The notes under the pieces were generated by a model that saw only the letters and a list, made by a program, of their open reading frames with translations, did not search any database and was not told where the DNA came from. Shown one piece after another: positions 1-64,000 of a stretch of 64,000 nt of DNA. A program made the position numbers and the translations under genes. Location of the stretch: the NCBI RefSeq assembly GCF_057098645.1, contig NZ_CM169472.1. The stretch is one strand, 5' to 3'. Numbering within the stretch: position 1 is the first letter of the stretch; every line of letters starts with the position of its first letter.

Positions 1-188
1 CGACGATGATGGGCAGCCGCAACGCCACGCCGGAAGATTTTGCTAAAGTCGGTCGACTGATGGCGGAAGGAAAAATCACTGCTGACATGATGTTAACCCA
101 TCGCTATCCGTTCGCCACGCTGGCAGAAACCTACGAGCGCGATGTGATTAACAATCGTGAGTTAATTAAAGGCGTAATTACTTTCTGA
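1..188 (+). CDS. lgoD: L-galactonate 5-dehydrogenase (YjjN/LgoD), C-terminal fragment; 5' end lies outside the window
   Basis: ORF 6..188 ends ...HRYPFATLAETYERDVINNRELIKGVITF, which I recognise as the C-terminus of the Zn-dehydrogenase upstream of opgB in K-12. Confidence 0.6.
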   Translation, partial: TMMGSRNATPEDFAKVGRLMAEGKITADMMLTHRYPFATLAETYERDVINNRELIKGVITF

Positions 189-325
189 TAAGGCGAGATT
201 ATTAAAGTTGCCATGCAGCGTCCGGGGAAGTGTTGGGCGCTGTTTTTTTTGTTTCTTAATAATGTGTTGTAAGCCGGAGAAGGTGTGTAGGTCGCACCCT
301 ATGCGACCTACATATCAGTCAGGAA

Positions 326-2614
326 TTACCCTTCACGTTCTACCACTTTAATTTCCACCATGCCGATCCCGAGCTTACGCGGCGAGTGTCCGAGGATATT
401 CCCTTCGTTGGTTGAGACAGGTTCCGGCGGCACAATTACCAGTGTGTCGGCATCGGTTGGGTTATCGAAATGCAGTGTGGTGGTGGTCACTTCATTGCCC
501 AGCACAAGAGTTTGTTCTTCATTGCCTACGCGTACCGGAATAGGACGGCTGGCGTTATTGCCGTATGCTTTGGCGGTAATCACCAGGTCAAATTTCTTCG
601 GCAGCGGATGCTTGTACTCGATTTTTACTTCATCGCCCAGCTGCGCGTTGGACCAGCGGCCCCACGACTCCGGACGGGAAATCCCGCTAAACTGTTTCAC
701 CTCTTCTGGCGCACCGGCGACGTTAAAGATGAAACTGTCGGCTTTGTAGCGAATATCGTTATCAACAATCTTCAGCGTATCGACATTGCCTTTGTAACGC
801 GCCATGTCGATGACCGTATCTTTAAATGCCGTCTTGCTCTTCCATGTTGTTTTGTCAACATGCTGAACAATTTGCTGACCGCCAAGCTGCCCCTGCGAGA
901 CACACCAGTCGGTGGAAAGTGCCAGTTCCGGAGCCCAGAGTTGTGCCATCTTGTAGCAACGGTCAACCCAGACGAAATTGTCGCGTGGAGCGAAATCGGC
1001 CAGCTGGAAACGCAGCGGTGCTGAGTATTCGCTTTCCGGCAGCGGTTCCACGCGTTTGTCTGAAACCCGCAACAGCAGCGGCAAACGGAAATGGCTACCC
1101 GAGAAGGCAATCATGTTTTTCTGCTGGTCGATGGTGAACTCTTTCATCTCTTTAGGGAATTTCCACAGGCGGATGATATCTGGCTTCCACGCCAATGTTT
1201 TCTCTTTGATATTGAGGAAGATTTCCGACATCGACTGCCCGGATAAACTGCTACGACCAAGTCCGAGATAGTTATCGCCACCGAGAATGTCCAGCACCGT
1301 CGCGCCGTTATCCATCGTGTTACGCTTCACTGCCAGCGTCTCTTGCTGCGGCTTGTCGCCACGAATGACAAAAAACAGGTTATTGCGATCCTGCTTATTG
1401 AGGTATTTCCACGCCGTGTTGTTCATCGCTAAATGGTCAGAAGAGACGACGATGACGGTATCTTTAAACCACGGTGACGCTTTGATTTTGTTGATAAACG
1501 TCGCGATGTTCTCCTGGCTGCAACTTACCGCGCTGAATGACTGATTCGGCTTACCGTCAAAATCATATTTTTTGCGGTTACAGGTGCGCGAGATAAAACC
1601 ATCCGGGTGATGGGTATCGACTGTCAGGGTAAACAGTGAGAATCGCTGACCTGAGCGGGAAAGCTCTTCAAACTTTTTCCACGCTTCATCGAGAACGGTA
1701 TCGTCGTAGAATCCCCAGTCGTTGCGATAGTGCGGGTCGGCTACCACGCTTTTCAGCTCTTCTGAGCCGTATAAGTGGTCGAAGCCATGCGACTTCAGGA
1801 ACACATCTTTACCGGCAAAACGCAGATTCGCGCCCTGCACGAAATAGTTCTGATAACCCGAGTTTTTCAGGATATCGCCCAGACAGATGTTCTGCGGGAA
1901 GAAGCTGGAAACAGAAGCGGAGGCGTTACCTTCAAAGGGGGCAAACAGCGGTATGCCACACTGAGAAGCCACCATGCCCGCAATCGTGTAATCTGTTCCC
2001 GGCAGCTGCTGCGTGTGGCTGAAATCCAGGCCTTCATCTTTCAACGCGCCCAGTTCAGGCGTGAGATCCGGGAAAGCCTCGTTATCAAAATAGGTCCGCT
2101 CGAGACTTTCGCCGTAGATATAAACCAGGTTGAGTTTCGGGTCAGGGATAGTTTTCGATGGCTCTTTATAATAAGCCGCAAAGTCCGGGTCGCCGTCGCG
2201 TGACTGGGATTTCACCAGTTCCGTTATCTGACGAAATGCCGGGCTGGCGTCCACCGAACCCAGCGCCAGTAAGAGCGCCAGCAGGCTGTAACCAAAATGG
2301 TGCGGATGATGACGACGGCGCAGGATCCAGCCCAGCGCACCGAACACCGCCGTCAGCCCCAGCACAATGCCGATACCCGGCAGGATGTATTTGCTGACGC
2401 CAGCACCGGTCAGGCTGTTGGTTAAGGTATAGAGAACCGCGTCGTTAATACCATCGCCAGTAAAATAGTCGCTGGCAAACAGGGTGATATTTAAAACGAC
2501 AAATAGCCCCAGCACCGTTAATGTGGCTGCAAACCACCAGGTGTTACGTCCCGCTTTCCATGCGTAAATCAGCACAGAGGCGAGAAAAAGGGCGAAAGAG
2601 AGTAGTTCTGACAA
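326..2614 (-). CDS. opgB: Phosphoglycerol transferase I (OPG biosynthesis, sulfatase family)
   Basis: 762-aa ORF with N-terminal membrane helices and a sulfatase-like domain; matches remembered OpgB/MdoB and the K-12 gene order. Confidence 0.9.
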
Positions 2615-2867
2615 CGGGCGATCCTCACTAAACCGGGCCGTTTAGCCAACGTTTAAGCTTTTTGAGAAGCACAATGTAATGGCGTCGCCATATTGCTGCA
2701 ATTCTAGTGTCAAAAAAATGCGATGTTGTTAGGAATTAGTTTATAAACAGACTTTTTTGATCGCGGTCGCTTCCCGTGTAACAGGGGGAAAACCGTCCAG
2801 GAGCAGGGAAAAGGGCAGGAGAGAGCCGCGTCAGCCGGGTAACAGCTAAAACGCGGCGTTTCGCGGT

Positions 2868-3302
2868 TCAGGAAATGAAGTTCAGCCCCTGCTTTAACAC
2901 CAGATCGCAGGCTTTGGTTTTCACCTTTTCTGCCAGCGGAGTCGTTCCGATGTTATCCAGATTGAGTTGCTGACCATCTTTGGTTTTCAGCAAACCCTGA
3001 ATACCGTCCAGATAGTTGGTGTCTTCTTTTTGCTCTTCACTGTTCAGGCCCAGCTTTTCCAGCACCTGATTCTTGATGTTTTCGGCATCGGTTACCGACG
3101 CCAGCTTTTGCTTCGCGCAGTATTGCAGAATGCCTGCGGCATTGTTCATGTTATCTGCGCTTAAGGCCTGGTTTCCGCTGCTAAGCAAGTTAGTTAATGA
3201 CGCGAGCGACCAACCGCCTTCCTGTGTCGTGCTGTTTTGGTTGCCAAGTTCGCTGGCGGCAATGGCACAGCACAGAAGATGTTTAACAGTTTTCATCATC
3301 AT
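2868..3302 (-). CDS. yjjA: YjjA, secreted DUF2501-family protein
   Basis: 144-aa ORF with an N-terminal signal peptide (MMMKTVKHLLCCAIAASE...); sits between opgB and dnaC. Confidence 0.8.
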   Translation of the reverse strand: MMMKTVKHLLCCAIAASELGNQNSTTQEGGWSLASLTNLLSSGNQALSADNMNNAAGILQYCAKQKLASVTDAENIKNQVLEKLGLNSEEQKEDTNYLDGIQGLLKTKDGQQLNLDNIGTTPLAEKVKTKACDLVLKQGLNFIS

Positions 3303-3347
3303 TACTCAAGGTGGAATTGTGTCGCAGTATACCGCCAGAAACGGGGA

Positions 3348-4085
3348 TTAATACTCTTTACCTGTTACACGGCTACGGTAGCTATCCCAGTTGAAGATCA
3401 CCCACAAACTGTTACCCAGGCGCATACGGTCCATCACGCGTTCGCCCAGCAACTTGGTCATCTCTTCCATATTACTATTGGTCAGCATCCCGGTTGGGCG
3501 TTTGGAAGAAGAGCGGCGATCGACGATCTGGTTGATGATCACTTTTTCGTATTTCGATTCGGTCTGCACGCCGATCTCATCGATCACCAGCAGATCAACG
3601 TTGCTCAGATCGTTAAGCAGTTGTTCTTCGCTGGTACCGCTATTCCTGAAGGTATCTTTCATCGCCGACATAATATCGGCCACGGTGATGATCAATACGG
3701 ATTTACCGCGTAGCAGCAGCTCGTTGCAGATTGCCGCCGCCAGATGGTTTTTGCCGGTTCCTGGCTTACCAGAAAAGATAAAGCTGGCGATGTTGCCGTC
3801 AAACTCTTCGACATACTGGCGCGCTTTGCTTAACGCATTCATCTGCCCTTCACACTCAACGCGATAGTTCTCAAAGGAGCAGTTCTGATGCAGTGGACGA
3901 ATACCGGAGCGGTTAAAGGTGCGCTGCATTTTCATCGCCCGATTTTCACGTTCGAGAGCGGCAGAGCGGATCGCCCCTTGTTCTTTTTGCCAGGCCAGTA
4001 GTTCTTCACCCGTTTTGAATGCGGGTTTGATATGGGCAGGCATCATTTTTTGCAGGCGTTGCATCAGGTCGCCAACGTTTTTCAT
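3348..4085 (-). CDS. dnaC: DNA replication protein DnaC (helicase loader)
   Basis: 245-aa ORF with Walker A GKPGTGKNHLAAAI; immediately downstream of dnaT. Confidence 0.92.
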   Translation of the reverse strand: MKNVGDLMQRLQKMMPAHIKPAFKTGEELLAWQKEQGAIRSAALERENRAMKMQRTFNRSGIRPLHQNCSFENYRVECEGQMNALSKARQYVEEFDGNIASFIFSGKPGTGKNHLAAAICNELLLRGKSVLIITVADIMSAMKDTFRNSGTSEEQLLNDLSNVDLLVIDEIGVQTESKYEKVIINQIVDRRSSSKRPTGMLTNSNMEEMTKLLGERVMDRMRLGNSLWVIFNWDSYRSRVTGKEY

Positions 4086-4087
4086 CG

Positions 4088-4627
4088 TTACCCTCTGAAT
4101 CCTGGTGGAATTTGGCTGTCAGGTTCGCTGACCGTATTCACATCTCGTTTCGGCAGTCCGCCGTTGCTGGCACGACCGATTTGCAGGCTGCGCGCCAGTT
4201 TTTGTTGCCACTGCACATGGTGAAAGACTTTACCTTCCGCCTGCCAGTAGGCAATGAATGAGGCCAGTTCTTCGGTGGTCACCGGCTCTCTTAGCGCCAC
4301 GCCCCATAGCGCCGCCAGGCGGATAAAATCGGCATCGGGTTGCCAGTCCGGATACATGGCGAATTTCCCCATGGGTACAGCAACGGGAGCGGCTTGCGGT
4401 TCCTGATAGAGTTGATCGTCCAGATCGACATCGCTTCCCGGACGCGCCAGCTTTTCTTCCAGCGCCAGCAGTTCAGCCAGGCGTGCAGGCGTGACGGCAT
4501 AAAACGCCGGGGCATTGTTAGCAAATACGGCAACCACACCGCCTTCAGCTTTTGCCAGAACGGTTTGGTGATCGTGTACCAGGGCGTCAATACCAACGAC
4601 GTCCGGGGTCAAAACTCTGGAAGACAT
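4088..4627 (-). CDS. dnaT: Primosomal protein DnaT
   Basis: Starts [16 protein letters not shown]... and ends ...[13 protein letters not shown]; the ORF-track start at 4639 looks like an upstream extension. Confidence 0.9.
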
Positions 4628-4733
4628 ACTGTTTCTCAAATATGGAACGATGAACGAGAAGGGAGATAACTTTTATAGTAACACACGGAGGAGAGGAGGC
4701 TGTCTCTCATCCGTGTGCTTAAGCGAGGCAATT

Positions 4734-5207
4734 TTATACGCGAGGGCGCTTGCGGTACAACCATAATCCAGGAATGGAAAGACCGATGGATAACGCACCA
4801 ACAATCGATGAAGCTGTAAGAAAGTTGGTTAACAGGGTAATCATCAACGGTTCGCTGTAACCTAACTGGCTGATTTTTACCGCCGAAATCATTGCGGTAT
4901 AAGCCGATATGCCCGGGAACATAGGGATAACGGCCGCCACGGTAAACACTTTCGGATGCGCCAGATACCAGCGCGACCATTGAATACCAATGGTGCCGAC
5001 CAGCATAGAAGCCATAAAGGTTGACCACTCAATATTCAACCCGCTGGTCATCAAGATCATTCGGGAACCATGACCTATCGAGCCAAGCAGCGCACACCAG
5101 CGTAACGCCCGCACGGGAACGTTGAACACCATCGCAAAGCCGACCGCAGGAATGGCGGCGAGGATCATATCCTGCGCCAATGCAAACAGAAATTCGATCA
5201 CACCCAT
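4734..5207 (-). CDS. yjjB: Inner membrane protein YjjB (ThrE-family transporter subunit)
   Basis: Hydrophobic 157-aa protein starting [14 protein letters not shown]...; paired with yjjP. Confidence 0.85.
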
Positions 5208-5968
5208 CCGCGTAGCCCCCAAATCGTCAGTGCCATCACCACGCCGACGCAGGTAGCCAGTGTCAGCAGACTGGCGATCGCCCAGCGTGCCAGTCCGGTA
5301 TTGATGTGGCCTTTAAACATATCGGCGACGGCATTAATCAACGGAAAGCCCGGCACCAGCAGCAGAACGCTGGCGGCCATCGCAATGGTGGGGGTATTGC
5401 TGAAAGTGGGGAGTTGCAAAAGCAATCCGGAAATGGTGGTGGCGGCGAAAGCGGTAAGGCAAAAGTTGATCTGTGGATGAAGATGACGTTGTGCCAGCAG
5501 CTGGCGGATATACATCGCGGTCGTACTGGCAAAGAAGGTGATGACGGCACCATCCCAGCCACCGTTATTGAGTTTACAGAAACAGGCGCAAGAAAGGCCA
5601 ACCATTAAGGCTACCAGCCATCTTGGGTAACGTAATGGCTGAATTTGGCTAAATCGTTTCTCTACGCCTTTGTAATCCAGCAGATGGTGCTCCGCCAGAA
5701 TCACAATGTGCTGGACTTCAGTCACCACATGCATATTAATGCCGCGATCGTGATTTTTTCGTGTCGATGTCAGGCATTGCCCATCTTTAATAGTTGTCAG
5801 CACTATGGCGTTCGAAGAGATAGAACTTTCGACGCTGTCCATTCCCAGCGCCCGACCCAGTCGTGAGGAAAGCTCATCAACCAACGCGCTTTCCGCACCA
5901 TGTTGCAAAAGAAATAATCCACACTGGATACAAAGCCGTGTTACGGCTCGCTGTTGCTCAGTTTGCAT
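5198..5968 (-). CDS. yjjP: Inner membrane protein YjjP (ThrE-family transporter subunit)
   Basis: Starts [21 protein letters not shown]...; overlaps the yjjB start; the ORF-track start at 6031 is an upstream extension. Confidence 0.85.
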
Positions 5969-6039
5969 AACTCGCCCTTTGTCATAGACGTGATGCGTAT
6001 TGTTCAGATAATGAGAATCCATTTGTATCATGAAGCACG

Positions 6040-6587
6040 GTTGTTTTGCGGTAGGTTAAGATCAAAATTGCGCTGATTAATCCTGGTTATCGGGAGACGC
6101 TTGGTGATAAAAAGCGAATTATCTCTCGCCGTAAACAAACTATCGCATGAATATTATCACTATAATGAATTTATTGTTTGACCTTTACGAGTCAGGATAA
6201 TAGATAACCGGGCGCGTTTTTTAGTGTTAACAAGTTAAAACCATCAGGTTTTATTGAATAAATATTGATTGTGTGATTTTTACATTCTGCGGGAAGAGAT
6301 ATCATTTAATTATAAATTAAATGAATGAGATTTCTGTTTTTCATTAAGTATTTCTAACAACTTAATGTAGATATTTTAAATGTCTCCAGGCTATTTCACC
6401 AGGTTATCATTTGATGCTAACCTTCTGACACATGCAGTGGAGTTAATGTGCAGCAGGAGTATGCTGATATGAAAGTGAATGCAAAGGATAAATTATTCGC
6501 TTAATCTATTAATTTGCTGGAAATATTTAAGGAATGAATATCCTGAATAAACCATCATGATTTATAGACAGTGGATGTGGAGGAAAT
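6040..6587. promoter_or_regulatory. AT-rich regulatory region upstream of yjjQ-bglJ (yjjP-yjjQ divergent intergenic region)
   Basis: ~550 bp strongly AT-rich non-coding stretch between divergent genes, typical of an H-NS-silenced promoter region. Confidence 0.5.
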
Positions 6588-7313
6588 ATGTTGCCAGGAT
6601 GCTGCAAAAATGGAATTGTTATCAGTAAAATACCTGTTATGCAAGCAGGGTTAAAAGAGGTCATGAGGACTCACTTCCCTGAATATGAAATAATATCCAG
6701 CGCCTCTGCGGAGGACCTTACCTTATTACAATTACGTCGTTCCGGATTAGTCATTGCTGATTTAGCCGGTGAAAGTGAAGATCCACGTTCTGTTTGTGAA
6801 CATTATTATTATTTAATCTCACAATATCGGGAAATTCACTGGGTTTTCATGGTGTCACGCTCCTGGTATTCCCAGGCAGTAGAACTGCTCATGTGCCCTA
6901 CGGCGACGTTATTGTCTGATGTTGAACCCATTGAGAATCTGGTCAAGACCGTACGTTCCGGCAATACGCACGCAGAGCGTATCAGCGCTATGCTGACTTC
7001 CCCGGCAATGACTGAAACTCATGATTTTAGCTATCGCTCCGTCATTCTCACTCTTTCAGAGCGCAAGGTACTGCGGCTATTAGGTAAAGGATGGGGCATC
7101 AACCAGATAGCTTCATTGCTTAAGAAAAGTAATAAAACTATCAGCGCCCAAAAAAACAGTGCGATGCGTCGACTGGCAATTCACAGCAACGCTGAAATGT
7201 ATGCATGGATAAATAGCGCGCAGGGTGCAAGAGAACTTAACTTGCCTTCTGTTTATGGAGATGCCGCAGAATGGAACACAGCCGAATTAAGAAGAGAAAT
7301 GTCGCACTCATAG
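6588..7313 (+). CDS. yjjQ: LuxR/FixJ-type transcriptional regulator YjjQ
   Basis: 241-aa ORF with a C-terminal LuxR-type HTH ([23 protein letters not shown]...). Confidence 0.88.
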
Positions 7314-7948
7314 AAAAATGCGTCATGAGTAGTATCGGTATTGAGAGTTTATTCAGAAAGTTTGCGGGTAGCCCTTATAAGCTCCATACCTATACCAGTC
7401 AGGAGTCATTTCAGGATGCCATGTCGCGGATCTCGTTTGCGGCGGTCATTTTTTCTTTTTCTGCCATGAGAAGTGAGCGCAGAGAGGGATTATCTTGCCT
7501 GACTGAACTGGCGATTAAGTTTCCGCGTACCCGGCGTTTAGTTATTGCGGATGATGATATTGAAGCTCGGCTGATTGGTTCATTGTCGCCATCACCGCTG
7601 GACGGTGTATTAAGTAAAGCGTCAACGCTGGAGATTTTTCATCAGGAACTCTTTTTGTCATTAAATGGTGTACGTCAGGCGACCGACCGACTGAACAATC
7701 AGTGGTACATTAACCAAAGCCGGACGCTAAGCCCGACGGAGAGAGAAATATTGCGCTTTATGTCGCGTGGCTACTCAATGACACAAATTGCCGAGCAGCT
7801 TAAACGTAATATCAAAACGATCCGCGCGCATAAATTTAATGTGATGTCGAAACTGGGCGTCAGTTCTGATGCAGGGTTGTTGGAGGCCGCAGATATTCTG
7901 TTATGTATGCGGCATTGCGAAGCAAGTAATGTGTTGCATCCCTATTAA
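7271..7948 (+). CDS. bglJ: LuxR-type transcriptional activator BglJ
   Basis: 225-aa ORF overlapping the yjjQ 3' end, with a C-terminal LuxR HTH ([25 protein letters not shown]...). Confidence 0.88.
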
Positions 7949-7985
7949 TCCGCATGATGCCGGGTTTACTTCCCCGGCAGTGCTT

Positions 7986-8774
7986 TCATTTCAGCGTACA
8001 ATCGCCACATTGCTGCACATCCGGTAAGCGATAACGCTGGCAGCAAGTGCGGCGCACCAGCAGGCCGTCGCGCAGTACCACGGTACGCCAGAGTGGATTA
8101 TCTTCACCGGTAGTAAGCGTTTTCTCAAAAAAGAGGGCATGGCGCAGCGATTCAACCGTCGCCTCGCCGAGCAGTTGCTTCATCTCAGTAAGATACCAGT
8201 TGATCAAATAACCGGTATTACTCCAGATAAGTTTGCCGTTAATCTCTCCCGTTGCTTCTAGTGCCAGCACAACCGGAACCAGCGCCTGGCTGATTAACGT
8301 TTCCATTCGATGCTGCGGCGAATGTGGTGTTACGTTTTTATCTTCACACACATCGACCCAGAAACAGGCGACGCGTCCGGTTTCGTGAAACTCAGCATGG
8401 AAATGTTCCGGCGACACATCTAATGCTTTTTCCTGCGTCAGTAGCGCCAGCATTAATGGTGGTACCATCAGGCCGATATACCACTGCGCCCACAGTGAGA
8501 TCAGCGGTTTGTTCTCGCGGATCATCGTTGGTTGGTTGCGATAGATATGATCGGAATAGACCGCCAGTAGAGAACTTAGAGCATTCGGTGATGACCATTG
8601 CGCCAGCGTCATGGCGTTAAGCGGAGCGGGTTCATCCAGGCGGATAAACTCCAGCAAATGTTCACGATGTTCGGCGATCATCGCCCGTACGGCTTGTGCA
8701 AGCCCAGCATCCTGCGGCTGGAGATGTGTTCGCCAGATGACATCTTCATAGAGCGGTGCGGAACGATAGGCCAT
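7986..8774 (-). CDS. fhuF: Ferric-siderophore reductase FhuF (2Fe-2S)
   Basis: 262-aa ORF ending with the Cys cluster ...RRTCCQRYRLPDVQQCGDCTLK. Confidence 0.88.
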   Translation of the reverse strand: MAYRSAPLYEDVIWRTHLQPQDAGLAQAVRAMIAEHREHLLEFIRLDEPAPLNAMTLAQWSSPNALSSLLAVYSDHIYRNQPTMIRENKPLISLWAQWYIGLMVPPLMLALLTQEKALDVSPEHFHAEFHETGRVACFWVDVCEDKNVTPHSPQHRMETLISQALVPVVLALEATGEINGKLIWSNTGYLINWYLTEMKQLLGEATVESLRHALFFEKTLTTGEDNPLWRTVVLRDGLLVRRTCCQRYRLPDVQQCGDCTLK

Positions 8775-8914
8775 AATCGGGATAGTAATCTAAATGATAA
8801 TGATTGCTAATCCTAGCGATAGGTTTACCCGATAGCAAGGGATTTCTCTGGCTTGCAAATGATAAAAATTATCATATGATATTGGTTATCATTATCAATG
8901 AAAGAGATGAAACC

Positions 8915-9151
8915 ATGTTGCAACGTACGCTGGGCAGTGGCTGGGGAGTGTTGCTGCCGGGATTGCTGATTGCAGGGCTGATGTATGCGGATTTATCGCC
9001 GGATCAGTGGCGGATTGTCATTCTGATGGGATTGATATTGACGCCGGTGATGCTGTATCACAAACAGTTACGGCATTACGTTTTGCTACCATCGTGCCTG
9101 GCGCTTAGTGCTGGCATCATGCTGATGCTAATGAATTTGAATCAGGGATGA
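8915..9151 (+). CDS. yjjZ: Small membrane protein YjjZ
   Basis: ATG at 8915 gives the 78-aa hydrophobic protein MLQRTLGSGWGVLLPGLLIAGL...; the longer track ORF from 8804 is probably an extension. Confidence 0.7.
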   Translation: MLQRTLGSGWGVLLPGLLIAGLMYADLSPDQWRIVILMGLILTPVMLYHKQLRHYVLLPSCLALSAGIMLMLMNLNQG

Positions 9152-9189
9152 AAAATCAAGGAAGAAACAAGAAAGGAAGTAAAGATAAT

Positions 9190-9276
9190 TGGTGCGAGGG
9201 GGGGGACTTGAACCCCCACGTCCGTAAGGACACTAACACCTGAAGCTAGCGCGTCTACCAATTCCGCCACCTTCGC
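9190..9276 (-). tRNA. leuV: tRNA-Leu (CAG)
   Basis: 87-nt sequence whose reverse complement is GCGAAGGTGGCGGAATTGGTAGACGCGCTAGCTTCAGGTGTTAGTGTCCTTACGGACGTGGGGGTTCAAGTCCCCCCCCTCGCACCA. Confidence 0.95.
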
Positions 9277-9310
9277 ACAGTCATCTTACTTTTTTTGATA
9301 TCGCCTCGTT

Positions 9311-9397
9311 TGGTGCGAGGGGGGGGACTTGAACCCCCACGTCCGTAAGAACACTAACACCTGAAGCTAGCGCGTCTACCAATTCCGCCACCTTCGC
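9311..9397 (-). tRNA. leuP: tRNA-Leu (CAG), middle copy with one base change in the variable arm
   Basis: Same 87-nt tRNA except gtaagaacact versus gtaaggacact on the plus strand. Confidence 0.93.
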
Positions 9398-9425
9398 CCA
9401 GTGCGAGCAATATCAACGTGGTTTT

Positions 9426-9512
9426 TGGTGCGAGGGGGGGGACTTGAACCCCCACGTCCGTAAGGACACTAACACCTGAAGCTAGCGCGTCTACCAATTC
9501 CGCCACCTTCGC
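9426..9512 (-). tRNA. leuQ: tRNA-Leu (CAG)
   Basis: Third tandem copy, identical to the first. Confidence 0.95.
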
Positions 9513-9629
9513 ATACCATCAATTCTTAAAAAGAATTGCTACCACGGAGGCGCATTCTAGTGGTTTTCAGCTTTTCGTCAATAGTTAATTATCGACAGAG
9601 GTGTAATTGCTGGAAAAATATCCATCAGG

Positions 9630-9800
<171 letters not shown>

Positions 9801-9812
9801 TCGGCGAGATAA

Positions 9813-10844
9813 TTAACCTTTCTTCGCCTGGAGGGTCATAATGGCGCGATACACCTTGAAGCGCCCGGTTTGCGCGATAACTTCATGGAAGCCAAATGTC
9901 TCATCCAGCACGTCCGGGTAAGGCAGGAAGGCGTTCGCTACAATTCGCAGCTCGCCGCCGCTATTAAGATGACGCACCGCGCCGCGAATCAGCGTTTGCG
10001 CCGCATCCAGGCTGGTTTGCATCCCATCGTGGAACGGCGGGTTGGAGATGATCATATCAAAACGACCTTTCACCTCGGAAAAGACGTTGCTGGCAAAGAC
10101 TTCACCTTCAACACCGTTGGCCGCAAGCGTTGCACGGCTGGCTTCTACCGCCGGGGCAGAGACATCGCACAGAGTGAGACGAATTTTCGGCGAATGGCGC
10201 GCAAAGGCAACCGAAAGCACGCCCGCGCCACAGCCGACATCCAGCACTTTACCTTTCGTGTGCGGAGTTAACGTTGAGAGCAGCAACTGGCTACCGACAT
10301 CCAGACCGTCGCGGCTAAACACGCCAGGCAGCGTTTTGACCGTCAGGCCATCGACGCTGTATTCGCCCCAGAATTTATCGGCATCAAATACCGGCTGTTT
10401 TTCCAGACGACCAAAATAGAGGCCACAGCGACGAGCGCTGTCGACTTTATTCAACGGCGCATAATCTGCCAGCATCTGCTCGGCGCTGCGCACGCCGCTG
10501 CGGTTCTCGCCAACGACAAAAATATCTGTCCCCACTGGCAGCAGAGAAAGTAAATTCATCAACTGGAACTGGGCTTCCGGTTTGTTCTTCGGCCAGTAGT
10601 AAATCAGCGTATCGCAATCTGCGACATCATCCGCCGTGGCGACCAGGCTAAAACGGGCGTTATCCCCCATCTGGCGGCTTAACACCTGCCAATGGTGGAA
10701 TTGCTGGGTATGAGCACGGCTGGCCGCGGTATCTAAACGCGCGGGCAGGTCATCCTGTAAGTCTCCGGCAAACAGAATACGGCTTTGTTCGAAATCATCA
10801 CTGTGACGCAGCAAGACTTCACTTGCCGGGGTAAATGCAGACAT
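9813..10844 (-). CDS. rsmC: 16S rRNA m2G1207 methyltransferase RsmC
   Basis: 343-aa ORF with a SAM-binding motif ([12 protein letters not shown]) and NPPFH motif. Confidence 0.9.
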
Positions 10845-10946
10845 GGAATGCTCCTCAATTGATACTGGCGGCGATTATAGCCATATGTTGGCGCGGTATC
10901 GACGAATTTGCTATATTTGCGCCCCTGACAACAGGAGCGATTCGCT

Positions 10947-11360
10947 ATGACATCCCGACGAGACTGGCAGTTACAGCAACTGGGCATTACCCAGTGGTCG
11001 CTGCGTCGCCCTGGCGCGTTGCAGGGGGAGATTGCCATTGCGATCCTGGCACACGTCCGTCTGGTGATGGTGGCAAACGATCTTCCCGCCCTGACTGATC
11101 CTTTAGTGAGCGATGTTCTGCGTGCATTAACCGTCAGCCCCGATCAAGTGCTGCAACTGACGCCAGAAAAAATCGCGATGCTGCCGCAAGGCAGTCGCTG
11201 CAACAGCTGGCGGTTGGGTACTGACGAACCGCTATCACTGGAAGGCGCTCAGGTGGCATCACCGGCGCTCACCGAATTACGGGCAAACCCAACGGCACGC
11301 GCCGCGTTATGGCAACAAATTTGCACATATGAACACGATTTCTTCCCTCGAAACGACTGA
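10947..11360 (+). CDS. holD: DNA polymerase III psi subunit
   Basis: 137-aa ORF MTSRRDWQLQQLGITQWSLRRP...; co-oriented with and overlapping rimI. Confidence 0.9.
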   Translation: MTSRRDWQLQQLGITQWSLRRPGALQGEIAIAILAHVRLVMVANDLPALTDPLVSDVLRALTVSPDQVLQLTPEKIAMLPQGSRCNSWRLGTDEPLSLEGAQVASPALTELRANPTARAALWQQICTYEHDFFPRND

Positions 11361-11775
11361 TTTACCAGCGGCTTACCACATTGAACAACGCGCCCACGCC
11401 TTTCCGTGGAGTGAAAAAACCTTTGCCAGCAACCAGGGCGAGCGTTATCTCAACTTTCAGTTAACGCAAAACGGCAAAATGGCGGCGTTTGCGATTACGC
11501 AAGTGGTGCTGGATGAAGCTACATTGTTCAATATTGCGGTCGATCCTGACTATCAGCGTCAGGGATTGGGAAGGGCGCTGCTGGAACATCTGATCGACGA
11601 ACTGGAAAAACGCGGCGTGGCGACACTATGGCTGGAAGTCCGTGCCTCAAATGCTGCCGCCATTGCCCTGTACGAAAGTTTAGGCTTTAACGAGGCGACG
11701 ATTCGCCGCAATTACTACCCCACCACGGACGGTCGCGAAGACGCCATCATCATGGCGTTGCCAATCAGTATGTAA
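11329..11775 (+). CDS. rimI: Ribosomal-protein-S18 alanine N-acetyltransferase RimI
   Basis: 148-aa GNAT-fold ORF ([21 protein letters not shown]). Confidence 0.9.
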
Positions 11776-11789
11776 GACAAGGTGGAATA

Positions 11790-12467
11790 ATGAAGTGGGA
11801 CTGGATTTTCTTTGATGCCGATGAAACGCTGTTTACCTTTGACTCATTCACCGGCCTGCAGCGGATGTTTCTTGATTACAGCGTCAACTTTACCGCTGAA
11901 GATTTTCAGGACTATCAGGCCGTTAACAAGCCACTGTGGGTGGATTATCAAAACGGCGCGATCACTTCATTACAGCTTCAGCACGGGCGTTTCGAGAGCT
12001 GGGCCGAACGGCTGAAAGTTGAAGCAGGCTTGCTTAACGATGCCTTTATTAATGCGATGGCGGAAATCTGTACGCCGTTGCCGGGCGCGGTTTCTCTGCT
12101 TAACGCCATTCGTGGCAACGCTAAAATCGGCATCATCACCAACGGTTTTAGCGCCTTGCAGCAAGTGCGTCTGGAACGGACGGGCCTGCGTGATTACTTC
12201 GATTTGCTGGTGATTTCCGAAGAAGTTGGCGTTGCCAAACCGAATAAGAAAATTTTCGATTATGCGCTGGAACAGGCGGGCAATCCTGACCGTTCACGCG
12301 TGCTGATGGTTGGCGACACTGCCGAGTCCGATATTCTCGGTGGCATCAACGCCGGGCTTGCGACCTGCTGGCTGAATGCGCACAATCGCGAGCAACCAGA
12401 AGGCATCGCGCCCACCTGGACCGTTTCTTCGTTGCACGAACTGGAGCAGCTCCTGTGTAAACACTGA
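11790..12467 (+). CDS. yjjG: HAD-family pyrimidine 5'-nucleotidase YjjG
   Basis: 225-aa ORF with the HAD motif FFDADETLF near the N-terminus. Confidence 0.9.
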
Positions 12468-12557
12468 TTGCCTCCCCCCCGTTGATGGGTAAAATAGCCG
12501 CAATTTTTCGTTTTCAACAAGCGCGGCGCGATGCCGCTTACTCAAGAAGAAAGAATT

Positions 12558-12622
12558 ATGACGTTGTCTCCTTATTTGCAAGAGGTGGCGAAGCGCCGCA
12601 CTTTTGCCATTATTTCTCACCC
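12558..12622 (+). pseudogene. prfC: Native 5' end of prfC ([22 protein letters not shown]...) cut off by prophage integration
   Basis: atgacgttgtctccttatttgcaagaggtggcgaagcgccgcacttttgccattatttctcaccc encodes the canonical PrfC N-terminus, then reading diverges into phage DNA at 12623. Confidence 0.8.
12609..12622. other. attL core (attatttctcaccc), identical 14-bp copy at attR
   Basis: Exact 14-bp identity with 55730..55743; chromosomal sequence on the left, phage sequence on the right. Confidence 0.7.
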
Positions 12623-12786
12623 CAATAATTAAGCCCAAATTAAAGCTCTTTTACTCTTTCAAAGTCCTTTCAGTTAATTGAGTGTTAATCATATAACTCA
12701 TTTAATAACATGATGTTATGTGGTTTCTTTAATTGAAAATTCTTTCATGTAACTTTAAATCGATCAGGTTGCTTTCATCAAAAATC

Positions 12787-12843
12787 TGTACATGTGCTTG
12801 TACATAATGTACAAAACAGCAGAGGTGGTTTTTTATTTGTACA
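12787..12843. promoter_or_regulatory. Cluster of four TGTACA motifs directly upstream of int; candidate integrase arm-type or repressor binding sites
   Basis: TGTACA at 12787, 12799, 12808 and 12838; TTGTACATAAT recurs at the attR side (55656). Confidence 0.4.
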
Positions 12844-12852
12844 AGGTGAGTA

Positions 12853-14091
12853 ATGGCGCTGTCTGATGCGTGGTTGCGTTCAGTCGTTGGAAAGGAACGT
12901 GATAAGGTTTTGGTTAAATCCGATCGTGATGGTCTGTCTGTCAGAGTATCACCGAAAGGTCGCGTAGTGTTCCAATATCGTTATCAATGGGCAGGGAAAG
13001 GTGAGCGCCTTGATATCGGAACTTACCCGGCAACTGGATTAAAAGAGGCCAGAGAAGAAGTTATCCGTCTCCGTGGTGAACTCGAGTCAAACCGCAATCC
13101 ACGATTAGTCAAGCAGGCTGAAAAACGAAAAGCTACTGAAGCTATGACGGTAGAGTCTGTGATCCGTGCCTGGTATGAAGCATATTGTGTAAAAAATAAA
13201 AAAGGTTCTGAACAGATACTCCGCTCGTTTGAGCTGCACCTGTTCTCTAAAATCGGGAATATCCCTCACGATGCAGCTACATTGCATGATTGGTTAGAAG
13301 TCCTGGAGCCTCTTAGCACTAAGACTCCAGCAATAGCAGACCGATTGCTAATTAACGCAAAGCAGGCCCATGTCTGGGCGTATAAGAGAAAGCTCATTGA
13401 AACTCGCCCGCTGTCGGATATCACGGGTAAAGATATGGATATCCGTAAAGGTCAGAAGAAACGGTTTCTGACACATGATGAAATTAAAATCCTTTATGCT
13501 GCGATCGATGGTTCTCGAATGGTTCCCAAATACCGGGCCTTCATTAAACTATTGCTGCATTTCGGCTGTCGTAGTTCAGAGCTGATTACTGCCAGGGTGG
13601 ATGATTTTGATTTCATTAATAAGGTATGGACTGTACCGCCAGAACGACATAAGACAGGTGATATAACAGGCGAACCGCTAAAGCGCCCCATTATTGAACC
13701 GGTTGAAGAGCTTATAAAATACGTTATCTCTATGAACAACGGTTCCGATATGCTTTTTACCAAGGAAGGAAGCAAGGAGCCAGTTGGTCGGACATCATTG
13801 CAGTCGCTGCCTTACAATTTAATGCAGTACGCATGGCGGCGTTTGGGGTATCAATTTCCTCATTGGTCTCTTCATGATTTGAGACGAACAGCACGAACAA
13901 ACTTTTCTGATCTTACTGCGCCTCATATTGCTGAAATAATGCTCGGTCATAAACTGCCAGGGGTATGGCAAGTTTATGATAAGAGCGATTATCTAGAAGA
14001 ACAGCGTAAAGCCTATCAGGCATGGTGGGATAGGGTTGATTCGATTCTTACTTACACTAATTTAGGTTCCAACAGACAGCCTATTGAATAA
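12853..14091 (+). CDS. int: Phage tyrosine integrase (P4-type, N-terminal arm-binding DUF4102-like domain)
   Basis: 412 aa; catalytic signature HDLRRTARTN ... LGHK ... VYDKSDY; adjacent to attL. Confidence 0.9.
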   Translation: MALSDAWLRSVVGKERDKVLVKSDRDGLSVRVSPKGRVVFQYRYQWAGKGERLDIGTYPATGLKEAREEVIRLRGELESNRNPRLVKQAEKRKATEAMTVESVIRAWYEAYCVKNKKGSEQILRSFELHLFSKIGNIPHDAATLHDWLEVLEPLSTKTPAIADRLLINAKQAHVWAYKRKLIETRPLSDITGKDMDIRKGQKKRFLTHDEIKILYAAIDGSRMVPKYRAFIKLLLHFGCRSSELITARVDDFDFINKVWTVPPERHKTGDITGEPLKRPIIEPVEELIKYVISMNNGSDMLFTKEGSKEPVGRTSLQSLPYNLMQYAWRRLGYQFPHWSLHDLRRTARTNFSDLTAPHIAEIMLGHKLPGVWQVYDKSDYLEEQRKAYQAWWDRVDSILTYTNLGSNRQPIE

Positions 14092-14203
14092 TGAATAGAC
14101 ATACAGAGTAAGAAAATAGTAATGATTCTTGGATTATAATTAACTGGTTGCTGATATTTTGATTTGCCGATTTATGAAGAGACGGTCATTATACTTATAA
14201 AAA

Positions 14204-14237
14204 CACCACTCCTTATCCTTACAGAAATAAGGAGTGG
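14204..14237. terminator. Bidirectional hairpin terminator between the convergent int and deaminase genes
   Basis: Perfect 10-bp inverted repeat ccactcctta / taaggagtgg with T/A-rich flanks. Confidence 0.6.
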
Positions 14238-14243
14238 AAACAG

Positions 14244-15851
14244 TTATGGCTGAGACTCTGGTTTAGCAATCTCGTTTATAAATTTCTTAGCTACAACAGT
14301 CTCATACTTTCTATAATCATCAAGATATTGAACATCTATATGATTTTCGTAGCGAGCATTAAATTTATTTGCAGCCCCTGTTTTATCATCTTTACGTTCA
14401 TCCGTTGGTCTGAAAAATTTATGGTAGCGGCGGGGTGATACCCCCTCAAAATCACAAAATATTACTTTGGAAGATTCTTCGTTCTTTGTTATTGCATCAT
14501 TATGCAGATCAAGAGCAAGACTTTTATCAAATGGCTCTATATATACTACTTTTTTTATTCCAGCTGCGACAATATGCCTTGCACAGTTGTGGCAGGGATA
14601 GGTTGTCGTAAAAAGAATTTTATCTTTAGTATCGCCGTTTTGTTTTCTAGCCATTGATGTAATGACGTCCATTTCAGCATGAATTGATCTGGAGTACTCC
14701 ATTACACTTGATATTTTGCTGTCTTTGTAAATGCCTTCTGCAATATTATCTAATTTGTTTAGAAGTCGTGTTATATTAATATCGGCAACAGTTTGTCCTG
14801 CGGAAATACCTAATACAGTTCTTACTTCGGTTGATAATATGCTTTTTATACGGTCTTTAATTTTTAGCTTGTTTGCATCATTATAACACTTACCACTTTT
14901 GTGAACGCATCGATGATCGTTATCAAAATCATCACTGCTATACAACCCGCCACCAGCTTTAGGTACGTCGTTCTTACCCACGGCAAGCAAATTCCCTTCA
15001 TCATCAAACAGTGCAGCCCCTACTTGACGTGATAAACAAGCTGATTGTAATGATGTTGAAAAGGCAGCATACATACCTTTCTCGTTAAAAGTTGGTGTTA
15101 AACCATTTTTGCCATGAATAAGACCGAAAAACCGATCAATCTTCTTCTTTAATTCACTTTTTTGGCTGAAGTTATTTTTAATAAAAAAATCTGAATCAAG
15201 AATGGTTTCCCCGGTTCTTTGTCCATACGGATCAGAGGATTTATTATCAATATTGATAATTAAATGAAGGTCGTTCTTTGTCGATTCGTCATCAATGAGA
15301 TTCTGAATTCGGTAATCTAAATCGCGCAAAACTCCTAACAAATAGAAATTATGCTGATATATAACTCTGAATAACTCTATTTCTTCCGGCCTTTTGAATT
15401 GATCAATGATGAAGACAGTACCTTTATATTCATCATTATTATAATCATTATTATAATCAATATTATTTTTCTCTGCTGCGATTGCTGCAATAGCAGCTTC
15501 TGCAAGCAACTCATTTTTTTTGTAATGTTTACGAAGTTTATTGGCAATATCCTGGAGTTTTAAATGTCTATTAGCTTGTGTGCTTTCGGATACCTTCAGT
15601 GCTGCTGGCTCAAAATATAATGGGTTTTCCATAAGCGCACTTATGCGGATGTGTACAACATTATACCCCCATTCTTTGGATATCTCTTCGATAATTTTGT
15701 TTATCGTTCTCATGCCACATCCAACATATCCACACAATCCAAGATAAATATCTTTTGATTGTCGTGAATTCACAATCTCAAGTGATGATGCCGATGTTGA
15801 GCCTTTTTTTTCATTCAGCTTTTGTGGAGTTTTTTTTGCTGCTTCAGCCAT
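14244..15851 (-). CDS. AvcD-like / dCTP-deaminase-family defense protein: N-terminal degenerate P-loop NTPase (kinase-like) fused to a C-terminal dCMP/cytidine-deaminase (CDA-fold) domain
   Basis: 535 aa; degenerate Walker A LGLCGYVGCGMRT (aa 38-49); deaminase zinc motifs HAEMDVI (aa 391) and PCHNCARH (aa 419-426); AT-rich cargo between int and xis. Confidence 0.7.
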   Translation of the reverse strand: MAEAAKKTPQKLNEKKGSTSASSLEIVNSRQSKDIYLGLCGYVGCGMRTINKIIEEISKEWGYNVVHIRISALMENPLYFEPAALKVSESTQANRHLKLQDIANKLRKHYKKNELLAEAAIAAIAAEKNNIDYNNDYNNDEYKGTVFIIDQFKRPEEIELFRVIYQHNFYLLGVLRDLDYRIQNLIDDESTKNDLHLIINIDNKSSDPYGQRTGETILDSDFFIKNNFSQKSELKKKIDRFFGLIHGKNGLTPTFNEKGMYAAFSTSLQSACLSRQVGAALFDDEGNLLAVGKNDVPKAGGGLYSSDDFDNDHRCVHKSGKCYNDANKLKIKDRIKSILSTEVRTVLGISAGQTVADINITRLLNKLDNIAEGIYKDSKISSVMEYSRSIHAEMDVITSMARKQNGDTKDKILFTTTYPCHNCARHIVAAGIKKVVYIEPFDKSLALDLHNDAITKNEESSKVIFCDFEGVSPRRYHKFFRPTDERKDDKTGAANKFNARYENHIDVQYLDDYRKYETVVAKKFINEIAKPESQP

Positions 15852-15861
15852 TGCTAATTAC

Positions 15862-16047
15862 CTAGTCGAAAACTATATCAGTATTTATTATTTCAAAAAA
15901 TGCATCAAGAATTTCTTTATTTTTCTTTTTACTTTCAAATGAAATGACATTATCTTGATTAAATGTTGTTAATTCAATGCAGATAGAATCAACCTGATCA
16001 TTGGCGGCGATGCTCGATTCTATTTCATTAAATGCTATTACATTCAT
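15862..16047 (-). CDS. Small upstream ORF (61 aa) co-oriented with the deaminase gene; possibly an AvcI-like antitoxin locus (peptide or sRNA)
   Basis: Stops 10 nt before the deaminase start codon; very AT-rich; no recognisable domain; weak RBS. Confidence 0.35.
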   Translation of the reverse strand: MNVIAFNEIESSIAANDQVDSICIELTTFNQDNVISFESKKKNKEILDAFFEIINTDIVFD

Positions 16048-16391
16048 TTATCTTATCCAAACATAATAAAAAACCATATGGCCTTTAGTGTACAACAAAA
16101 CCATACTCTTTCCCCTCATTTTAGAGGGGGAAGTGTGGTCCACATCATGTTTTTTCCCACCCATGAAAATGTTCACCTAGGCTGGTGATGCATTTTATGT
16201 ACATCAACTCTTTGAGTTGAATCATTATTTTAGTATTTTTTCTATCATTGTGTAAATGTCTTCGTTTCAATACATCATGCTTGGGGAGCGGTCCCCGTTT
16301 CCTGATAATTAATGCTTGTGGATAGCAACGTCCGTGCCTGTATCGCTCAGACAGACGCTTACCGTGCCATAGACGTGTCTGTTCACATACG

Positions 16392-16586
16392 TCATTCAAT
16401 AACTCCTGCAAACCTGTAAATCTTGCGTGAAGCCCATTTATTTGGGCATGATTTAATATCAGGATCTGGAAAATCAGGCCTGTACTTCTGGCCAGTTCTC
16501 CGGTTTACGCTGTTCCAGCGAAGAACTGTCGATACTGAAACGCCACAGAAGTCGGCGACTTGTTTAGTTGTCATTAAGTTGTTCAT
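16392..16586 (-). CDS. xis: Excisionase / AlpA-family HTH DNA-binding protein
   Basis: 64 aa; MTTKQVADFCGVSVSTVLRW HTH, then the proline-rich FPDP segment typical of AlpA/Xis. Confidence 0.65.
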   Translation of the reverse strand: MNNLMTTKQVADFCGVSVSTVLRWNSVNRRTGQKYRPDFPDPDIKSCPNKWASRKIYRFAGVIE

Positions 16587-17206
16587 TACTTCACCTCCTG
16601 CGGCGGTTCCGGTAGCGGCATCCAGTGGGTTACTTTCGATGCCGGTTCTTCTCCATTGTCAGTAACTGCCCACCATTTGTTTCTCGAACAATCATAATAC
16701 CCTTCGAAGGTATCGCACTCAGTCCAGCCGTAAGACTTACCCCGACACCAAACATACTGTTTATCGTTCGGCATTCGCTCACTACAGCTTATCCAACCAT
16801 CCGGAGTTACCGGAGAGTTGCCCGACAGCTTGTTCAACTTGTAAGTCTGGCTTACAGGTTTGGCACCATGAAGCATGGTGGCGCGGCAGGCGTTCCAGCC
16901 TTCATCAAAACCGACTATGCCATTATTTAAAGACGGACGAGCATCTGGCACCACCAGTACTGGCTTGGCTATATATAGCGGCTGAACATACCAGCCCTTT
17001 GATAACCAACTGTCAGCAATGTTTTTGCTCCTGGTTATTGCCGGAATACCTAAGCCATTGTCTGAATGCAGCCATGCCACCGGCTCCTCTTCCAGCGATG
17101 CCAGAGCAATTTCATAAGCACGGCGCTCAATATCGTCTCGAACCTCTAGGCTGCTGATTCGTTCTTTGATTTCTTTAATCAGTTCTTTATTGGTAAATGT
17201 GGTCAT
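16586..17206 (-). CDS. Phage DUF551-domain protein
   Basis: 206 aa with a Trp/Cys-rich C-terminus ending ...KVTHWMPLPEPPQEVK, typical of DUF551. Confidence 0.6.
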   Translation of the reverse strand: MTTFTNKELIKEIKERISSLEVRDDIERRAYEIALASLEEEPVAWLHSDNGLGIPAITRSKNIADSWLSKGWYVQPLYIAKPVLVVPDARPSLNNGIVGFDEGWNACRATMLHGAKPVSQTYKLNKLSGNSPVTPDGWISCSERMPNDKQYVWCRGKSYGWTECDTFEGYYDCSRNKWWAVTDNGEEPASKVTHWMPLPEPPQEVK

Positions 17207-17568
17207 TATGCTCCAGCCTCCGGCGCTTTGGGTATTACTGCCCAGTGAGTGATATTGAAGTTTTCAAGGTCCCCGACCTGAAATGTCCACTGCCATTCTC
17301 CGGTTTCTTTTTGTCCCCAGGTGTACCAGAGAGAACGCCAGCCAATCAGCCAGCCTTCTCCGTTAGCATCAAATAACAGAACACTTTCATTTGCTGGTGG
17401 CAGTTCAGCTGACACTGGTATTATTTTGTTTTCCAGTGCCGCACATTTAGCTTCAAGCGCGTCGAATTTACGTACCAGGTACTCAGCATTTGTTTCGTTC
17501 ACTTTCAGATCTCGCGGTACACATTTCCCGCGAAGAAACCCTTCCATTTCGAAAACATTCATGCGCAT
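17206..17568 (-). CDS. Phage early protein, hypothetical (YfdS-like position)
   Basis: 120-aa ORF translationally coupled to its neighbours in the early-left operon. Confidence 0.5.
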   Translation of the reverse strand: MRMNVFEMEGFLRGKCVPRDLKVNETNAEYLVRKFDALEAKCAALENKIIPVSAELPPANESVLLFDANGEGWLIGWRSLWYTWGQKETGEWQWTFQVGDLENFNITHWAVIPKAPEAGA

Positions 17569-18095
17569 TTGCGTAACTCCGATAATTCGTTAAAGCGTTC
17601 CATAAACATCCCGTAGGCATGGCCTGGAGCCAGTGGAATCACGTTGATCATCTCTGTTGCCGGGATACCTTCCAGCACAGGCCAGAAAGAGCCATCATCA
17701 AGCCCGAGATCGCGGCGTTCGGTTGCCAGCATGATGAGATCGGCATATTTCACGGGTGTACTCATAACCGGGGGTAACCCGTATTTCTCACGGATTACGG
17801 CGTCTATTTTTTCTTCCATCCGTTTATAGTCAGGAAGAAGGCGTTTCAGTGGAGCCGGGATGTCCTGGCAATACGCTTCTGTTGCATCATGCATTAACGC
17901 TTCAAAAGCAAATTCCTGCGGTACCAGTTTGCTGCAAAGCACCGCATGTTGGGCGACGCTGTAGAAGTGTGAAAGATGACCGGCAAAGCGACAGATATTT
18001 GAAAGGGAAACTGCGATATCGTTAATCACGATGTCGTCTTTATTTATCCTGTCATAATAAAAATGCTTCCCGGAAAAAGTTTTAATAAATGACAT
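17559..18095 (-). CDS. HD-domain phosphohydrolase (YfdR-like 5'-deoxynucleotidase)
   Basis: Starts MSFIKTFSGKHFYY...; HD motif ...VAQHAVLCS ... MHDATEAY; the ORF-track start at 18122 is an extension. Confidence 0.7.
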   Translation of the reverse strand: MSFIKTFSGKHFYYDRINKDDIVINDIAVSLSNICRFAGHLSHFYSVAQHAVLCSKLVPQEFAFEALMHDATEAYCQDIPAPLKRLLPDYKRMEEKIDAVIREKYGLPPVMSTPVKYADLIMLATERRDLGLDDGSFWPVLEGIPATEMINVIPLAPGHAYGMFMERFNELSELRKCA

Positions 18096-18222
18096 TTTGT
18101 TCTCCACGTATATGCGCTGCACCGCGCTGAATTTTGGTTAAAGAAAACCCTCGCCATCAGGCGATTATTGAGTCAATTATGTTTCCATAAATGCCCCCGC
18201 AGGGGCATTTGCAGTAAGGAAA

Positions 18223-19047
18223 TCAGGCGGTAAAAGTACCAATAAAGGTTTCTACTTTGCTGTCTTTGAGTTTCTCAACAAGCAGATCACGAAATTCGTT
18301 AGCCATTTCTTCCTGCACTGCTTCCAGCTGAATAATGCGCAGAACCAGTACAGGACGATCGCCAGTGATAATGCTGAGGCGTAATTTAAACGGACGTTCT
18401 TGCAGGCCTTCAAACGGAACGCATTTAAATTCAAATGCCACTGGCATAATGTCTTTGGTCTTCGCTTCGACAGATTCCATCAGGGAGCGTTTGCCGCTGA
18501 AGTCATTATCTTCAAAATCAGCGGTCTGGTTTGCTTCAATCGTGATTTTACGGACTGCCGCAGCCGCTTTTGTTGCCTGAATGGCGTCACCATTAGCATC
18601 AAAGCCCACAAGGTAGTCGGCCCAGTCTTCAATCCATTCTGCCAGTGACTTCTGGGAGTTACGCTCGCCGTTAACAGACAACAGGGCAGAGAACGGTGCT
18701 GTCTTTTTCAGTTTGAGAGTGGCGGTGTTATCTGCGTGACCTGGTTCATCAATAGTACCCAGGTTAAGCACACTGACGGCACGCATATTATCAGCATCGA
18801 TAAAGCAGCGGGTGCCTTCATCTGCAAGATCTTTAGAATAACGGGTAAAATCATCGATGCTGGCAGTGGAAAGCGCGCCACGGAAACGGAAGCGATTTAA
18901 ATTAAATTTTTCCAGATCATGAATGCGGAAATTCTCAGGCAATGCCACAGCATCGGCACCAATCTTACTGATAATTTCATTAACACCCTGAGCAGAAATA
19001 AGGGCATGGATTTGATTAATTGCGGTTGCGTCTAAGTTCTGAGACAT
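18223..19047 (-). CDS. YfdQ-like (DUF2303) phage protein
   Basis: 274 aa, [21 protein letters not shown]...; length and sequence match remembered CPS-53 YfdQ. Confidence 0.65.
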
Positions 19048-19112
19048 AATAAGTCCTCACTATATAAAGATATTCAGTGATGAGATAAATAATCAGTTAA
19101 TTAAGAACGATA

Positions 19113-19475
19113 TTAATGACCTGCTGCGCGTAGTTTTCCGTCAGGTTCACCGGCAAGAGTCAGTAATTGTCCCTGGTCTTCCTGCAGAATAGTCAGGCGA
19201 CCACCGCGATTGACATACATCGGCGTTTCGGTGGTGTCTTCTTCGGAAATTTTCCCGCGGTTAGTCGGGCGAACATATGAGAGTTTGTGTTTGATTTTCA
19301 CACGGTTCTCATCAAATGGTTCGATTTCCAGGTTGAGTGAGACCTTACCTTTGGTTTTCGTGTTCATCACACCGGAAGCGACTTCACTGAGAACTGCGCC
19401 GATTTTGGTTTCAAATACGCCGCCGTCCAGCTCCCCGATAAATGCCTGCACATCAGTACTGCGTTCGCTAGCCAT
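19113..19475 (-). CDS. Phage early protein, hypothetical (YfdP-like position)
   Basis: Likely start MASERSTDVQAFIG... preceded by AGGAG at the right spacing; the track ORF 19113..19706 runs further upstream with no RBS. Confidence 0.5.
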   Translation of the reverse strand: MASERSTDVQAFIGELDGGVFETKIGAVLSEVASGVMNTKTKGKVSLNLEIEPFDENRVKIKHKLSYVRPTNRGKISEEDTTETPMYVNRGGRLTILQEDQGQLLTLAGEPDGKLRAAGH

Positions 19476-20070
19476 TTTGCTGCTCCTCATCATATCGACC
19501 CTGCAAGGTCGGTTGGTTTCTCCACAAAACAGAGAAGAACACCTGCGGTGGCAGCCGCCCGGATGGATTGGGTTATGAGCCCGTCGTCCGGTGATGCTCT
19601 TCTCTGTTTTGTAAAAAGAGCGGTACCAGCCGGAAGCAAGTGTACAAACTGGTACCGCCAAAGCAGTGGCTGTTGTGGTGGGCTTGTCACTCAGGCGTAT
19701 GGTCAACCTGACAATCCGGTGTCCTCAACGGGGAAAGAGTAACCCCGCCATACTTACCGCCGCGCCATTTCGCGGATTACCACAACGCTGAGAGCACTTA
19801 GCCAGTTACAGCACCACACTTTGTCGCGGCTCCATAAATGCCCTCATCGTTGCACCCTGGTCTCTTCCCAGGCGTCAAACCGAATCGCCACGCTGGTTAG
19901 GCGTCTTATCAGCATCATCATTGACTTGCACATTCCGGCTACCTGGTTTGTTTGCCCGAGCAAGGAGTGGATTGTCCCCTTTAACGTCCCCAGACCGCTA
20001 ACGACGCATGTGCCATACGCCGTGTTACAACCAAATTTTGTTTAATCTTGCCTGTGCTGTGTTTCTTTTA

Positions 20071-20100
20071 GATACATTATGTATCCCAAGGGTACATTGT
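20071..20100. promoter_or_regulatory. Candidate OL/pL operator region (palindromes with the GGTACA half-site)
   Basis: Perfect 15-bp palindrome gatacattatgtatc (20071..20085) and gtatcccaagggtacat; the half-site recurs in the cI-cro intergenic region. Confidence 0.4.
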
Positions 20101-20106
20101 CAAGTA

Positions 20107-20129
20107 TAAAAAAACCTGCCGAAGCAGGT
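20107..20129 (-). terminator. Rho-independent terminator downstream of cI
   Basis: Minus-strand hairpin cctgcttcggcagg followed by a U7 tract. Confidence 0.75.
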
Positions 20130-20141
20130 TATAAATATTGA

Positions 20142-20816
20142 TTAGGCCTTTATTATGTATCTTCTTGGTTTTCCTGAGAAAATCACTGTACCAATTATAG
20201 AGCAATTACCGTTGATCTTAATGTAAGGTTCAGGCCAGTTTGGGTTTAATGCTTTGAGGTAACGCTGTGTTCCATCTTCTATCAACCGCTTGAAGGTGGT
20301 TTCGCCTGTATCGTGCATCAATGCAATAACGTCGTCACCGTGGCAGGCAGGGACTTCAGGATCAACAAAAATCATGTCTCCCGGGCGGTACTCATCAATC
20401 ATTGAATCACCAATCACCCGCAAGATATAAGTCATTTCGCCACAGGGTACAGGGCAGGGGTAAGTTTCTGCTGTGCTCAAATCAACCTCAGAATAGCCAA
20501 CTTCTTTCCATGCTCCGGCCTGTACCCATGATATGACAGGGACTAACGTTATTTGTTTGTTAGTGATTGAAACATCAGGTTTTTTTGTGATGTTCGTGGT
20601 CTGGTGTTCTTGATCAAGCCATCCGACAGGCAGGTCGAAACATTTTTCGATGTGCCGCGCCATGCTGTCACCGATATTTTTAGTAGCACCATCTCCCATA
20701 AACCTGCTGGTCTGGGTTGGCTCGCGATCAATCATGGTGGCAAAGGAAGAATTCCCGCCAACACCATCTCTCAGTTTTCTGGCGTTAGACCGCCGGATGT
20801 CATGGACTGTTTTCAT
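20142..20816 (-). CDS. cI: CI-like prophage repressor (HTH plus LexA-like S24 peptidase domain)
   Basis: 224 aa; C-terminal S24 region with GDSM motif (VIGDSMIDEYRPGDMIFVDPE); divergent from a cro-like gene. Confidence 0.85.
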   Translation of the reverse strand: MKTVHDIRRSNARKLRDGVGGNSSFATMIDREPTQTSRFMGDGATKNIGDSMARHIEKCFDLPVGWLDQEHQTTNITKKPDVSITNKQITLVPVISWVQAGAWKEVGYSEVDLSTAETYPCPVPCGEMTYILRVIGDSMIDEYRPGDMIFVDPEVPACHGDDVIALMHDTGETTFKRLIEDGTQRYLKALNPNWPEPYIKINGNCSIIGTVIFSGKPRRYIIKA

Positions 20817-20832
20817 AAAGAAATTAAAACCT

Positions 20833-20851
20833 TTGTACCGATAAGGTACAA
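20833..20851. promoter_or_regulatory. Operator in the cI/cro divergent promoter region (OR-like)
   Basis: Perfect palindrome TTGTACC-gataa-GGTACAA; a second imperfect copy (tgtatacc gga ggtacata) overlaps the cro RBS at 20884..20904. Confidence 0.6.
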
Positions 20852-20906
20852 GTATCTTGAAGGTTCATCTTAATCATGTAATATGTATACCGGAGGTACA
20901 TATTGT

Positions 20907-21107
20907 ATGAAAGCGTATTGGGACTCTTTAACCAAAGAACAGCAGGGCGAGTTGGCCGGAAAAGTTGGCTCAACACCAGGCTATTTACGGCTGGTTTTCA
21001 ATGGTTATAAAAAAGCCAGTTTTGTGCTGGCTAAAAAACTTGAGCAATGCACGTCAGGTGCAATTACGAAATCTGACTTAAGACCGGATATCTATCCGAA
21101 AGATTAA
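20907..21107 (+). CDS. cro: Cro/YdaS-like HTH regulator
   Basis: Small HTH ORF divergent from cI; GGAGG RBS before the ATG at 20907. Confidence 0.7.
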   Translation: MKAYWDSLTKEQQGELAGKVGSTPGYLRLVFNGYKKASFVLAKKLEQCTSGAITKSDLRPDIYPKD

Positions 21108-21138
21108 CAGAACACCTTCAATTTTTAACCACAGAACG

Positions 21139-21702
21139 ATGAGGCTAACCGTGGGTAAGCATCACTGGAAAGTAGAAAAACAGCCTGAGTGGTACGTGAA
21201 AGCTGTCAGAAAAACTATCGCGGCGTTGCCGGGGGGGTACGCTGAAGCTGCTGAGTGGCTAGATGTAACAGAGAACGCTTTATTCAACCGCCTTCGTGCA
21301 GATGGCGATCAGATTTTCCCGCTGGGATGGGCAATGATTTTACAGCGCGCGGCTGGCACTCACTACATTGCGGATGCTGTCGCACAGTCTGCTGGTGGGG
21401 TGTTTGTATCGCTTCCTGAAATTGAGGAAGTAGAGAACGCCGATATAAACCAGCGCCTGCTGGAAGTCATCGAACAGATCGGGAGTTACTCAAAGCAGAT
21501 TCGTTCGGCAATCGAAGATGGGGTAGTGGAGCCACACGAGCAGACAGCAATTAATGATGAGTTGTATCTGTCAATTTCGAAGCTCCAGGAGCATGCAGCA
21601 CTGGTCTACAAAATCTTTTGCGCTCCAGAAAAGAGTGACGCCCGCGAGTGTGCAGCTCCGGGCGTCGTGGCGTTTTGTGTCTGTGGAGAAACTAACGCAT
21701 GA
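21139..21702 (+). CDS. CII-like / YdaT-family phage regulatory protein
   Basis: 187-aa ORF directly after cro; assigned by position and general resemblance to prophage CII/CP76-type proteins. Confidence 0.45.
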   Translation: MRLTVGKHHWKVEKQPEWYVKAVRKTIAALPGGYAEAAEWLDVTENALFNRLRADGDQIFPLGWAMILQRAAGTHYIADAVAQSAGGVFVSLPEIEEVENADINQRLLEVIEQIGSYSKQIRSAIEDGVVEPHEQTAINDELYLSISKLQEHAALVYKIFCAPEKSDARECAAPGVVAFCVCGETNA

Positions 21703-22535
21703 ACAGTTTAACGGCAAATAACCGTTTGTCGCAACAGCTGGTGGTCAGCGTCGCTGAACACCTGTTGTTACGGCATGAATGCAGATTACCAAATCACCTG
21801 GCTGTAAGTAACCACAGAGAACTTTACCTGACTGTGGGGGGCGAGTTGTGCAGGAACTTAACCGCTGGTTTCGTGACGGAAGAGGGCTTTATGTCCATGT
21901 TATTCGTTGGGAGCCAGAAACACAGCGCGTTATCTATCTTCGCAAAGACTACCCGCATGAGTGCTTTAGTCCTTTGTGGAAATTCAGGCGTGATTTTGTT
22001 GAGTGTGAAGGACCACCAGCACATTGATTCTGCCATTCCGGGACGTTACACTGTTCAGGCACCTTATAAAGCGGGTGCCGGGATTGGCGTCCTGGAAATG
22101 TTATCGGCGATATATGACGCGCCAGCGTCTTTTTTATCGTCTGCGTCTGTGCACACCCAAATTATGGTGGGCTGGACGGGGGCACCGAAAGGTGCGCCGG
22201 TTTCCGATAACGCCGGTTACGCCAACCCCGTTCAGTTCACCACCAGCGAAATTGGCGTTTCCGGTGGTGAAGGTAATTCACTGTTATCGGAGGCTGCCAT
22301 CATGGCTACTGTCCCAGCCCTCACTCGTCTGAATGATGAAGACTTACATAAACTCAGTTATGTAACAACTGCACTACGTGCTCTGCGCAAGGTAACTCTT
22401 TCGGATCCGCAGGCGCATCAAGTTCTGGTAGAAACCCTTCTTAACTTGCAGGCTGAACGTATTCGTCTGGCGGATAAGGCTAATTTTCATATTCACCGTC
22501 TCCTGAATATCAGCGGAGGGCATCGTCATGCTTAA
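21699..22535 (+). CDS. Hypothetical phage protein (replication-module position)
   Basis: 278-aa ORF translationally coupled between the CII-like and O-like genes; no motif recognised. Confidence 0.5.
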   Translation: MNSLTANNRLSQQLVVSVAEHLLLRHECRLPNHLAVSNHRELYLTVGGELCRNLTAGFVTEEGFMSMLFVGSQKHSALSIFAKTTRMSALVLCGNSGVILLSVKDHQHIDSAIPGRYTVQAPYKAGAGIGVLEMLSAIYDAPASFLSSASVHTQIMVGWTGAPKGAPVSDNAGYANPVQFTTSEIGVSGGEGNSLLSEAAIMATVPALTRLNDEDLHKLSYVTTALRALRKVTLSDPQAHQVLVETLLNLQAERIRLADKANFHIHRLLNISGGHRHA

Positions 22536-22764
22536 TCCGTTGATCCTCAATATTTGCCGTTTGCTTCAGCGTAAAAAAACATCAATTCCTACAGTTGGGC
22601 AGTGGTACACCACACCTGCAGGGCATGTTCTACGTGTTAGCCTGGTTGACCGTGAATGCCAGAAGGTGATTTGTGAACCGCTGGGCCGTAATTACCGCGT
22701 CAGTATGCCGCTTATAGCCTTTCGCTCCGGAAAAAACATGAAGCATCTCGGAGGTGCAGCATGA
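22528..22764 (+). CDS. Hypothetical small phage protein
   Basis: 78-aa ORF with overlapping stop/start coupling to its neighbours. Confidence 0.4.
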   Translation: MLNPLILNICRLLQRKKTSIPTVGQWYTTPAGHVLRVSLVDRECQKVICEPLGRNYRVSMPLIAFRSGKNMKHLGGAA

Positions 22765-23579
22765 GTATGGAGCTGATGGTTAAAGCGATGAAAATTCGAG
22801 TGGGTAATCCATTGCGAAAACTGGTTCTGATCAAGCTGGCTGATAATGCCAGCGATCAGGGTGAGTGCTGGCCCAGCTACCAGCATATTGCTGACCAGTG
22901 CGAGATTAGCAAACGTTCTGTGATGAATCATATTGCGGCCCTTTGTGAGTCCGGGCTGGTAAAAAAAGTCACCCGGAAAGGTGAAAAAGGTAACTCAAGT
23001 AATATCTATCTCCTTCATCTGGATGGTGCAGGAGATTCACTAGGGGGTAGTGCAAATAATTCACTATCTGGTGCAGCAAATTCACCAGGTAGTGCAGGAG
23101 TTGCACCAGGGGGTAGTGCAGGAGATTCACCCAGAACCAGTCACTCTTTTGAACCAGTCAAAGAACCAGTCAATGAACCAATAGCTGTTGGTGCATCAGT
23201 TGATGAGTCCGTGCGAGTTCGTTCAAACCGACCGGAATATTCTCCGGAGTTTGAGCAGGCATGGCTGGCATATCCCAAACGTGCTGGTGGCAATTCAAAA
23301 TCTGCAGCCTTCAAAGCCTGGAAAGCCCGTTTGAATGAGGGGGTAAACCCCGAAACCATGCTGGAAGGTGTGAAACGCTATGCGGGCTGGGTATCTGCGA
23401 TGGGTAACAGCGGCACACAATTTGTGAAACAGGCTGTCACGTTCTTTGGTCCGGATCGTCATTTCGAAGAATCCTGGGAAGTTCCTGCGGTATCTGCAGC
23501 CAGACGTGAGGACCCGTACTTCAAATCCAGTTACGACAACGTGGACTACAGCCAGATCCCGGCAGGATTCAGGGGGTGA
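22761..23579 (+). CDS. Replication initiator (O-like N-terminal HTH) with a DnaT-like C-terminal domain
   Basis: N-terminal HTH (IADQCEISKRSVMNHIAALCESGLV); Gly/Ser-rich linker encoded by repeats; C-terminus ...DYSQIPAGFRG matches host DnaT ...[10 protein letters not shown]. Confidence 0.7.
   Translation: MSMELMVKAMKIRVGNPLRKLVLIKLADNASDQGECWPSYQHIADQCEISKRSVMNHIAALCESGLVKKVTRKGEKGNSSNIYLLHLDGAGDSLGGSANNSLSGAANSPGSAGVAPGGSAGDSPRTSHSFEPVKEPVNEPIAVGASVDESVRVRSNRPEYSPEFEQAWLAYPKRAGGNSKSAAFKAWKARLNEGVNPETMLEGVKRYAGWVSAMGNSGTQFVKQAVTFFGPDRHFEESWEVPAVSAARREDPYFKSSYDNVDYSQIPAGFRG
23034..23190. repeat. Iteron-like direct repeats inside the O-like gene (candidate ori)
   Basis: ggtgcaggagattcac at 23035 and 23126; five gtagtgca/ggtgcag units; three gaaccagtca units at 23145..23182. 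Confidence 0.5.
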
Positions 23580-23911
23580 TCATGAGTCTTTTGAATGACG
23601 TTCAGAAATTCATTGAAGCCCATCCGGGGTGTACTTCCGGAGACATTGCGGATGCTTTTGCAGGTTACTCACGGCAGCGCGTACTGCAGTCAGCAAGCAA
23701 GTTACGTCAGAGTGGGCGTGTGGCTCACCGTTGTGAAGGGGATACACGCAGACATTTCCCGCGCCTGACTGAGAGAGCGCAGGAGCCGGAACCACAACCA
23801 GTTCGTGAAACCAGACCTGTGCGCAATTTCTATGTCGGCACTAACGATTCCCGGGTGATTTTGTGCCTGACTCGCCAGGCGGAAAAACTGGTCAGGGAGA
23901 TGGCGGCATGA
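23576..23911 (+). CDS. Hypothetical phage protein
   Basis: 111-aa ORF coupled between the replication gene and the LexA-like gene. Confidence 0.4.
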   Translation: MIMSLLNDVQKFIEAHPGCTSGDIADAFAGYSRQRVLQSASKLRQSGRVAHRCEGDTRRHFPRLTERAQEPEPQPVRETRPVRNFYVGTNDSRVILCLTRQAEKLVREMAA

Positions 23912-24234
23912 CGACGTTAACTCAATGCCAGCAGCAGGTGCTGGATATGCTGATTTCTTACCAGAAAGAACGTGGCTTCCCGCCAACCAATCAGGAGGTG
24001 GCAACCATGCTGGGATACCGTTCAGTGAATGCAGCGGTGGAGCATCTTCGCGCACTGGAGAAAAAAGGCGTCATCACGATAAAGCGTGGCGTGGCCCGGG
24101 GGATCACGCTTCATACCGCAGTGAAGGACGACGACAGCGAAGCGGTCGGTATCATCCGCGCACTGCTTGCCGGTGAGGAGAACGCCAGGCTGCGTGCAGC
24201 CCACTGGTTACATGAGAGGGGCCTGAAAGTATGA
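23908..24234 (+). CDS. LexA N-terminal DNA-binding-domain-only protein (no S24 peptidase domain)
   Basis: MTTLTQCQQQVLDMLISYQKERGFPPTNQEVATMLGYRSVNAAVEHLRALEKKGVITIKRGVARGITL closely parallels the LexA N-domain; the protein ends after ~108 aa. Confidence 0.7.
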   Translation: MTTLTQCQQQVLDMLISYQKERGFPPTNQEVATMLGYRSVNAAVEHLRALEKKGVITIKRGVARGITLHTAVKDDDSEAVGIIRALLAGEENARLRAAHWLHERGLKV

Positions 24235-24620
24235 AGTTGATCCTGCCTTTCCCGCCCAGTGTGAACACGTACTGGCGACACCCCAACAAAGGGGCATTTG
24301 CTGGTAAGAGCCTGATAAGCGAGGCGGGGCGAAAATTTCAGAGCGCGGCGTGCGCAGCAATAGTTGAGCAGTTACGTCGTCTGCCGAAACCAACGTCGGC
24401 ACCTGCTTCAGTGGAGATCGTGTTGTTTCCTCCGGATAACCGGATCCGCGATCTGGACAACTATAACAAGGCGCTGTTTGACGCCCTGACCCACGCGGGT
24501 GTGTGGGAAGACGACAGACAGGTGAAAAGAATGCTGGTGGAGTGGGGACCGGTTATCCCGAAAGGGAAGGTCGAGATCACTATCAGTAAGTATGAGAAAC
24601 CGGCGGGTGCAGCCGCCTGA
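24231..24620 (+). CDS. rusA: Holliday junction resolvase RusA
   Basis: MKLILPFPPSVNTYWRH... canonical RusA N-terminus. Confidence 0.9.
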   Translation: MKLILPFPPSVNTYWRHPNKGAFAGKSLISEAGRKFQSAACAAIVEQLRRLPKPTSAPASVEIVLFPPDNRIRDLDNYNKALFDALTHAGVWEDDRQVKRMLVEWGPVIPKGKVEITISKYEKPAGAAA

Positions 24621-24639
24621 TTAAGAGGAGAAACGAAGT

Positions 24640-25449
24640 ATGAATAATCTGATGGTCATTGATGGTATTGAAGTTCGTCGTGATGCTTATGGGCGTTACA
24701 GCCTGAACGATCTGCATCGCGCAGCAGTAGCATCTGGTGCAAATGCCAGAACCAAGGAGCCAGGAAAGTTTCTTTCCAGCCAACAAACTGTTGAGCTTGT
24801 TCATGAATTGACCAACACCCAGAATTTGGGTGTTGACCCGGTGAGTGTGATTCATGGGGGAAATGAACGGGGAACGTATGTCTGCAAGGAACTGGTGTAT
24901 GCCTATGCAATGTGGATCAGCCCTTCATTCCATCTGAAGGTGATCCGTACTTTCGATATGGTAACCAGCGCACCGGAAAAATTATCCGGGCAGGCTGCTG
25001 ACAAGATGCAGGCTGGTGTGATTCTGCTGGACTTTATGCGTCGGGAATTAAACCTGTCTAACTCATCTGTGCTTGGTGCCTGTCAGAAACTCCAGGAGGC
25101 TGTTGGCTTACCGAATCTGGCACCGCGCTATGCCATTGATGCTCCAGCTGATGCACACGATGGCTCAAGTCGCCCGACACTGTCACTGAGTGCACTGCTG
25201 AAACAGTATGGTATCCGCCTGACGGCTAATCAGGCATATCATCAGATGGTGAAGCTGGGGATCGTCGAGCAGCGCGAACGATACAGCCGTACCGCGATTA
25301 ACAACATCAAAAAATTCTGGTCGCTGACAGCGAAAGGCTGCATGTTCGGCAAGAACATCACCAGTCCCGCAAATCCGCGCGAGACGCAGCCGCATTTCTT
25401 CGAATCCCGATTCCCTGAGCTGTTAAAGCTGCTCGATACCGTTCATTGA
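24640..25449 (+). CDS. KilA-N domain protein (antirepressor-like)
   Basis: N-terminal KilA-N-like segment (IEVRRDAYGRYSLNDLHRA). Confidence 0.65.
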   Translation: MNNLMVIDGIEVRRDAYGRYSLNDLHRAAVASGANARTKEPGKFLSSQQTVELVHELTNTQNLGVDPVSVIHGGNERGTYVCKELVYAYAMWISPSFHLKVIRTFDMVTSAPEKLSGQAADKMQAGVILLDFMRRELNLSNSSVLGACQKLQEAVGLPNLAPRYAIDAPADAHDGSSRPTLSLSALLKQYGIRLTANQAYHQMVKLGIVEQRERYSRTAINNIKKFWSLTAKGCMFGKNITSPANPRETQPHFFESRFPELLKLLDTVH

Positions 25450-25450
25450 G

Positions 25451-26446
25451 GTGACCGTGAGAGCACTACTGACCCCTGAAATTGCCCCGCGTATGGGGAT
25501 CGTATTGTTCAGGCCAGGTTCAGAGCTGATGCCCCTGTTTATGCAGGGGCGTGTCCTGCTGGAGCCTGAGCCGGAACGTTATTCATCTTTCGCTAGTGGT
25601 GCCGTTCCGGCGGCATCACAACCGCTGGCGGATGATCCTGCCGTTCGGGCCGTGTTCCGCAATGAGGCAGTGATCCGTCGTGCTGGTGGCGTGGAATGTC
25701 TTGAAAGCTGGTTACTTCGTGAAAAAGGCTGCCAGTGGCCTCATTCCGACTGGCACAGCGAGAACATGACCACAATGCGACACGCTCCGGGTGCAATCCG
25801 TCTGTGCTGGCACTGCGATAACCAGCTGCGCGATCAGTTCACGGAACGGCTGGAATCAATGGCAACGGATAACTGTGCCCGCTGGGTGTTGTCTGTTGTG
25901 CGTCGGGATCTCGGTTTTGATGACAGTCACGTTGTGACAATGCCGGAACTGTGCTGGTGGCTGATTCGTAATGACCTGGCGGATGCCTTACCGGAAAGTG
26001 CAGCCCGTAAGGCACTGAGATTACCGAAGCCTGTTGTGCCGTCTGTCACCCGGGAAAGTGACCTTGTGCCTTCGGTTCCTGCCACCAGCATCATCCAGGA
26101 TAAAGCGAAAAAGGTGCTGGCGCTGAAAGTGGATCCGGAGTCGCCGGAGTCTTTTATGTTACGCCCCAAACGTCGCCGCTGGGTTAATGAAAAGTACACG
26201 CGCTGGGTTAAGACGCAGCCGTGCGCATGTTGTGGAAAGCCAGCTGATGATCCCCACCACCTGATAGGCCACGGTCAGGGTGGAATGGGTACAAAAGCGC
26301 ATGATCTCTTTGTGTTGCCTTTGTGCAGAAAGCATCACGACGAGCTGCATGCGGATACCGTGACATTTGAAGAGAAGTATGGCTCCCAGCTGGAGCTGAT
26401 ATTTCGTTTTATCGATCGTGCGCTGGCAATAGGCGTACTGGCGTAA
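25451..26446 (+). CDS. DUF968-family phage protein (YdfU-like; Cys/His cluster, possible HNH-like nuclease)
   Basis: C-terminal CACCGKPADDPHHL ... LCRKHHDELH cluster; sits before Q as in Qin-type prophages. Confidence 0.6.
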   Translation: MTVRALLTPEIAPRMGIVLFRPGSELMPLFMQGRVLLEPEPERYSSFASGAVPAASQPLADDPAVRAVFRNEAVIRRAGGVECLESWLLREKGCQWPHSDWHSENMTTMRHAPGAIRLCWHCDNQLRDQFTERLESMATDNCARWVLSVVRRDLGFDDSHVVTMPELCWWLIRNDLADALPESAARKALRLPKPVVPSVTRESDLVPSVPATSIIQDKAKKVLALKVDPESPESFMLRPKRRRWVNEKYTRWVKTQPCACCGKPADDPHHLIGHGQGGMGTKAHDLFVLPLCRKHHDELHADTVTFEEKYGSQLELIFRFIDRALAIGVLA

Positions 26447-26459
26447 GTGGAGAACGAGC

Positions 26460-27212
26460 ATGAACCTTGAAGCCTTACCAAAATATTACTCCCCAAAATC
26501 TCCAAAACTGAGTGATGACGCACCGGCGACAGGCTCTGGTGGTTTAACAATTACGGATGTAATGGCTGCGCAGGGGATGGTGCAGTCGAAAGCACCGCTT
26601 GGGTTTGCCTTATTCCTGGCAAAAGTTGGCGTTCAGGATCCTCAGTTTGCGATTGAAGGTCTGCTCAATTACGCGATGGCACTGGATAACCCGACATTGA
26701 ACAAATTGAGTGAAGAAATCCGGTTACAGATCATCCCTTACCTTGTGAATTTTGCCTTTGCTGATTATTCCAGGTCTGCGGCAAGTAAGGCTCGCTGTGA
26801 GCATTGTGATGGTACTGGATTTCATAATGTATTGCGCGAGGTGGTGAAACACTCCAGAAGCGGGGAATCTGTTATCAAGGAAGAGTGGGTGAAGGAACTA
26901 TGTCAGCATTGTCATGGTAAGGGAGAAGTCAGCACAGCGTGCAGAGGGTGTAAGGGTAAAGGTATTGTCCTGGATGAAAAAAGAACCCGGCTTCATGGTA
27001 CGCCTGTTTATAAGATTTGTGGGCGTTGCAATGGTAACCGGTTTAGCCGTTTACCAACCACACTGGCGCGGCATCATGTCCAGAAGCTGGTACCTGCCCT
27101 GACGGATTATCAGTGGTACAAAGGATATGCAGATATCATTGATAAACTGGTTACAAAGTGCTGGCAGGAAGAAGCATATGCAGAGACACAATTGAGAAAA
27201 GTGACAAGATAA
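26460..27212 (+). CDS. Late-gene antiterminator Q (Qin QuuQ/YdfT-like, 250 aa, four CxxCxGxG zinc-finger repeats)
   Basis: CEHCDGTG, CQHCHGKG, CRGCKGKG, CGRCNGNR repeats; immediately upstream of a promoter-terminator pair and the lysis genes. Confidence 0.75.
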   Translation: MNLEALPKYYSPKSPKLSDDAPATGSGGLTITDVMAAQGMVQSKAPLGFALFLAKVGVQDPQFAIEGLLNYAMALDNPTLNKLSEEIRLQIIPYLVNFAFADYSRSAASKARCEHCDGTGFHNVLREVVKHSRSGESVIKEEWVKELCQHCHGKGEVSTACRGCKGKGIVLDEKRTRLHGTPVYKICGRCNGNRFSRLPTTLARHHVQKLVPALTDYQWYKGYADIIDKLVTKCWQEEAYAETQLRKVTR

Positions 27213-27249
27213 ATGATTTTCGCCGAAGATGGCGACATGATGCTTGCGT

Positions 27250-27290
27250 TTTTCAAAAAATATGGATAAGATTTTCCCAACGATGGGCTT
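27250..27290 (+). promoter_or_regulatory. Candidate late promoter PR' / Q-utilisation region
   Basis: TTGCGT-17 nt-TAAGAT about 40 nt upstream of the tR' hairpin; position typical for PR'. Confidence 0.35.
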
Positions 27291-27320
27291 TGTATGTCTA
27301 CCGTTGATAAGATTTAAGAA

Positions 27321-27345
27321 CCCGCCGCTGAGCGGGTTTTTTTGT
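27321..27345 (+). terminator. tR'-like intrinsic terminator downstream of Q
   Basis: aacccgccgctgagcgggttttttt hairpin plus T-tract. Confidence 0.75.
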
Positions 27346-27492
27346 GCCTGATGTCTCATGAAACTATGAAATGGATTGGTGCGTTAAACATTTTTTCTTA
27401 TTATCTTTTAGATTTTGGAGAGATGGGTAACGTCTGTATTCCAGAAACTCGATGAATATTTAATAAATTAGTTTCAATGATGCTTCTAGGTT

Positions 27493-27918
27493 ATGAGTGT
27501 AATGAAAAAGGTATTAATAGCAGCGATAGGTTTTTGTTTAGTTGGTTGTGCAGGTATGAAATTACCTGAGTATTCGCAAGTTAAAGCAAGTCCGTATTAT
27601 ACAGATTGCCGTGCGTTTGCCATGGATGTTTATAAAAATGATGGATACAGCAAAATTGCGAAAACCACTATCCTTAGCATGGATGATGTGAAGGCTAGAT
27701 ATATTGTTACAGGGTGTGTAGTTGCTATGGGGAAAAACACTGTAGAGGAAATTAAAGCTGATCTCTCTGCTAAAGGGAGTTCTTTTGGGCTTATCAGTGG
27801 TGCTTGTTCTAGTGCTGCATGTCGGGTTGATGTAGAGCAGCAAATGAACGCTTATATACTTGGTAGTTATTATGCTACAAATAAAAAATTCCCGGATAAA
27901 ATGAAAGCAGAGTTTTAA
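27493..27918 (+). CDS. Lipoprotein moron (signal peptide with lipobox LVGC, Cys-rich mature part)
   Basis: MKKVLIAAIGFCLVGCAG... (alternative start at 27502); AT-rich; bracketed by near-identical terminators. Confidence 0.65.
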   Translation: MSVMKKVLIAAIGFCLVGCAGMKLPEYSQVKASPYYTDCRAFAMDVYKNDGYSKIAKTTILSMDDVKARYIVTGCVVAMGKNTVEEIKADLSAKGSSFGLISGACSSAACRVDVEQQMNAYILGSYYATNKKFPDKMKAEF

Positions 27919-27996
27919 GCAAACCTTGTTTTCGATTATATGCCGAAGATAAATGTTAGTAACGGCATAATAAGTAAATATATAGCTGTGATAGCA

Positions 27997-28020
27997 ACCC
28001 GCCACTGAGCGGGTTTTTTG
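27997..28020 (+). terminator. Second copy of the tR'-like terminator after the lipoprotein gene
   Basis: aacccgccactgagcgggtttttt, nearly identical to 27321..27345. Confidence 0.7.
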
Positions 28021-28117
28021 TACCTGTAAACTTGGTGCAGTACAGTAAACACGCTGGTGGTCGTGAATACTGACTTTTTATCTTGCTGGCTTTTTAGACA
28101 AGAGTTATTGGTATGTC

Positions 28118-28345
28118 ATGTTAACCAGAAGGGAAAAAGACATGCTAAAACAGCAAGATATGACAGAAACCGCCGCCGCAGTCCTTCATTTCTTACCTGC
28201 TGACAAGTGGGTAACGCCACGCATGATGACGAGAACTACCGGAGTAAGCGAAGCCCAGTGCCAGTTAATACTGACTCAGTTAGTTCTGGCGGGTCTGGCG
28301 AAGGATAACGGCGGGTACGGGAATAAATTCAGACGCTGCCAGTAA
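28118..28345 (+). CDS. Hypothetical small phage protein
   Basis: 75-aa ORF between the moron and the methyltransferase. Confidence 0.4.
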   Translation: MLTRREKDMLKQQDMTETAAAVLHFLPADKWVTPRMMTRTTGVSEAQCQLILTQLVLAGLAKDNGGYGNKFRRCQ

Positions 28346-28495
28346 TGGCGGTTTCCTGCTGTGAAAATGGGCGGCTGGTGGGTGTTGGTAGCACCTGCCA
28401 GCCATTCGCTCATGCTTACTGGTCACAAGCGAACCACGGCCCACTGCTTTAGCGCAAAAGCAGAGTGAGCCTACCAGAGTTACGCTTACTGATCC

Positions 28496-29548
28496 ATGAA
28501 AAATACTGTAAAAATAAACAGTGTTGATTTAATCAACGCTGATTGCCTGCATTTTATTCAGTCCCTGCCTGATAACTCCATTGATCTGATTGTTACCGAT
28601 CCGCCGTACTTCAAAGTGAAGCCCAACGGCTGGGACAATCAGTGGAAAGGGGACGAAGATTACCTGAAGTGGCTGGACCACTGTCTGGCCCAGTTCTGGC
28701 GGGTACTGAAACCAGCCGGAAGCCTTTACCTGTTCTGTGGGCATCGCCTGGCATCTGATATTGAGATCATGATGCGTGAACGTTTCAACGTGCTTAACCA
28801 TATCATCTGGGCGAAGCCGTCCGGACGTTGGAATGGGTGTAATAAAGAAAGTCTGCGCGCATATTTTCCTGCCACAGAGCGCGTTCTGTTTGCTGAACAT
28901 TACCAGGGGCCATATCGCGGCAAAAGTGACGGCTATGCGGCAAAAGAAAGGGAACTCAAACAGCACATAATGGCACCGCTGATATCGTATTTCAGGGATG
29001 CTCGTGCCGAACTGGGTATAACGGCAAAACAAATTGCTGAAGCCACAGGTAAGAAAAATATGGTTTCCCACTGGTTTGGTGCCAGTCAGTGGCAGTTGCC
29101 GAATGAGGCTGACTATCGGAAGTTACAGGCACTGTTTTCCCGTATAGCGGCAGAGAAGTTTCAGGAACAACAACTGGAACAACCACACCACCAGCTGGTG
29201 GCATCTTATGATTCACTGAATCGCAAATATTCTGAATTGCTGGATGAGTTTAAATCTCTCCGGCGCTATTTCTCCGTATCAGTCTCCGTGCCTTATACCG
29301 ATGTCTGGATGCATAAACCCGTTCAGTTCTACCCGGGTAAACATCCGTGTGAGAAACCGGCGGATATGCTCAGGCAAATAATCAATGCCAGTAGTCGACC
29401 TGGTGATCTGGTTGCTGATTTTTTTATGGGATCCGGTTCCACAATAAAAGCAGCAATGGCGCTGGGGCGTCGGGCCTTAGGTGTTGAGCTTGAGTCAGAG
29501 CGGTTTAACCAGACAGTGAAAGAGATAAACGAGCTGGTGGGGAAATAA
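28496..29548 (+). CDS. Orphan DNA methyltransferase (N6-adenine/N4-cytosine class, DPPY motif)
   Basis: LIVTDPPYF catalytic motif and a C-terminal SAM-binding region ([13 protein letters not shown]); no adjacent restriction gene. Confidence 0.8.
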
Positions 29549-29554
29549 TCTGGT

Positions 29555-29577
29555 GGCCACGTCAGGTGGCCTTTTTA
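29555..29577 (+). terminator. Hairpin plus T-tract after the methyltransferase gene
   Basis: ggccacgtcaggtggcc followed by ttttta. Confidence 0.5.
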
Positions 29578-29615
29578 TTTCCATTACACAGCACCCGCAT
29601 CTGCGAGGTGGGGTT

Positions 29616-29831
29616 ATGAAATCCATGGATAAGTTAACAACGGGTGTCGCCTATGGCACCTCAGCAGGTAGTGCCGGTTACTGGTTTTTACAGCTGCTCG
29701 ATAAAGTCACGCCCTCACAGTGGGCAGCAATAGGTGTGCTGGGTAGCCTGGTATTTGGCCTGCTGACGTACCTGACAAACCTTTATTTCAAGATTAAAGA
29801 AGATAAGCGCAAGGCTGCGAGAGGTGAATAA
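29616..29831 (+). CDS. Pinholin, phage 21 S21-like, with dual start (MKSMDK... / MDK...)
   Basis: [71 protein letters not shown] closely matches remembered S21. Confidence 0.85.
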
Positions 29832-30328
29832 TGCCTCCATCATTACGAAAAGCAGTTGCTGCTGCTATTGGTGGCGGAGCAATTGCTATAGCATCAGTGT
29901 TAATCACTGGCCCAAGTGGTGACGATGGCCTGGAAGGTGTCAGCTACATACCATACAAAGATATCGTTGGCGTATGGACTGTATGTCACGGACACACCGG
30001 AAAAGACATCATGCTCGGTAAAACGTATACCGAAGCAGAATGCAAAGCCCTCCTGAATAAAGACCTTGCCACGGTTGCCAGACAAATTAACCCGTACATC
30101 AAAGTCGATATACCGGAAACAACGCGCGGCGCTCTTTACTCGTTCGTCTACAACGTGGGTGCTGGCAATTTCAGAACATCGACGCTTCTTCGCAAAATAA
30201 ACCAGGGCGATATCAAAGGCGCATGTGACCAGCTACGTCGCTGGATATACGCTGGCGGTAAGCAATGGAAAGGCCTGATGACTCGTCGTGAGATTGAGCG
30301 TGAAGTCTGTTTGTGGGGGCAACAATGA
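29831..30328 (+). CDS. SAR endolysin (phage 21 R21-like lysozyme with N-terminal signal-anchor-release helix)
   Basis: N-terminal Gly/Ala-rich SAR helix ([21 protein letters not shown]) followed by a lysozyme domain; start overlaps the holin stop. Confidence 0.85.
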
Positions 30329-30792
30329 GCAGAGTAACCGCGATTATCTCCGCTCTGGTTATCTGCATCATCGTCTGCCTGTCGTGGGCGGTCAATCATT
30401 ACCGTGATAACGCCATCGCCTACAAAGAACAGCGAGATAAAAAAGTCAGTGAGCTGAAGCAGGCGACCGCCACCATTACTGACATGCAGCAGCGCCAGCG
30501 TTCTGCTGATGCACTCGATGCTAAATACACGAAGGAGTTAGCTGATGCGAAAGCTGAAAATGATGCTCTTCGGCGCAAGCTTGATAATGGTGGTCGGGTG
30601 TTCGTCAAAGGAAAATGCCCTGTGCCATCCTCAGCCGAAACCTCCAGCGCCTCCGGCATGGGCAATGATGCCACCGTCGAACTCTCTCCAGTTGCTGGAC
30701 GAAACGTTCTCGGTATCCGGGACGGAATTATCCGCGACCAAACAGCACTGAGAACGCTTCAGGAATACATCAGGACGCAATGCCTTCGATGA
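30325..30792 (+). CDS. Spanin inner-membrane subunit Rz
   Basis: N-terminal TM helix then a coiled-coil periplasmic region; directly after the endolysin. Confidence 0.8.
30545..30751 (+). CDS. Spanin outer-membrane lipoprotein Rz1, embedded in Rz in the +1 frame
   Basis: [21 protein letters not shown] lipobox followed by a proline-rich segment; entirely inside the Rz ORF. Confidence 0.8.
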
Positions 30793-30965
30793 TAGCGATA
30801 ATTTTACTCATCATCCTTCACATCTGGCTCTGTAGACAGGATGGTGATCACTTCTGGAGTGAATCCAGATTAAACATCTCATTGCTGATGCTTGATATTG
30901 AGCATCTTGCGCGCGGTAAGGGGCTGCGTTGAGATAAGAGCCAGTCATTACAAATACCAGGATTT

Positions 30966-30990
30966 AGCCTCGCATTCGCGGGGCTTTTTA
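30966..30990 (+). terminator. Hairpin plus T-tract after the lysis cassette
   Basis: agcctcgcattcgcggggct followed by tttttatt. Confidence 0.5.
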
Positions 30991-31073
30991 TTGCCATTAC
31001 AAAAGCCACTCCCTACAGAGTGGCTTTGATAATGGCTTATACCCTACACGGGATAGCTTAACTGATATCCCTT

Positions 31074-31289
31074 TTAACGGATAAAGGTATTCAAGCCTGA
31101 CACATCATGCGCTGTATCGTCGCCGTATTCCCGTATTAACAGAGACCGTAGCCCGACGGGGAACTCCTTCTGCGCGAGTGTGCGGGAATAATCAAAAACG
31201 ATGCACACCGGGTTTTTACCGCGTTTATGGTTCGCGGGTTTGTCCCTCATGCTCGCCAGTCCTGTGCGGGGGTGGAAGAAACAGGACAC
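31074..31289 (-). CDS. Hypothetical small ORF at the phage right-end region
   Basis: 71-aa ORF with no recognisable features; may not be a real gene. Confidence 0.25.
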   Translation of the reverse strand: MSCFFHPRTGLASMRDKPANHKRGKNPVCIVFDYSRTLAQKEFPVGLRSLLIREYGDDTAHDVSGLNTFIR

Positions 31290-31418
31290 TTACACAGATT
31301 CTTGTGGGCACGATGCTATGCCTTTCTGGATTATCCCGATGCCATTCATGCAAGGTGTTGTATCAGACGTTCGTCAGAGCTGTCAGGCTGACGGGTCCTC
31401 CCGGTGGGGTGGCCTGCC

Positions 31419-31440
31419 ACGGGGCGGGAGCGTCGCGGAA
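31419..31440. other. Candidate cosN (cohesive-end site)
   Basis: acggggcgggagcgtcgcgg resembles lambda cosN ACGGGGCGGCGACCTCGCGG (16 of 20); lies ~186 bp before the small terminase start, as in lambda. Confidence 0.55.
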
Positions 31441-31607
31441 AAAGGCTAGTTTTTGCATTTTTATCGGCCACCATCATCTTTTCATCTTATTGATTATTAA
31501 TGGTTATTTGTTTTTTGTATGTCGAATTGAGTGTTTTTTGTTCGACATCGAACGCGTTTTCTTAAAGTTGTTCGCACGATGCATGTTTAAAGCTCTCCGG
31601 AGGAAAT

Positions 31608-32099
31608 ATGGATCATGAGTTGAAAAACCTGGTGCTGAATATTAATCAACTGGCGGCTTTATCTGGTCTGCACCGCCAGACTGTCGTGGCAAGACTGAAA
31701 AACATTCGTCCCGCTGGTGGACATGACAAACTCAAGCTATACCGGTTGACCGATATTCTGACTGAATTTATGGGGTTACCACCGCCGGTTGCTGAGGGCG
31801 AAATGGATCCACATGAACGCAAAGCCTGGTATCAGTCTGAACGTGAGCGTCTTAAGTTCGAACAGGAAACGGCACAACTCATTCCGGCCAGTGATGTCAG
31901 ACGGGAGTTTGCCATCTGGGCAAAAGCGGTCGTGCAGGTGCTGGAGACATTACCGGATATTCTGGAACGTGACTGCGGCCTGCAGCCTGCCGCTGTGAGC
32001 CGTGTTCAGTCCATTATTGATGATCTGCGCGATCAGATAGCCCTGCGGGTGACCGAAGCAGGTGCGGATGATGAGGAGGAATTACAGCAGGAGGAGTAA
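31608..32099 (+). CDS. Terminase small subunit (Nu1-like HTH)
   Basis: N-terminal HTH (LNINQLAALSGLHRQTVVARL); directly before and coupled to the large terminase. Confidence 0.75.
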   Translation: MDHELKNLVLNINQLAALSGLHRQTVVARLKNIRPAGGHDKLKLYRLTDILTEFMGLPPPVAEGEMDPHERKAWYQSERERLKFEQETAQLIPASDVRREFAIWAKAVVQVLETLPDILERDCGLQPAAVSRVQSIIDDLRDQIALRVTEAGADDEEELQQEE

Positions 32100-34201
32100 T
32101 GCTGAATCAGGAAACCGCAAAGGCAGCACGAACCGATTCAGGTTATATCCTTCGCGCACCGAGACGAATGCTGGTTGCTGATGCCGTTGCTCAGTATATG
32201 CGGGTGCCCATGGGGGCCGGGAATTCAGTCCCGTGGGATCCGCTGGTGGCACCGTATGTTATTGAGCCGATGAACTGCCTGGCCTCGCGTGAATACGACG
32301 CAGTGATATTTGTTGGCCCGGCACGAACTGGCAAGACTATCGGCCTGATTGACGGCTGGGTGATTTACAATGTGATTTGCGATCCTGCTGATATGCTGAT
32401 CATTCAGATGACGGAGGAAAAAGCCCGCGAACACTCCAAAAAACGACTTGCCAGAACGTTTCGCGTCAGCCCGGAAGTGGTCAGTCGCCTGAGTCCGAAC
32501 AAAAATGACAACAACGTTTATGACAGAACATTCCTTGCTGGCAACTACCTGAAAATCGGCTGGCCGTCAGTCAATATCATGTCCTCATCAGATTATAAAT
32601 GCGTGGCGCTGACGGATTATGACCGTTTTCCGGAAGATATTGATGGCGAGGGGGATGCCTTCTCTCTTGCCTCAAAACGTACCACCACATTTATGTCCAG
32701 TGGTATGACGCTGGTGGAGAGTTCCCCCGGCAGGGATGTGAAGGATGTGAAATGGCGACGGACTTCACCGCATGAGGCTCCACCAACCACGGGGATACTG
32801 TCGCTCTATAACCGTGGCGATCGCCGTCGCTGGTACTGGCCCTGTCCACACTGTGGTGAGTATTTTCAGCCCTGCGGCGATGTGGTTGCTGGTTTCCGTG
32901 ATATTGCCGATCCCGTGCTGGCAAGTGAGGCGGCTTATATTCAGTGTCCTTCCTGTTCAGGACGGATTATGCCTGAACAAAAACGTGAGCTGAACGGACG
33001 TGGGGTCTGGTTGCGGGATGGTGAATCCATCAATGCGGATGGCAGTCGTTATGGTGATCCCCGACGCTCACGTATTGCGTCATTCTGGATGGAGGGTCCG
33101 GCAGCTGCTTACCAGACACTCTCGCAACTCGTTTACAAACTGCTTACTGCAGAACAGGAATACGAGACAACCGGAAGTGAAGAAACACTCAAGACGGTTA
33201 TCAATACCGACTGGGGATTACCTTATCTTCCCCGTGCCAGCATGGAGCAACGAAAAAGTGAACTGCTTGAGCAGCGGGCAGAGCCAGTTCCTTCCCGCAG
33301 TGTGCCGGATGGCGTTAATTTCCTGGTGGCGACAGTGGATGTGCAGGCGGGACGTCATCGCCGTTTTGTGGTTCAGGTAACGGGCTATGGCAGCCGTGGC
33401 GAACGCTGGATTATTGATCGTTACAACATCACGCAGTCATTGCGCGGTGACAGCGACGGGGAGAGCCAGCGAATTGATCCGGCCAGCTATCCGGAAGACT
33501 GGGATGTCCTGCTGACGGATGTTTTTCATAAAAGCTGGCCGCTGGCCTCCGATCCTTCTCAACAAATGCGACTGATGGCTATGGCGGTGGACTCCGGCGG
33601 TGAAGACGGGGTCACTGATAATGCCTATAAATTCTGGCGTCGTTGCCGTCGTGATGGCCTTGGTAAACGTATTTACCTGTTTAAGGGCGACAGCATCCGG
33701 CGCGCAAAACTGATCACCCGTACATTCCCTGATAACACCGGACGAACGGGCCGACGGGCGCAGGCCGCAGGTGATGTGCCGCTCTGGCTTCTTCAGACGG
33801 ATGCCCTGAAAGACCGGGTGAATAACGCGTTATGGCGTGACTCTCCAGGTCCCGGCTATGTGCATTTCCCTGACTGGCTGGGGAGCTGGTTTTACGACGA
33901 ACTGACGTATGAAGAGCGGAGTAGTGACGGGAAATGGAGTAAGCCGGGTCGCGGTGCCAACGAAGCTTTTGACCTGATGGTGTATGCCGAGGCTCTGGTC
34001 ATTCTGCATGGATACGAAAAGATCCGCTGGCCGGATGCACCGGAGTGGGCGAGCCTGGAAACCTGGCTGGAGTGTGTCCCGGACAGTACCGAACCGTCAC
34101 CCTCACCGGAACCGGTATCCACGCCTGTTAAAAAACAAAAACGGAAGAAAACAGTAACTGACGATGTTAACCCCTGGCTGACTTCCGGAGGATGGTTATG
34201 A
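32099..34201 (+). CDS. Terminase large subunit (GpA-like)
   Basis: 700-aa ORF with a Walker A-like VGPARTGKT; position and size. Confidence 0.85.
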   Translation: MLNQETAKAARTDSGYILRAPRRMLVADAVAQYMRVPMGAGNSVPWDPLVAPYVIEPMNCLASREYDAVIFVGPARTGKTIGLIDGWVIYNVICDPADMLIIQMTEEKAREHSKKRLARTFRVSPEVVSRLSPNKNDNNVYDRTFLAGNYLKIGWPSVNIMSSSDYKCVALTDYDRFPEDIDGEGDAFSLASKRTTTFMSSGMTLVESSPGRDVKDVKWRRTSPHEAPPTTGILSLYNRGDRRRWYWPCPHCGEYFQPCGDVVAGFRDIADPVLASEAAYIQCPSCSGRIMPEQKRELNGRGVWLRDGESINADGSRYGDPRRSRIASFWMEGPAAAYQTLSQLVYKLLTAEQEYETTGSEETLKTVINTDWGLPYLPRASMEQRKSELLEQRAEPVPSRSVPDGVNFLVATVDVQAGRHRRFVVQVTGYGSRGERWIIDRYNITQSLRGDSDGESQRIDPASYPEDWDVLLTDVFHKSWPLASDPSQQMRLMAMAVDSGGEDGVTDNAYKFWRRCRRDGLGKRIYLFKGDSIRRAKLITRTFPDNTGRTGRRAQAAGDVPLWLLQTDALKDRVNNALWRDSPGPGYVHFPDWLGSWFYDELTYEERSSDGKWSKPGRGANEAFDLMVYAEALVILHGYEKIRWPDAPEWASLETWLECVPDSTEPSPSPEPVSTPVKKQKRKKTVTDDVNPWLTSGGWL

Positions 34202-34410
34202 ACCAGAATGATATCGAAGCCATGATTCAGCGTTATACGGAAGCTGAAATGGCGGTGCTGGACGGAAAATCCGTCACCTTTAATGGTCAGCAGATGACCA
34301 TGGAAAACTTATCTGAGATCCGGCAGGGACGGCAGGAGTGGGAGCGCCGCCTTGCGGCTCTGATTACACGACGACGGGGGCATCCTGGGTACCGGCTGGC
34401 GAGGTTCTGA
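34198..34410 (+). CDS. Head-tail joining protein (gpW-like)
   Basis: ~70 aa ending ...RRRGHPGYRLARF (lambda W ends ...RRRGPAGFYV); ATG overlaps the terminase stop (ATGA). Confidence 0.7.
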   Translation: MNQNDIEAMIQRYTEAEMAVLDGKSVTFNGQQMTMENLSEIRQGRQEWERRLAALITRRRGHPGYRLARF

Positions 34411-35918
34411 TGGCAATTCTTGATGATGTGATTGGCGTTTTTTCACCAGGATGGAAAGCGGCAAGGCTGCGTTCCCGTGCGGTGATCCAGGCTTATGAGG
34501 CCGTAAAAACGACACGGACACACAAAGCCCGGCGGGAAAACCGAACTGCCGACCAGTTAAGCCAGTACGGGGCCGTGTCGTTACGTGAGCAGGCCCGTTA
34601 CCTTGATAACAACCACGATCTGGTTATTGGTGTATTTGACAAGCTGGAAGAACGGGTGGTGGGGAAAAACGGGATTATTGTCGAGCCACATCCGGTATTA
34701 CGCAATGGGGCCATTGCCCGTGATCTGGCAGCGGAGATACGCACCCGATGGAGTGAATGGTCTGTCAGTCCGGAAGTCACCGGGCAGTTTACCCGTCCGA
34801 TGCTGGAACGTCTGATGCTGCGTACCTGGCTGCGCGATGGTGAGGTGTTTGCCCAGATGGTTTCCGGGCGCATAAACAGCCTGACGCCTTCTGCCGGTGT
34901 TCATTTCTGGCTGGAGGCGCTCGAGCCGGACTTTATTCCCATGACCAGTGATGAGAGCAACAGGCTGAATCAGGGCGTGTTTGTTGATGACTGGGGGCGT
35001 CCCGAAAAATATCTGGTGTATAAAAGCCGTCCCGTATCCGGGCGGCAGATGGAAACCAAAGAAGTGGATGCAGAGCGAATGCTGCATCTTAAATTTGTTC
35101 GCCGTCTGCACCAGATGCGCGGGACGTCTTTGTTGTCCGGTGTGCTGATCCGCCTCAGTGCCCTGAAAGAGTATGAAGATTCTGAGCTGACTGCAGCAAG
35201 GATCGCCGCTGCTCTGGGGATGTACATCCGGAAAGGCGACGGGCAGAGCTATGAACCGGATGGTAATGGCAGCAAGGAGAATGAACGCGAGCTTACCATT
35301 CAGCCAGGCATTATTTACGACGATCTGAAACCCGGCGAAGAAATCGGAATGGTGAAGTCGGATCGTCCCAATCCTAACCTTGAAACTTTTCGTAATGGTC
35401 AGTTGCGTGCCGTGGCGGCGGGCAGTCGTCTGAGTTTTTCCAGTACGGCACGCAACTATAACGGCACTTACAGCGCCCAGCGTCAGGAACTGGTTGAGTC
35501 TACTGATGGCTACCTGATCCTGCAGGACTGGTTTATTGGTGCCGTCACCCGCCCGATGTATCGTGCCTGGCTGAAACAGGCTGTGGCATCCGGTGTTATC
35601 AGGTTACCCCGCGATCTTGACCGTTCTTCACTGTATACCGCGGTGTATTCCGGACCAGTGATGCCGTGGATTGACCCTGTTAAGGAGGCTGAGGCCTGGA
35701 AAATCCAGATTCGTGGTGGAGCGGCGACAGAATCAGACTGGGTACGTGCTGGTGGTCGTAATCCGGATGATGTCAAACGTCGGCGCAAGGCCGAAATTGA
35801 TGAAAACCGCAAGCTGGATCTGGTATTTGATACCGATCCGGCCAGTGATAAAGGAGGCAGCAGTGCCGCAACGAAACGACAGGAGCCGCAGCACACCGAC
35901 GACCAGTCCGAAGAATAA
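34410..35918 (+). CDS. Portal protein
   Basis: ~500-aa ORF between W and the protease-capsid gene; start MAILDDVIGVF... Confidence 0.8.
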   Translation: MAILDDVIGVFSPGWKAARLRSRAVIQAYEAVKTTRTHKARRENRTADQLSQYGAVSLREQARYLDNNHDLVIGVFDKLEERVVGKNGIIVEPHPVLRNGAIARDLAAEIRTRWSEWSVSPEVTGQFTRPMLERLMLRTWLRDGEVFAQMVSGRINSLTPSAGVHFWLEALEPDFIPMTSDESNRLNQGVFVDDWGRPEKYLVYKSRPVSGRQMETKEVDAERMLHLKFVRRLHQMRGTSLLSGVLIRLSALKEYEDSELTAARIAAALGMYIRKGDGQSYEPDGNGSKENERELTIQPGIIYDDLKPGEEIGMVKSDRPNPNLETFRNGQLRAVAAGSRLSFSSTARNYNGTYSAQRQELVESTDGYLILQDWFIGAVTRPMYRAWLKQAVASGVIRLPRDLDRSSLYTAVYSGPVMPWIDPVKEAEAWKIQIRGGAATESDWVRAGGRNPDDVKRRRKAEIDENRKLDLVFDTDPASDKGGSSAATKRQEPQHTDDQSEE

Positions 35919-35931
35919 TTCCTGGTTCAGG

Positions 35932-37890
35932 ATGCAGGCTGGTCACCAGAGTGACGCGGATATTTATATTTATGACGAGATTGGTTTCTGGGGTGTTACA
36001 GCGAAGCAGTTTATCAGTGATCTGAATGCACTGGGCGATATCACCCACATTAATCTCCATATTAATTCACCGGGTGGCGATGTCTTTGAAGGCATCGCCA
36101 TTTTTAATGCGCTGAAAACACATGGTGCGTCCATTACCGTTTATGTCGACGGTGTGGCGGCGTCAATGGCGTCGGTCATTGCGATGGTGGGAAACCCGGT
36201 CATTATGCCGGAAAACACCTTCATGATGATTCATAAACCATTTGGCTTTACGGGCGGTGATGCGGAGGACATGCGCACCTATGCCGACCTGCTCGATAAG
36301 GTTGAGGCGGTTCTGTTACCCGCTTATGCACAGAAAACCGGGAAAACCACCGATGAAATTGCTGCCATGCTGGCGGATGAGACCTGGATGTCCGGTGCCG
36401 AATGTCTGGCACATGGATTTGCTGATCAGGTAACGCCAGCCGTTAAGGCAATGGCATGTATTCAGTCAAAACGTACAGAGGAATTTAAAAAGATGCCGGA
36501 ATCCATTCGAAACATGATTACTCCGCCACGCAACAGTGCTCCACGCGTACAGGATGATGAACCTGCAGCCTCCCGGACGCCAGTGCAGGCAGCAGCACCC
36601 GTGGTGGATGAAAACAGTATCCGTGCGCAGGTACTGGCAGAGCAAAAAGCGCGTGTAAACGGTATTAATGATCTGTTTGCCATGTTTGGCGGGCGTTATC
36701 AGACGCTGCAGGCTCAGTGTCTTGCCGATCCTGAATGTTCGCTGGAGCAGGCCCGCGAAAAGCTGTTGAACGAGATGGGGCGCGAGTCCACGCCATCCAA
36801 TAAAAATACCCCGGCTCATATTTATGCCGGTAACGGTAATTTTGTGGGGGACGGGATCCGCCAGGCGCTGATGGCGCGTGCCGGATTTGAAAAAACCGAA
36901 CGTGATAATGTCTACAACGGGATGACCCTGCGTGAATATGCCCGTATGTCACTGACTGAACGGGGTATTGGGGTTTCCAGTTATAACCCGATGCAGATGG
37001 TCGGTGCGGCGTTCACACACAGTACGTCTGACTTCGGTAATATTCTGCTGGATGTTGCGAACAAAGCCATTCTGCAGGGCTGGGAAGATGCCCCTGAAAC
37101 CTATGAACAGTGGACGCGGAAAGGTCAGTTGTCTGATTTTAAAATTGCCCATCGTGTGGGTATGGGGGGCTTCAGTGCTCTGCGTCAGGTGCGTGAAGGG
37201 GCGGAATATAAATACGTCACCACCGGAGATAAACAGGCCACTATTGCACTGGCGACCTATGGCGAGCTGTTCAGTATCACCCGTCAGGCCATTATCAATG
37301 ATGATCTGAATATGCTGACCGATGTCCCGATGAAACTGGGCCGTGCGGCGAAATCCACTATTGCCGATCTGGTTTATGCCATTCTGACGTCTAACCCGAA
37401 AATCTCCACAGATAATGTAAGTCTGTTCGATAAAGCGAAACATGCAAACGTACTGGAGAGCGCTGCAATGGACGTGGCATCGCTGGATAAAGCCCGCCAG
37501 TTGATGCGCGTTCAGAAAGAGGGGGAGCGTCATCTGAATATTCGTCCTGCGTTCGTACTGGTACCGACGGCGATGGAGTCTGTTGCTAACCAGGTCATTC
37601 GCTCCTCAAGTGTCAAGGGGGCTGACATTAACGCCGGTATTATTAACCCGGTGAAAGATTTTGCGACCGTTATTGCAGAGCCTCGTCTTGATGATAACAG
37701 CCAGACCACTTTCTACCTGGCTGCGTCCAAAGGCTCCGATACGATTGAAGTGGCTTATCTCAACGGTGTGGATACGCCATATATTGATCAGATGGAGGGC
37801 TTCAGTGTGGATGGCGTGACAACGAAAGTGCGTATTGACGCCGGTGTCGCGCCAGTTGATCACCGCGGTCTGGTGAAATGTACGGCGTAA
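35932..37890 (+). CDS. Prohead protease (ClpP/S49-like) fused to the major capsid protein
   Basis: N-terminal ClpP-like region (INSPGGDVFEGIAIFNALK ... MASVIAM), central coiled-coil scaffold-like segment, C-terminal ~300-aa capsid-like domain; ATG at 35932. Confidence 0.75.
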   Translation: MQAGHQSDADIYIYDEIGFWGVTAKQFISDLNALGDITHINLHINSPGGDVFEGIAIFNALKTHGASITVYVDGVAASMASVIAMVGNPVIMPENTFMMIHKPFGFTGGDAEDMRTYADLLDKVEAVLLPAYAQKTGKTTDEIAAMLADETWMSGAECLAHGFADQVTPAVKAMACIQSKRTEEFKKMPESIRNMITPPRNSAPRVQDDEPAASRTPVQAAAPVVDENSIRAQVLAEQKARVNGINDLFAMFGGRYQTLQAQCLADPECSLEQAREKLLNEMGRESTPSNKNTPAHIYAGNGNFVGDGIRQALMARAGFEKTERDNVYNGMTLREYARMSLTERGIGVSSYNPMQMVGAAFTHSTSDFGNILLDVANKAILQGWEDAPETYEQWTRKGQLSDFKIAHRVGMGGFSALRQVREGAEYKYVTTGDKQATIALATYGELFSITRQAIINDDLNMLTDVPMKLGRAAKSTIADLVYAILTSNPKISTDNVSLFDKAKHANVLESAAMDVASLDKARQLMRVQKEGERHLNIRPAFVLVPTAMESVANQVIRSSSVKGADINAGIINPVKDFATVIAEPRLDDNSQTTFYLAASKGSDTIEVAYLNGVDTPYIDQMEGFSVDGVTTKVRIDAGVAPVDHRGLVKCTA

Positions 37891-37914
37891 ACGTCGCAGA
37901 CAACAACTCTGATG

Positions 37915-37933
37915 GCCCGTAAGGGCTTTTTTT
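37915..37933 (+). terminator. Intrinsic terminator after the capsid gene
   Basis: gcccgtaagggc followed by ttttttt. Confidence 0.7.
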
Positions 37934-37976
37934 GTACCTGAAATCAGCCCCTGAACGGGGCTGTGCGGAGACAGTT

Positions 37977-38300
37977 ATGGCAAAGAATTTTGTAGAAGAA
38001 GGAAAAACGGTGGCGATTGTTGCCAGTGCAGCCATCAGCAGCGGAGATCTGGTGCAGGTGGGCGATGTTTTTGCGGTGGCGCTGACCGATATTCCACAGG
38101 GTGAAACAGGCGACGGCATGACCGAAGGTGTGTTTATGCTGCCTAAGCTGAAAACGGATGACATGAAAACGGGTAAGAAGGTTTATCTGAAGTCCGGAAA
38201 AGTTCAGCTGACTAACAGCGGCTCTGATCCGCTGGTCGGGGTTGTCTGGGCAGATGCCGGAACCAGTGCAGAAGAAGTGCCGGTAAAACTCAATGTCTGA
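37977..38300 (+). CDS. Head decoration / DUF2190-like small head protein
   Basis: ~107 aa from MAKNFVEEGKTVAI... with a GGAG RBS; directly after the capsid gene. Confidence 0.5.
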   Translation: MAKNFVEEGKTVAIVASAAISSGDLVQVGDVFAVALTDIPQGETGDGMTEGVFMLPKLKTDDMKTGKKVYLKSGKVQLTNSGSDPLVGVVWADAGTSAEEVPVKLNV

Positions 38301-38568
38301 TCCCTTTTCCCGGCTGGCAGCGCGTATGGATGCTATCACGGTCAGAAAGATGGGAAAGACAGCCTCGATTAATGATGTCGATATGACTGTGATCCCGGGA
38401 GAAACACTGGCAGAACTGAATGCTCTGTCCGGACCTGCGGTCTCTCTGGTGGTGTTTTCTTCGGGATACCGCCCACGGCGCGGGGATCGCGTTGTTTATG
38501 ACGGACAACAATGGACGGTCACACGGCATGAACGCTTTAACGGTAAGCCAATGATCTTTATTGAGTAA
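38293..38568 (+). CDS. Head-tail joining protein (lambda FII-like)
   Basis: 91 aa with ...RPRRGDRVVYDGQQWTVTRHE..., similar pattern to lambda FII; precedes Z. Confidence 0.55.
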   Translation: MSDPFSRLAARMDAITVRKMGKTASINDVDMTVIPGETLAELNALSGPAVSLVVFSSGYRPRRGDRVVYDGQQWTVTRHERFNGKPMIFIE

Positions 38569-38579
38569 AGAGGTGTGGG

Positions 38580-39158
38580 ATGAAGGGGCTTGAGAATGCC
38601 ATCCGTAATCTGAACAGCCTTGATACCCGTATGGTGCCACAGGCCAGCGCATGGGCGATAAACCGTGTGGCACAGAAAGCGGTCTCGGTTGCCACCCGGC
38701 AGGTTGCCGGGAATACCGTTGCGGGAGATAACCAGGTGAAAGGGATCCCCCTGAAACTGGTACGTCAGCGTGTCCGGGTGTTTAAAGCCAGTCCGTCAGG
38801 AAAAATGACGGCCAGGATCCGCGTTAACCGGGGCAATCTGCCCGCCATTAAGCTGGGGACAGCCCGGGTCAGACTGGCCCGGCGTGGTGGAAAACTGCAG
38901 TACCGTGGCAGTGTGCTGAAGGTGGGTAAATATCTTTTCCGGGATGCGTTTATTCAGCAACTGGCGAATGGTCGCTGGCATGTGATGCGGCGTATTGATG
39001 GCAAAAATCGTTACCCCATTGATGTGGTGAAAATCCCGCTTTCCGGACCGCTGACACAGGCATTTGAAGATGCCCGCGACCGCATCATTGCTGCGGAAAT
39101 GCCGAAACAGCTGGGGTATGCACTGAAACAACAACTGAGGTTATGGCTGACCCGATGA
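38580..39158 (+). CDS. Tail completion protein Z (lambda gpZ-like)
   Basis: 192 aa; MKGLENAIRNLNSLDTRMVPQASAWAINRVAQKAVSVATRQVA... matches remembered lambda Z. Confidence 0.8.
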   Translation: MKGLENAIRNLNSLDTRMVPQASAWAINRVAQKAVSVATRQVAGNTVAGDNQVKGIPLKLVRQRVRVFKASPSGKMTARIRVNRGNLPAIKLGTARVRLARRGGKLQYRGSVLKVGKYLFRDAFIQQLANGRWHVMRRIDGKNRYPIDVVKIPLSGPLTQAFEDARDRIIAAEMPKQLGYALKQQLRLWLTR

Positions 39159-39556
39159 ACCGACATACACAAATCCGCCAGGCCGTACTGGCACGCCTTC
39201 GGGAACAGTGTGGAGACAGCGCCACGTTTTTTGACGGGCTTCCGGCATTTATTGATGCGCAGGAACTGCCTGCCGTGGCGGTGTGGCTGAGTGATGCTCA
39301 GTACACCGGAAAAATGACGGATGAAGATGACTGGCAGGCTGTTCTGCATATTGCTGTCTTCATCCGGGCACAGGCACCGGATTCAGAGCTGGATATGTGG
39401 ATGGAGAGCACCATTTTCCCGGCCCTGAATGATATACCGGCACTTTCCGGACTCATCGACACCCTGATCCCTCTCGGTTTTAACTATCAACGTGATAATG
39501 AGATGGCCACCTGGGCGATGGCGGAAATCACGTACCAGATCACGTACACGAATTAA
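39143..39556 (+). CDS. Tail terminator protein U (lambda gpU-like)
   Basis: ...ATFFDGLPAFIDAQELPAVAVWLSDAQYTG ... ELDMWMESTIFPALNDIPALSGL ... ITYQITY parallels lambda U. Confidence 0.85.
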   Translation: MADPMNRHTQIRQAVLARLREQCGDSATFFDGLPAFIDAQELPAVAVWLSDAQYTGKMTDEDDWQAVLHIAVFIRAQAPDSELDMWMESTIFPALNDIPALSGLIDTLIPLGFNYQRDNEMATWAMAEITYQITYTN

Positions 39557-39567
39557 AGGAGGTGGCA

Positions 39568-40311
39568 ATGACCACACCAAATCCACTGGCAAAAACGAAA
39601 GGTGCGGGAACGACGTTCTGGATGTACACCGGCAAGGGCGATGCGTTTGCGAACCCTTTATCGGACACTGACTGGCTGCGTCTTGCGATGGTGAAGGATC
39701 TGCAACCTGGCGAAATGACCGCTGATGCAGAAGATGACACTTATCTCGATGATGAAGATGCAGACTGGAAAACGACAACCCAGGGGCAGAAATCCGTCGG
39801 TGATACTTCGGCGACGCTGGCCTGGCGTCCGGGTGACAGCGGGCAGAAAAAACTGGTTCAGTTGTTCGACTCCGGTGAAGTCTGCGCGTTTCGTATCAAA
39901 TATCCCAACGGCACTGTTGATGTTTTCCGTGGCTGGCTGAGCTCACTGGGTAAAACCATTGCCTCAAAAGACGTGATGACCCGCACAGTGAAAATCAGCG
40001 GTGTGGGGCGTCCGTATCTGGCAGAGGAAGGCACTGAAACAGTGAGCGTTACCGGGCTGACGGTGGCACCGGCATCTGCCAGTGTAAAAGTGGGAGCAAC
40101 CACCACGCTGACCTTTACAGTAAAACCTGACGGAGCCAGTGACAAAGCGATCAGTGTGCATTCGACAGATCCACAGACTGCCACGGTGACCCTGAACGGG
40201 CTTGTGGCCACGGTGAAAGGCGTGAAGCAGGGCAGTGTCAGCATTGTGGGCATGACTTCTGACGGCGATTTTGTGGCAGTGGCTGCGGTGGCTGTCAGCG
40301 CCGCAGGTTAA
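39568..40311 (+). CDS. Major tail protein V (lambda gpV-like, C-terminal Ig-like domain)
   Basis: ...KGAGTTFWMYTGKGDAFANPLSD ... YLDDEDADWKTTTQGQKSVGDTS ... matches lambda V; AAGGAGG RBS before the ATG at 39568. Confidence 0.9.
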   Translation: MTTPNPLAKTKGAGTTFWMYTGKGDAFANPLSDTDWLRLAMVKDLQPGEMTADAEDDTYLDDEDADWKTTTQGQKSVGDTSATLAWRPGDSGQKKLVQLFDSGEVCAFRIKYPNGTVDVFRGWLSSLGKTIASKDVMTRTVKISGVGRPYLAEEGTETVSVTGLTVAPASASVKVGATTTLTFTVKPDGASDKAISVHSTDPQTATVTLNGLVATVKGVKQGSVSIVGMTSDGDFVAVAAVAVSAAG

Positions 40312-40331
40312 CAGGACGATACTCATCATTT

Positions 40332-40356
40332 GCCCCGGTTATCCGGGGCTTTTTTG
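40332..40356 (+). terminator. Intrinsic terminator after V
   Basis: gccccggttatccggggc followed by tttttt. Confidence 0.7.
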
Positions 40357-40371
40357 CAGGTGGAGAACATG

Positions 40372-40758
40372 ATGTTTCTGAAACAGGGCACGTTTAATTA
40401 TGAAAAGCAGTCCGTGGTGCTCAGTGAGCTGTCCGGGCTGCAGAGAATTGAATATCTGGCGTTTGTTCAGCAGCGAACGGCAAAGTTTGATGCCGAAGAG
40501 GGAGAACTGCCGGAGGCTGAACGACAGATTGCTTTTCTGCGGATGGGGATGGATATCAATGCCTGGCTGGTTTCCCGCTCACTGTGGAATGCGGAACAGT
40601 CTCAGGATGTTGAGACGCTTTGCGCATCCGTTATTACAACATGGTCGTATGATGCCCTGGGAGCGGGGGCGGAGATGGTTCTGTCGCTGAGCGGTATGGG
40701 AGCCATTGAGAATGCCGGGGATTTGGAGCATGAGGTGCTGACGCCGGAAAAGTCCTGA
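40372..40758 (+). CDS. Tail assembly chaperone G (lambda gpG-like)
   Basis: MFLKQGTFNYEKQSVVLSELSGLQRIEYLAF... parallels lambda G. Confidence 0.85.
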   Translation: MFLKQGTFNYEKQSVVLSELSGLQRIEYLAFVQQRTAKFDAEEGELPEAERQIAFLRMGMDINAWLVSRSLWNAEQSQDVETLCASVITTWSYDALGAGAEMVLSLSGMGAIENAGDLEHEVLTPEKS

Positions 40759-41096
40759 CGCGGGAAATGCAGTTTGTCATGCGGCTTGCCCGGGAGTTCC
40801 GGCGGGCAGACTGGCGGCGGATGCTGTCGGAAATGTCGGCCACTGAGCTTGGTGAGTGGGGCGATTATTTCCGGATGCAGAGCTTCAGTGATGTCTGGAT
40901 GGATGCGCAGTTTGCCTCGCTGAAGGCATTGATCGTGAGAATGGTGTCCGGCAGCAGTGATGCTGCGGTGGCTGATTTCAGCCTTTTACCGGAAGAGAAC
41001 GGGATACCGGAGCGAACGGACGAAGAACTGATGCATCTTGGAGAAGGTATTTCCGGAGGTGTGCGTTATGGACCAGATAGCCAACCTGGTCATTGA
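40745..41096 (+). CDS. gpT-like segment, expected to be made only as a G-T fusion by programmed -1 frameshift near the end of G
   Basis: Open -1 frame continues from before the G stop (40756..40758) to 41096; candidate slip region ccggaaaag at 40744..40752; exact slip site not resolved. Confidence 0.5.
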
Positions 41097-44000
41097 TTTG
41101 GGGATTGATGCGGCAGAGTTTAAAAATGAAATTCCCCGTATCAAAAACCTTCTGAATGGTGCCGCCAGCGATGCAGAACGGTCTTCTGCCCGTATGCAGC
41201 GTTTTATGGAGCGTCAGACTCAGGCCGCCCGGCAGACAACGCAGGCGGCTTCTTCGGCTGCAACAGCCGCCTCCGTCCATGCGCAGACGGTGGAGAAGAA
41301 CGCACAGGCTCATGAACGCATGGCCCGCGAGGTGGAGAAAACCCGCCAGCGCATGGAGGCGCTGAGCCAGAAAATGCGCGATGAACAGGCGCAGGCCATG
41401 GCTCTGGCGGAGGCTCAGGATAAAGCGGCTGCTGCGTTTTATCGTCAGATTGACAGTGTGAAACAGGCCAGTGCGGGGCTGCAGGAATTACAGCGTATTC
41501 AGCAGCAGATCCGACAGGCCAGAAACAGTGGCGGGATTGGTCAGCAGGATTATCTGGCGCTGATTTCTGAGGTTACGGCGAAAACCCGTGTTCTTACACA
41601 GGCTGAGGAAGAGGCTACCCGACAGAAAGTGGCGTTTATCCGTCAGCTTAAAGAGCAGGCAACCCGCCAGAATCTTTCTTCTTCTGAGTTGCTTCGTGCT
41701 AAGGCTGCCCAGCTGGGGGTAAGCAGTGCTGCAGAAGTGTATATCCGCAAAATGGAGCAGGCAGGAAAAGCCACGCATTCGCTGGGTCTGAAAAGTGCAG
41801 CGGCCCGCCAGGAGATAGGCGTTCTGATAGGTGAACTGGCTCGCGGCAATTTAGGTGCGCTGAGGGGATCCGGGATAACGCTGGCTAACCGTGCCGGATG
41901 GATAGACACACTGATGTCACCGAAAGGCATGATGCTGGGCGGGGTTATTGGCGGTATTGCCGCGGCCGTCTATGGTCTGGGTAAAGCCTGGTATGATGGT
42001 CAGAAGGAGGGGGAAGAATTTAACCGCCAGTTGTCGCTGACGGGGCATTATGCCGGAGTCACTGCCGGGCAGCTGTGGACGCTCAGTCGTGCTATTTCCG
42101 GGAATGGTATTACGCAACATGCTGCAGCCGGTGCGCTGGCTCAGGTGGTGGGGAGTGGTGCATTTCGTGGAAACGATATCGGTATGGTGGCGAGAGCTGC
42201 CGCACAGATGGAGCGATCGGTTGGCCAGTCGGTCAGCGATACCATAAATCAGTTTAAGCGGCTGAAGGATGATCCTGTAAATGCCGCGAAGGCTCTGGAC
42301 AATGAGCTGCATTTTCTTACTGCCACTCAGCTTGAGCAGATACGCGTCCTTGGGGAACAGGGGCGGTCCAGTGATGCGGCACGGATAGCCATGTCTGCAC
42401 TGGCAGAGGAAACCGGTCGGCGTACTGCGGATATTGATAATAACCTCAATGCGCTGGGCAGTACGCTGAAGTATCTGTCTGATTTATGGAGTCGTTTCTG
42501 GGATGCGGCCATGAATATTGGTCGTGAAGACTCGCTGGATGAACAGATTTCCGCTTTACAGGAGAAAGTGTCGCAGGCGAAAAGACTCCCCTGGACGGCA
42601 TCATCTTCTCAGGTTGAGTACGATCAGCAGCGTCTTAACGAGCTTCAGGAGAAAAAACGCCAGAAGGATTTGCAGGATGCAAAAGAGCAGGCAGAGCGGA
42701 ATTATCAGGAGCAACAGAAACGCCGTAATGCTGAAAATGCTGCACTGAACCGGATGAATGAAACGGAAGCAGCACGACATCAGCGTGAAATTGCGCGTAT
42801 TAATGCCATGCAGTACGCCGATCAGGCTGTCAGGGATGCGGCGATACAACGTGAAAATGAACGTTACGAGAAAGCCCTGGCATCCGGTAAGAAAAAAACA
42901 CGCGAACCCCGTAATGATGAGGCCACCCGGTTATTGCTGCAGTACAGTCAGCAACAGGCACAGGTGGAAGGACAGATTGCTGCTGCCAGACAGTCAGCAG
43001 GCATTGCCACGGAAAGGATGACAGAAGCGCATAAACAGCTTCTGGCTCTGCAGCAGCGCATCAGCGACCTGGACGGGAAAAAACTGACGGCAGATGAAAA
43101 GAGTGTGCTGGCCCGTAAAGATGAACTGATTCAGGCACTGACGCTGCTGGATGTAAAACAGCAGGAGCTTCAGAAACAGACGGCACTCAACGAGCTGAAG
43201 AAAAAAACAATTCAGCTGACCAGTCAACTGGCTGAAGAAGAGCGCGCTCAGCGTCAGCAACATGACCTGGATATCGCCACGGTGGGTATGGGTGATCAGC
43301 AGCGGCAGCGATATCAGGTACAACTGAGTCTTCGCCAGAAATACCAGCAACAGCTGGAACAGTTGAGGCGGGATAGTGAGCAGAAAGGAACATATAACAC
43401 GGATGACTACAGAAAGGCCGAGCAGGCGCTGACGGAGAGCCTGAACCGACAACTGAATGAGAATCGCCGTTACTGGCAACAGCTTGAAGTTGTGCAGGGT
43501 AACTGGAAAAACGGAGTCCTGCGTGCATTTCAGGATTTTACCGTGGATGCAGATAATACGGCAGGAACAGCAGAACAGGTGTTCTCGTCAGCCTTCAGCA
43601 ACATGGGAAATGGCCTGGCAACTTTTGTCACTACCGGCAAACTCAATTTCAAATCCTTCACCTCTTCTGTGCTGTCAGATATGGCGAAAATCCTGGCGCA
43701 GGCAACCATGATGAAATCGATAAAAGGGATTGGCAGTGTACTGGGATTTGATCTCAGCAGCCTTTCCCTGAATGCCAATGGGGGGATTTATCAGTCTGCT
43801 GATTTGAGTCGTTACAGTGGCACGGTGGTTAACCGTCCGACGTTTTTTGCTTTTGCAAAAGGCGCGGGTGTGATGGGGGAAGCGGGACCTGAAGCCATTC
43901 TGCCACTGCGTCGTGGTGCTGACGGTAAGCTGGGGGTTGTGGCGGATATTGGTGGTTCAGGTATGGCGATGTTTGCCCCGCAGTACAACATCGAGATCAA

Positions 44001-44133
44001 TAACGATGGCACGAACGGGCAGATAGGTCCGGCTGCCCTGAAGGTGGTTTATGACCTTGGGAAAAAAGCGGCAGCGGACTTTATGCAACAGCAGGCCCGT
44101 GATGGTGGTCGGTTAAGTGGAGCATATCGGTAA
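41068..44133 (+). CDS. Tail tape measure protein (gpH-like)
   Basis: ~1020-aa coiled-coil-rich protein between G-T and M; GGAGG RBS before the ATG at 41068. Confidence 0.88.
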   Translation: MDQIANLVIDLGIDAAEFKNEIPRIKNLLNGAASDAERSSARMQRFMERQTQAARQTTQAASSAATAASVHAQTVEKNAQAHERMAREVEKTRQRMEALSQKMRDEQAQAMALAEAQDKAAAAFYRQIDSVKQASAGLQELQRIQQQIRQARNSGGIGQQDYLALISEVTAKTRVLTQAEEEATRQKVAFIRQLKEQATRQNLSSSELLRAKAAQLGVSSAAEVYIRKMEQAGKATHSLGLKSAAARQEIGVLIGELARGNLGALRGSGITLANRAGWIDTLMSPKGMMLGGVIGGIAAAVYGLGKAWYDGQKEGEEFNRQLSLTGHYAGVTAGQLWTLSRAISGNGITQHAAAGALAQVVGSGAFRGNDIGMVARAAAQMERSVGQSVSDTINQFKRLKDDPVNAAKALDNELHFLTATQLEQIRVLGEQGRSSDAARIAMSALAEETGRRTADIDNNLNALGSTLKYLSDLWSRFWDAAMNIGREDSLDEQISALQEKVSQAKRLPWTASSSQVEYDQQRLNELQEKKRQKDLQDAKEQAERNYQEQQKRRNAENAALNRMNETEAARHQREIARINAMQYADQAVRDAAIQRENERYEKALASGKKKTREPRNDEATRLLLQYSQQQAQVEGQIAAARQSAGIATERMTEAHKQLLALQQRISDLDGKKLTADEKSVLARKDELIQALTLLDVKQQELQKQTALNELKKKTIQLTSQLAEEERAQRQQHDLDIATVGMGDQQRQRYQVQLSLRQKYQQQLEQLRRDSEQKGTYNTDDYRKAEQALTESLNRQLNENRRYWQQLEVVQGNWKNGVLRAFQDFTVDADNTAGTAEQVFSSAFSNMGNGLATFVTTGKLNFKSFTSSVLSDMAKILAQATMMKSIKGIGSVLGFDLSSLSLNANGGIYQSADLSRYSGTVVNRPTFFAFAKGAGVMGEAGPEAILPLRRGADGKLGVVADIGGSGMAMFAPQYNIEINNDGTNGQIGPAALKVVYDLGKKAAADFMQQQARDGGRLSGAYR

Positions 44134-44462
44134 TGGAGACGTTTCACTGGAAAGTGCGCCCGGATATGAATGTGGTATCAGAGCCGAAAGTGGTGACAGT
44201 GAAGCTGGGCGATGGTTATGAACAGCGTCGTGCGGCGGGACTGAATAACCAGTTGTCGACTTACAGCGTGACGATACGTGTTCGTAAATGTGAACACCCA
44301 TCTTTAAAAGCCTTTCTGGAACGGCACGGTGGCGTCCGTGCATTTCAGTGGACGCCACCTTATGACTGGAAACCGATTAGGGTGGTTTGTCGTAAATGGT
44401 CGGCAAGCGTGGGGGCGCTGTGGGTAACCATAACGGCAGATTTTGAACAGGTCGTGGCATAG
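44133..44462 (+). CDS. Minor tail protein M (lambda gpM-like)
   Basis: 109 aa, METFHWKVRPDMNVVSEPKV... Confidence 0.85.
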   Translation: METFHWKVRPDMNVVSEPKVVTVKLGDGYEQRRAAGLNNQLSTYSVTIRVRKCEHPSLKAFLERHGGVRAFQWTPPYDWKPIRVVCRKWSASVGALWVTITADFEQVVA

Positions 44463-44471
44463 GAGGCTCTG

Positions 44472-45170
44472 ATGCAGGATATTCCACAGGAAACACATCA
44501 TGAGACGACACGCCTCACTCAGTCAGCCCAGGTGGTGCTCTGGGAAATCGATCTGACAGAGGTCGGTGGTGAACGTTATTTTTTCTGTAATGAGCAGAAC
44601 GAAAAAGGTGAGCCGGTTACCTGGCAGGGGCGGCAGTATCAGGCATACCCCATTCAGGGGACGGGATTTGAACTGAATGGCAAGGGCAGTGCTGCCCGTC
44701 CGACACTGACGGTTTCTAACCTGCACGGCATGGTCACCGGGATGGCGGAAGACCTGCAGAGTCTGGTCGGCGGAACGGTGGTCAGGCGTAAGGTTTACGC
44801 CCGTTTTCTGGATGCGGTGAACTTCGTCAACGGAAACAGCGACGCCGATCCGGAGCAGGAGGTGATCAGCCGCTGGCGCATCGAGCAGTGCAGCGAACTG
44901 AGTGCGGTCAGTGCCTCCTTTGTGTTGTCCACACCGACGGAAACGGATGGTGCCGTTTTTCCGGGGCGCATCATGCTGGCCAACACCTGCACCTGGACCT
45001 ATCGCAGTGATGAGTGCGGTTATCACGGTCCGGCTGTCGCGGATGAATATGATCAGCCGACGTCCGATATCACGAAGGATAAATGCAGCAAATGCCTGAG
45101 TGGCTGTAAGTTCCGCAATAATGTCGGCAACTTTGGCGGCTTCCTTTCCATTAACAAACTTTCGCAGTAA
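44472..45170 (+). CDS. Minor tail protein L (lambda gpL-like)
   Basis: 232 aa with a C-terminal Cys cluster (CSKCLSGCKF). Confidence 0.85.
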   Translation: MQDIPQETHHETTRLTQSAQVVLWEIDLTEVGGERYFFCNEQNEKGEPVTWQGRQYQAYPIQGTGFELNGKGSAARPTLTVSNLHGMVTGMAEDLQSLVGGTVVRRKVYARFLDAVNFVNGNSDADPEQEVISRWRIEQCSELSAVSASFVLSTPTETDGAVFPGRIMLANTCTWTYRSDECGYHGPAVADEYDQPTSDITKDKCSKCLSGCKFRNNVGNFGGFLSINKLSQ

Positions 45171-45175
45171 ATCCC

Positions 45176-45919
45176 ATGACAGAGACAGAATCAGCGATTC
45201 TGGCGCACGCCCGGCGATGTGCGCCAGCGGAGTCGTGCGGCTTCGTGGTGAGAACGCCGGAAGGGGAAAGATATTTTCCCTGCGTGAATATCTCCGGTGA
45301 GCCGGAGGATTATTTCCGGATGTCGCCGGAGGACTGGCTGCGGGCAGAGATGCAGGGTGAGATTGTGGCGCTGGTCCACAGCCACCCCGGTGGCCTGCCC
45401 TGGCTGAGTGAGGCTGACCGGCGGCTGCAGGTGCAGAGTGATTTGCCATGGTGGCTGGTCTGCCGGGGGGCGATTCATAAATTCCGCTGTGTGCCGCATC
45501 TTACCGGGCGGCGCTTTGAGCACGGGGTGACGGATTGTTACACGCTGTTCCGGGACGCTTACCATCTGGCGGGGATTGAGATGCCGGATTTTCATCGTGA
45601 GGATGACTGGTGGCGTAACGGCCAGAATCTCTATCTGGATAATCTGGAGGCCACAGGACTGTATCAGGTGCCGTTGTCATCAGCACAACCGGGTGATGTG
45701 CTGCTGTGCTGTTTTGGTTCATCGGTGCCGAATCATGCCGCCATTTACTGTGGTGACGGCGAGCTGCTGCACCATATTCCTGAACAACTGAGCAAACGAG
45801 AGAGGTATACAGACAAATGGCAGCGACGCACACACTCCCTCTGGCGTCACCGGGCATGGCACGCATCTGCCTTTACGGGGATTTACAACGATTTGGCCGC
45901 CGCATCGACCTTCGTGTGA
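45176..45919 (+). CDS. Tail assembly protein K (lambda gpK-like, JAB/MPN plus NlpC/P60 domains)
   Basis: JAB-like HSHPGG motif and an NlpC/P60-like Cys/His region. Confidence 0.85.
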   Translation: MTETESAILAHARRCAPAESCGFVVRTPEGERYFPCVNISGEPEDYFRMSPEDWLRAEMQGEIVALVHSHPGGLPWLSEADRRLQVQSDLPWWLVCRGAIHKFRCVPHLTGRRFEHGVTDCYTLFRDAYHLAGIEMPDFHREDDWWRNGQNLYLDNLEATGLYQVPLSSAQPGDVLLCCFGSSVPNHAAIYCGDGELLHHIPEQLSKRERYTDKWQRRTHSLWRHRAWHASAFTGIYNDLAAASTFV

Positions 45920-46458
45920 AAACGGGGGCTGAAGCCATCCGCGCACTGGCCACACAGCTCCCGGCGTTTCGTCAGAAACTGAGCGACGGCTGGTATCAGG
46001 TACGGATTGCCGGGCGTGATGCAGGCGAAAATGAATTATCAGCCCGTCTTAATGAACCGCTGGCAAATGGTGCTGTGATCCATATCGTGCCGCGTCTGGC
46101 AGGAGCCAAAAGTGGCGGTGTGTTTCAGGCTGTGCTGGGGGCGGCTGTTATGGCGGTTGCTATATGGATGCCGGGGGTAGGAATTATGGCGAGTAATCTG
46201 CTGTTTTCTCTCGGTGCCAGTATGACGCTTGGCGGTGTTGCACAGATGCTGGCCCCTAAACCCAAAACCCCCCGCACACAGACAACGGATAACGGCAAAC
46301 AGAACACCTATTTTTCTTCACTGGATAATATGGTTGCCCAGGGCAATGTCCTGCCCGTTCTGTACGGTGAAATGCGTGTGGGGTCGCGGGTGGTATCTCA
46401 GGAGATCAGCACGGCAGATGAAGGTGATGGTGGTCAGGTTGTGGTGATTGGTCGCTGA
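45817..46458 (+). CDS. Tail assembly protein I (lambda gpI-like)
   Basis: MAATHTLPLASPGMARICLYGDLQRFGRRIDLRVKTGAEAIRALATQLPAFRQKLSDGWYQVRIAGRD... near-identical to remembered lambda I; overlaps the K 3' end. Confidence 0.88.
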   Translation: MAATHTLPLASPGMARICLYGDLQRFGRRIDLRVKTGAEAIRALATQLPAFRQKLSDGWYQVRIAGRDAGENELSARLNEPLANGAVIHIVPRLAGAKSGGVFQAVLGAAVMAVAIWMPGVGIMASNLLFSLGASMTLGGVAQMLAPKPKTPRTQTTDNGKQNTYFSSLDNMVAQGNVLPVLYGEMRVGSRVVSQEISTADEGDGGQVVVIGR

Positions 46459-46518
46459 TGAAAAATGTTTTATGTGAAACCGCCTGCGGGCGGTTTTGTC
46501 GTTTATGGAGCGTGACGA

Positions 46519-49500
46519 ATGGGTAAAGGCAGCAGTAAGGGGCATACCCCGCGCGAAGCGAAGGACAACCTGAAATCCACGCAGTTGCTGAGTGTGATTG
46601 ATGCCATCAGTGAAGGGCCGGTTGAAGGTCCGGTGGATGGATTAAAAAGCGTGCTGCTGAACAGTACGCCGGTGCTGGACAGTGAGGGGAATACCAACAT
46701 CGCCGGTGTCACGGTGGTGTTCCGGGCTGGTGAGCAGGAGCAGACTCCGCCGGAGGGATTTGAATCCTCCGGCTCCGAGACGGTGCTGGGTACGGAAGTG
46801 AAATACGACACGCCGATCACCCGCACCATCACGTCGGCAAACATCGACCGTCTGCGCTTTACCTTCGGTGTACAGGCACTGGTGGAAACCACCTCAAAGG
46901 GTGACAGGAATCCGTCGGAAGTCCGTCTGCTGGTTCAGATACAACGTAACGGTGGCTGGGTGACGGAAAAAGACATCACCATTAAGGGCAAAACCACCTC
47001 GCAGTATCTGGCCTCGGTGGTGGTGGGTAGCCTGCCGCCGCGCCCGTTTAATATCCGGATGCGCAGGATGACGCCGGACAGCACCACAGACCAGCTGCAG
47101 AACAAAACGCTCTGGTCGTCATACACCGAAATCATCGATGTGAAACAGTGCTACCCGAACACGGCACTGGTCGGCGTGCAGGTGGACTCGGAGCAGTTCG
47201 GCAGCCAGCAGGTGAGCCGTAATTATCATCTTCGCGGGCGCATTCTGCAGGTGCCGTCGAACTATAACCCGCAGACGCGGCAATACAGCGGTATCTGGGA
47301 CGGAACGTTAAAGCCAGCATACAGCAACAACATGGCCTGGTGTCTGTGGGATATGCTGACCCACCCGCGCTACGGCATGGGGAAACGTCTTGGTGCGGCG
47401 GATGTGGACAAATGGGCGCTGTATGTCATCGGCCAGTATTGCGACCAGTCGGTGCCGGACGGTTTTGGCGGCACGGAGTCGCGCATCACCTGTAACGCTT
47501 ACCTGACCACACAGCGTAAGGCGTGGGATGTTCTCAGTGATTTCTGCTCGGCGATGCGCTGTATGCCGGTATGGAACGGGCAGACGCTGACGTTCGTGCA
47601 GGACCGACCGTCGGATAAGGTGTGGACCTATAACCGCAGTAATGTGGTGATGCCGGATGATGGCGCGCCGTTCCGCTACAGTTTCAGCGCCCTGAAGGAC
47701 CGCCATAATGCCGTTGAGGTGAACTGGATTGACCCGAATAACGGCTGGGAGACGGCGACAGAGCTTGTGGAGGACACGCAGGCCATTCTCCGTTACGGTC
47801 GTAACGTCACGAAGATGGATGCCTTTGGCTGTACCAGCCGGGGGCAGGCACACCGCGCCGGGCTGTGGCTGATTAAAACGGAGCTGCTGGAAACGCAGAC
47901 TGTGGACTTCAGCGTGGGCGCAGAAGGGCTTCGCCATGTACCGGGCGATGTCATTGAAATCTGCGATGATGACTATGCGGGTATCAGCGTCGGCGGGCGC
48001 GTGCTTGCGGTAAACAGCCAGACCCGGACACTGACGCTCGACCGTGAAATCATGCTGCCATCCTCCGGAACCACGCTGATAAGCCTGGTTGACGGAAATG
48101 GCAATCCGGTCAGCGTGGAGGTCCAGTCCGTCACCGACGGCGTGAAGGTGAAAGTGAGCCGTGTTCCTGACGGCGTTGCCGAATACAGCGTGTGGGGGCT
48201 GAAGCTGCCGACGCTGCGCCAGCGCCTGTTCCGCTGCGTGAGTATCCGTGAGAACGATGACGGCACGTATGCCATCACCGCCGTGCAGCATGTACCGGAG
48301 AAAGAAGCCATCGTGGATAACGGGGCGCACTTTGACGGTGACCAGAGCGGCACGGTGAATGGTGTCACGCCGCCAGCAGTGCAGCACCTGACCGCCGAAG
48401 TCACTGCAGACAGCGGGGAATATCAGGTGCTGGCGCGATGGGACACACCGAAGGTGGTGAAGGGCGTGAGCTTCCTGCTCCGTCTGACCGTAACAGCGGA
48501 TGACGGCAGTGAGCGGCTGGTCAGCACGGCCCGGACGACGGAAACCACTTACCGCTTCACACAACTGGCGCTGGGGAACTACAGGCTGACAGTCCGGGCA
48601 GTAAATGCGTGGGGGCAGCAGGGCGATCCGGCGTCGGTATCGTTCCGGATTGCCGCACCGGCAGCGCCGTCGCGGATTGAGCTGACGCCGGGCTATTTTC
48701 AGATAACCGCCACGCCGCATCTTGCGGTTTATGATCCGACGGTACAGTTTGAGTTCTGGTTCTCGGAAAAGCGGATTGCGGATATCAGGCAGGTTGAAAC
48801 CACAGCACGCTATCTTGGCACGGCGCTGTACTGGATAGCCGCCAGTATCAATATCAAACCGGGCCATGATTATTACTTTTATATCCGCAGTGTGAACACC
48901 GTTGGCAAATCGGCATTCGTGGAGGCTGTTGGTCAGCCGAGTGATGATGCATCCGGTTATCTGGATTTTTTCAAAGGCGAGATAGGGAAAACCCATCTGG
49001 CTCAGGAGCTGTGGACGCAGATTGATAACGGTCAGCTTGCGCCTGACCTGGCTGAAATCAGGACGTCCATTACGGATGTCAGCAATGAAATCACGCAGAC
49101 CGTCAATAAGAAACTGGAAGACCAGAGTGCTGCAATTCAGCAGATACAGAAGGTTCAGGTTGATACAAATAATAACCTGAACAGCATGTGGGCTGTGAAG
49201 CTGCAGCAGATGCAGGACGGACGCCTTTATATCGCGGGTATTGGTGCCGGTATTGAGAATACCCCTGACGGCATGCAGAGTCAGGTGCTGCTGGCGGCGG
49301 ACAGGATTGCGATGGTTAATCCTGCGAATGGCAACACAAAACCGATGTTTGTTGGTCAGGGCGATCAGATATTCATGAACGACGTGTTCCTGAAACGCCT
49401 GACGGCTCCCACCATTACCAGCGGTGGAAATCCGCCGGCATTTTCCCTGACACCAGACGGAAAGCTGACCGCTAAAAATGCGGATATCAGCGGTAATGTG

Positions 49501-50001
49501 AATGCAAATTCAGGGACGCTCAACAATGTCACGATTAATGAAAACTGTCAGATTAAGGGGAAACTGTCAGCCAATCAGATTGAAGGCGATATTGTCAAAA
49601 CGGTCAGCAAGTCTTTCCCCTGCACGAACAGTTATGCCAGTGGCACCATCACGGTAAGAATCAGTGATGATCAGAAATTTGACCGGCAGGTCATGATACC
49701 GCCAGTGTTATTCCGCGGTGGTAAGCATGAGAATTTCAACAGTAATAACCAACAGTCATACTGGTATTCAACCTGCCGGTTAAGAGTGACCCGCAATGGT
49801 CAGGAGATTTTTAAGCAGTCCACGACGGATGCTCAGGGCGTATTTTCCTCAGTTATAGATATGCCTGCCGGACAGGGGACGCTGACACTGACATTCACCG
49901 TATCTTCATCAGGAGCGAATAACTGGACACCAACAACCAGTATCAGCGATCTGCTGGTTGTGGTGATGAAAAAATCCACAGCAGGTATCAGTATCAGCTG
50001 A
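46519..50001 (+). CDS. Central tail fiber / host specificity protein J (lambda gpJ-like)
   Basis: 1160-aa ORF following I; size, position and fibronectin-like repeats. Confidence 0.9.
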
Positions 50002-50018
50002 ATTTTATAACCCAGAAC

Positions 50019-50043
50019 GGGCGTCAGAAATGACGCCTTTTTT
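50019..50043 (+). terminator. Intrinsic terminator after J
   Basis: ggcgtcagaaatgacgcc followed by ttttttatt. Confidence 0.7.
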
Positions 50044-50067
50044 ATTGCAGAAAAGCGAGAGGTAATT

Positions 50068-50667
50068 ATGCGTAAACTTTATGCCGCCATTTTGTCCGCA
50101 GCCATTTGTCTGGCCGTATCCGGTGCGCCTGCATGGGCGTCTGAACATCAGTCCACGCTGAGCGCGGGGTATCTTCATGCCCGGACGAACGTTCCCGGCG
50201 GTGATGATCTGAACGGGATTAACGTGAAATACCGTTATGAGTTTACGGACACACTGGGGATGGTGACGTCGTTCAGCTATGCAGGAGACAAGAATCGCCA
50301 GATTACCCGTTACAGCGATACCCGCTGGCATGAAGATTCCATTCGTAACCGCTGGTTCAGCGTAATGGCGGGGCCGTCTGTGCGCGTGAATGAATGGTTC
50401 AGCGCGTATGCGATGGCGGGTGTGGCTTACAGCCGTGTGTCGACTTTCTCCGGGGATTATCTCCGCGTAACTGACAACAAGGGGAAAAAGCACGATGTGC
50501 TGACCGGAAGTGATGACGGTCGCCACAGCAACACGTCTCTGGCGTGGGGAGCTGGCGTGCAGTTTAACCCGACCGAATCCGTGGCCATTGATGTCGCTTA
50601 TGAAGGCTCCGGCAGTGGTGACTGGCGCACTGACGGTTTCATCGTGGGTGTCGGTTATAAATTCTGA
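50068..50667 (+). CDS. lom: Lom outer-membrane beta-barrel protein (Ail/Lom family moron)
   Basis: Signal peptide and beta-barrel ending ...GVGYKF; position after J as in lambda. Confidence 0.88.
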
Positions 50668-50695
50668 TTAGCCAGGTAACACAGTGTTATGACAG

Positions 50696-50720
50696 CCCGC
50701 CGGTTCAGGCGGGCTTTTTT
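50696..50720 (+). terminator. Intrinsic terminator after lom
   Basis: gcccgccggttcaggcgggc followed by tttttt. Confidence 0.7.
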
Positions 50721-50725
50721 GTGGG

Positions 50726-53700
50726 GTGAATATGGCAGTAAAGATTTCAGGTGTACTGAAAGACGGCACAGGAAAACCGGTACAGAACTGCACAATCCAG
50801 CTGAAAGCAAAACGTAACAGCACCACGGTGGTGGTGAACACGCTGGCCTCAGAAAATCCGGATGAAGCCGGGCGTTACAGCATGGACGTTGAGTACGGGC
50901 AGTACAGCGTTATTCTGTTGGTGGAGGGATTCCCGCCGTCACATGCCGGGACCATCACCGTGTATGAAGATTCCCGACCCGGTACGCTGAATGATTTTCT
51001 CGGTGCCATGACGGAGGATGATGCCCGTCCTGAGGCACTGCGCCGTTTTGAACTGATGGTGGAAGAGGTGGCGCGTAACGCGTCCGCGGTGGCACAGAAC
51101 ACGGCAGCCGCGAAGAAGTCAGCCAGCGATGCCGGCACATCAGCCCGTGAGGCGGCAACCCATGCGACTGATGCTGCAGGCTCAGCACGCGCAGCCAGCA
51201 CGTCAGCCGGACAGGCCGCGTCGTCGGCTCAGTCAGCGTCTTCCAGCGCAGGAACGGCATCAACAAAGGCCAGTGAAGCATCGAAAAGTGCTGCTGCTGC
51301 AGAGTCCTCAAAAAGCGCGGCGGCTACCAGTGCCGGTGCGGCGAAAACGTCAGAAACGAATGCTGCAGCGTCACAAAAATCTGCAGCCACTTCTGCATCC
51401 ACCGCGACCACGAAAGCGTCAGAAGCTGCCACCTCAGCCCGGGATGCAGCGGCCTCAAAAGAGGCAGCGAAATCATCAGAAACGAGCGCAGCCTCGAGCG
51501 CCAGTAATGCCGCTTCCTCGGCAACAGCGGCAGGAAATTCCGCGAAGGCGGCAAAAACGTCCGAGACGAACGCCAGGTCTTCTGAAACGGCAGCGGAACA
51601 GAGCGCCTCAGCTGCGGCAGACTCTGAGACAACAGCTGCATCATCGGCCCGTGAGGCGTCCATTAAGGCAGAGGAGGCAGCAGTCAGTGCCACCGCCGCC
51701 GGAAAATCGGCAGAAAGCGCCGCATCATCCGCTTCAACAGCCACAACGAAGGCTGGCGAAGCCACTGAACAGGCCAGCGCAGCAGCGAGGTCTGCTTCCG
51801 CAGCGAAGACATCCGAAACGAACGCGAAAGCGTCGGAAACCAGCGCAGAATCCTCAAAAACGGCTGCCGCATCGTCCGCCAGTTCGGCGGCGTCATCGGC
51901 ATCATCGGCGTCTGCTTCAAAAGATGAGGCGACCAGACAGGCGTCAGCAGCGAGGGGCAGCGCCACGACGGCATCCACGAAGGCGACAGAGGCTGCTGGC
52001 AGTGCGGCAGCGGCAGCACAGAGCAAAAGTACGGCAGAATCCGCAGCAACGCGCGCCGAGACAGCAGCAAAACGGGCAGAGGATATTGCATCCGCCGTGG
52101 CGCTTGAGGATGCGAGCACGACGAAAAAGGGGATAGTACAGCTCAGCAGTGCGACCAACAGCACTTCCGAGTCACTGGCGGCAACGCCAAAAGCCGTTAA
52201 GGCCGCGTATGACCTGGCTAACGGGAAATACACCGCACAGGATGCAACGACAGCACAGAAAGGGATAATCCAGCTAAGCAGCGCGACCAACAGCACGTCT
52301 GAAACGCTGGCGGCAACGCCAAAGGCAGTAAAAGCAGCCAATGACAATGCTGAGAAACGTCTGCAGAAAGATCAGAACGGTGCGGATATCCCTGGCAAAG
52401 ACACCTTTACGAAAAATATTGGTGCCTGCCGTGCCTTCGGTGGGTCAGTAAGCACAACAACAGGAAACTGGACGACTGCACAGTTTATCGAGTGGCTGGA
52501 TTCTCAGGGAGCATTTAACCATCCATACTGGATGTGCAAGGGTTCCTGGTCTTATGGCAATAATAAAATCATTACTGATACTGGCTGCGGTAATATTCAT
52601 CTCGCCGGAGCTGTCATTGAAGTAATGGGGATAAAGTCAGCGATGACGATCCGCATTACCACACCGACCACCTCCACTGGTGGTGGAACAACTAACGCCC
52701 AGTTTACCTATATTAATCACGGAACAGATTATTCACCTGGCTGGCGAAGGGACTATAACTCCAGAAATAAGCCAACGGCATCAGAGATCGGGGCGTTACC
52801 GTCAGGTGGAACAGCAGTATCATCAGTTAATCTGTCTTCAAAAGGTCGGGTAACCGCGCTGACAGACAATACGCAGGGGGCAACAGGTCTTGAGTTATAC
52901 GAGGTGTATAACAACGGATATCCAACAGCGTATGGAAATATCATTCACCTGAAAGGGATGACAGCCGTTGGCGAAGGTGAGTTACTCATCGGCTGGAGTG
53001 GTACAAGCGGTGCTCATGCTCCGGCATTTATTCGTTCACGACGGGATACGACCGACGCAAACTGGTCGCCGTGGGCGCAGCTTTACACCTCGGCTCATCC
53101 TCCTGCAGAGTTTTATCCAGTCGGTGCACCAATCCCGTGGCCATCAGATACCGTTCCGTCTGGTTATGCCCTGATGCAGGGGCAGACTTTTGACAAATCT
53201 GCTTACCCGAAACTTGCAGCCGCTTATCCGTCAGGCGTGATCCCTGATATGCGTGGCTGGACGATTAAGGGCAAGCCCGCCAGTGATCGAGCCGTATTGT
53301 CTCAGGAACAGGACGGCATTAAATCACACACCCACAGCGCCAGCGTATCCAGTACGGATTTGGGGACGAAAACCACATCGTCGTTTGATTACGGCACTAA
53401 ATCCACGAATAACACTGGTGCGCATACCCATAGTGTTAGCGGTACGGCTGCTTCAGCCGGTGCACATACCCATTCGATGACATTTGTTTCAGGTGGTTCC
53501 AGTGGTGCTCCGGGAAGTGGATCACCTGATTACTCTAAATACAGTGTTAACACTTCTTCTGCAGGCGCTCATACGCACTCTGTATCGGGTACTGCTGCAA
53601 GCGCAGGTGCACACGCACATACTGTCGGTATTGGTGCTCATACGCACTCCGTTGCGATTGGTTCACATGGACATACCATCACCGTTAACGCTGCTGGTAA

Positions 53701-53755
53701 CGCGGAAAACACCGTCAAAAACATCGCATTTAACTATATTGTGAGGCTTGCATAA
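50726..53755 (+). CDS. Side tail fiber protein (Stf-like) with a long Ala/Ser/Thr-rich repeat region and C-terminal GAHTHS repeats
   Basis: 1009 aa; residues ~120-470 are low-complexity repeats; C-terminal [20 protein letters not shown] tail-fibre repeat motifs. Confidence 0.85.
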
Positions 53756-54336
53756 TGGCATTCAGAATGAGTGAACAACCACGGACCATAAAAATTTATA
53801 ATCTGCTGGCCGGAACTAATGAATTTATTGGTGAAGGTGACGCATATATTCCGCCTCATACAGGTCTGCCTGTAAACAGTACCTATATTGCACCGCCAGA
53901 TATTCCGGCTGGTTTCGTGGCTGTTTTCAACAGTGATGAGTCATCGTGGCATCTCGTTGAAGATCATCGGGGTAAAACGGTTTATGACGTGGCTTCCGGC
54001 GACGCGTTATTTATTTCTGAACTCGGTCCGTTACCGGAAAATGTTACCTGGTTATCGCCGGAAGGGGAGTTTCAGAAGTGGAACGGCACAGCCTGGTTGA
54101 AGGATACGGAAGCAGAAAAACTGTTCCGGATCCGGGAGGCGGAAGAAACAAAAAACAACCTGATGCAGGTAGCCAGTGAGCATATTGCGCCGCTTCAGGA
54201 TGCTGCAGATCTGGAAATTGCAACGGAGGAAGAAATCTCGTTGCTGGAAGCATGGAAAAAGTATCGGGTATTGCTGAACCGTGTTGATACATCAACTGCA
54301 CCTGATATTGAGTGGCCAGCAGCACCTGTAGGATAA
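53755..54336 (+). CDS. tfa: Tail fiber assembly protein (Tfa)
   Basis: 193 aa following and coupled to stf; C-terminal ...[23 protein letters not shown]... Confidence 0.85.
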
Positions 54337-54434
54337 AACAAAAACTTTATATAGAGTGCTCTTTTTACAATGTCAGATAAATGCTGGCCGAAATGTAATT
54401 CATTAGAAGTAAAAAACAGAATGGTTTGAGGGTG

Positions 54435-54480
54435 TGTCATCCCTTTATTATTAATAGTGAAAGGGATGACATTCTTTTTT
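54435..54480 (+). terminator. Strong intrinsic terminator after the tail fiber operon
   Basis: tgtcatccctttattattaatagtgaaagggatgaca followed by ttctttttt. Confidence 0.75.
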
Positions 54481-54676
54481 AAGGAGTGTCTTTTTTATCG
54501 GAATATAAGTTGAGATAATGTTTAACTCGATTATAAAAATGTTTTTTCTTATCTCTTGGAATGCTTACTATTATATGCATTATGGGGCTTGTGTTTGCCG
54601 ATAATTTAGCTGATGCATACATTGAAGCAAGGAATTCAATATCAGTATTGTCAAAATTAAAACTTTCTCCATCCAT
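54479..54676 (-). CDS. Hypothetical small ORF in an AT-rich insert
   Basis: 65-aa ORF in very AT-rich DNA; no motif; may be non-coding. Confidence 0.25.
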   Translation of the reverse strand: MDGESFNFDNTDIEFLASMYASAKLSANTSPIMHIIVSIPRDKKKHFYNRVKHYLNLYSDKKDTP

Positions 54677-54996
54677 TTCAATTCCTTATGTGTTTGGCTC
54701 GGTATACTGTATCCCATGAGATTTTACGTAAATTGTCATATCTAATATTGCAATTATAATTGTAGCTAATTATTTTAAATTAGGTGAAAGTTTATTGCGA
54801 ATGATTAACTCGGAAAAAAAGATTTCTCACGGTTAGTAAGTATATTAGGTCAGTATTCAGATATGAGTAGTGTTAACGACTAAATTTGCAATCACATATA
54901 GATTTTTGTTCTAATAAAGATGTTTTATTTGGCGATTCGTCAAGCATCTCCACTTAAGCAATCGTATATATTAAGAGTGCAAAAGAGAAGGGACAA

Positions 54997-55095
54997 CGTT
55001 GCTCGCACTCTGGAATAAATATCGGGTATTGTTAAAGTGTGGTGATACATAATTGTACGGGATATTGAGTGGCCTGAAGTCCCAGTCATTGAGTA
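54997..55095 (+). pseudogene. Remnant of a tail fiber assembly gene 3' end
   Basis: ...ctggaataaatatcgggtattgttaaagtgtggtgatacat... is ~70% identical to the tfa 3' end at 54255..54336; reading frame broken. Confidence 0.6.
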
Positions 55096-55213
55096 ATCTT
55101 TTCGTGATATGCCGCAGAAACGTTGTATGCAGGAACGTGCTGCGGCTAACTGGTGAACTTTCGATAGTGCGGGTATTGAATGATTTCCAGCCGTTACCGA
55201 TTTTACGTGCTAA

Positions 55214-55462
55214 TTAGTGAACAAACCACTCGTCAGCAGACTCCCAGGTATCTTTCAGAGTTTCCTGAACAAAAGTTTTAGCTGAATCTTTATCGGCAGT
55301 GCGCGTAACAGAAAGGCCATCGTTGCTGGTGGTTTTTACGATCACCTCTACATCGTCATAACGCTTACTGATGCGTCGAGTTAATTCTTCCTTTAACGCA
55401 TCCACAGCACCGTTTGGCATTTTAGTCATTTTCTCTTTGGCTATGCAGATCTCAATACGCAT
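55214..55462 (-). CDS. DinI-like protein (SOS-regulated RecA modulator family)
   Basis: 82 aa, [11 protein letters not shown]...[16 protein letters not shown] closely parallels chromosomal DinI. Confidence 0.85.
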
Positions 55463-55477
55463 AAAAATCCCTCTACA

Positions 55478-55521
55478 CTGTGTTTGTATACAGTATTATT
55501 TTTAACTGTATGAATAAACAG
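55478..55521. promoter_or_regulatory. Two tandem LexA boxes (CTGT-N8-ACAG) in the dinI-like promoter
   Basis: CTGTgtttgtatACAG at 55478..55493 and CTGTatgaataaACAG at 55506..55521, directly upstream of the minus-strand dinI-like start. Confidence 0.8.
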
Positions 55522-55546
55522 TGTCAATAGAACAAAGATTGCTGCA

Positions 55547-55662
55547 TGTACAAATGTTCTTTGGCTACAAATACACCTACTGATCATGTTCTGCTATGCT
55601 CTGATACCTCCAAAATGTACAATCAGCGGCATGAATTTTTCTTTGTACATATGATTGTACAT
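55547..55662. promoter_or_regulatory. TGTACA motif cluster on the attR arm / phage-supplied prfC promoter region
   Basis: TGTACA at 55547, 55616, 55644 and 55657; mirrors the cluster at attL. Confidence 0.4.
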
Positions 55663-55681
55663 AATCAAAGAGACAACAATT

Positions 55682-57268
55682 ATGACAAGCCTTTTGGCCG
55701 CAGAGGTAGCGAAAAGAAGAACCTTTGCAATTATTTCTCACCCGGACGCCGGTAAGACTACCATCACCGAGAAGGTGCTGCTGTTCGGACAGGCCATTCA
55801 GACTGCCGGTACAGTAAAAGGCCGTGGTTCCAACCAGCACGCTAAGTCGGACTGGATGGAGATGGAAAAGCAGCGTGGGATCTCCATTACTACGTCTGTG
55901 ATGCAGTTTCCGTATCACGATTGCCTGGTTAACCTGCTCGACACCCCGGGGCACGAAGACTTCTCGGAAGATACCTACCGTACCCTGACGGCGGTGGACT
56001 GCTGCCTGATGGTTATCGACGCCGCAAAAGGTGTTGAAGATCGTACCCGTAAGCTGATGGAAGTTACCCGTCTGCGCGACACGCCGATCCTCACCTTTAT
56101 GAACAAACTTGACCGTGATATCCGCGACCCGATGGAATTGCTCGATGAAGTTGAGAACGAGCTGAAAATTGGCTGCGCACCGATCACCTGGCCAATTGGC
56201 TGCGGCAAGCTGTTTAAAGGCGTTTACCACCTTTATAAAGATGAAACCTATCTCTATCAGAGCGGTAAAGGGCACACCATTCAGGAAGTCCGCATTGTTA
56301 AAGGGCTGAATAACCCGGATCTCGATGCTGCGGTTGGTGAAGATCTGGCACAGCAGCTGCGTGACGAACTGGAACTGGTTAAAGGCGCGTCTAACGAGTT
56401 CGACAAAGAGCTGTTCCTTGCGGGCGAAATCACTCCGGTATTCTTCGGTACTGCGCTGGGTAACTTCGGCGTTGATCATATGCTGGATGGCCTGGTGGAG
56501 TGGGCGCCTGCGCCGATGCCGCGTCAGACCGATACCCGTACCGTAGAAGCGAGCGAAGATAAATTTACCGGCTTCGTATTTAAAATTCAGGCCAACATGG
56601 ACCCGAAACACCGCGACCGCGTGGCGTTTATGCGTGTGGTGTCCGGTAAATATGAAAAAGGCATGAAACTGCGCCAGGTGCGCACTGCGAAAGATGTGGT
56701 GATCTCCGACGCGCTGACCTTTATGGCGGGTGACCGTTCGCACGTTGAAGAAGCGTATCCGGGCGATATCCTCGGCCTGCACAACCACGGCACCATTCAG
56801 ATCGGCGACACCTTTACCCAGGGTGAGATGATGAAGTTCACCGGTATTCCGAACTTCGCACCAGAACTGTTCCGTCGTATCCGCCTGAAAGATCCGCTGA
56901 AGCAAAAACAGCTGCTCAAAGGGCTGGTACAGCTTTCCGAAGAGGGCGCGGTGCAGGTGTTCCGTCCAATCTCCAACAACGATCTGATCGTTGGTGCAGT
57001 TGGTGTGCTGCAGTTTGATGTGGTGGTAGCGCGCCTGAAGAGCGAATACAACGTTGAAGCAGTGTATGAGTCAGTCAACGTTGCCACTGCCCGCTGGGTA
57101 GAATGTGCAGACGCGAAGAAATTCGAAGAGTTCAAGCGTAAGAACGAAAGCCAACTGGCGCTTGATGGCGGCGATAACCTCGCTTACATCGCTACCAGCA
57201 TGGTCAACCTGCGCCTGGCACAGGAACGTTATCCGGACGTTCAGTTCCACCAGACCCGCGAGCATTAA
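55682..57268 (+). CDS. prfC: Peptide chain release factor 3 with a phage-supplied replacement N-terminus
   Basis: Translational GTPase with G1 motif [12 protein letters not shown]; N-terminus [16 protein letters not shown]... replaces native [17 protein letters not shown]... Confidence 0.9.
55730..55743. other. attR core (attatttctcaccc)
   Basis: Exact copy of 12609..12622; phage sequence on the left, native prfC on the right. Confidence 0.7.
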
Positions 57269-57660
57269 TTCTTGCCTCCAGGGCGCGGTAGCCGCTGCGC
57301 CCTGTCAATTTCCCTTCCTTATTAGCCGCTTACGGAATGTTCTTAAAACATTCACTTTTGCTTATGTTTTCGCTGATATCCCGAGCGGTTTCAAAATTGT
57401 GAACTATATTTAACAAAGTGATGACATTTCTGACGGCGTTAAATACCGTTCAATGCGTAGATATCAGTATCTAAAGCCGTCGATTGTCATTCTACCGATA
57501 TTAATAACTGATTCAGAGGCTGTAATGGTCGTTATTCATCACTCATCGCTTTTGTGATGGCGACCATTGACTTCTGTAGAGGGTGAAGTCTCTCCCTATT
57601 CAGCAATGCAACCTCGTGTTGCCAGGCTCAAATTACGAGCAAACATACAGGAATAAATCG

Positions 57661-58266
57661 ATGACTATGACAAGACTGAAGATTTCGAAAACTCTGCTGG
57701 CTGTAATGTTGACCTCTGCCGTCGCGACCGGCTCTGCCTACGCGGAAAACAACGCGCAGACTACCAATGAAAGCGCAGGGCAAAAAGTCGATAGCTCTAT
57801 GAATAAAGTCGGTAATTTCATGGATGACAGCGCCATCACCGCGAAAGTGAAGGCGGCCCTGGTGGATCATGACAACATCAAGAGCACCGATATCTCTGTA
57901 AAAACCGATCAAAAAGTCGTGACCCTGAGCGGTTTCGTTGAAAGCCAGGCCCAGGCCGAAGAGGCAGTGAAAGTGGCGAAAGGCGTTGAAGGGGTGACCT
58001 CTGTCAGCGACAAACTGCACGTTCGCGACGCTAAAGAAGGCTCGGTGAAGGGCTACGCGGGTGACACCGCCACCACCAGTGAAATCAAAGCCAAACTGCT
58101 GGCGGACGATATCGTCCCTTCCCGTCATGTGAAAGTTGAAACCACCGACGGCGTGGTTCAGCTCTCCGGTACCGTCGATTCTCAGGCACAAAGTGACCGT
58201 GCTGAAAGTATCGCCAAAGCGGTAGATGGTGTGAAAAGCGTTAAAAATGATCTGAAAACTAAGTAA
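57661..58266 (+). CDS. osmY: Osmotically inducible periplasmic protein OsmY (two BON domains)
   Basis: [28 protein letters not shown] signal peptide then BON repeats. Confidence 0.9.
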
Positions 58267-58392
58267 TTCGTCGTAATTCGTCCTCCCGAACTTTGTCGGG
58301 AGGCGCGATGTGCACCACACTAAAAATATCGCATTGAGTGATTTTCACGCTCATATCAAGCGGTGACATTAACTATGGTAAAGGAGACGCTT

Positions 58393-58554
58393 ATGTTTCG
58401 TTGGGGCATCATATTTCTGGTTATCGCGTTAATCGCCGCCGCACTTGGGTTTGGTGGTCTGGCCGGTACCGCTGCAGGCGCAGCTAAAATTGTCTTTGTC
58501 GTCGGGATTATTCTGTTCCTGGTGAGTTTGTTCATGGGCCGAAAACGACCCTAG
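58393..58554 (+). CDS. ytjA: Small membrane protein YtjA (DUF1328)
   Basis: 53 aa, [53 protein letters not shown]. Confidence 0.8.
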
Positions 58555-58584
58555 ATTTCAGACCATTAAGAAAATTTTATCCAA

Positions 58585-58610
58585 AGCCAGTCCAGCGGAC
58601 TGGCTTTTGC
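58585..58610 (+). terminator. Intrinsic terminator after ytjA
   Basis: agccagtccagcggactggct followed by tttg. Confidence 0.6.
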
Positions 58611-58675
58611 GGTTTTAGCGAATAATAAATTGCGTTACTTTGTCATTCTTTCACAACAAAAACAGGAAGGCAGAG

Positions 58676-59749
58676 GTGGGGCAGCGAATACCTGTAACGC
58701 TTGGTAATATTGCGCCGTTGTCGCTAAGGCCGTTCCAGCCTGGACGAATAGCTCTGGTGTGCGAAGGCGGCGGACAGCGTGGAATTTTCACGGCTGGCGT
58801 GCTGGATGAGTTTATGCGCGCGCAGTTTAATCCTTTCGATCTTTATCTCGGCACATCTGCCGGGGCGCAGAACCTCTCGGCGTTTATCTGCAATCAGCCC
58901 GGTTACGCGCGCAAAGTCATCATGCGCTATACCACAAAACGCGAATTTTTCGATCCATTGCGCTTTGTCCGTGGAGGAAATCTTATCGATCTCGACTGGC
59001 TGGTGGAGGCCACCGCAAGCCAGATGCCGTTGCAAATGGATACCGCCGCGCGGTTGTTTGACAGCGGCAAATCGTTTTATATGTGCGCCTGTCGTCAGGA
59101 TGACTACGCGCCGAATTACTTTTTACCAACCAAACAAAACTGGCTGGATGTGATTCGCGCCTCCAGTGCGATACCTGGCTTTTATCGTAGCGGAGTGTCG
59201 CTGGAAGGCATTAACTACCTGGATGGCGGGATCAGTGATGCGATTCCGGTTAAAGAGGCGGCAAGGCAGGGCGCTAAAACGTTGGTCGTCATCCGCACTG
59301 TGCCGTCACAAATGTACTACACGCCGCAGTGGTTCAAACGCATGGAACGCTGGCTGGGTGACAGTAGCCTGCAGCCGCTGGTCAATCTGGTGCAGCATCA
59401 TGAAACCAGCTATCGTGACATTCAGCAATTTATTGAGAAACCACCGGGCAAGCTGCGGATATTCGAAATTTATCCGCCGAAGCCATTACATAGTATCGCG
59501 CTTGGCAGTCGGATTCCGGCGCTGCGTGAAGACTATAAACTTGGGCGTTTATGCGGTCGTTATTTCCTCGCCACGGTTGGCAAGCTATTAACTGAAAAAG
59601 CGCCGCTTACCCGCCATCTGGTGCCAGTGGTGACGCCGGAATCGATTGTCATTCCGCCTGCGCCAGTCGCCAACGATACGCTGGTTGCCGAAGTGAGCGA
59701 CGCTCCGCAGGCGAACGACCCGACATTTAACAATGAGGATCTGGCTTGA
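58676..59749 (+). CDS. yjjU: Patatin-like phospholipase YjjU
   Basis: GTG start giving MGQRIPVTLGN...; patatin motifs GGGQRG and GTSAG. Confidence 0.85.
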   Translation: MGQRIPVTLGNIAPLSLRPFQPGRIALVCEGGGQRGIFTAGVLDEFMRAQFNPFDLYLGTSAGAQNLSAFICNQPGYARKVIMRYTTKREFFDPLRFVRGGNLIDLDWLVEATASQMPLQMDTAARLFDSGKSFYMCACRQDDYAPNYFLPTKQNWLDVIRASSAIPGFYRSGVSLEGINYLDGGISDAIPVKEAARQGAKTLVVIRTVPSQMYYTPQWFKRMERWLGDSSLQPLVNLVQHHETSYRDIQQFIEKPPGKLRIFEIYPPKPLHSIALGSRIPALREDYKLGRLCGRYFLATVGKLLTEKAPLTRHLVPVVTPESIVIPPAPVANDTLVAEVSDAPQANDPTFNNEDLA

Positions 59750-60528
59750 TTTGCCGTTTTATCGATACCCACTGCCATTTTGATTTCCCGCCGTTTAGTG
59801 GCGATGAAGAGGCCAGCCTGCAACGCGCGGCACAAGCGGGCGTAGGCAAGATCATTGTTCCGGCGACAGAGGCGGAAAATTTTGCCCGTGTGTTGGCATT
59901 AGCGGAAAATTATCAACCGCTGTATGCCGCATTGGGCTTGCATCCTGGTATGTTGGAAAAACATAGCGATGTGTCTCTTGAACAGCTACAGCAGGCGCTG
60001 GAAAGGCGTCCGGCGAAGGTGGTTGCGGTGGGGGAGATCGGTCTGGATCTCTTCGGCGACGATCCGCAATTTGAGAGGCAGCAGTGGTTACTCGACGAAC
60101 AACTGAAACTGGCGAAACGCTACGATCTGCCGGTGATCCTGCATTCACGGCGCACGCACGACAAACTGGCGATGCATCTTAAACGCCACGATTTATCGCG
60201 CACTGGCGTGGTTCACGGTTTTTCCGGCAGCCTGCAACAGGCCGAGCGGTTTGTACAGCTGGGCTACAAAATCGGCGTAGGCGGTACTATCACCTATCCA
60301 CGCGCCAGTAAAACCCGCGATGTCATCGCAAAATTACCGCTGGCATCGTTATTGCTGGAAACCGACGCGCCGGATATGCCGCTCAACGGTTTTCAGGGGC
60401 AGCCTAACCGCCCGGAGCATGCTGCCCGTGTGTTTGCCGTGCTTTGCGAGTTACGCCCGGAACCCGCGGATGAGATTGCCGAAGTGTTGCTTAATAACAC
60501 GTATGCGGTGTTTAACGTTCGTGGGTAG
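59746..60528 (+). CDS. yjjV: TatD-family metal-dependent hydrolase YjjV
   Basis: IDTHCHFDF N-terminal metal-binding motif of the TatD family. Confidence 0.85.
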   Translation: MICRFIDTHCHFDFPPFSGDEEASLQRAAQAGVGKIIVPATEAENFARVLALAENYQPLYAALGLHPGMLEKHSDVSLEQLQQALERRPAKVVAVGEIGLDLFGDDPQFERQQWLLDEQLKLAKRYDLPVILHSRRTHDKLAMHLKRHDLSRTGVVHGFSGSLQQAERFVQLGYKIGVGGTITYPRASKTRDVIAKLPLASLLLETDAPDMPLNGFQGQPNRPEHAARVFAVLCELRPEPADEIAEVLLNNTYAVFNVRG

Positions 60529-60945
60529 TTTGCCCTTCGTAGGCAGCATCCGGCAGTCGGCGCATAATGCCTGATGCGACGCTTAACGCGTCTTATCATG
60601 CCTACAGGTTTGTGCCGAACCGTAGGCCGGATAAGGCGTTCACGCCGCATCCGGCAGTTGGCGCACAATGCCTGATGCGACGCTTGTCGCGTCTTATCAT
60701 GCCTACAAGTCTGTGCCGAACCGTAGGCCGGATAAGGCGTTCACGCCGCATCCGGCAGTCGGCGCATAATGCCTGATGCGACGCTTGTCGCGTCTTATCA
60801 TGCCTACAGGTTTGTGCCGAACCGTAGGCCGGATAAGGCGTTCACGCCGCATCCGGCAGTTGGCGCACAATGCCTGATGCGACGCTTGACGCGTCTTATC
60901 AGGCCTACAAGTCTGTGCCGAACCGTAGGCCGTATCCGGCATGTC
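60529..60945. repeat. Tandem REP/BIME array (four ~100-bp units)
   Basis: Four repeats of ...gcctgatgcgacgctt(g/a)(t/a)cgcgtcttatcatgcctaca(g/a)g(t)ttgtgccgaaccgtaggccggataaggcgttcacgccgcatccggcagt(c/t)ggcgca(t/c)aat... Confidence 0.85.
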
Positions 60946-61807
60946 ACAAATAGAGCGCCGGAAATATCAACCGGCTCACCCCGCGCACCTTTAATGCATC
61001 AGCCAACGGCTCAACGTCTTCCGGCGTGGCGCTCGCCCAGCTTTGCGCCTCGCCATACACGCCGTGGGCATGAAACGCGTTCAGGCGAACCGGAACATCG
61101 CCAAGTCCCTTGATAAACGCCGCCAGTTCTTCGATGTGTTGCAAATAATCCACCTGGCCTGGGATCATCAGCAAACGCAGTTCCGCCAGCTTGCCGCGCT
61201 CTGCCAGCAAATAGATGCTGCGCTTAATCTGTTGATTATCGCGTCCGGTTAATTGTTGATGACATTCGCTACCCCATGCTTTGAGATCGAGCATTGCGCC
61301 GTCACACACCGGGAGTAATTTTTCCCAGCCGGTTTCGCTCAACATACCGTTACTGTCCACCAGACAGGTGAGATGGCGCAGTTGCGGATCGTTTTTGATA
61401 GCAGTAAACAGCGCCACTACAAACGGCAGTTGGGTCGTGGCTTCGCCGCCGCTTACCGTTATCCCTTCAATAAACAGCACCGCTTTGCGCACATGGCTAA
61501 GCACCTCATCCACGCTCATGGATTGCGCCATTGGCGTGGCATGTTGCGGACACCTCTTCAGGCTGGTATCACATTGCTCGCAGACCACAGCGTTCCACAC
61601 CACTTTGCCGTCAACAATCTGCAACGCCTGATGCGGACACTGTGGCACGCACTCCCCACAGTCATTGCAACGTCCCATCGTCCACGGATTGTGACAGTTT
61701 TTGCAGCGCAGATTGCAGCCCTGCAAAAACAGAGCCAGACGACTGCCTGGCCCGTCAACGCAGGAGAAGGGGATAATCTTACTGACTAAAGCGCATCTGC
61801 TGTTCAT
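60944..61807 (-). CDS. yjjW: Glycyl-radical enzyme activating protein YjjW (radical SAM)
   Basis: N-terminal radical-SAM cysteines ([16 protein letters not shown]) plus ferredoxin-like Cys clusters. Confidence 0.88.
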
Positions 61808-63329
61808 GGCTTATCACGCGCGGCTGGCGTTCCAGAATACGAGTGTTGCGTGCGGCTTCTTCGCCCAGCCAGGTGGTGTTGGTGCGTGAACCTTCGGCGC
61901 GATATTTTTCTAAATCCGACAAACGCACCATATAACCGGTAACGCGAACCAGATCGTTACCGCTGACATTAGCGGTAAATTCACGCATTCCGGCTTTAAA
62001 GGCACCGAGGCAAAGCTGTACCAGCGCCTGCGGATTACGTTTGATGGTTTCGTCGAGCGTCAGAATGTCGCTGATGCCGGAATAATAATAAGCATGATGC
62101 GGGGCGACAGTTTGCAGATGGGTGATCGGATCTGGCTCATCGCCATACGGCAAACGCGCGCCCGGCGTGGTGCCGATATCGGAACTGATCCCCGACTGTG
62201 CGTGTAACATGGCGCGTTTTTGCCAGCCATATTTCACGGGGGTATTGGCGACAAACTCCGCCAGTTGCGCGCTGATGCGATAACCTACTTCATTTGCGGC
62301 GGCTTCTTTACCGTAGCGCGCGGCAATCCCTTCTTTTTCACACAGCAAGTTAACCGCTTCCGCCAGCCCATACATGCCAAACATTGGCACAAAACGTTCA
62401 GGGTTAATCAGCCCTTCTTTCACCAGGAAGCTATTCTCAAAGAAGTGTGATTGTTGATAGAGGAATTCACACCGCGCATCGATGATGGCGATCTGCTGCT
62501 GGCAGTAGTGCGGTAGAGTGCGCGTAAAGAAGTCATCCAGCGATTCGCTGCGCTCGGCAATGGCTTTCAGGTTAAGGCGTACCAGCGTGCTGCCACCACC
62601 CGCCAGCGGCAGTGAGTTGTAACAGCTCACTATCCCGTAGCCCCCTTTTGTGAAAATTTTATCATGCACCGGACCGTTGGCGACGTGCGGTTTGCTACAT
62701 TCACAGATGTTTTTCGCCACTTCCAGCAGCAGGTCATCAGGGGTGATTTCAGGATCGTAGATAAAGGTCAGGTTCGGTGAAACCTGCTTCAACTCTGCGT
62801 CTGCACGTAAGATTGCACGGGTAATGGGCGAATCAGACGGGCCGATATTGGCGTGCATAAAGGCGTCTGGCAGGGTTCTGTCGAGGTAACGCCAGAAACG
62901 TTTTATTCGAAGATCGATCTCGTCTTGTGTTAGAATTCTAACATGCGGTTGCAACAACACATCCAGTTGCCCCAGGTAGACCGGCATCGATGTGACCGAC
63001 GGTACGTGGTGGTAAAGAATGGTCAGCAGAGAGAGTGCGTCATCAAGATCTTTCGCGCCTTCCAGCTCCAGCCATTCGGAACCGTTCGCCAGAAAACGGG
63101 CGTAATCGGGTAAGACATAGCGCGGTTTGTACGGCGCATGACCTTCAAACATATCGCAGATTACACCTTCATCCAGCGCGCGGCGGGCTTCGGCAGGAAG
63201 CTGTGGGTAAGGCAGATTGTTTTCTGCTTCCAGTGCCAGAAAATGGCGCTTCTGCTCCGGGCTAAGCACTGGGCTGGTGACAATTTGCTGGCAACGTTGT
63301 TGCAGTGCATTTTCATGAGAAGTGGGCAT
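61779..63329 (-). CDS. yjjI: YjjI, glycine-radical-enzyme family protein
   Basis: 516-aa ORF co-transcribed with yjjW; matches the K-12 gene order. Confidence 0.85.
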
Positions 63330-63586
63330 CTTCTTTTCCTTTTATGCCGAAGGTGATGCGCCATTGTAAGAAGTTTCGTGATGTTCACTTTGATCCTGAT
63401 GCGTTTGCCACCACTGACGCATTCATTTGAAAGTGAATTATTTGAACCAGATCGCATTACAGTGATGCAAACTTGTAAGTAGATTTCCTTAATTGTGATG
63501 TGTATCGAAGTGTGTTGCGGAGTAGATGTTAGAATACTAACAAACTCGCAAGGTGAATTTTATTGGCGACAAGCCAGGAGAATGAA

Positions 63587-64000
63587 ATGATTGATCTGAA
63601 AGCAAGCAGCCTGCGTGCACTGAAATTGATGGACCTGACCACCCTGAATGACGACGACACCGACGAGAAAGTAATTGCTCTGTGTCATCAGGCCAAAACC
63701 CCGGTCGGCAATACCGCCGCTATCTGTATCTATCCTCGCTTTATCCCGATTGCTCGCAAAACACTGAAAGAGCAGGGCACCCCGGAAATCCGTATTGCTA
63801 CGGTAACCAACTTCCCACACGGTAACGACGACATCGAAATCGCGCTGGCAGAAACCCGTGCGGCAATCGCCTACGGTGCTGATGAAGTTGACGTGGTGTT
63901 CCCGTACCGCGCGCTGATGGCGGGTAACGAGCAGGTTGGTTTTGACCTGGTGAAAGCCTGTAAAGAGGCTTGCGCGGCAGCGAATGTACTGCTGAAAGTG
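63587..64000 (+). CDS. deoC: Deoxyribose-phosphate aldolase, N-terminal part; 3' end lies outside the window
   Basis: [52 protein letters not shown]... matches DeoC. Confidence 0.9.

Follow-up and report, generated by a model that had tools for sequence, protein, structure and literature searches.

A 278-codon open reading frame ahead of the replication genes of an SfV/e14-like prophage probably spans an antisense-RNA cassette with two small nested genes

An open reading frame of 278 codons (837 nt), found at positions 21699..22535 of the window (the 64,000-nucleotide stretch of contig NZ_CM169472.1 that was analysed), is probably a through-frame over an RNA-based immunity or checkpoint cassette of the P4/P1/Gifsy-1 kind, in which two small genes are nested. 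The ORF overlies a phage RNA switch and two nested real genes, and would therefore represent a regulatory cassette rather than a new replication protein. If the interpretation is correct, a P4/P1-style antisense-RNA checkpoint with many co-varying specificities is positioned immediately ahead of the replication genes in a common family of E. coli, Shigella and Stx-related lambdoid prophages, and would add a second, RNA-based layer to their immunity and induction control. All features described below lie on the plus strand.

The locus belongs to an SfV/e14-like lambdoid prophage, in whose early right operon the ORF separates the CII-like gene ymfL from the replication genes. Its start codon and the TGA of ymfL overlap as ATGA (21699-21702), its TAA overlaps the ATG of ORF78 (22528..22764; phrog_1153), and ORF78, itself coupled by overlap, runs into the gene of the O-like replication initiator (22761..23579; HTH_36, DnaD_N, phrog_270). 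The first-pass annotation had placed the ORF in translational coupling between the CII-like gene and the initiator, and the overlaps at its two ends agree with this description. From the ymfL-coupled start, a single frame passes through the RNA cassette and into a nested 77-aa gene. The length of 278 codons is far beyond chance, and the ORF recurs in hundreds of E. coli genomes as well as in the phages SfV (as orf37) and 2H10.

The product had been thought to carry no recognisable motif, which is refuted by the profile searches: PF10554 (Phage_ASH) matches aa 117-210 (E 1.2e-17, 64.7 bits against a gathering cutoff of 26), RefSeq names it an 'ash family protein', and PHROGs 3960, 4908 and 821 match as well, phrog_4908 spanning aa 156-278. 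The PHROG annotations read 'transcriptional regulator' or 'antirepressor'. In contrast, profile searches of the 278-aa ORF against replication families (O, P, DnaD-like) returned no match, its foldable part is limited to the last ~70 residues, and the replication initiator is the next-but-one gene; the earlier suggestion of an unusual replication accessory protein was accordingly ruled out. The suggestion of a defence factor fared no better, as a PADLOC HMM search for anti-phage defence matched 0 families. Neither the 278-aa protein nor the 77-aa product has an NCBIfam or Pfam match to P1 Icd or Ant.

The expectation that something regulatory would reside at this position was borne out, mainly in the form of RNA. 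Both RNA genes are encoded on the ORF's own (sense) strand. The upstream one, an IsrK/seqA-like leader RNA (22059..22135), matches the full Rfam model RF01394 with 63.7 bits (gathering threshold 50), and a terminator scan places its intrinsic terminator at a hairpin (22116-22129) followed by a T6 tract up to 22135. Inside this RNA lie the target sites b1 (UUGGCG, 22084-22089) and a1 (UGUUAUCGG, 22099-22107). The downstream one, a C4/CI-type antisense RNA (22160..22247), matches the full model RF01695 (1-87) with 82.8 bits (gathering threshold 45) and exposes the recognition loop a' (CCGAUAACG, 22204-22212) and the loop b' (CGCCAA, 22220-22225). These loops are complementary to a1 and b1 in the leader and, equally, to the downstream target sites b2 (UUGGCG, 22252-22257) and a2 (UGUUAUCGGAGG, 22282-22293), the latter of which includes the GGAGG (22289-22293) that serves as the Shine-Dalgarno sequence of the nested gene. 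The SfV-type recognition loop is CCUUGAUC. The first-pass annotation had overlooked three features inside the ORF, namely the pair of Rfam RNA genes, an out-of-frame DUF4222 gene and the ATG at 22302 with its strong Shine-Dalgarno sequence.

Comparison of related loci indicates that these elements evolve as paired RNA. The three a-sites and the three b-sites co-vary, forming 10 specificity types among 86 loci, and across the same 10 loop types (86 loci) the distance from the end of a2 to the nested ATG is kept at 8-10 nt. Among 27 variants, compensatory changes were observed in 7 of the 9 a'-a1 pairs, in 4 of the 6 b'-b1 pairs and in 7 of the 12 pairs of the a'-a2 helix, in which 92.9% of cells are paired. 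Base pairing is complete (100%) in these 27 variants for both the outer stem of the C4 RNA (17 pairs) and its hairpin A (5 pairs), with 4 compensatory pairs each, and paired cells amount overall to 97.4%, against ~41% in a slid control.

Upstream of the leader, a putative sigma-70 promoter (22024..22052) was read by eye, with a -35 element TTGATT (22024-22029), a 17-nt spacer and a -10 element TACACT (22047-22052) that is separated by 6 nt (22053-22058) from position 22059, where the IsrK model begins. The consensus match is only 8/12, which is why the scan tool did not report it. The same geometry is found in the loci L089 (TTGATA-17-TACACT, in a different upstream context) and L091, in P4 (TTGCCT-18-TATAGT) and in Gifsy-1 (TTGACA-18-TATATT), and these sequence features suggest an internal promoter before the leader that may resemble P_LE of P4 and P_isrK of Gifsy-1. 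An Rfam search revealed no oop-like antisense RNA between ymfL and DUF4222.

The nested gene in the frame of the ORF (22302..22535) starts at an in-frame ATG, with the GGAGG covered by a2 located 8 nt upstream, and encodes a 77-aa helical-hairpin protein. AlphaFold2 predicts two helices with a pLDDT of 83; homologues are 25-46% identical, and dN/dS is 0.25, as estimated at low divergence. Searches of Pfam, NCBIfam and PADLOC with this protein were without match, and Foldseek searches of the model, a generic two-helix hairpin, against the PDB and BFVD gave nothing significant (best E 0.14). Comparison with P4 Kil by BLASTP produced no alignment at E <= 100, the first residues MAT alone being in common. 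The position of the gene is that of P4 kil, Gifsy-1 anrP and P1 icd. Other variants of the locus family carry products of 177-185 aa, at least that of L089 having a Phage_pRha (Rha) domain. The host-takeover role suggested earlier for this ORF finds some indirect support, by analogy, in the YmfM homology described below and in the P4 kil/P1 icd-like position of the nested gene.

The 5' third of the ORF (21699..22024) is homologous to YmfM of E. coli K-12 (33% identity over 99 aa, E 4e-9) and matches phrog_1170 (E 1e-10), in the overlap part only. Contained in it, in a different frame, is the second nested gene (21848..22027), which has a GTG start and encodes a 59-aa DUF4222 protein (PF13973, E 9.5e-14, 51.1 bits against a cutoff of 27; phrog_1343, E 1e-36). 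The first collection of loci comprised 80 near-identical upstream regions and was useless for selection tests; diverged loci were gathered separately. In 27 such sequences, the DUF4222 gene is under purifying selection in its own frame (dN/dS 0.15 at dS 1.7), and its start codon, always at one and the same position, may be ATG, GTG or TTG. Across these 27 distinct sequences, the YmfM-like frame contains 0 stops, as opposed to 108 and 77 in the two remaining frames, its dN/dS is 0.53 against ~0.95, and the spacing of the region takes the values 149, 167, 176 and 179 nt, always in phase. The through-frame is also open across DUF4222, where random synonymous recoding leaves it open only 2-8% of the time. 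Based on stops, phase and start conservation, these frame tests ruled out a purely spurious 5' extension of the ORF. By eye, the motif G GGG GGC near 21836 suggested a possible programmed -1 frameshift leading out of the YmfM frame and into DUF4222; this was likewise dropped, as the diverged loci do not conserve the motif and the start codon of DUF4222 is itself conserved. ORF78 shows a weak signal of being a DUF4222 paralogue (hhalign probability 8.6%, PHROG E 0.008).

The remainder of the frame is equally free of interruptions. Among 27 cassette variants, stop triplets occur at 32 distinct sites, none of which falls in the through-frame (P ~2e-6), and none of the 10 specificity types, P4 included, has a stop in it. 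The distance from the start of isrK to the nested ATG is 240, 243, 246 or 327 nt, all multiples of 3, and wherever the position could be examined, the ymfL stop is overlapped by a coupled start codon, which is ATG except for two loci with GTG. At the hypervariable a-sites alone, stop avoidance is not significant (0.85 per type); stop-free a-sites are weak evidence by themselves, since 85% of random recognition sequences are also free of stops. A full-length AlphaFold2 prediction from an 80-sequence alignment gave a pLDDT of 28-56 for aa 1-200 and of 85-94 for aa 205-273. Selection keeps the through-frame open even though no fold is predicted for its first ~200 residues. A further in-frame ATG, Met156 (22164..22166), is located at the 5' end of the C4 RNA, the consensus of which carries this AUG; from here the frame continues into the nested gene, and a product starting there would be 123 aa long.

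What, then, does the Phage_ASH match represent? It coincides with the stretch made up of the IsrK RNA, the C4 RNA and the target sites, and within this stretch (aa 105-195) AlphaFold2, supplied with the 80-sequence alignment, yields a pLDDT of 40-51 and no secondary structure. Predicted proteins of 50-976 aa contain 'Ash' segments with no fixed placement, and in P4 the Phage_ASH profile matches the old 'cI' ORF over the CI RNA. The Pfam 'Ash domain' is a translation of the RNA cassette, and no folded domain is predicted there; for annotation, this means that what the widely propagated name 'ash family protein' (PF10554) denotes here is a regulatory RNA cassette. The literature states that the function of the Phage_ASH domain is not known, and one study used PF10554 to search for P4 epsilon. 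An epsilon-type antirepressor, as would follow from that paper's equation of Ash with epsilon, was ruled out, since epsilon belongs to another family, PF25738, and Ash corresponds to the ORF over the CI RNA. It is quite unlikely, in our estimation, that the ORF encodes a genuine 278-aa 'Ash-family' regulatory protein that acts in trans and whose DNA the RNA genes merely share. The profile match (E 1e-17), the PHROG labels, the conservation and openness of the ORF, and the treatment of P4 eta as the gene of a Bro-network protein in PMC10111431 would all be in keeping with such a protein; the exact coincidence of the match with the RNA stretch, the missing fold despite 80 homologues, the arbitrary placement of 'Ash' segments, the lack of a known function for the domain in the literature and variable positions that co-vary as RNA pairs argue against it.

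Two further explanations concern the upstream part of the frame. RefSeq (PGAP), whose annotation of a 99.9% identical region includes DUF4222, shows neither RNA gene and differs from the phage records, combines the DUF4222 gene (21848..22027) with a 181-aa Ash protein from a GTG at 21990, so that the first ~97 codons would be untranslated. Members of PHROGs 3960 and 995 indeed start near aa 103, and in L089 the Ash-Rha gene is called apart from DUF4222. We nevertheless consider this model very improbable, as it leaves unexplained the conserved start over the ymfL stop, the absence of stops from this frame alone in the 27 diverged sequences, the in-phase indels, the lower dN/dS in the 5' part and a frame that stays open over DUF4222 against expectation; furthermore, a 181-aa protein would still treat the RNA genes as protein. 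Alternatively, the long open frame might be a passive by-product, function being confined to DUF4222, the 77-aa gene and the two RNAs, and translation from 21699 being irrelevant. Gifsy-1 works with the short orf45 and a closed upstream frame, the cassette is largely conserved as RNA, which itself limits new stops, and the test confined to the a-sites was not significant. This explanation is unlikely in view of the 32 stop-triplet sites that all avoid the through-frame, the four independent length changes that each kept the phase and the openness of the frame across the unrelated DUF4222 gene; moreover, P4 eta is reported in PMC10111431 to be translated and to prevent termination.

If the ORF is indeed a through-frame over an RNA checkpoint, the following mechanism may be envisaged by analogy with P4 eta/kil and P1 c4. 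In the lysogen, a weak internal promoter would produce the leader, most transcripts ending at its terminator, and the read-through transcript would be processed to the C4 RNA. The latter would mask the ribosome-binding site of the nested gene and, with this gene untranslated, transcription would end without reaching the 77-aa gene, ORF78 or the O-like gene. Upon induction, pR transcripts would bring ribosomes that re-initiate at the ymfL ATGA overlap and translate through the terminator, the C4 RNA and the targets; this pass would be insensitive to C4 and would permit expression of the downstream genes. The decisive elements would be the act of translation and the C-terminal 77 residues rather than the fold of an 'Ash' protein. 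By analogy with P4, ORF78 and the O-like initiator are the presumed cargo gated by the cassette. RNase P processing, repression by C4, Rho-dependent termination and its prevention by translation are all features that we infer for this locus from the known systems.

A broader proposal combines several of these elements. It is possible, though doubtful, that the ymfM-type frame of e14/SfV-like prophages generally is a 'relay', selected for ymfL-coupled translation and not for its protein, with the corollary that the SOS-inducible division inhibition (SfiC) ascribed to YmfM in K-12 could come wholly or partly from the strongly conserved DUF4222 protein encoded in another frame of the cloned fragment. 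Such a relay may lead ribosomes over the nested DUF4222 gene and also, in prophages that have one, over a C4/CI checkpoint that gates the replication genes and comes in at least 10 interchangeable specificities.

The e14 prophage of E. coli K-12 shares with the window the synteny ymfK-ymfT-ymfL-ymfM, an identical ATGA start and a DUF4222 ORF nested in the matching relative frame. In e14, however, the frame is closed 20 nt short of the DUF4222 stop, the replication gene follows shortly after and there is no RNA cassette, whereas that of the window continues for another ~170 codons. Inhibition of cell division (SfiC) has been reported for K-12 ymfM clones, and for these clones only; they also contain most of the DUF4222 ORF.

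The isrK-orf45-anrP system of Gifsy-1 in Salmonella (PMC4825925) has homologous isrK and C4 (STnc1160) RNAs, an intrinsic terminator and a read-through mRNA, and its downstream Shine-Dalgarno sequence is likewise overlaid by an a2 site. In both systems an ORF lies over the C4 RNA, with nucleotides rather than amino acids conserved, and the start of orf45 is the positional equivalent of the Met156 ATG. Gifsy-1 differs in possessing its own strong promoter after antQ, in a closed upstream frame and in an orf45 that stops at the anrP ATG (AUGA), whereas the frame of the window is fused to the nested gene; AnrP, moreover, is an antirepressor-like protein of ~187 aa, as opposed to the 77-aa protein of the window. 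In-frame continuity is therefore dispensable for the function of such a cassette, given that the Gifsy-1 through-frame is closed upstream and orf45 ends at the anrP ATG.

In the immI region of P1 and P7 (c4, icd, ant), C4 and its targets derive from one transcript, the downstream target includes the first gene's ribosome-binding site, and hypervariable C4 loops set the specificity between the two phages. The C4-family RNA of the window, a member of the same Rfam clan (CL00128), similarly shares a transcript with flanking targets of a' and b', the downstream one lying over a ribosome-binding site; unlike P1 and P7, the window has no Icd-like or Ant-like protein.

The closest analogue of the through-ORF is eta/kil of P4, whose immunity region consists of P_LE, seqA, the CI RNA and seqC, with eta and kil as nested genes. 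The order of elements is the same, an isrK-type leader with targets being followed by a C4-family RNA and by downstream targets over the Shine-Dalgarno sequence of a nested ATG. The P4 ORF of 214 aa crosses seqA and CI and continues in the frame of the 65-aa kil, and the junction reads EAAIMAT in both; in both, too, the start of the long ORF is linked to the upstream gene and a promoter-like motif is found equally far from the leader start. P4 differs in being a satellite phage with the alpha primase as cargo, as against a lambdoid prophage with an O-like initiator, and in an isrK-C4 spacer of 107 nt compared to 24 nt in the window, where the 77-aa helical product is unrelated to Kil and the N-terminal part is YmfM-like and contains the DUF4222 gene. 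In P4, as summarised in PMC10111431 with reference to Forti 1999, upstream-coupled translation of eta carries ribosomes through an RNA checkpoint that would otherwise silence the downstream genes.

The 278-aa ORF occupies 21699..22535 on the + strand and starts with ATG. This ATG shares the tetranucleotide ATGA with the TGA of the preceding gene, while the TAA of the ORF overlaps the ATG of a 78-aa ORF (ORF78; 22528..22764), whose stop in turn overlaps the start of the next gene (22761..23579). The overlaps at both ends bear out the coordinates and translational coupling described in the first-pass annotation. The surroundings are the immunity and replication region of an e14/SfV-like lambdoid type, with the S24 repressor gene ymfK (20142..20816, - strand) and a Cro/YdaS-like gene (20883..21107 as longest ORF) in the immunity region, ymfL (21139..21702 as longest ORF; Phage_CP76 match and NCBIfam YmfL equivalog, 169 bits) and an O-like initiator gene (22761..23579; matches to HTH_36, DnaD_N and phrog_270). 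The longest ORFs of the cro-like gene and ymfL begin upstream of the RefSeq/SfV models, which span 201 nt from 20907 and 552 nt from 21151, respectively. ORF78 (phrog_1153) bears a faint likeness to DUF4222 (hhalign E 0.004, probability 8.6%; PHROG cross-hit E 0.008) and, from this similarity, may be a distant DUF4222 paralogue. Elsewhere in the window, Rfam matches comprise three tandem tRNA genes, four naRNA4 (REP-like) repeats and one IS009 element (9193-9512 on the - strand, 9652-9734, 60625-60905 and 54098-54296).

The long ORF had been described as lacking any recognisable motif, which database searches overturned: Pfam Phage_ASH matches residues 117-210 (E 1.2e-17), several PHROGs match the ORF, and NCBI names the protein 'ash family protein'. 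It shares 98.6% identity with a protein of phage 2H10 and 91.7% with SfV orf37. On a chromosome with 99.9% identity, RefSeq leaves the 278-aa ORF out of its gene models and has two others in its place, one for a DUF4222 protein of 59 aa in a different frame (window 21848..22027) and one for an Ash protein of 181 aa that starts at GTG 21990. Among 5426 complete E. coli genomes, 3133 contain DNA similar to a 2.5-kb query, and in 583 of these most of the query is present. The DNA of the RNA cassette described below matches 304 phage records, among them Stx phages, Gifsy-1 and APSE, a few of which already have the RNAs annotated. The locus consists of known components in a known arrangement, and it is widespread.

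An Rfam scan returned two matches above gathering on the + strand inside the long ORF, each covering the full model: isrK (22059-22135; 63.7 bits, gathering 50) and C4 antisense RNA (22160-22247; 82.8 bits, gathering 45); c4-a1b1 was an additional, sub-threshold match. The 3' end of the isrK element is a hairpin with T6 behind it, and a terminator scan also picked this out. The loop of C4 hairpin 2 (a'), CCGAUAACG, has two complementary sites: UGUUAUCGG in the leader (a1, 22099-22107) and, downstream, UGUUAUCGGAGG (a2, 22282-22293), which includes GGAGG 8 nt ahead of an in-frame start codon, ATG 22302. For a second segment of the C4 RNA, b' (CGCCAA), the complementary sites are UUGGCG at 22084-22089 (b1) and again at 22252-22257 (b2).

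The anatomy of this cassette and the co-variation of its parts were shown. Collapsing 86 loci gave 28 distinct cassettes with 10 loop sequences, P4 among them, and each of the 10 loop types has matching sites at both equivalent places. Across 27 cassette variants, 97.4% of cells are paired, versus about 41% after the partners are slid, compensatory pairs number 7/9 for a'-a1, 7/12 for a'-a2 and 4/6 for b'-b1, and the C4 stems are paired throughout. Judged by these patterns, the cassette is probably a functional antisense-RNA specificity system. At least three b' types (CGCCAA, UUUCCAC and UUCUCAC), each with its own b1 and b2, were seen in alignment A3, in the loci L005, L052 and L089 (a Salmonella contig), and in P4. 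Since L052 combines an mEp460-type a' with a P4-type b', independent reassortment of the two specificity elements is suggested. In 80 viral contigs (L004-L083), the DNA between the ymfL stop and about 22060 is 95-100% identical, and beyond that point identity falls to 23-60% over stretches of the cassette and of the nested gene at ATG 22302; this sharp mosaic boundary indicates that recombination exchanges RNA specificity and cargo as one unit.

The Pfam Ash match and the RNA elements occupy the same nucleotides, and the 'Ash domain' is what results when a conserved RNA is read as codons, an identity that seems under-appreciated. Searching 1.8 billion representative proteins gave only 221 matches; nearly all of them aligned with the cassette part alone, and the aligned part lay in different places within predicted proteins 50-976 aa long. 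An AlphaFold2 model of the complete ORF, built with 80 homologues, has pLDDT 28-56 for residues 1-200, with residues 105-195 devoid of secondary structure, and pLDDT 85-94 only for residues 205-273. A published survey of P4 satellites took PF10554 as an epsilon marker. This equation does not hold up, as in P4 the two families match separate ORFs, both on the - strand: Phage_ASH (PF10554) matches the historic 'cI gene product' ORF (8168-8584), which covers the CI RNA (74.9 bits with Rfam C4), seqA (Rfam isrK) being upstream, and epsilon (7888-8175) matches PF25738. The PF10554 marker would still tag P4-like elements, though for a different reason.

A Pfam search with the N-terminal ~100 residues returned no family match; they are homologous to YmfM of K-12 e14 (33% identity, E 4e-9). 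The DUF4222 ORF lies over them in another frame (Pfam 51 bits against a cutoff of 27; phrog_1343), and its dN/dS of 0.15 at dS 1.7 among 27 distinct sequences marks it as a real protein gene. Diverged loci from Salmonella, Citrobacter, Kosakonia, Kluyvera, Enterobacter and other genera keep the order repressor, cro, ymfL, a 145-179-nt stretch, DUF4222 and replication gene, and usually lack the Ash region. The YmfM part could be a chance extension of the ORF, a reading ruled out by frame tests on the 27 sequences. Ahead of DUF4222, the YmfM frame contains 0 stops versus 108 and 77 in the other frames; its start codon overlaps the ymfL stop wherever examinable (ATG, or GTG in two loci), and its phase is preserved across four different spacer lengths. 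Furthermore, it is open across the DUF4222 gene in 27/27 sequences, whereas it survives only 2-8% of random synonymous recodings of each DUF4222 gene, and its dN/dS is 0.53 versus ~0.95 for other frames. Hence both frames are maintained, and the YmfM amino-acid sequence is only weakly constrained; this dual-coding pair also appears under-appreciated. In L089, DUF4222 and the cassette are separated by a toxin-antitoxin-like pair (Gp49/HigB-like plus HTH) inserted on the other strand, and even so the YmfM-type frame (2292..4178) is open for 628 codons, antisense through both genes of the pair and on into the Ash-Rha gene, which may reflect chance or selection.

K-12 ymfM (L003, 3823..4161), whose product is annotated as 'cell division inhibitor YmfM', also holds a 59-aa DUF4222 ORF (4002..4181, TTG start) in the same relative frame as in the window; this ORF is conserved far better than YmfM. 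The ymfM ORF was cloned in pBAD24 according to the ymfM preprint, in the text of which we found no mention of frame-specific controls, and the ymfM clones used for the SfiC assignment also include 53 of the 59 codons of DUF4222, which seems likewise under-appreciated. The assignment may therefore not distinguish between the two frames as the cause of the SfiC phenotype.

In the 3' third, the frame from ATG 22302 encodes 77 aa, modelled as a two-helix hairpin (pLDDT 83). Its homologues (25-46% identity) all start MATIP, and its dN/dS is 0.25 at pS 0.04, consistent with purifying selection as far as this low divergence allows. The product has no match in Pfam, NCBIfam or PADLOC and no similarity to P4 Kil, and a structural-neighbour search with the model gave nothing informative. 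Other locus variants encode a 177-185-aa product in this position, at least one of which (L089) has a Phage_pRha (Rha) domain.

For the dynamics of the cassette, we infer the following from P4, P1 and Gifsy-1. In a lysogen, the leader would be made from an internal promoter, most transcripts stopping at the terminator, and C4 RNA would arise from read-through. The C4 RNA would mask the ribosome-binding site of the nested gene, silencing it and, as a polar effect, the genes behind it (ORF78 and the O-like replication gene). After induction, pR transcripts would bring ribosomes re-initiating at the ymfL ATGA, which would pass through terminator, C4 and targets and so override the checkpoint.

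From leader start to nested ATG, the nested-gene frame has 0 stops in 10/10 types, versus summed per-type counts of 24 and 42 in the other two frames, and the distance (240, 243, 246 or 327 nt) is always a multiple of three. None of 32 distinct stop-triplet sites in 27 variants falls in this through-frame (P about 2e-6); the same test on hypervariable sites alone was not significant. Directly upstream of the leader lies a promoter-like TTGATT-17-TACACT, a weak match unreported by the scan tool, with 6 nt between the putative -10 hexamer and the first leader base; this geometry recurs in L091, P4, Gifsy-1 and, with different DNA upstream, L089. The through-frame is not universal among such cassettes, as in Gifsy-1 a short orf45 over the C4 RNA stops at the anrP ATG (PMC4825925). 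In P4, by comparison, a 214-aa ORF runs in frame through seqA, CI and targets into kil, whose 65-aa product takes the position of the nested gene, and the EAAIMAT junction is common to both ORFs. P4 Kil is a truncated Eta (PMC10111431); a constitutive promoter lies within eta, its transcript ends early via CI and seqA interactions, and eta translation is reported to prevent this termination (PMC10111431, citing Forti 1999). The anatomy of the window locus is the same as that of P4.

Follow-up and report, generated by a model that had tools for sequence, protein, structure and literature searches.

The stretch of DNA analysed here (64,000 nucleotides of contig NZ_CM169472.1, assembly GCF_057098645.1, hereafter the window) carries the early-right operon region of a prophage and also the host dnaT and dnaC genes. 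The relevant features are the following.

3348..4085, minus strand: host dnaC, an ORF call that starts 2 nt past the dnaT stop codon; its product is the proposed target of the tail
4088..4627, minus strand: host dnaT (NCBIfam equivalog NF002770, 348.8 bits)
[quoted passage not shown]
20142-20816, minus strand: repressor gene, early-right operon region
20883-21107: cro-like gene, upstream of the initiator gene
21139-21702: YmfL/CII-like gene, upstream of the initiator gene
22761..23579, plus strand: replication initiator gene, homolog of phage SfV orf39 (ORF call, 272 aa)
22809..22961, plus strand: N-terminal winged-helix domain, aa 17-67 (Pfam HTH_36, 2.7e-11; DnaD_N, 5.6e-5)
23026..23180, unstranded: iteron-like direct repeats in the linker-coding part of the initiator gene, candidate phage origin
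23208..23477, plus strand: C-terminal helical "body", aa ~150-239 (...FEQAWLAYPKR...FFGPDRHFEESW; PHROGs 26426, 18526, 3729 and 1701)
23478..23576, plus strand: exchangeable C-terminal tail, aa 240-272 (delimited by tail switching among homologs, the identical tail on the mEp460 body and an AF2 fusion)
23550-23576, plus strand: core DnaT-type motif SQIPAGFRG, aa 264-272, part of the exchangeable tail
23571..23576, plus strand: AGGGGG, the final Arg-Gly codons of the initiator gene, which double as Shine-Dalgarno sequence for the gene that starts with the ATG at 23582, within TTCAGGGGGTGATCATGAGT
23582..23911, plus strand: truncated remnant of SfV orf40, a winged-helix protein (phrog_23071, phrog_1324)

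The protein encoded at 22761..23579 is 99.6% identical to the orf39 "replication protein" of phage SfV, and its top PHROG is phrog_270 (replication initiation protein, 1.8e-88). It possesses the N-terminal winged helix (HTH_36) of lambda-O-like initiators (PHROGs 270, 8540 and 391), with the O-like PHROGs 8540 (7.8e-62) and 391 spanning aa 1-140, and this domain is presumed to be the origin-binding domain. The C-terminal body belongs to a large phage family (4344 representative proteins at E<=1e-3) but had no match in a Pfam search, and a search for a relative of solved structure returned none for the initiator protein. The C-terminus reads ...FKSSYDNVDYSQIPAGFRG, the final residues being DYSQIPAGFRG. 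The protein can thus be pictured as four modules, i.e. a winged helix, a low-complexity linker, a helical C-terminal body and a putatively disordered C-terminal peptide of ~10-20 residues.

Within the linker-coding part of the gene there are about five repeat units of 21-24 nt with GTGCA-N5-T(T/G)CAC dyad cores (23026-23131), and downstream of them three copies of the 11-nt unit GAACCAGTCA. By analogy with the lambda origin, which lies inside gene O, these repeats would constitute a candidate phage origin, and the winged helix of this SfV-type lambdoid initiator presumably binds the iterons within its own gene. Homologs of the initiator range in length from 242 to 302 aa, yet their C-terminal 45 residues are constant.

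The initiator gene occupies the early-right operon position, after cro and a cII-like gene, and the gene order matches that of SfV. On its 3' side follow the orf40 remnant, a LexA-like gene, rusA and a KilA-N gene; relative to the SfV layout, the dam gene and the 3' end of orf40 are deleted. The stretch equivalent to the orf40 remnant is annotated as an incomplete pseudogene in strain EC27, and some records hold ~810 bp extra at this position. Neither orf40 nor YdaW can be the partner of the tail described below, since both are missing downstream of the tailed initiators of Evi and SPN1S type.

The prophage contains no ORF for a loader or a helicase, so that an adjacent cognate loader (P, DnaC-like or IstB-like) is lacking. 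In the window as a whole no P-like, DnaC/IstB-like or DnaB-like ORF was found besides host dnaC (3348..4085), and the statement in the initial annotation that no P-like gene is evident in the module therefore stands. Nor were loader or helicase ORFs found across 80 SfV-like contigs (972 kb in total). Although the phage brings no dnaC, an E. coli-type DnaC is available to its initiator, since host dnaC is present in the same genome.

It had also been noted that the end of the O-like protein is almost the same as that of host DnaT, and a comparison of the two proteins bears this out. BLASTP aligned the last nine residues only, of which eight are identical (E=0.009 for this single comparison), and the initiator carries the extreme C-terminal peptide ...PDxxIPPGFRG of the DnaT family. 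In host DnaT the Pfam DnaT domain covers aa 89-154 only (5.6e-21), and this three-helix, ssDNA-binding C-terminal domain (CTD; PF17948, ~89-154) had no match in the phage initiator. The profile of the initiator body aligned with that of the DnaT CTD at 4.6% probability (hhalign), and the phmmer match sets of the two had no member in common. The N-terminal oligomerisation domain and the PriB-binding linker of DnaT were likewise not found in the initiator, either by BLASTP beyond the last nine residues or by NCBIfam, and a DnaT N-terminal probe matched none of the tailed phage initiators. [quoted passage not shown] Similarity confined to the tail is what the initial annotation had named as counting against a DnaT-like function, and formally this is the case; the functional idea is nevertheless not refuted, since the tail acts as a self-contained peptide that can be transplanted.

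The mobility of the tail is evident from the homologs. Initiators that are 70-99% identical change to unrelated tails exactly after ...HFEESW, and proteins that are the same up to ...FFGPDRHFEESW bear either the DnaT-type tail (tail A), tail B (...SDKLTF or ...GENLNF) or tail C (...GCQW). Conversely, the initiator of mEp460 has an unrelated body but its last ~26 aa are identical to those of the window initiator, with a mosaic junction between mEp460 and SfV just upstream of the tail. The DnaT-type tail was found on at least nine unrelated initiator architectures. When a degenerate DNA pattern for IPPGFRG followed by a stop codon was run on viral contigs it hit 79 sites, one of them at a contig end, and all of the 78 with a readable ORF were the C-terminus of an initiator-type ORF. 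The window protein (...SQIPAGFRG-stop) fits the class motif [IV]-P-x-G-F-[RKT]-G-COOH, and tails of the IPAGFRG form are likewise present immediately before phage dnaC genes. The class of DnaC-coupled tailed initiators delineated here comprises Rac YdaU, Gifsy-2 gpO, the initiators of 75/02 Stx, Evi, SPN1S and mEp460, and SfV orf39. In the curated phage collection, all tail-bearing phages have Escherichia, Shigella, Salmonella or Klebsiella as host. The match between the phage and DnaT tails is not due to chance, and the DnaT-type tail is a genuine portable and swappable module; the type common to host DnaT and many otherwise unrelated phage initiators may be written [ST]xPDxx[IV]PxGF[RKT]G-COOH. 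In the literature covered, nothing relevant was found on the PPGFRG/IPPGF motif or on the function of YdaU/YdaV. A beta-clamp-binding motif (QLxLF type) in the tail was rejected by inspection, the Gln position being E, A or T in most tails and the spacing not fitting.

The type of tail is accompanied by the type of helicase loader. Loci with tails B and C have, directly 3', genes for an IstB-like loader of 292-293 aa and a DnaB-like helicase of 452-463 aa, and neither of these is present at the tail A loci (window, SfV, EC27, mEp460 and Evi). Among the uetakeviruses, SPN1S has the DnaT CTD with the IPPGFRG tail and no loader, and phiV10 and TL-2011b have the DnaT CTD with another tail and a P-like gene. 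For 64 IPPGFRG-tailed initiators with enough flanking sequence, belonging to nine architecture classes, dnaC was the next gene in 40, at a distance of 0-7 nt, no loader was present in 24, and another loader in none; after dereplication, dnaC was next in 11 and no loader present in 5. The samples behind these associations contain many near-identical contigs and are phylogenetically redundant.

A reciprocal sample was made up of 80 phage loci picked solely by DnaC homology (19 clusters at 90% identity), their DnaC proteins being 48-52% identical to host DnaC over the full length. The ORF upstream of dnaC ended in [IV]PxGF[RK]G in 62 cases, IPDGFTG in 11, PPGFN in 2 and FIPE[DN]F in 5, that is, in IPxGF-type tails in 75 of the 80 and in FIPExF in the remaining 5, and the tail variants track the DnaC clades. 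DnaT-type tails were found at 0 of 42 IstB-like/DnaB-like loci and at 0 of 79 P-like loci, although the latter 79 amount to little more than a single cluster. The layout of host dnaT-dnaC is also that of Rac ydaU-ydaV and Gifsy-2 gpO-dnaC. Since the tail lies directly next to dnaC, the two should be co-inherited to some extent even if they do not interact. In these counts tail type tracks loader type, and across phages the DnaT-type tail occurs only together with the use of an E. coli-type DnaC.

Structure prediction with AF2 was performed on DnaC fused by a linker to a tail. The last ten residues reached a pLDDT of 78 with the cognate and 34 with a non-cognate tail, and the cognate fusion gained beta-bridges at DnaC residues 100 and 224 that were absent with the non-cognate one; these values come from a linker-fusion proxy with 30-row alignments, a readout of pLDDT and DSSP only (no PAE or coordinates) and one control. 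The latter was a single conserved non-cognate tail family, as a mixture of tails B and C would give noisy columns. In the DnaC clade that is paired with FIPEDF tails, 4 of the 15 distinguishing positions fall at 98 and 226-229, among them W228, which is otherwise invariant. Comparative and modelling data together suggest that the tail binds DnaC, or DnaB within DnaB-DnaC, two cases that the data do not separate.

The last codons of the tail also serve the next gene. Of 80 unique tails, 62 use AGG, a rare Arg codon, and 64 use GGG, and the AGG GGG codons lie 4-10 nt upstream of the next ATG, as they also do in the window and in host dnaT-dnaC, where dnaT ends TTCAGAGGGTAAcgATG(dnaC) and the Shine-Dalgarno sequence is likewise located in its last two codons. 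The final Arg-Gly codons are thus constrained as a downstream ribosome-binding site (RBS), and the apparent conservation of RG is therefore inflated.

This raises the alternative that the shared C-terminus is mainly a by-product at the DNA level, in which a functionless peptide is kept for the RBS and translational coupling of the next gene and travels with dnaC by mosaic recombination. The AGG GGG codons and the mosaic junction between mEp460 and SfV both speak in its favour, yet the Ile, Pro, Pro and Gly of the motif are each encoded by 3-4 synonymous codons with the amino acids invariant, the upstream SxPD is conserved too, the Arg is in some cases CGC, CGT, CGA or AGA, and the motif is kept where the next gene begins 41-225 nt away or is other than dnaC. 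As judged from these codon patterns the IPxGF residues are under selection at the protein level, and we consider the by-product explanation very improbable. If the peptide instead binds host DnaB directly, DnaC would co-occur merely as the loader that accompanies it. In every tail A case the helicase to be loaded is indeed host DnaB, and phages with a DnaB-like helicase of their own use other tails; however, P-type phages also load host DnaB with initiators that lack the tail, tail variants track the phage DnaC clades and AF2 orders the tail on DnaC alone, and direct binding to DnaB therefore seems unlikely, if less so than the other alternatives.

The initial annotation had placed the initiator in contact with the host primosome through a DnaT-like surface, and one form of this idea is that the tail binds PriA and/or PriB, with the initiator mimicking DnaT in a PriA-dependent assembly at the phage origin. 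Both proteins are known partners of DnaT (PMC13377028), and PriA-dependent replication is established for other phages and for plasmids (PMC5778457). In the cryo-EM structures, on the other hand, PriA contacts the DnaT CTD and PriB the DnaT linker, the tail is not described (PMC13377028), and the DnaT chains deposited for the mature complex stop at residue 154. CTD and linker are both absent from the phage protein, and the partner indicated by the data is a DnaC-type loader or DnaB-DnaC; binding to PriA/PriB would also leave unexplained why the tail precedes dnaC in 80 of 80 loci and is absent before P-like and IstB-like loaders, and we regard it as distinctly unlikely. Hence the primosome proposal survives in part: the tail is real, there is no phage loader and comparative genomics has the tail standing in for one, but PriA and PriB are not the partners to which the evidence points. 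A role in self-association, by which the tail would oligomerise DnaT and phage initiators on DNA, is about equally improbable. It draws on the finding that loss of the C-terminal 18 residues converts the DnaT trimer to a dimer, which gave the tail a role in trimerisation (Szymanski et al. 2013, in the passage of PMC5314882 that cites it), but at least nine unrelated bodies carry the tail and thus offer no common surface for docking, a coupling to loader type is not predicted, and the tail becomes ordered in AF2 when DnaC is present.

We therefore lean, by a modest degree, towards the tail being a portable recruitment peptide for E. coli-type DnaC, likeliest within DnaB6-DnaC6, that couples an origin-bound initiator to the host loader. 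SfV-like phages encode no loader, and the tail would let their origin-bound initiator capture host DnaB-DnaC directly; initiators of phages with other loaders (lambda P-like, or a 292-aa IstB-like protein with its own DnaB-like helicase) carry different tails. In the same manner the DnaT tail may be a DnaB-DnaC recruitment element, which would hand DnaB-DnaC to the PriA-PriB-DnaT preprimosome. Because the layout of host dnaT-dnaC is that of the phage [tailed initiator]-[dnaC] modules (Rac ydaU-ydaV, Gifsy-2), it is probably not the phage that copied its host but DnaT that bears a tail of phage type.

Taken further, and with more doubt than conviction on our side, the DnaT C-terminal peptide could be the element of the preprimosome that recruits DnaB6-DnaC6 via the edge of the DnaC AAA+ beta-sheet (~98-100 and ~224-229, including W228); phages would use it as a plug-in on any origin-binding protein, making a phage loader dispensable, and dnaT-dnaC would be a domesticated phage initiator-loader cassette. 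The N-terminal domain of DnaT has been suggested as the recruiter of DnaB/DnaC (PMC13377028), and the handover from the restart preprimosome to DnaB-DnaC was stated as not understood in papers from 2024-2026 (PMC11087952, PMC13377028). As the phage data nominate a peptide of 10-20 residues and DnaC as its partner, this handover becomes a testable question. The phage data would furthermore explain the loader-less replication of a very common prophage family of E. coli, Shigella and Salmonella, and they indicate that initiator C-terminal tails form a specificity code for the type of loader (DnaC, P, or IstB-like plus DnaB-like). Such a code is of use when phage replication modules are annotated and when the host factors needed by a phage are to be predicted.

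A known peptide of related appearance is the C-terminal tip of SSB (DDDIPF), a disordered recruiter of replication proteins in which acidic residues precede I-P-(x)-F. The tails resemble it in their acidic, seemingly disordered end with I-P-(x)-F, and by analogy the FIPEDF-COOH variant comes especially close. Unlike the SSB tip, the DnaT-type tail continues for two residues (R-G) beyond the Phe, and its distribution is tied to DnaC, which is not known to bind the SSB tip.

In lambda, the C-terminal part of O recruits the helicase-loading factor. The window module shares with lambda O/P its place in the early-right operon (behind cro and a cII-like gene), the N-terminal winged helix and iteron-like repeats in the initiator gene. 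It differs in having no P, and a short peptide at the protein's end, linked to DnaC, is its proposed recruiter instead of a folded O C-terminal domain that binds P. An O-like HTH_36 N-terminus joined to a DnaT-derived C-terminus is already known from DopC/DopE (Brezellec et al. 2017, PMC5509034), but DopC has the DnaT CTD fold (PDB 2RU8 motif) and a P-like partner, DopE, whereas the window initiator shares the terminal peptide only and has no P-like partner.

Closest among the phages are Rac YdaU-YdaV, Gifsy-2 gpO-DnaC and the "primosomal protein I"-DnaC pair of Shigella phage 75/02 Stx, whose initiators end in ...IPPGFRG and are followed after 0-7 nt by a true DnaC homolog of ~247 aa; in 75/02 Stx and Evi even the C-terminal body is the same as in the window protein. 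They differ in their N-terminal domains and in having their own dnaC (Evi excepted), whereas the SfV type carries none and must use that of the host. With E. coli DnaT, finally, the phage initiator has in common neither the N-terminal oligomerisation domain, the PriB-binding linker nor the ssDNA-binding CTD, in place of which it has HTH_36 and an unrelated helical body. What the two share is the extreme C-terminal peptide SQIP[PA]GFRG, a next gene that starts a few nt on with its Shine-Dalgarno sequence in the last two codons, and, as we infer for the phage, a dependence on DnaC-type loading of DnaB.

The open reading frame at 22761-23579 (+) encodes a 272-residue protein with the C-terminus ...FKSSYDNVDYSQIPAGFRG, and the one at 4088-4627 (-) encodes host DnaT (NCBIfam equivalog, 348.8 bits), with dnaC (3348-4085) beginning 2 nt after it. 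When the two proteins were compared by BLASTP the last nine residues alone could be aligned, eight of the nine being identical, and the shared C-terminal end described in the initial annotation is thus correct as written. The similarity is strictly terminal. The DnaT Pfam domain (residues 89-154 of DnaT) has no match in the phage initiator, in which Pfam places HTH_36 at residues 17-67 and nothing in residues 145-272. The C-terminal body (residues ~150-239, ...FFGPDRHFEESW) falls in a large family (4344 representative proteins at E<=1e-3), its profile matched that of the DnaT C-terminal domain (CTD) with 4.6% probability, and the phmmer match sets of the two domains share no member. The proposed likeness to DnaT therefore holds for the terminal peptide and not at the domain level. 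The initial annotation had regarded such a confined similarity as evidence against primosome engagement, but the comparative data show the tail to be an independent module instead.

The gene is one of the SfV-type initiators, which are common and have been sequenced before. Its product is 99.6% identical to the orf39 'replication protein' of Shigella phage SfV and falls in replication-initiator PHROGs, the N-terminal and C-terminal halves matching separate families. Existing annotations already use the name 'primosomal protein I' for phage initiators that end like DnaT, and the O-like HTH_36 plus DnaT-C architecture has been described for DopC (PMC5509034); no mention of the tail motif was found in the literature searched.

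The gene order around the initiator is that of the SfV early-right operon (repressor, cro, YmfL/CII-like, ash-like, orf38, orf39, orf40, (dam), LexA-like, rusA, KilA-N, DUF968, Q). The integrase at 12853 marks the start of the prophage, immediately beyond host yjjG and ~8 kb from dnaT; it is thus only by chance of the insertion site that the window also contains host dnaT. The integrase/yjjG junction has no tRNA gene, the sole tRNAs of the window being three tRNA-Leu(CAG) genes at 9190-9512. P-like, DnaC/IstB-like and DnaB-like reading frames are absent from the prophage and from 80 near-identical viral contigs (972 kb in total), which bears out the earlier remark that the replication module has no P-like gene.

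Features of the window discussed in the text.
4083-4096 (-), dual-coding end of host dnaT, with the final Arg-Gly codons AGA GGG
12853-14091, prophage integrase, adjoining host yjjG
within 23026-23180, about five iteron-like repeats of 21-24 nt with a GTGCA-N5-TKCAC dyad core, in the linker-coding segment
within 23026-23180, after the 21-24-nt units, three copies of the 11-nt repeat GAACCAGTCA
23568-23584, dual-coding end of the initiator gene, with the final Arg-Gly codons AGG GGG

Some further observations concern the prophage. Compared with SfV, the stretch 23582-24234 lacks the 3' part of orf40, all of the dam methylase gene and the beginning of orf42, leaving an orf40 remnant of 110 residues; the equivalent stretch of strain EC27 is an incomplete pseudogene in RefSeq, and about half of the best-matching genomes retain the ~810-bp segment. 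Beside the integrase, 14244-15851 (-) encodes a 535-residue protein (phrog_9198) with a dCMP-deaminase-like region at residues 240-460, possibly as prophage cargo or for defence. The single 278-residue reading frame at 21699-22535 is probably an over-extension; the EC27 annotation has two genes there (DUF4222 and an internally starting ash-family protein).

Homologs of the initiator that are 70-99% identical are conserved as far as ...HFEESW and then carry at least three unrelated tails: the DnaT type, ...SDKLTF or ...GENLNF, and ...SEQDYGxxxxxW. Beyond this point the sequence is hypervariable in a set of 149 diverse members representing the body family; 16 of them finish with the [IV]PxGFRG motif, which in a few of these 16 is followed by one or two residues. 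In the opposite case, that of the mEp460 initiator, the body is unrelated and the last ~26 residues are identical to the SfV tail, and the initiators of Evi and 75/02 Stx, which share the body but differ at the N-terminus, carry the tail RCVNHISEPDTEIPPGFRG, closer still to the end of DnaT.

Tail type was compared with loader type. A degenerate DNA pattern for IPPGFRG-stop found 79 sites in viral contigs, all of them C-termini of initiator-type reading frames wherever the frame was readable. At 40 of the 64 informative loci, in nine architecture classes, a true DnaC homolog of ~247 residues comes next, 0-7 nt downstream; the other 24 have no loader, and no other loader type was seen at any of the 64 (dereplicated, 11 with dnaC next and five without loader). 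Some initiators of otherwise identical sequence have the dnaC-ydaW segment at one locus and lack it at another, which suggests that phage dnaC is dispensable in these hosts. In the reciprocal set of 80 loci picked by DnaC homology alone (19 clusters at 90% identity; DnaCs 48-52% identical to host DnaC), every upstream reading frame ended in [IV]PxGF[RK]G (62), IPDGFTG (11), PPGFN (2) or FIPE[DN]F (5), and these variants track DnaC clades. Tails of these kinds were found at none of 42 control loci picked by an IstB-like loader and at none of 79 readable loci picked by a P-like loader. Initiators with the same body and either non-DnaT tail have a 292-293-residue IstB-like AAA+ loader and a DnaB-like helicase directly downstream, and within Uetakevirus, SPN1S combines a DnaT CTD and an IPPGFRG tail with no loader, while phiV10 and TL-2011b combine a DnaT CTD and other tails with a lambda-P-like gene. 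All tail-bearing phages in the curated collection have Escherichia, Shigella, Salmonella or Klebsiella hosts. The association of tail and loader is strong, but its instances do not count as independent, because the samples are redundant and tail and dnaC are adjacent. In these comparisons the DnaT-like ending is a portable peptide with a specific tie to helicase loading of the DnaC type, which is the new point here.

Other endings were also seen to be coupled to loaders. Tails ...GLGxMSDxFGxSxxxLxF and ...SGFSEQDYGxxxxxW accompany a 292-residue IstB-like loader and a phage DnaB-like helicase, and those ending in ...PEAWEDFL accompany loaders of the P-like type, as if the C-terminus of an initiator generally specified which loader is used. 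Directly after the initiator or dnaC, these modules repeatedly encode a small winged-helix protein (orf40-like or YdaW/DUF1627; L089, L001, L114, L149, L150, L093, L091), but the tail can be explained without it, since modules of the Evi and SPN1S types have none.

The shared end could be a pure artefact of a ribosome-binding site or of linkage. Among 80 unique tails the last two codons are AGG, a rare codon for Arg, in 62 and GGG in 64, followed by the stop and, 4-10 nt later, by the next ATG, and AGGGGG is thus the Shine-Dalgarno sequence of the downstream gene (dnaC in the host and many phages; orf40 in the window, with its true start ATG at 23582). This role can account for some of the conservation of the final RG, but not for that of IPxGF or of the SxPD before it. 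Ile, Pro and Gly there each use three or four synonymous codons with the amino acids invariant, and the motif is kept where the next gene is 41-225 nt distant.

We consider it somewhat more probable than not, and the likeliest of the mechanisms, that an origin-bound initiator captures host DnaB-DnaC by its tail, which would make a phage loader unnecessary. As a proxy, a fusion of E. coli DnaC, (G4S)5 and the C-terminal 30 residues of the initiator was predicted by AlphaFold2 with a 30-row alignment of natural DnaC/cognate-tail pairs. The predicted DnaC core matched PDB 6QEM, and pLDDT was 31-41 for the linker and proximal tail and 78 for the last ten residues (YSQIPAGFRG), with isolated beta-bridges at residues 100, 224 and 299. 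With a conserved non-cognate tail of the ...SDKLTF family and the same DnaC rows, the last-ten pLDDT was 34 and no bridge formed at 100 or 224. In the FIPEDF-paired DnaC clade, four of 15 clade-specific substitutions lie at 98 or within 226-229, and one of them affects W228, which is invariant elsewhere. With pLDDT and secondary structure as the read-outs, a single control, and clade effects confounded with phylogeny, this evidence for tail-DnaC contact is suggestive only. Alternatively, DnaB may be the direct target, or the tail may bind PriA/PriB. The tail may also be a self-association element, as removal of the last 18 residues turns the DnaT trimer into a dimer (Szymanski 2013, as cited in PMC5314882). 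In the 2026 preprimosome structures PriA carries the DnaT CTD, PriB the linker, and ssDNA a filament of CTDs; the paper leaves the tail undiscussed, states that DnaB/DnaC recruitment is unknown and proposes the DnaT N-terminal domain as recruiter (PMC13377028). The DnaT chains deposited for the mature complex stop at residue 154. DnaT's own copy of the peptide is a concrete candidate for the missing link from preprimosome to DnaB/DnaC.

The repeats at 23026-23180 lie in a segment encoding a Gly/Ser/Ala-rich linker, and homologs vary from 242 to 302 residues while the C-terminal 45 residues are constant. The repeats are a candidate phage origin, and recall phage lambda, in which the origin is located within gene O. 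The gene layout of host dnaT-dnaC is common to ydaU-ydaV of Rac and gpO-dnaC of Gifsy-2. In a divergent phage DnaC clade the preceding initiators end in ...QFIPEDF or ...FISENF-COOH (L220, L244, L251, L279, L287), endings that resemble the C-terminal tip of SSB (DDDIPF).

What the first reader, a model, noticed from the sequence alone, without database searches (positions are those of the whole stretch)
23034..23190. Iteron-like direct repeats inside the replication gene (candidate origin)
The Gly/Ser-rich linker of the O-like protein is encoded by repeated DNA units: ggtgcaggagattcac twice (23035, 23126), five gtagtgca/ggtgcag variants, then three gaaccagtca repeats. Lambda places its ori iterons inside the O gene linker in the same way.
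Basis: seen in the sequence. Interest (0 to 1): 0.5.

Follow-up and report, generated by a model that had tools for sequence, protein, structure and literature searches.

The report
Prophage replication origin inside initiator gene
The repeats are real and are very probably the binding sites (iterons) of a prophage replication origin, written inside the gene for the protein that binds them as in phage lambda; this is an expected kind of feature, but this widespread family seems never to have been annotated or described.

Summary
The gene at 22761-23579 encodes a 272-aa initiator with an N-terminal winged-helix domain (HTH_36). Its linker is encoded by five 15-bp dyad-symmetric units, GTGMA-N5-TKCAC, at 23026, 23050, 23071, 23092 and 23116 (spacing 24, 21, 21, 24). 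After them come three or four copies of GAACCAGTCA (23134, 23151, 23163; degenerate at 23175).

Comparison with relatives shows the constraint acts on the DNA, not the peptide.
- The same iteron occurs in other reading frames and in the opposite orientation, encoding unrelated peptides.
- Spacing stays at 22-24 bp even when it is not a multiple of 3.
- One residue of the recognition helix (N56 here) covaries with the half-site: Arg goes with GTGAC, non-Arg with GTGMA.
- The downstream AACCAGTCA element is conserved in phages of six or more bacterial genera and is read in all three frames.
- Lambda's own iterons, analysed the same way, behave identically.

My verdict is a lambda-like origin embedded in a non-lambda-O initiator gene. 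It is a new member of a known kind. Protein binding and origin activity have not been tested. The unwinding site is uncertain, because there is no strong AT-rich tract on the lambda side of the array.

The parts
22761..23579 (+). Replication initiator gene (272 aa) that contains the candidate origin
   Evidence: ORF listed. Matches HTH_36 at aa 17-67 and, weakly, DnaD_N. Matches phrog_270 'replication initiation protein' at 1.8e-88. It is 89% identical to ST64B sb42 'replication protein' and about 99% identical to the gene in Stx2c phages.
22761..23021 (+). N-terminal winged-helix DNA-binding domain (aa 1-87), the presumed iteron reader
   Evidence: This domain is conserved in all relatives (alignment A1). 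A profile of it finds 325 clusters at 50% identity with E<=1e-30.
22902..22940 (+). Recognition-helix segment EISKRSVMNHIAA (aa 48-60). N56 (22926-22928) is the residue that covaries with the iteron half-site
   Evidence: Arg at this position goes with the GTGAC-N5-GTCAC class in 11 of 11 cases. Non-Arg goes with the GTGMA-N5-TKCAC class in 57 of 58 classifiable cases.
22981..23020 (.). Least stable 40 bp of the gene, immediately left of iteron 1; an alternative candidate for the unwinding site
   Evidence: Nearest-neighbour stability profile, dG -45.7 against a mean of -55.7, about 2.5-2.7 sd less stable. GC is 35%. This feature is not conserved in the GC-rich relatives.
23026..23040 (.). Iteron 1, GTGCAGGAGATTCAC
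23050..23064 (.). Iteron 2, GTGCAAATAATTCAC
23071..23085 (.). Iteron 3, GTGCAGCAAATTCAC
23092..23106 (.). Iteron 4, GTGCAGGAGTTGCAC (perfect inverted half-sites)
   Evidence: it matches on both strands.
23116..23130 (.). Iteron 5, GTGCAGGAGATTCAC, abutting the conserved element
   Evidence: In every relative the last iteron abuts the element.
23131..23184 (.). Family-wide conserved element CCAGAACCAGTCAC-TCTTTT-GAACCAGTCAA-A-GAACCAGTCAA-T-GAACC. GAACC starts at 23134, 23151, 23163 and 23175. Candidate unwinding or helicase-loading core
   Evidence: The first copy is read as RTSH and the next two as EPV, so the repeat is out of frame with itself. The element is conserved at 87-100% nucleotide identity in 139 phage records, one place per record. 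It is read in all three frames in relatives. Polymorphism is low, 2 variant alleles in 54 nt.
23208..23576 (+). C-terminal domain (aa 150-272), the presumed helicase or loader recruitment module

Best explanation
Positions 23026-23184 are the replication origin of this lambdoid prophage, embedded in the linker-coding part of its own initiator gene.

Shown:
- There are five 15-bp units with dyad symmetry, GTGMA-N5-TKCAC, spaced 21-24 bp (about two helical turns).
- They are followed directly by an element of AACCAGTCA repeats that the whole initiator family shares.
- Both features are constrained as DNA and not as peptide.

Inferred:
- Dimers of the N-terminal winged-helix domain bind each iteron. 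The recognition helix around S50-H57 reads the half-site, and residue 56 discriminates GTGMA from GTGAC.
- The phased array forms an O-some-like nucleoprotein complex that destabilises flanking DNA. The likeliest flank is the conserved AACCAGTCA element on the right. The AT-rich 22981-23020 on the left is the alternative.
- The C-terminal domain then recruits a replicative helicase. This prophage has no helicase or loader gene beside the initiator, so the helicase would be host DnaB with DnaC.
- Transcription from the cro-side early promoter passes through the site, as it does in lambda.
For: 1. The cluster is unique and far above chance. Its DNA identity exceeds what the peptide requires.

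2. The unit is independent of frame and orientation.
- Metagenomic relative L098 carries GTGCAGGAGATTCAC x4 plus one variant in frames 0, 1, 0, 1, 1, spaced 22, 23, 22 and 24 bp.
- L099 and Vibrio phage 236O40-1 carry the unit in the opposite orientation, for example GTGAATCTCCTGCAC, encoding other peptides.
- mEp044 reads one 19-mer in two frames.

3. Helix and site covary. 'S(K/R)RSVx[not R]H' goes with GTGMA-N5-TKCAC. '...RH' or 'KRTAMR' goes with GTGAC-N5-GTCAC. 'SRSTVK' goes with GGGCAG-N3-CTGCCC. 'CSKSAV' goes with TGCC/GCAC-type palindromes. For Arg against non-Arg the table is 11/0 against 1/57, Fisher p = 7e-12, not corrected for phylogeny. P0015 (SKRSVMRH) and the window (SKRSVMNH) differ at this one residue within the SKRSVMxH core. 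They carry GTGAC and GTGCA iterons respectively.

4. Among 47 distinct close relatives, iteron positions vary less (4/75) than the spacers between them (7/30), Fisher p = 0.012. The conserved element varies at 2/54.

5. The downstream element occurs once per genome, always in this gene, in 139 phage records of Escherichia, Salmonella, Klebsiella, Vibrio, Aeromonas, Pectobacterium, Stenotrophomonas and Aggregatibacter. It keeps the rare AGA codon even in a Stenotrophomonas phage. It is read in three frames, as RTSH../EPV, HPEPV, LNQS and ITSK.

6. Lambda as a positive control has 4 iterons starting at codon 117, spaced 20, 24 and 23 bp and read in frames 0, 2, 2 and 1, followed by an A-rich tract.

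7. Partner genes downstream differ between relatives (DnaB-like, IstB/DnaC-like, lambda-P-like, primase-helicase, or none) while the N-terminal domain and DNA element stay the same. That is the modular pattern expected of an origin-binding initiator.

8. The literature states that lambda, P22 and L initiators each bind different iterons inside their own coding regions (PMC8022706). Lambda-type O also binds the single-stranded AT-rich region (PMC7466680).
Against: - There is no experimental binding or origin assay for any member of this family that I could find.
- There is no strongly AT-rich tract to the right of the iterons in this window. The conserved element is 43-50% GC and only about 1-1.6 sd less stable than average. 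The least stable stretch lies on the other side of the array, and it is not conserved in the GC-rich relatives.
- The covariation statistics are not corrected for shared ancestry.
- Copy number of both repeat types varies among near-identical relatives: iterons 5, 6 or 8, and one to four 12-bp EPV-coding units (two to five GAACCAGTCA copies in all). Replication slippage would produce this whether or not the repeats have a function.
- The protein shows no sequence relationship to lambda O, so the analogy is architectural.
Confidence: 0.75

Rival explanations
1. The units are real initiator-binding sites, but they act as operators or copy-control sites. The protein would bind its own gene for autoregulation, transcription roadblock or handcuffing, and replication would start elsewhere in the prophage.
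For: All the DNA-level evidence shows binding-site behaviour and not initiation as such. No strong AT-rich tract lies beside the array on the lambda side. Iterons in plasmids do serve in control as well as initiation (general knowledge of iteron plasmids).
Against: No second cluster of the motif exists anywhere in the 64 kb. The one outlying site, at 22267, is not conserved in relatives. The array is always followed by a family-wide conserved non-coding-type element that is the least stable part of the gene in 8 of 17 relatives, and about 2.6 sd less stable than average in Pseudomonas phages. The architecture matches lambda ori point for point.
Confidence: 0.13
2. The repeats are only a by-product of a low-complexity flexible linker that expands and contracts by replication slippage. 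The DNA similarity reflects recent duplication and not function.
For: The linker is Gly/Ser/Ala/Pro-rich. Copy number varies among near-identical relatives. Recent duplication alone would explain the excess DNA identity seen.
Against: The same 15-mer is kept between E. coli, Aeromonas and Vibrio phages and metagenomic relatives, in different frames and in both orientations, with different peptides. Half-sites are conserved while the central 5 bp and the spacers vary. Spacing of 22-24 bp is kept even when it is not a multiple of 3. The repeat class covaries with the recognition helix.
Confidence: 0.04
3. The iterons are DNA sites, but the conserved downstream block is kept for its peptide (P-R-T-S-H-S-F-E-P-V-x-E-P), a short motif that docks a conserved partner, and not as an origin DNA element.
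For: Most family members read it in the same frame, and the peptide RTSHS(F/L)EPV is recurrent. The block is not strongly AT-rich.
Against: Synonymous positions are conserved across hosts of very different GC content, including the rare AGA codon. Full-length relatives read the same DNA as HPEPVT (236O40-1, P0150), as LNQS (P0117) and as NQSYITSK (mEp044). The block is a direct DNA repeat whose first copy is out of frame with the others within this very gene. Partner proteins differ between relatives.
Confidence: 0.08

Closest known systems
Phage lambda ori, inside gene O and bound by the O protein (O-some)
   Same: The iterons lie inside the initiator's own gene, directly after the N-terminal DNA-binding domain. 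Each unit has dyad symmetry. There are 4-5 units spaced 20-24 bp. The units are read in different frames. An A-rich segment follows. The gene sits in the early rightward operon after cro and cII.
   Different: There is no detectable sequence homology to lambda O. The unit is 15 bp (5-N5-5) and not 18-19 bp. The downstream segment is a conserved AACCAGTCA direct repeat of about 45% GC, where lambda has a roughly 40-bp tract of much higher AT content. This prophage has no P-like gene next to the initiator.
P22 gene 18 and phage L gene 18 origins (P22-like lambdoid phages)
   Same: The literature describes repeats inside the initiator gene that differ between phages and are taken as the origin. 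Phage L has six imprecise copies of an 11-bp unit (PMC8022706).
   Different: The repeat sequences and protein families differ. I did not analyse the P22 or L sequences here. In those phages a DnaB-type helicase gene follows the initiator.
Stx-phage lambda-type origins (933W, P27), with six iterons
   Same: Iteron copy number differs between related phages and lengthens the initiator's linker. Synonymous iteron mutations impair plasmid establishment (PMC7466680). Here relatives carry 5, 6 or 8 units.
   Different: Those phages use true lambda O and P proteins and ATCCCTCAAAACGAGGGA-type iterons. The present type, found in Stx2c phages, SfV, ST64B, cdtI phage, mEp460 and phi24B 'O', is a different initiator family.
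Iteron plasmids (pPS10, RK2, F and R6K; Rep winged-helix initiators)
   Same: A winged-helix initiator binds phased direct repeats next to an unwinding element built from short repeats. In those plasmids Rep also contacts single-stranded unwinding-element DNA (PMC4081077, listed; I did not read it in detail).
   Different: Plasmid iterons lie outside the rep gene. There is no Rep_3 domain here. No DnaA boxes are present.

Membership tests
Lambdoid origin embedded in the initiator gene (functional class) | Several direct repeats, each with internal dyad symmetry, inside the initiator's own coding region | tested here: met
   Five GTGMA-N5-TKCAC units at 23026-23130 within the gene at 22761-23579.
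Lambdoid origin embedded in the initiator gene (functional class) | Repeats phased at about two helical turns | tested here: met
   Spacing is 24, 21, 21 and 24 bp. Relatives show 22-24 bp. Lambda shows 20, 24 and 23 bp.
Lambdoid origin embedded in the initiator gene (functional class) | Repeats constrained as DNA, independent of reading frame | tested here: met
   The same unit occurs in two frames and both orientations in relatives. Lambda's iterons are read in frames 0, 2, 2 and 1.
Lambdoid origin embedded in the initiator gene (functional class) | Repeat sequence specific to the initiator's DNA-binding domain | tested here: met
   Recognition helix and iteron class covary.
Lambdoid origin embedded in the initiator gene (functional class) | Adjacent AT-rich unwinding region | tested here: inconclusive
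   The right-hand element is only mildly unstable here, about 1-1.6 sd less stable than average. The left flank 22981-23020 is about 2.5 sd less stable. The right-hand element is the least stable part of the gene in 8 of 17 relatives.
Lambdoid origin embedded in the initiator gene (functional class) | Initiator binds the repeats, and the fragment supports initiator-dependent replication | not testable with these tools
   This needs EMSA or footprinting and a plasmid replication assay.
Lambda O protein family (Pfam PF04492 Phage_rep_O) | Sequence match to the O N-terminal domain | tested here: not met
   PF04492 is not among the Pfam hits. hhalign of the N-terminal profile against lambda O residues 1-116 gives a probability of 0.2%.
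HTH_36 (Pfam PF13730) winged-helix proteins | Match to the Pfam model | tested here: met
   E = 2.7e-11 over aa 17-67. Relatives carry the same precomputed annotation.
DnaD-like replisome organisers | DnaD N-terminal winged helix plus a DnaD/DnaB_2 C-terminal helical domain | tested here: inconclusive
Iteron-plasmid Rep initiators (Rep_3 and relatives) | Rep_3-type double winged-helix domain, with iterons outside the gene | tested here: not met
   There is no Rep_3 hit, and the iterons are intragenic.

The most novel reading that the evidence does not exclude
The AACCAGTCA-repeat block (23131-23184) is a previously undescribed, universal origin core shared by hundreds of initiator lineages in phages of Gammaproteobacteria. 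It would serve as an unwinding, single-strand-contact or helicase-loading site, read by the invariant part of the N-terminal domain or by the loaded helicase. The variable iterons beside it would follow a simple and partly decipherable recognition code, in which one helix residue switches GTGMA to GTGAC. If so, origin specificity in this family could be predicted and re-engineered from sequence alone.
Probability: 0.4. Interest if true: 0.6.

Novelty: new member of a known kind. Interest (0 to 1): 0.45.

Why it matters
The gene is present at 80% coverage or more in 896 of 5426 complete E. coli genomes. RefSeq names it only 'helix-turn-helix domain-containing protein'.

It is the replication initiator of many Stx2c- and Stx2a-converting phages and of SfV, ST64B, the Cdt-I phage and relatives. 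Toxin output from Stx phages depends on phage replication (PMC7466680). Experimental work has so far addressed only the lambda-type O/ori.

Locating the origin gives three practical things:
- a defined target for replication assays;
- an annotation rule for a large family (325 clusters at 50% identity with E<=1e-30);
- a natural data set of helix-site covariation for winged-helix specificity.

It also explains why this linker looks low-complexity and why frameshifted, truncated versions of the protein are common in databases.

Tried and rejected
- Chance occurrence was rejected by shuffles.
- Peptide-driven repetition was rejected by synonymous recoding and by variants in other frames and orientations.
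- A first scan of viral contigs with the N-terminal profile returned only relatives with a 100% identical N-terminal domain. They gave polymorphism and copy number but no diversity. Diversity came from tblastn on phage records and from the representative-protein search.
- A classical AT-rich unwinding tract to the right of the iterons was not found in this window.
- DnaA boxes, IHF consensus sites and GATC clusters are absent.
- No internal promoter was found, and the one terminator-like hairpin is at chance level.
- An outlying sixth site at 22267-22281 looked significant by position, but it is not conserved in relatives with the identical initiator. I treat it as chance.
- Homology to lambda O was not supported.
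- Literature searches for these iterons, or for the GAACCAGTCA motif in this context, found nothing relevant. The SfV and ST64B genome papers are not held, so an earlier brief mention cannot be excluded.

Full report
**What is in the sequence**

The window carries a lambdoid prophage early region. Its order is a cI-like repressor (20142-20816, minus strand), cro-like (20883-21107), cII-like (21139-21702), two further ORFs, and then a 272-aa ORF at 22761-23579.

That ORF has an N-terminal HTH_36 winged-helix domain (aa 17-67, E = 2.7e-11) and a weak DnaD_N match. It matches PHROG families named 'replication initiation protein' and 'replication initiation O-like'. It is about 99% identical to the gene in Stx2c-converting phages and 89% identical to ST64B sb42, 'replication protein'.

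Each has dyad symmetry, since GTGCA is nearly or exactly the reverse complement of TTCAC or TGCAC. Start-to-start spacing is 24, 21, 21 and 24 bp. The motif is otherwise almost absent from the 64 kb, with 6 hits in all against 0.30 expected.

Directly after unit 5 come GAACCAGTCA at 23134, 23151 and 23163 and a degenerate copy at 23175. The first of these is read as R-T-S-H and the next two as E-P-V. The repeat is therefore out of frame with itself (spacing 17, then 12), which a peptide repeat cannot produce.

**DNA or peptide?**

Recoding the linker peptide synonymously 5000 times with this prophage's codon usage gives a mean of 0.03 iteron matches against 5 observed, and 1.3 repeated 8-mer pairs against 37 observed. 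Recent duplication could also give that result, so I compared relatives.

I collected three sets.
- Eighty viral contigs with an identical N-terminal domain.
- Eighteen diverse phage genes: printed.
- The 150 best representatives from a profile search of 1.84 billion proteins. I fetched the DNA for seven of them.

Every relative has the same layout: a conserved winged-helix domain, then 2-8 dyad-symmetric units of about 15-19 bp, then the same downstream DNA block. The unit sequence differs between lineages.
- GGGCAG-GAG-CTGCCC in phi24B 'O' and SF10.
- GTGAC-N5-GTCAC in Vibrio phage D62, mEp044, P0015 and P0150.
- TGCC/GCAC-type palindromes in BUCT709, S135, ZF40, RothD and phiV039C.
- GCAGGAAATGCAC in Pseudomonas phages.

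Three observations are decisive.
- In L098, GTGCAGGAGATTCAC occurs four times plus one variant in frames 0, 1, 0, 1, 1, spaced 22, 23, 22 and 24 bp. It encodes VVQEIH and GAGDS alternately.
- In Vibrio phage 236O40-1 and in L099, the unit lies in the opposite orientation. In 236O40-1, GTGAATCTCCTGCAC is the exact reverse complement of the window's iteron. It encodes VVNLLH, GESPAL, SENSAL or VKNLHH.
- mEp044 reads one 19-mer in two frames.

So the DNA unit and its spacing of about two helical turns are conserved, while the peptide is free to change.

Iteron class follows the recognition helix. Within the large '(K/R)R(S/T)(V/A)' helix group, the residue aligned with N56 of this protein separates the classes.
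- Arg: 11 of 11 carry GTGAC-type units.
- Any other residue: 57 of 58 classifiable cases carry GTGMA-type units (Fisher p = 7e-12, not corrected for phylogeny).

P0015 (EISKRSVMRHIDD) carries five copies of GTGACAGAGAGTCAC. The window (EISKRSVMNHIAA) carries GTGCA units.

Among 47 distinct close relatives of equal length, iteron positions show 4 variant alleles in 75 nt, against 7 in 30 nt for the inter-iteron spacers (p = 0.012). One of the rare iteron changes, GTGCA to GTGAA, is found in ST64B unit 5 and in L080. It turns the unit into a perfect palindrome.

**The downstream block**

The block CC-AGAACCAGTCAC-TCTTTT-GAACCAGTCAA-(A/T)-GAACC occurs in 139 phage records. It appears once per record and always under a replication or HTH gene. 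The phages infect Escherichia, Salmonella, Klebsiella, Vibrio, Aeromonas, Pectobacterium, Stenotrophomonas and Aggregatibacter.

Synonymous positions are kept, including the rare AGA codon. Full-length relatives read the same DNA as HPEPVT (236O40-1, P0150), as LNQS after a 1-nt deletion (P0117), or as NQSYITSK (mEp044). Pseudomonas phages keep GAACC every 11-12 bp, and there the block is the least stable DNA of the gene, about 2.6 sd less stable than average.

In this window the block is only mildly unstable. The least stable 40 bp is 22981-23020, on the other side of the array.

I therefore treat the block as the probable unwinding or loading core, with moderate confidence, and flag the left flank as the alternative. 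An unrelated O-like gene that shares only the C-terminal domain (a Stx1 phage, L102) also has its own repeats followed by four 12-bp tandem units. This suggests a general iteron-plus-short-repeat design.

**Lambda as control**

Lambda's four annotated iterons start at codon 117 of O. They are spaced 20, 24 and 23 bp, are read in frames 0, 2, 2 and 1, and are followed by an A-rich tract. The architecture is the same here.

The proteins are not detectably related: there is no PF04492 hit and hhalign gives 0.2%. The literature held here states the general rule for lambda, P22 and L (PMC8022706). It documents iteron-number variation, the effect of synonymous iteron mutations, and single-strand binding for lambda-type O of Stx phages (PMC7466680). 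I found no description of this family's iterons, and the SfV and ST64B genome papers are not held.

**Mechanism**

Shown: the anatomy, the DNA-level constraint, the helix-site covariation, and the modular exchange of partner genes around a constant N-terminal domain and DNA block.

Inferred:
- Winged-helix dimers bind each unit.
- The phased array wraps and strains the DNA.
- Opening occurs at the adjacent conserved block.
- The C-terminal domain brings in a helicase.

**Verdict**

- It is a new member of a known kind: a lambdoid origin inside the initiator gene, carried by a different and very widespread initiator family. That family has 325 clusters at 50% identity with E<=1e-30, and the gene is in 896 of 5426 complete E. 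coli genomes, where it is annotated only as an HTH protein.
- Confidence that the units are initiator-binding sites is about 0.85.
- Confidence that this is the origin is about 0.75.
- Interest is moderate. The principle is textbook, but the family-wide conserved core and the readable helix-site code are new, testable details.

Noticed in passing
window 22059-22135 and 22160-22247 (+): Rfam matches above gathering score to isrK Hfq-binding RNA (63.7 bits) and C4 antisense RNA (82.8 bits). Both lie inside the mechanically called ORF 21699-22535, which has PHROG hits named 'transcriptional regulator'. This looks like a P1/P7-type c4-controlled antirepressor module sitting just upstream of the replication gene.
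   Followed up: no
window 22267-22281 (+): A sixth, perfectly palindromic match to the iteron pattern (GTGAAGGTAATTCAC) lies 745 bp upstream of the array and 20 bp after the C4 RNA match. Only 12 of 42 close relatives sharing that flank keep it; the others read GTGGAAGTTATCCAT or GTGGAAGTATTTCAC. It is probably chance.
   Followed up: yes
window 23050-23184 (+1 frame); proteins P0005, P0012, P0014, P0026, P0037, P0060, P0083: Read in the +1 frame, the array and conserved block give ...VVQEIHPEPVTLLNQSKNQSMNQ followed by a stop. Many database representatives of 140-200 aa end in exactly this way. These are frameshifts inside the iteron array that leave proteins with only the N-terminal domain. 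I did not determine whether they are sequencing errors, decayed prophages or functional truncated binders.
   Followed up: partly
loci L006-L085 (relatives with an identical N-terminal domain): Copy number varies. Most relatives have 5 iterons; L043, L044 and L081 have 6; L029 and L057 have 8. The number of 12-bp EPV-coding units varies from 1 to 4, giving 2-5 GAACCAGTCA copies in all.
   Followed up: partly
locus L102 (Stx1a phage Stx1_14744), 1996-2904: This 'replication protein O' has an unrelated N-terminal domain but the same C-terminal domain as the window's protein. Its linker has GGGAAAC-type repeats followed by four 12-bp tandem units (ACAGAGAATACA and variants). DnaC-like and DnaB-like genes follow it. 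This suggests domain shuffling with an origin design of the same general kind.
   Followed up: partly
window 23576-23911 and 23863-24234 (+): The two genes after the initiator overlap each other. They are a PerC/YfdN-family 'transcriptional activator' (phrog_23071/1324; RefSeq names it yfdN, PerC family) and a LexA-DNA-binding-like 'transcriptional repressor' (phrog_362). No helicase or loader gene follows, unlike in most relatives.
   Followed up: no
window 9190-9512 (-): Three tandem tRNA-Leu(CAG) genes lie upstream of the prophage region, with a 412-aa ORF at 12853-14091 nearby. I did not examine the prophage boundary or attachment site.
   Followed up: no
window 22969-22984 (-): A terminator-like hairpin with a T-run on the minus strand (TCACCTTTCCGGGTGA CTTTTTTTAC) overlaps the AT-rich stretch just left of the iterons. 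One such site was found against 1.4 expected, so it is at chance level.
   Followed up: no
plasmid records H102, H104, H105, H116-H124: The same initiator family occurs on about 40-kb non-mobilizable circular 'plasmid' records, including ten in Arsenophonus nasoniae. These look like episomal phage genomes or phage-plasmids.
   Followed up: no

Follow-up and report, generated by a model that had tools for sequence, protein, structure and literature searches.

A lipoprotein gene bracketed by two copies of a tR'-type terminator, a probable moron at the head of the late operon of a lambdoid prophage

The 64,000-nucleotide stretch of DNA that we analyzed (NZ_CM169472.1 of assembly GCF_057098645.1; hereafter, the window) carries a lambda-like E. 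coli prophage in which the gene of a 141-aa lipoprotein is the first gene of the late operon and is enclosed by two copies of that operon's terminator. We regard this arrangement as a genuine moron, that is, a unit of roughly 677 bp (a leader with a probable promoter, the lipoprotein gene, a 3' untranslated region, and a terminator) located immediately past tR', and we assign this whole explanation a probability of about 0.7. The moron is of an ordinary kind, with an uncharacterized lipoprotein as its cargo in a known hot spot, and is present, unnamed, in hundreds of genomes; current concepts are left unchanged, morons downstream of pR' and phage lipoproteins both being familiar. Two aspects are mildly new, namely, the delineation of a conserved and nearly always phage-borne lipoprotein family without structural relatives and the repeated enclosure of this one cargo, in unrelated backbones, by terminator repeats that are specific to each locality.

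Late promoter and terminator copies

Upstream of the cassette lies the gene of the late-gene antiterminator Q (26460..27212, + strand; 250 aa), which matches phrog_127 (E 2.9e-108) and lambda Q (PDB 7ubm/4mo1; E 2.8e-37). Its product is 98% identical to the Q protein of an Stx2c-converting phage, and the allele is presumably the one named 'Q21' in STEC typing papers. An insert at residues ~121 to 159, about 40 residues in length, adds further CxxCxGxG zinc-finger repeats to this protein, and these give DnaJ-type matches.

The 100 nt following Q align with lambda pR', with the -10 region and CAACGATGGG kept in register. They include a pR'-type late promoter (27244..27287, +) composed of a -35 hexamer TTGCGT (27244-27249), a 17-nt spacer, and a -10 hexamer TAAGAT (27267-27272), with a putative transcription start near A27279 and a sigma-dependent pause element, AACGATGGG, predicted at 27279-27287 from the likeness to lambda. 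Published lambda work places in this conserved sequence the sigma-dependent pause element that Q requires for loading, and we infer the function of the promoter elements in the window by analogy.

The first terminator copy (27319..27350, +) comprises the hairpin AACCCGCCGCTGAGCGGGTT, a run of seven T residues (T7), and GTGCCTG. It is an intrinsic terminator located closely downstream of a pR' with a pause element, after a Q gene, as expected for a terminator of the tR' type, and it would end a predicted pR' leader RNA of ~65 nt. In lambda as well, the 6S leader RNA ends at an intrinsic terminator, tR', which shortly follows a constitutive pR' with an AACGAT pause element and is overridden by Q; different from lambda, where the leader measures 194 nt, the leader is much shorter here, and the terminator occurs twice, with a gene in between.

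The second copy (27996..28026, +) comprises AACCCGCCACTGAGCGGGTT, T6, and GTACCTG; its hairpin and U-run at 27996-28021, behind the lipoprotein gene, constitute the cassette's own downstream terminator. The core repeats, AACCCGCCGCTGAGCGGGTTTTTT at 27319-27342 and AACCCGCCACTGAGCGGGTTTTTT at 27996-28019, are identical at 23 of 24 positions and spaced by 677 nt. When one 1-nt indel is allowed, the repeat lengthens to 27319-27350 and 27996-28026, with the form AACCCGCC[G/A]CTGAGCGGG-T7/T6-GT[G/A]CCTG, and 29 of 31 positions are identical over the stem, the loop, the T-run, and the GTRCCTG tail. Each copy folds into a GC-rich hairpin with a U-run behind it (-14.1 and -12.0 kcal/mol; z -3.1 and -2.2, respectively), and a consensus terminator scan reported copy 2, not copy 1. 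Thus, the pair of near-identical hairpin terminators claimed in the preliminary description is real, and the positions given there (27321 and 27997) are off by 1 to 2 nt.

Beyond copy 2, the late operon extends over 28118..30792 (+), in agreement with the annotation of homologous prophages. Its first ORF encodes 75 aa (28118-28345) and is followed by the genes of a DNA methyltransferase (28496-29548), the holin (29553-29831), the endolysin (29831-30328), and Rz/Rz1 (30313-30792 and 30545-30751), all on the + strand.

Between the two copies, an interior of 650 bp (27346-27995) holds a single conserved CDS. This is preceded by an AT-rich leader (27346..27492, +) with one or more candidate sigma-70 promoters and a second conserved leader block, ATATTTAATAA, near 27458-27468, and is followed by a 3' untranslated region (27919..27995, +), which is missing from the empty sites described below and is part of the 650-bp unit that is always found whole. 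The AT richness noticed earlier for the gene is borne out by a GC content of 35.7% for the interior versus 46.7% for Q, 48.1% for the methylase gene, and 50.6% for the whole window. In Salmonella and Hafnia, the cassette has a 5' edge homologous to the tail that follows the window's left copy, T7 GTGCCTGATGTCTCATGAAAC (T7+GTGCCTGA...); the tail behind the right copy belongs to the phage backbone. No terminal inverted repeats were found at the cassette; the flanking repeats, which vary from 23 to 80 nt among the backbones and are made up of the local terminator, are not those of a transposable element or an integron cassette. An Rfam search of 27150-28500 gave only sub-threshold leader-like matches, which fall on the terminators.

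Both copies are present in 41 E. coli-type loci, and each of these shows the same arrangement as the window. Among them, the left copy is more polymorphic than the right one: G, A, and C all occur as its loop base, and stem-weakening changes are seen in some left copies (AACCTGCC, GCGGT); the right copy is the same in all 41 loci, bar one stem change in a single locus. This variability may reflect a relaxed constraint on the left copy once it is backed by a second terminator or, alternatively, a tuning of the leak into the lipoprotein gene. In phage Ayreon and in Stx2c phages, both hairpins are identical, and the loop G of the window's left copy is, as judged from the compared loci, a later polymorphism.

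Filled and empty sites

The 650-bp interior occurs in 214 of 5426 complete E. coli genomes (about 4%), with a coverage of 96 to 100% and an identity of 97.4 to 100%, and the cassette is full length in all but one among the matches listed. It is also found in 24 phage records, among which are fifteen Stx2c-converting phages, phiSTEC1575-Stx2k, mEp460, Ayreon, and PhiR47_1.

A synthetic empty junction, obtained by joining position 27342 directly to 28020, matches many E. coli genomes uninterruptedly (794/794 nt, 98.4 to 98.9% identity), and a 97-nt junction query identified empty sites in 186 genomes. At the base level, the empty site consists of the left flank, one terminator, and the right flank; the single terminator has the loop, the T6 run, and the GTACCTG tail of the right-hand copy, to which it is identical. 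The comparison with related prophages lacking the cassette, which had been proposed as a check, thus shows one terminator at the junction, and the flanking direct repeats are the exact presence/absence boundaries of the cassette in the E. coli backbone. In O157:H7 FRIK944 and in three IMG/VR contigs, a different late module begins right after the T-run of copy 2, and it follows that this copy is a mosaic junction as well.

Since the cassette is present or absent between collinear genomes with sharp boundaries, deviates in its base composition, and ends with its own terminator, it fits the usual definition of a moron. Furthermore, the lambda-family Q, the alignment with pR', and the empty sites agree with the earlier proposal of an insertion at the Q-dependent late promoter site. 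In these respects, and in having a probable promoter and residing in the interval between Q and the lysis genes, the cassette resembles the stx-type morons of lambdoid phages (the concept of Juhala and Hendrix), and the region 3' of PR' has already been termed the 'moron insertion site' (PMC4104026). However, different from stx in that site, the cassette sits directly on tR', upstream of stx and the tRNAs, is flanked on either side by the terminator itself as a direct repeat, and has an uncharacterized lipoprotein as its cargo. In the Stx2k phage, stx is found about 1.5 kb downstream of the cassette, past a regulator gene and three tRNAs, and the two coexist within one Q-to-lysis interval in Stx2k and Stx2c phages. 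The position had been likened to that occupied by stx, which is correct for the interval but not for the exact site.

The lipoprotein and its family

The lipoprotein ORF (27493..27918, +; 141 aa; phrog_4748, a family of unknown function) is present as previously claimed, with its lipobox LVGC. The product begins with MSVMKKVLIAAIGFCLVGC followed by AG, and its signal peptide and lipobox (27493-27549, +; Cys19 codon at 27547-27549) show a basic n-region (K5K6), an 11-residue hydrophobic core (VLIAAIGFCLV), and then the lipobox L-V-G-C19, which agrees with the signature [LVI][ASTVI][GAS]C. In an alignment of 29 homologues, G18 and C19 are at least 90% conserved. The preliminary description counted six cysteines besides that of the lipobox; there are in fact six in total (residues 15, 19, 39, 75, 105, and 110), one in the signal peptide, one in the lipobox, and four in the mature protein of ~123 aa. 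The last four (Cys39, Cys75, Cys105, and Cys110) are invariant across the 29 aligned homologues, which suggests the presence of two disulfides. The C-terminal Phe (residue 141) is also invariant in this alignment, mostly as ...(A/P)EF, and this conserved aromatic residue could be a ligand of a PDZ-domain protease or a packing residue.

Since the homologues begin with M-(x)-KK, and a Shine-Dalgarno-like AGGT is aligned across genera ~7 to 10 nt ahead of this start, the ATG at 27502 (MKKVLIAA...) is more likely to be the start of the gene than that at 27493; the mature lipoprotein is unchanged whichever of the two is used. By the published Lol avoidance rule, the residue at position +2, which is Ala and not Asp, should direct the lipoprotein to the outer membrane.

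For the window gene compared with its homologues from Salmonella and from a Buttiauxella phage-plasmid, and for these compared with each other (55 to 76% protein identity), dN/dS in the + frame is 0.08 to 0.22, which indicates strong purifying selection on the gene. A profile search of 5.8 billion proteins yielded 34 clusters of homologues, whose named sources all belong to Enterobacterales and to no other order (Escherichia, Salmonella, Citrobacter, Klebsiella, Hafnia, Edwardsiella, Enterobacter, Serratia, and Buttiauxella) and which are labeled 'hypothetical' or 'lipoprotein' throughout.

The AlphaFold (AF2) model built from 29 sequences is confident (pLDDT 87.3, pTM 0.81) and presents a helical bundle with helices at residues 27-31, 36-48, 65-79, 84-103, and 108-132 and a short hairpin. 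The homology and structure search suggested in the preliminary description gave no informative structural neighbor in the fold comparison of this model, no Pfam match for the window protein or for any of the 29 homologues, no match in NCBIfam or in a PDB sequence search, and no family (0 at E up to 1) among the anti-phage defense models of PADLOC-DB 2.0; the only PHROGs matches were phrog_4748 and one weak family, likewise of unknown function. No study of this lipoprotein gene was found when the literature was searched for the protein accession, the PHROG number, and the names of the phages.

Homologues in other backbones

In Salmonella, the gene is found behind a different Q (DUF1133/PF06530 type), with the same hairpin upstream, a diverged terminator downstream, and then a truncated methylase gene. 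In this prophage (locus L006, 5560-5810), only the 3' third of the DNA methyltransferase is left after the second terminator; the 5' part of that gene has been lost by deletion, together with the 75-aa ORF. The Hafnia copy is located behind a third Q family (PF06323), and the Enterobacter copy is located inside the tail operon, between the tape-measure and minor-tail (gpM) genes. In Salmonella enterica subsp. diarizonae and in a related locus (L008), the gene is part of the early region and adjoins a VapBC pair.

The copies of Klebsiella, Citrobacter, Buttiauxella, and Cronobacter are carried on phage-plasmid-like replicons of ~100 to 112 kb, where they are located between a DNA polymerase III alpha/DUF7740 pair and gp32. 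In this lineage, the lipoprotein gene is always followed, ~10 nt later, by a second lipoprotein gene (L007, 5446-5745; L014, 4430-4729; L069, 3437-3736), which encodes 99 aa with a lipobox LSGC and belongs to phrog_7666, of unknown function, suggesting a two-lipoprotein operon.

Terminators end the lipoprotein homologues in other genomic contexts, too. The occurrence of the gene behind three Q families, in a tail operon, in an early region, and in phage-plasmids indicates that the lipoprotein unit is autonomous and mobile. Moreover, the Serratia homologue is chromosomal, is not associated with a phage, and adjoins an EmrAB-type efflux operon; it follows that the family need not be phage specific in its function. 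A lysis-related role of the lipoprotein was considered and set aside, since the gene also occurs far from lysis genes, and a position that is not tied to these genes argues against such a function.

The prophage of Hafnia alvei (L016, 5615-7750) contains an HTH/ParE toxin-antitoxin pair and, on the opposite strand, a full-length flagellin gene between the cassette and the holin gene; a phage-borne flagellin in the moron zone between Q and the lysis genes is unusual.

Transcription of the cassette

The leader contains a candidate promoter with the hexamers TTGGTG (27376-27381) and TATTAT (27399-27404), separated by 17 nt. It matches the consensus at 8 of 12 positions, which is below the threshold of our consensus scan, and it has counterparts at a conserved position in Salmonella (TTGGTA-18-TATCAT) and Hafnia (CTGGTG-18-TATGAT). 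On this basis, it is probable that the lipoprotein gene has its own promoter.

The anatomy of the locus and the lambda precedent lead us to propose the following model. In the lysogen, pR' would fire constitutively and polymerase would halt at copy 1, releasing only the short leader RNA, and transcripts of the lipoprotein gene would arise at its own weak, AT-rich promoter, by leakage past copy 1, or by both routes. Copy 2 would halt the transcription of the lipoprotein gene ahead of the methylase, holin, endolysin, and spanin genes and would thus serve as insulation. After induction, Q-modified polymerase would pass both copies, so that the lipoprotein gene would be expressed first among the late genes; the strong expression on induction expected in the preliminary description would follow from this architecture. 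The precursor would then be lipidated at Cys19, and the mature protein would be a compact helical bundle, probably with two disulfides. The cassette anatomy shows why a moron upstream of lysis genes needs a terminator behind it.

A different explanation, which we consider improbable though worth weighing, is that the gene is devoid of its own promoter and purely late, so that the lipoprotein appears only once Q has acted as antiterminator and has its role in the lytic cycle. In this case, it might hide the receptor on the dying cell and on debris to save progeny, in line with the second role described for T5 Llp, or it might modify the envelope before lysis. Although the gene is the first one after pR'/tR', the candidate promoter is weak, and the Enterobacter copy is found inside a tail operon, a purely late gene would have no use for a terminator behind it, the promoter-like hexamers recur in several genera, and the gene also occurs in early regions and in the replication regions of phage-plasmids. 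Moreover, half of the otherwise near-identical prophages are without the cassette, which indicates that the lipoprotein gene is dispensable for lytic growth. This evaluation concerns the existence of a promoter proper to the gene and is separate from the ranking of functions given below. We prefer the model given above.

Possible functions of the lipoprotein

The envelope roles of the lipoprotein are neither supported nor ruled out by any database or fold search. We would guess that superinfection exclusion ranks first among the single roles and a Bor-like contribution to host fitness ranks next, with the remaining roles, including a function confined to the lytic cycle, together slightly outweighing these two. 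Sequence homology with Bor/Iss, Cor, or Llp was not found in PHROGs, Pfam (29 members), or NCBIfam, nor did the fold comparison show a shared fold.

Lambda Bor (and its homologue Iss) is an outer-membrane lipoprotein that is encoded by the prophage and confers serum resistance, and lambda bor is located downstream of Rz on the opposite strand. Like Bor, the lipoprotein of the window is a small lipoprotein encoded by a moron of a lambdoid prophage near the lysis genes and predicted for the outer membrane; different from Bor/Iss, it has no detectable sequence similarity to them, and its modeled fold is helical.

T5 Llp and Cor of phi80/N15/HK022 are lipoproteins that block FhuA and thereby cause superinfection exclusion, and the T5 Llp papers present receptor blocking by phage lipoproteins that reside on the inner leaflet of the outer membrane as an established mechanism. 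The protein studied here resembles them in being a phage-encoded lipoprotein, probably with disulfides, that is expected at the inner leaflet of the outer membrane, although it has no sequence or fold match to them. In addition, llp and cor adjoin receptor-binding or tail genes, whereas the lipoprotein gene follows Q, with only the Enterobacter copy in a tail operon, and no gene of a receptor-binding protein adjoins it in the window. By analogy with Llp and Cor, the lipoprotein may bind an outer-membrane protein from its periplasmic side and thereby exclude superinfecting phages, to the advantage of the lysogen; we rate this as the most likely single function, albeit as a tentative proposal that we hold to be less than an even chance.

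Less probable still is a contribution of the lipoprotein to host fitness or virulence, after the manner of Bor/Iss/TraT, in which it would act in serum resistance, adhesion, or stress tolerance and not against phages. Its resemblance to lambda Bor as a prophage-encoded outer-membrane lipoprotein is weakened by the lack of a sequence relation to Bor or to any named family; likewise, the cassette is common in pathogenic lineages (Stx2c/Stx2k phages, O157:H7, and IHE3034, the last of which we take to be an ExPEC/neonatal-meningitis isolate), but it is also carried by Ayreon, which was isolated on K-12 from pond water, and by environmental strains. The position of the chromosomal Serratia copy beside an efflux operon is a further point in favor of this role.

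The cassette is present in about one in 25 complete E. coli genomes, including Stx2c- and Stx2k-converting phages; in these phages, the promoter that drives toxin expression transcribes the lipoprotein gene before any other. If the lipoprotein excludes phages or alters the cell surface, it would have an effect on phage susceptibility, on the host range available to phage therapy, and possibly on fitness in the host.

Recurrent repeats and mobility of the cassette

Terminator repeats bracket the cassette in three further backbones; in two of these, the repeats are near-identical and specific to the locality. The Hafnia prophage has an 80-nt direct repeat around the gene, with copies that are 94% identical and lie 830 nt apart; this repeat comprises a different terminator (AAACCCGCCTTTTGAGCGGGTTTT) together with about 40 nt of leader sequence from that locus. 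A 28-nt repeat, AACCCGCCAAATGGCGGGTTCTTTTATG, surrounds the two-lipoprotein unit in five IMG/VR phage-plasmid contigs and is perfect in four of the five contigs and 93% identical in the fifth. A synthetic junction of the Cronobacter type gave no one-piece match among plasmids and hence no empty site for the phage-plasmid backbone, so that mobility at the terminators is directly documented for the E. coli backbone only.

It is possible to hypothesize that the flanking direct repeats are substrates for the precise loss of the cassette, which may also be re-inserted at terminators by short-homology recombination between repeats. A circular cassette with one terminator would integrate by a single crossover inside the resident terminator, and its loop-out would restore the empty site; we infer that the bracketing is the pattern expected from such an integration, and it hints at a simple recombination route for the shuffling of morons. 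Bracketing that arose by local duplication followed by insertion, or by gene conversion between the copies, is a possible alternative.

Two bolder readings, which we deem unlikely, are that the helical lipoproteins are a new superinfection-exclusion or defense family and that the cassette moves by means of terminators that act as portable recombination sites. According to the first reading, the lipoprotein, anchored in the outer membrane and stabilized by disulfides, could serve phages of Enterobacterales in blocking an envelope receptor or a DNA-entry route. The second would explain the locally specific repeats around the same gene in E. coli, Hafnia, and the phage-plasmids.

That the two terminators do not derive from a duplication, the moron having brought along a terminator of a common type (AACCCGC stem) whose likeness to tR' is convergent, is very improbable and already contradicted, as far as the sequences compared go: CCCGCC/GGCGGG stems do occur in several unrelated terminators among the loci examined, but the identity extends from the stem through the loop and the T-run to the GTRCCTG tail, the hairpins are identical in many phages, exactly one copy is left at the junction of the empty sites, and the Hafnia repeat includes a stretch of local leader. 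Finally, an untranslated chance ORF or an assembly artifact, the two grounds for rejection named in the preliminary description, is contradicted to the point of being negligible, since, despite the AT-rich DNA, the weak Shine-Dalgarno sequence, and a 147-aa ORF on the opposite strand of the lipoprotein gene, the dN/dS values in the + frame, the conserved lipobox and cysteines, and the confident AF2 model speak for a translated gene, and the same arrangement in the 214 complete genomes and 24 phage records, together with the annotation of both terminators in the Ayreon record, excludes an artifact.

Other features of the prophage and its surroundings

The published 'sRNA-17' was considered as a product of the cassette region and rejected, because its primer maps to window positions 19620-19645, in the early region. 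It is an ArcA-modulated sRNA of E. coli K1 RS218, said to be located in an mEp460-like prophage, and its authors dropped hypothetical genes before calling intergenic regions (PMC7719688), for which reason the cassette region had seemed a candidate. The segment 19620-19645 (+) and about 170 nt downstream of it, in the early region of the prophage studied here, match exactly the 5' end and the primer of 'sRNA-17', so that the sRNA locus is present here and has no relation to the cassette.

The flanking chromosome contains three tandem tRNA-Leu(CAG) genes (9190-9512, -). The prophage encodes a tyrosine-type integrase (12853-14091, +) and, by the tail-fiber region, a homologue of the Lom outer-membrane protein (50068-50667, +); given this homologue, the prophage carries at least one other envelope moron.
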